From contig CM075991.1 of the NCBI GenBank assembly GCA_038087875.1, positions 12,588,001-12,652,000 on the forward strand: a stretch of DNA of 64,000 bases. Reading direction: 5' to 3'. The notes under the pieces are model-generated. The model searched no databases and was not told the origin of the DNA. It saw nothing but the letters and a program-made list of their open reading frames with translations. Origin of the DNA: Malacoraja senta. Taxonomy: Eukaryota. Numbering within the stretch: position 1 is the stretch's first letter; each line of letters begins with the position of its first letter. The position numbers were made by a program, and so were the translations under genes. Positions 1 to 64,000 of this stretch are shown in pieces.

Positions 1-1080
1 CCTCAGGGCCCAAGATTTAGGAAAGGAGTGTGGAGGGAAAAAAAGCAGGCAGTCCAGGACAGGGGGCAAAGTACTTTTTAAAAGTCAGTGATAAAACACA
101 TACCTGGTTCCAGTTGCTTCTGGATGTTGGGGCCAAAGTGTGATATGACAGGTGGACTGTGGAGCATTTCATCCCAGTCTCTTCTGCTGAGCCAAGAGAC
201 TTAGATGTTCATGTAGCAGGTTAAAATAATTAAATCCATCTTGTCTGACGAATTGGCACAGGAATGGGTTACAGAGGGCCAAATAGCCTACAGACCAGGA
301 CGTCTTTGGGATGTGGGAGGAAGCCCACGCGATCACAGGGAGAAAGTGCAAACTCCACACAGACAGCACCCAAGGTCTGAATCAAACCCGAGTCTCTGGC
401 TCTGTGAAGCAGCAGCTCTACCAGCTGCGCCACTGTGCCACCCTGGTAACGTTCATTGTAAACATGAGCATGAGCTGGTGTCTGACCGTCAGATGCTGCT
501 GCTCTTCGGGGATTGGGTAGGTTACTGACACGATGTTGTAAGAAGCAGTCACCTCGAATTTGATCAGTTGTCAGGGATAGGAGGGTATGAGTGAGTAGAG
601 GGATCTAAAGTGTAGCACTCAAAGCACCTCCCTCCCTCGATTTTCTCAACTCCAAAAAGGGTAATATAAAGTGGTATAAAATTGTTGCTTGAAGTGCACT
701 GAGTAAACTGATTAGAAACATAGAAAATAGGTGCAGGTGCAGGCCATTCGGCCCTTCGAGCCAGTGAGTGAACTTTATTTAAATAACTCATTCATAACTG
801 TGAGAGAATTTCGCTAAACTTTGACAGTTCTGCTTGTTGACATGTGTTGCGAAACTTGAGATTCCGCATTGTTCTCAGGAAAGCCTGGGCCAAATGATTG
901 GAGCATTGTGTACGGATATCTGTTTCTTTGTGCGTGATGTTATTATCTGTTACCTGCAAATCCAGCAGCGCCCATGTGCGGGTCTGAGTAATGTAAATTA
1001 TGTGGTTTCGATAAAATCGCAACGCCCTGACTAAACTATCTAAGGAACTAAGATATGTGCTGGTCTGCACATATACTTGT

Positions 1081-1418
1081 TTAAGAAGGAACTGCAGATG
1101 CTGGAAAATCGAAGGTAGACAAAAGTGCTGGAGAAACTCAGCGGGTGCAGCAGCATCTATGGAGCGAAGGAAATGGGCAACGTTTCGGGCCGAAACCCTT
1201 CCGGGTTTCGGCCCGAAACGTTGCCTATTTCCTCCAGTCTGAAAAAGGGTTAAGGCCCGAAAAGTTGCCTATTTCCTCCAGTCTGAAGAAGGGTTTCGGC
1301 CCGAAAAGTTGCCTATTTCCTCCAGTCCGAAGAAGGGTTTCGGCCCGAAACGTTGCCTATTTCCTTCGCTCCATAGATGCTGCTGCACCCGCTGAGTTTC
1401 TCCAGCACTTTTGTCTAC
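1081..1418. mobile_element. Penelope-like element 3'-end insertion: inverted arms with 3 tandem 44-bp hammerhead-motif units
   Basis: 16-bp TSD ctgcacatatacttgt at 1065-1080 and 1419-1434; arms are reverse complements. Confidence 0.8.
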
Positions 1419-2360
1419 CTGCACATATACTTGTGTGTTTGGCAGTATATACACCTGTGTGCTGTCTGTACTCTGGACGAGCTGTCTCCCAGGGCAGTTC
1501 CTCCGTGATATCATCTAATAAAGTCTCGTTCTCCAGAAGTCCGAGTCCTCTATTGATTTCTCTGGCAATAACACTAGGCAGAAATGTATTTAGAAAAGTT
1601 AAAAAGAGGAATCCCAGGAGAAAGTTGAACATTAACCTATTACTACTGGGTGGAAAGATTCGTTTTCTGGCCACTTGGAGTCAATAATGACAAACACACA
1701 CTACATCGGGTTGTACCTTCATGGAGGAGACACTTACACCTTTGTTGCAGCCTGCTCACTAAGTCCTCCACCTGTAACCTGAAACTAGCTGAGAGAGGTG
1801 ACAATAAGTGGCTGTGTGCTCCATATCCACACATTTCATAGGCCAGCCAACCCTGGTCCAATGCATCAATGTACAGTTCTCAGTAGCAGCATGGATTCAT
1901 GGTCAAGTCTCCTGACCAAGACAACTTGGCAACAGCTCACATGTGTTCTGGCGAAGGTCAAGTAACTTTGCTCAATTTAAACTTCAGGGTGAGTTTAGCT
2001 TTGATTTTTCAACAAGCTTTAGGAAAAGAGGAAAGTGTAGCTTGAGTGTTGAGGGAGTGTCAGTGACGCAAGTGGGGTTGGTGCAAGCTCATGTGTCTAC
2101 TTGTTAACTTGCATGAATAGGCACCTCTTGGCTTAAAAAAAATCTATAAATAATATCTTCAAAACTCTCCCGCCACTATTCTCAACTGTGGACATATGCT
2201 TGCAATCTTTAGTCAAACTTTCCCTCAGTGTTTCCTCCCTTCCTTGGCCCAATCCCGCCCCTGTAAACCTTCACATGGAGAATCCTCTCCTCTATGCCTT
2301 TTTGGTGGTCTCTTATCTCCTCTTGCATGACTCAGCAGGTGCTATCTGCCATTTATTTAA

Positions 2361-2547
2361 TGTGTAGGATGGAACTGCAGATGCTGGTTTAAATCAAAGA
2401 TAGACACAAAATGCTGGAGCAACTCAGCGGGACAGGCAGCATCTCTGGAGAGAAGGAATGGGTCTCGACCCGAAACGTCACCCATTCCTTCTCTCCAGAG
2501 ATGCTGCCTGTCCCGCTGATTTGCACCAGCATTTTGTGTCTATCTTG
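2361..2547. mobile_element. Penelope-like 3'-end fold-back insertion
   Basis: Inverted arms ~2398-2464 / 2479-2546; TSD catttatttaa at 2350-2360 and 2548-2558. Confidence 0.75.
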
Positions 2548-3195
2548 CATTTATTTAACTTTTTTGGAGGCTTTACACATCTCATTTTTGGCACACACTG
2601 CATTCTATCTGTAATCGCCTTAACTGCAGCAATTGCTTTGCAAAATTCAAATGTCAAAGCTGCTTTATTGACTGAATCGCAGCAAAATACTTTTTACAAG
2701 TCTGCTGATTACAGTGTACTCTTGTAGACACGGGACTACAAATATCATAGAACACAAAGTGCTGGAGTGTCTCAGCGGGCGGGCACAATCTCTGGAGGAT
2801 ATGGATAGGTGATGTTTCGGGTTGAGTCCCTTCCTCAGACTGATCTTGATTGATCTGCTTAAAGTGGTGAGATAAATACTGCAGCATTGCACAGTTTGAA
2901 GGATAAATGAGTGACCTTTTACTTTGTTGGCTGTTGCTGATGTGGAAACCAGTTGGGGAATAGTGCCGTATGAGACTACCATCTTCAGTTTGTGTGATCA
3001 CAAGGGTTGAACTGGAGCATGTAATTATTGGGTCCAACCTCAACTTGTACCATGCAGTAACAGCGGTAATACTGCTTGTTTAGATTTTGCTGTTAATCTA
3101 GAGATTTTCCTCATTTAACTTTAAAAAAACAACAAATCAGAACGTCTTCCTCCTGAATGTTTGGAGCCACCATGTACTTGTTTTTGTTTCCATAG

Positions 3196-50691
<47,496 letters not shown>

Positions 50692-51284
50692 GACCTTTCC
50701 TTGGAATTTGCTCAACATCTGAAACTTCATCTTCCGTCCTTACTTCTAGGGACTAGGCTGTGCATGCTACTGGGATCTCTCTTGTAACTGTACAATTGGC
50801 AAGAGGCTTGTTCCTGCACCATTCATTTCAGATAGGGAGCAAAGAAAATACCTCGAATCAGGACATAAATTCTGAAGCAGGGAACAGCTGTGCATAAACC
50901 GGTCACTGGTGTGCTTTTGGCTGGCGTCACCCACTCCACTTTTTAAATGTATGATTTAGTTTATCTGAGCAGTAGCAGTAATGAGGTGTGGTTTGTAAAT
51001 TTTGTGAATAAGGAATTTTTCTATTTCTGATCTGGCGAAGGGCTAGGCTCCCGGCCACGGGCAGGATCACGTTCGTTTTTAGTGACTCTCCACTGCTCCA
51101 CACGTTGTACCCAAGACTTTCACCCAGTTATCATTGGGAGAAGACGGTGCACCCTCAGCCTGTGCCAAAATCAAGATGCTCATTTACCTATCTAGAGAGG
51201 CGGGGGGCCAGAGGGCAGGTTTTATCTCGATTACCACTTCTTAGAACTGCGTAGTACAAAAACTGATTTATTTATTTTGGTACA

Positions 51285-51321
51285 AATAAAGTTTTCGACT
51301 CGATATAGCTTCATCAATAAA
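51285..51321 (+). terminator. OGDH polyadenylation signals (two AATAAA)
   Basis: AATAAA at 51285-51290 and 51316-51321, followed by GT/T-rich tract (ctttgttgtttagttttt), ~600 nt after the stop. Confidence 0.7.
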
Positions 51322-52289
51322 CAACGTTCTCTTCACGCATCACTTTGTTGTTTAGTTTTTAGAACAACTTGCAACGTGTTCTTTTGTTAAAGCAACTTGC
51401 TCCATTTCCAAAAGCGTTTCTTGGGAAGGTGAGGGAAAGGCTCCAGAAACATGAGAGGATGAGTGGAGGTGTGGATGTTTATAGTATTGCTGTGGTTTGT
51501 GGGGAAGGAAGGGGGCTGTGAATTGGGAAAGAAGAATGGAGACAAGAGCAAGACTTTGTGGTGGCGCAGCAGTAGAGCTACTGCCTCACAGCGCTAGAGA
51601 CCCGGGTTCCATCCTGACTACGGGTGCTGTCTGTACGGAATTTGTACCTTCTCCCCGTGACCTACCTGGGTTTTCTCCAAGATCTTTTGTTTCCTCCCAC
51701 ACTCCAAAGATGTACAGGTTTGTAGGTTAATTGCCTAGGTATAAATGTAAACTTGTCCCTAGTGTGTGTACGGTAGTGTTAATGTACGGGGATCGCTGGT
51801 CGGTGTGCAACTGGTGAGCTGAAGGACCTGTTTCCACGCTGTATCTCTAAACTAAAACTAAACCTTTTACAAATGCTCAGTTTTGGCAATTGGTTCTTGG
51901 AGGGCAGAGACGAGAGATGGTGGGAAAGTTTGGGACCAATTGTGTGAGGAAGTGAATGGAAGTGAATGGAAGAGTGTTTTATAGCAGACCATTCAAGCAA
52001 GATTTCAAAAGTCTAACAAACTTGAAAACATCCACAGCTCTCTGGGCTGGAGAATTCTCCTCTGTTTAATGAAACACCTCATTGTCAGTGACCAAACTCA
52101 TGGCCTCACAGGTTCTCACCTTCAGCCTGCCAGCATCTTTGCTTCCTACTTGTAAAGGCATAAATGACACCTTCAATGGCTGCAGTTCAAGGTGAGAGTG
52201 AAAAGTTACTGAACAGGAAACTGGCAGTCTGTAGTTAGGGGTGGAGTGTAGGGAAGGGTGTGTGCTGTTTGAAGGTCACTTGGGTTTTG

Positions 52290-52740
52290 GCAGCATCTGT
52301 GGAGAACATGGATAGGTGATGTTTCACAGAGTGCTGGAGTAACTCAGCGGGTCAGGCAGCATCTGTGGAGAACATGGATAGGTGACGTTTCACAGAGTGC
52401 TGGAGTAACTCAGCGGGTCAGGCAGCATCTGTGGAGAACATGGATAGGTGACGTTTCACAGAGTGCTGGAGTAACTCAGCGGGTCAGGCAGCATCTGTGG
52501 AGAACATGGATAGGTGACGTTTCACAGAGTGCTGGAGTAACTCAGCGGGTCAGGCAGCATCTGTGGAGAACATGGATAGGTGACGTTTCACAGAGTGCTG
52601 GAGTAACTCAGCGGGTCAGGCAGCATCTGTGGAGAACATGGATAGGTGACGTTTCACAGAGTGCTGGAGTAACTCAGCGGGTCAGGCAGCATCTCTGGAG
52701 AACATGGATAGGTGATGTTTCGGGTCAAGATGCTTCAGAC
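52290..52740 (-). repeat. 66-bp tandem array (~6.7 copies) of the PLE 3' segment, intergenic
   Basis: Units start at 52291, 52357, 52423, 52489, 52555, 52621 and 52687. Confidence 0.9.
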
Positions 52741-53083
52741 TGATCGAGGAAGCTGCTGAGGGAAAGGGAGCTGGAAATGGGGCCATTTCTGAAGGGGGGG
52801 GGCTTCTGATTCCTGAGGCAGTGTGACCTGTTCTGGGGGAGGGGGCTGCTGGTCAGAAGGGTGGGTTTCACCTCATCCACCTTCGATTCCACATGGGCAA
52901 GAGCTGGACACCAGGTGACAGAAGTCGTGAAATGGACGATGGTGCAGAAAGGAGTCTTGGATAGCAGCAGGTAAATGGTCCAAGATCAAATAGCTCCAAG
53001 AAACTAGGACTACAAGGAGGCAGAAAGTATTTAAAGTAAACGGATCCATTTATGAGCTACAGGTATCAATAATCTTTGGTCCA

Positions 53084-53089
53084 TTTATT
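53084..53089 (-). terminator. candidate poly(A) signal of the PARG-like gene
   Basis: AATAAA on - strand ~295 nt after the stop. Confidence 0.5.
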
Positions 53090-53383
53090 GCTCCAGTGCT
53101 TGTGTAATTTTCAGCAACAACAAGTAATTAGTACAACTCTCAGAACTTGATGCCAAGTTGAACAATGTCAGGTAGACTCGTTGCCCACCTTTCCTCCAGC
53201 CCGCAGGTGGAGCTGGAAGTTCCTGTTTCACTTTGCCATCGTTCTGGTTTTGTTCCCACTGCTGGTTTTGTTTCTGTGATGACATTGATCCCTCCCTGCT
53301 TTCTCCACACACTCGCATCTTCTCACTTCTAGAGTGGCGAGAGGACTTCCGGTCGAGACTTGCTCTCTGCTCCACCTCTGACA

Positions 53384-62649
<9,266 letters not shown>

Positions 62650-63814
62650 CTGAAACAACAAAAGGAAGAGTGACAGAGACCCTCGCCACCCCCCCCCCCC
62701 ACCCACCCAACGGCAGCCCACGCCCCCTGGATCACCGGAGAGTCAGTCGGTCGGGCAGCTTCTGCGAGGAGACAATACCTCTACGTCTCCCAGTCGACCC
62801 GACTCTACCCCAGTCAAGGTACCTCCATTCCCAGCTGCTCTCACCCGTCTCCTCCTTGCCATCACAGGATCCACAATGTGGAGGCCGTTCGGCCCACCTG
62901 GACAGTGCCGGCAATGTTGATAATGTTTCAAGAGAGAGTAGGTTTTAGCTCTTAGGGCTAACAGAACCAGGGGTCACAGTTTGAGAATAAGGGTTCAGCC
63001 ATTTAGGACTGAGATGAGGAAAAACCTTTTCACCCAGAGAGTTGTGAATCTGTGGAATTCTCTGCCACAGAAGGCAGTGGAGGCTGGTTCACTGGATGTT
63101 TTCAAGAGAGTTAGATTTAGCTCTTAGGGCTAATGGAATCAAGGGATATGGGGAGAAGGCAGGAACGGGGTACTGATTGTAGATGATCAGCCATGATCAT
63201 ATTGAATGGCGGTGCTGGCTCCAAGGGCCGAATGGCCTCCTCCTGCACCTATTGTCTATGTTGCTCCTCCACTGATTTTACGTAGAGGATTTCCTGCTGT
63301 AACGTGTGTGTCTTCCATAATGTGACTGGATATAATGTGAGATTCATTATATAATGGGCGGCACGGTGGCACAGCGGGTAGAGCTGCTGCCTTGCAGCAC
63401 CAGAGTCCCAGGTTCAATCCTGACTACAGGTGCTGTCTGTACGGAGTTTGTACATTCTCTCCCCGTGACCTGCGTGGGTTTTCTCCGGGTGCTCCGGTTT
63501 CCTCCCACAATCCAAAGATGTACAGGTTTGTAGGTTAATTGGCTTGGTAAATGTAAATTGTAAATTGTCCCTAGTGTGTGTAGAGTGCGGGGATCGCAGG
63601 TCGGCACGGACTCAGTGGGCCGAAGGGCCTGTTTCCACGCTGTATTTCTAAACCAAATTAAAGATGAATGAAGGGAATTGGCTCTGATCTAATTCACATC
63701 AAGAACAAGGGAACTCTGGAAATTGACAAGCAGAGAAAAAAAACTTCCTTGGATTAAACAGTACAGAGAATAACGGAAGATGGTCCAGAACTAAATGTGT
63801 TTCAAAAGAAACTA

Positions 63815-64000
63815 ATAGACTATGGGTTAATAACTGGAAAAAAGCTAATTCTAAAATTTTGGAAGAAGGCTCCAATACCAACTATAAACATGTGGATTTC
63901 AAATATGTTCGAAACATTACACCTAGAAGAGATAAGACTCCTCCTGGCAGGTAAACCCGATCACCTCCACCTGACGTGGTCTGCATTTATAGAATTATTA
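63815..64000 (+). mobile_element. L1-clade ORF2 C-terminal fragment
   Basis: GKKLILKFWKKAPIPTINMWISNMFETLHLEEIR...TWSAFIELL. Confidence 0.65.

Follow-up and report, generated by a model that had tools for sequence, protein, structure and literature searches.

Positions 1065–1434 of the window (the whole stretch of 64,000 nucleotides analysed here) are occupied by a single retrotransposition product, as the original prediction had it. To judge from its sequence, it is a 5'-truncated copy of an endonuclease-bearing Penelope-like element (EN+ PLE), and with regard to family type and architecture, both of which are already known, it is an ordinary example of its kind. We consider it highly probable that this copy was dead on arrival, that it arose by reverse transcription primed at both nicks of its target together with one jump of the reverse transcriptase, and that the array of 44-nt units enclosed in it is neutral.

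Anatomy and family of the insertion

The insertion is framed by a direct repeat, identical 16-mers on the plus strand at 1065–1080 and 1419–1434. It spans 354 bp between the starts of these two copies and is without an open reading frame (ORF). The left copy, found by repeat matching, shares its last, inner 3 nt with the end of the element's tail, and the right copy its first, inner 2 nt with the element's short end. Since these inner letters match the element ends, the true target site duplication is 11–16 bp long. Contigs from four public sequencing runs end loosely before 1078 by the hundreds (173–429 contigs per run), which places the long end of the element at 1078; behind 1419, loose ends were seen in 65 contigs of one run. 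Among 5000 random pairs of ends with the same spacing, a direct repeat of 12–15 nt occurred in none and one of at least 16 nt in 88, the latter presumably owing to the long tandem arrays of the window.

Between the 16-mers lie two inverted arms of 89 nt each, 1113–1201 on the minus strand and 1332–1420 on the plus strand, which are alike at 88 of 89 positions (99% complementary). The left arm is a 5'-truncated pLTR copy that begins inside the hammerhead core and is without CUGA. The right arm is a sense copy of the terminal repeat and stops at the short, tail-less end. The complementarity of the arms had been predicted, but their comparison also reveals an extension of about 35 nt (1078–1112, minus strand), the PLE "tail", which is present on the left arm only and had escaped notice. 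One extra base (1202) marks the head-to-head, or fold-back, junction, and the 18-nt junction word at this site is found again at 54508 on the minus strand.

Behind the fold-back, Tandem Repeats Finder reports an array on the plus strand at 1203–1365, with a period of 44 nt, 3.7 copies and 93% matches. It opens with a partial unit of 31 nt (unit 0, 1203–1233), which runs from stem II onward, is without CUGANGA and pairs with 1168–1198, and continues with three full units starting at 1234, 1278 and 1322. Unit 1 (1234–1277) has the core CUGAAAA (G8A at 1244), two changed letters in stem II (1252–1253) and an A at position 15.2 (1263). In unit 2 (1278–1321) the core CUGAAGA is intact and position 15.2 is likewise A (1307), with no pairing to G16.2. 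Unit 3 (1322–1365) has the core CCGAAGA (U4C at 1328) and an intact palindromic 15.1–16.1, and continues into the right arm. The 16-bp duplication, the inverted arms, the three units with their starts, and the letters by which their cores differ (CTGAAAA, CTGAAGA and CCGAAGA) had all been foreseen correctly; the fourth, partial unit had been overlooked. Each unit was said to hold the ribozyme-like core only, which is roughly right, as it is composed of 5 nt, a 28-nt core and 11 nt. The full units differ by 6 changes in 132 nt, five of the six to A; a C-to-A change at unit position 30 is common to units 1 and 2, and the three unit junctions are identical, extra base included.

The arm sequence matches 53–55 places in the window. 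One longer sister copy (8575–9109, minus strand; arm about 80% alike) follows the C-terminal part of a PLE-type GIY-YIG ORF (8858–9109), and a second one (20408–20833, minus strand) follows a C-terminal GIY-YIG fragment with an in-frame stop (20606–20833). Both ORF fragments, the sole PLE-type endonuclease matches in the window, lie on the same strand as a family copy and about 100–200 nt upstream of it (2/2). On these sister copies, which directly follow the C-terminus of a GIY-YIG ORF, and on the published PLE architecture, the family is assigned to the EN+ PLEs. The ORF-bearing copies belong to a sister subfamily, linked to the subfamily of the insertion by a similarity of about 80%.

The fragment 8858–9109 has no match in Pfam. 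With the end of a protein labelled by one source as little skate it shares 71% identity, and the residues preceding that end match GIY-YIG weakly (E 0.008). An exhaustive search yielded 386 relatives of the fragment at E<=0.001. When 17 longer relatives were scanned, Pfam GIY-YIG (E<=0.05) was found in ten, in two of these above the gathering score, and RVT_1 in three. One of the relatives, 816 aa long and with 44% identity across the fragment, combines reverse transcriptase (RT) and GIY-YIG in one chain; an RT part of the ORF was not found in the 64-kb window. A search of PDB sequences with the fragment gave one chance match only, and neither metagenome nor viral contigs contained a match to sequence patterns of the family. 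In the closest long relatives a Cys-rich linker precedes the endonuclease, as judged by eye; the truncated fragments of the window do not include it. A Cys-rich, Zn-finger-like linker between RT and endonuclease is given as the mark of Neptune and Nematis in PMC8557442, and Neptune and Poseidon are named as the vertebrate PLEs in the preprint 10.64898/2026.07.22.740005. On these motifs, the element probably belongs to the clade Neptune, in a genome resembling that of a cartilaginous fish.

Other classes of element were rejected. A DNA transposon or MITE does not agree with two outer ends that are both 3' ends of a retroelement, with unequal arms and with longer copies carrying a PLE ORF, and as a microRNA hairpin the insertion scores far below gathering. 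Among other features of the window are a host exon at 41233–41631 on the plus strand, with a match to Pfam Transket_pyr (E 6e-11), which we take to resemble 2-oxoglutarate dehydrogenase E1, and a perfect 9-nt array at 38357–39691 (148 copies with 100% matches), which is free of stops in several reading frames and adjoins a TTA run and a PLE fragment.

Head-to-head architecture and tandem junctions

Nine head-to-head insertions of the family were picked from the match table of the window, and in every one of them (9/9) the tail is on exactly one arm; a duplication of 10–16 bp is present in four of the nine. For PLEs, PMC3846280 describes inverted terminal repeats with a 31-bp tail on one of them, duplications of 8–10 bp and palindromic inverted junctions as typical, to which PMC8557442 and PMC8969392 add partial tandems. 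The purified protein of an anole PLE cut and extended both strands in vitro, and its reverse transcription starts at two sites bounding the tail (both in PMC11167929). The outer junctions of the present insertion appear to be two such alternative 3' ends, the outcome to be expected of priming at both nicks. At 2350–2558, 1 kb downstream, a sister subfamily has left another head-to-head insertion; its tail is confined to the left arm, its AT-rich duplication is exact over 11 bp, and tandem units are absent.

The following course of events would lead to such a product. The element protein would nick both strands of an AT-rich target, 11–16 bp apart, and each nick would prime reverse transcription on terminal-repeat RNA, a start at the far site giving an arm with tail and a start at the near site an arm without. 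Priming at each nick would explain why both outer junctions are 3' ends of the element and why the two copies meet head-to-head in the middle. One of the cDNAs would then reach the usual 5' stop (TCAGT) and resume 44 nt downstream, giving a partial tandem, whose junction would be multiplied to three either through additional jumps or, at a later time, through slippage or unequal exchange. After insertion the units would decay. Two points tell against this course: the bias of the unit changes towards A is without explanation, and PMC3846280 accounts for head-to-head junctions by a different mechanism, self-priming on an antisense template.

The original prediction tied the unit boundaries to the hammerhead motif, and in the window this is mostly not the case. 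Six tandem arrays of the family were found here. Besides the 44-nt array of the insertion, three have units of 66 nt, which begin behind stem II, and two have units of 34 nt, which begin within the core region. Both of these unit types lack CUGANGA, so that this motif is present in one of the six arrays and omitted by five. Since the arrays are not all independent, the fair count is one of three junction types with CUGANGA and two without. Boundaries unrelated to the motif, which had been named as the observation that would speak against the idea, are thus largely what the window holds. Back-jumps with still other boundaries were seen in contigs (1414 to 1355, 1411 to 1374, 1364 to 1333 and 1359 to 1280; taken from a small part of the joints in four runs, with short sides), and the last of those four alone would enclose the core. 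The 66-nt units belong to a PLE subfamily, share one junction at 46353–46610, 52289–52721, 58744–58898 and 54316–54464, reach up to 6.6 copies with 99% matches and are without hammerhead core. Arrays are also formed by another repeat family, at 32913–33217 (78 nt x 4) and 55515–55700 (36 nt x 5), presumably the 3' end of a CR1-type element. The hammerhead-bearing family is not the only one whose sequences have multiplied in tandem.

The 5' edge of the 44-nt unit is the commonest 5' end of the family, TCAGT, 5 nt before the core. Among 19 core-bearing copies, family sequence upstream of TCAGT was undetectable in 12, clear in four and borderline in three, a count biased by the choice of copies that bear the core and by upstream sequence that may differ between subfamilies. 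The hammerhead core lies within the unit because it sits right behind this 5' stop; the ribozyme is not needed for it. Ends clustered at TCAGT occur at 1239, 9606, 22200, 37500, 37917, 42263, 44305 and other places. At this site several copies have GAGT, and in one contig joint the A is preceded by an added G; a transcript start with a cap would be in keeping with this. We take TCAGT to resemble the initiator consensus, and it may therefore be the 5' end of the RNA. A similar initiator in a PLE terminal repeat is described in PMC3846280. At the 3' edge of the unit, 11 nt separate the predicted cleavage site from the junction behind it, and on this ground an origin of the junction from ribozyme-cut ends was ruled out. 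A spliced template, with the AG before the core as acceptor, was also considered.

Several junctions were found in identical form at more than one locus. The 66-nt junction occupies four loci and the 34-nt junction two; the fold-back word is present at two as well, and a third fold-back word, carrying a 1-nt deletion, was seen by eye near 58690. Furthermore, a composite block of 239 nt is common, at 97%, to 54386–54623 and 58580–58815, the flanks of which are not shared. Such recurrence reflects either fixed stop and landing sites of the RT or composites copied as such. In the second case, fold-back and 44-nt junction would have been copied together from a source element or RNA and re-mobilised by the PLE protein, and the units, which diverge more among themselves than the arms do, would fit this as well. 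We regard such an inherited composite as rather doubtful: the 44-nt junction occurs in the window at the 1065–1434 locus only, the left arm stops precisely where the tail of the family ends, which fresh priming would give and read-through of a source would not, and fixed RT stop sites would give recurrent junctions too. The two complex PLE insertions at 54276–54627 and 58540–58922 share the same 34-nt tandem, the fold-back and switches between subfamilies; here either a composite was copied twice or template switching is stereotyped.

A single RT junction may also have been raised in copy number later, by slippage or unequal exchange of DNA in the spacer of the inverted repeat, a course that dispenses with the repeated jumps of the original prediction and that we hold to be a serious if tentative possibility. 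It agrees with three junctions that are identical down to the extra base, with the C-to-A change shared by units 1 and 2 and with the arrays of 36–78 nt in other repeats of the window. On the other hand, the recurrence of junctions at other loci indicates that RT can repeat or inherit a junction, and an allele with another copy number, which contigs cannot show, was not seen. Given the identical junctions and the substitution common to units 1 and 2, one jump plus duplication at the DNA level fits equally well as three jumps. Template jumping would still be the most likely source of both the fold-back and the first tandem junction; that it was repeated is unproven, the three junctions being identical.

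Support for the locus comes from assembled contigs of four public runs from three organisms (A, B and C), runs with word shares of 0.12–0.26 being left out. The runs listed for the window include none of RNA, which carries no information on expression. At the right junction, contigs from two runs of organism A (1398–1508 and 1394–1700) agree with the window letter for letter; they extend 22 and 26 nt into the element, less than the 31 letters of the bridging rule. A contig of organism B (1365–1699) bridges the junction with 22 of 335 letters different and 2 gaps, and one of organism C extends 24 nt into the arm. The insertion appears to be shared by organism B and is probably older than the species splits of the three organisms. 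The likeness of the arms does not fit well with this sharing and counts against the account given above: they differ at one of 89 positions, where about 6 differences are expected at 6.4% divergence (Poisson P ~0.02). Arm conversion, assembly smoothing or a wrong call of orthology could make the arms more alike than their apparent age. No empty site was found among the 15 joints listed (998 others exist). In two contigs the match breaks off at 1082, a pattern that empty copies of a low-copy repeat serving as target would produce. Low-copy repeats, with raised contig depth in all four runs, are included in the flanks 893–1064 and 1482–1574. In each of the four runs, contig depth over 1234–1264 is about 100–180 times as high as over the unique flank; it is not readable as copy number and gives a weak hint that the 44-nt junction recurs elsewhere.

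None of the contigs listed spans the 44-nt units, and one may ask whether the loop of a long hairpin was assembled wrongly or given a faulty consensus, so that the array or its unit-specific letters are not genuine. The best runs hold 0.74–0.76 of the sampled words of 781–2330, and five of the six unit changes, those to A, lengthen A runs. Nevertheless we think an artefact very improbable, as five other arrays of the family in the window have clean junctions, the same kind of joints occurs in independent contigs of three organisms and the right junction is exact in two runs.

A retrotransposition product of the proposed kind is, as a single locus, of little weight, being one of about fifty family pieces in the 64-kb window. 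It is useful as a record of the insertion mode of PLEs, which is still unsettled. Genome-wide counts of the one-tail rule (9/9 here), of clustered 5' ends and of recurring junctions could separate priming at both nicks from antisense self-priming.

The hammerhead motif in the 44-nt units

PLE hammerheads reportedly cleave as dimers, as a 2017 paper in RNA Biology is said to describe. In the majority sequence of the family, the motif is of the minimal type I: CUGANGA is followed by one extra base, stem II has 4 bp and starts with G-C, GAAA is present, 15.2–16.2 is palindromic, and loop III is missing. These are the features that PMC4209133 gives for minimal type I hammerheads in PLE terminal repeats, and the original prediction was right in recognising the minimal, dimer-type motif found there.

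The units of the insertion have decayed from this motif in different ways. An intact core (C3-U4-G5-A6-N7-G8-A9 and G12-A13-A14) is present in one of three, unit 2. The palindromic 15.1–16.1 is present in unit 3 and the partial unit 0 only, while A15.2 faces G16.2 in units 1 and 2, and stem I consists in all units of 2 bp followed by A x C. No pair of units has two intact cores and a full helix III, and the idea that template jumps had built the arrangement a dimer-dependent hammerhead would need finds no support at this locus. Two consecutive complete hammerhead motifs, by which retrozymes are recognised in the preprint 10.64898/2026.07.22.740005, are not found either. In unit 1, G8A breaks the C3-G8 pair, the loss of which abolished cleavage by the anole ribozyme (mutants G8C and C3G; PMC11167929). 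The change U4C lowers activity and yet is tolerated in a viroid (PMC3088659); unit 3 might cleave slowly, with unit 2 as partner (three of four helix III pairs).

At gathering scores, Rfam gave no match in the whole window. On 1000–1500, even E<=10 gave no hammerhead, and the 16 sub-threshold matches were mainly hairpin models placed on the fold-back. In 19 copies of the family, helix II of 4 bp and helix I of 2 bp are possible, with 88% of the cells paired, and covariation is not beyond that of shuffles (88 of 500 shuffles reach the score), as is expected for decaying copies. The double-hammerhead fold proposed for the array is not predicted: when forced, its best folds reach –5 to –7 kcal/mol versus –38 for the free fold, and the outer stem II has a pair probability of at most 0.018 in four sequence contexts. 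For the whole insertion, the predicted fold is an 89-bp arm duplex that absorbs most of unit 3. Fold energies ignore core contacts and help by protein, and no intact dimer was folded as a control; they weigh less than the core defects.

A joint action of the repeats as two paired ribozymes is unlikely. That the tandem is an in-cis double hammerhead, cleaving a transcript across the locus as a minimal retrozyme-like unit, would agree with the features of the family motif (the extra base after A9, G10.1-C11.1, the palindromic 15.2–16.2, no loop III) and with the weak cleavage seen in vitro when such a motif was tested as a dimer and as a trimer (PMC4209133). Also, U4C need not abolish activity (PMC3088659), so that unit 3 might cut slowly, and tandem pLTR-derived hammerhead repeats of 51–972 bp are described from vertebrates, including one cartilaginous fish (10.64898/2026.07.22.740005). 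We give this reading hardly any credence, considering the missing pair of intact cores, the 2-bp stem I ending in A x C, the improbable outer stem II and the arm duplex that takes up most of unit 3, together with the absence of an Rfam hammerhead at E<=10, covariation within shuffles and the omission of the core by five of six family arrays. Moreover, ribozyme mutants were without effect on insertion of the anole PLE in vitro (PMC11167929), and eight of nine predicted frog retrozyme dimers remained uncleaved (10.64898/2026.07.22.740005). Most likely, the 44-nt array has no function.

The same locus might instead be the decayed member of a larger set, the 44-nt unit being a re-mobilised mini-array of rays and skates and the smallest retrozyme-like repeat, whose intact copies elsewhere would form protein-assisted double hammerheads and release 44-nt pieces. 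The chance of this is slight in our view, and the thin evidence for it consists of the recurring composite junctions in the window and the raised depth over unit 1 in three organisms. If intact 44-nt arrays did recur and cleave, they would represent the birth of retrozymes from PLE terminal repeats, which the present evidence disfavours.

Comparison with known systems

In the literature covered, which excludes most subscription papers, we found nothing on this PLE family or on 44-nt arrays. The supplementary tables of 10.64898/2026.07.22.740005 on the retrozyme families of one cartilaginous fish lie outside that scope and may contain the 44-nt unit.

With the EN+ PLEs described in PMC3846280 and PMC8557442 (Penelope/Poseidon, Neptune) the insertion shares head-to-head inverted repeats, a tail of 30–40 nt at one end and a short target site duplication, as well as the palindromic inverted junction, partial tandems and, in longer copies, a C-terminal GIY-YIG ORF upstream. 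It is unlike them in its extreme truncation (354 bp, no ORF) and in partial tandems that are internal 44-nt pieces and not whole 3' ends. Its duplication of 11–16 bp is longer than the 8–10 bp given for rotifer EN+ PLEs.

The minimal PLE hammerheads of PMC4209133 likewise have CUGANGA, the extra base, a stem II starting with G-C, GAAA and a palindromic 15.2–16.2, and are of the dimer type. Their helix I has 4–5 bp versus 2 bp here, a length also given for a D. virilis variant. Helix II has 7–8 bp there and 4 bp here, the motifs are spaced by kilobases there and by 44 nt here, and in contrast to those ribozymes each of the three units here has a defect in the core or in helix III. Animal non-LTR retrozymes (PMC7229834, PMC6155905, 10.64898/2026.07.22.740005) resemble the array in their head-to-tail units with a type I hammerhead motif derived from PLE terminal repeats. 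Their units measure 51–972 bp (10.64898/2026.07.22.740005) or 150–450 bp (PMC7229834), whereas the unit here has 44 nt. Moreover, the present array holds fewer than two consecutive complete motifs, lies inside an ordinary PLE insertion and is known from DNA alone.

PAc, a Poseidon-type PLE of Anolis carolinensis (PMC11167929), differs in that the core here is CUGAAGA without a start codon, that the relatives of our family are Neptune-like and that this family is known from sequence alone. The two agree, however, in having two 3' ends about 35 nt apart, roughly 90 and 125 nt behind the core, in their AT-rich targets and in a product that fits extension of both strands.
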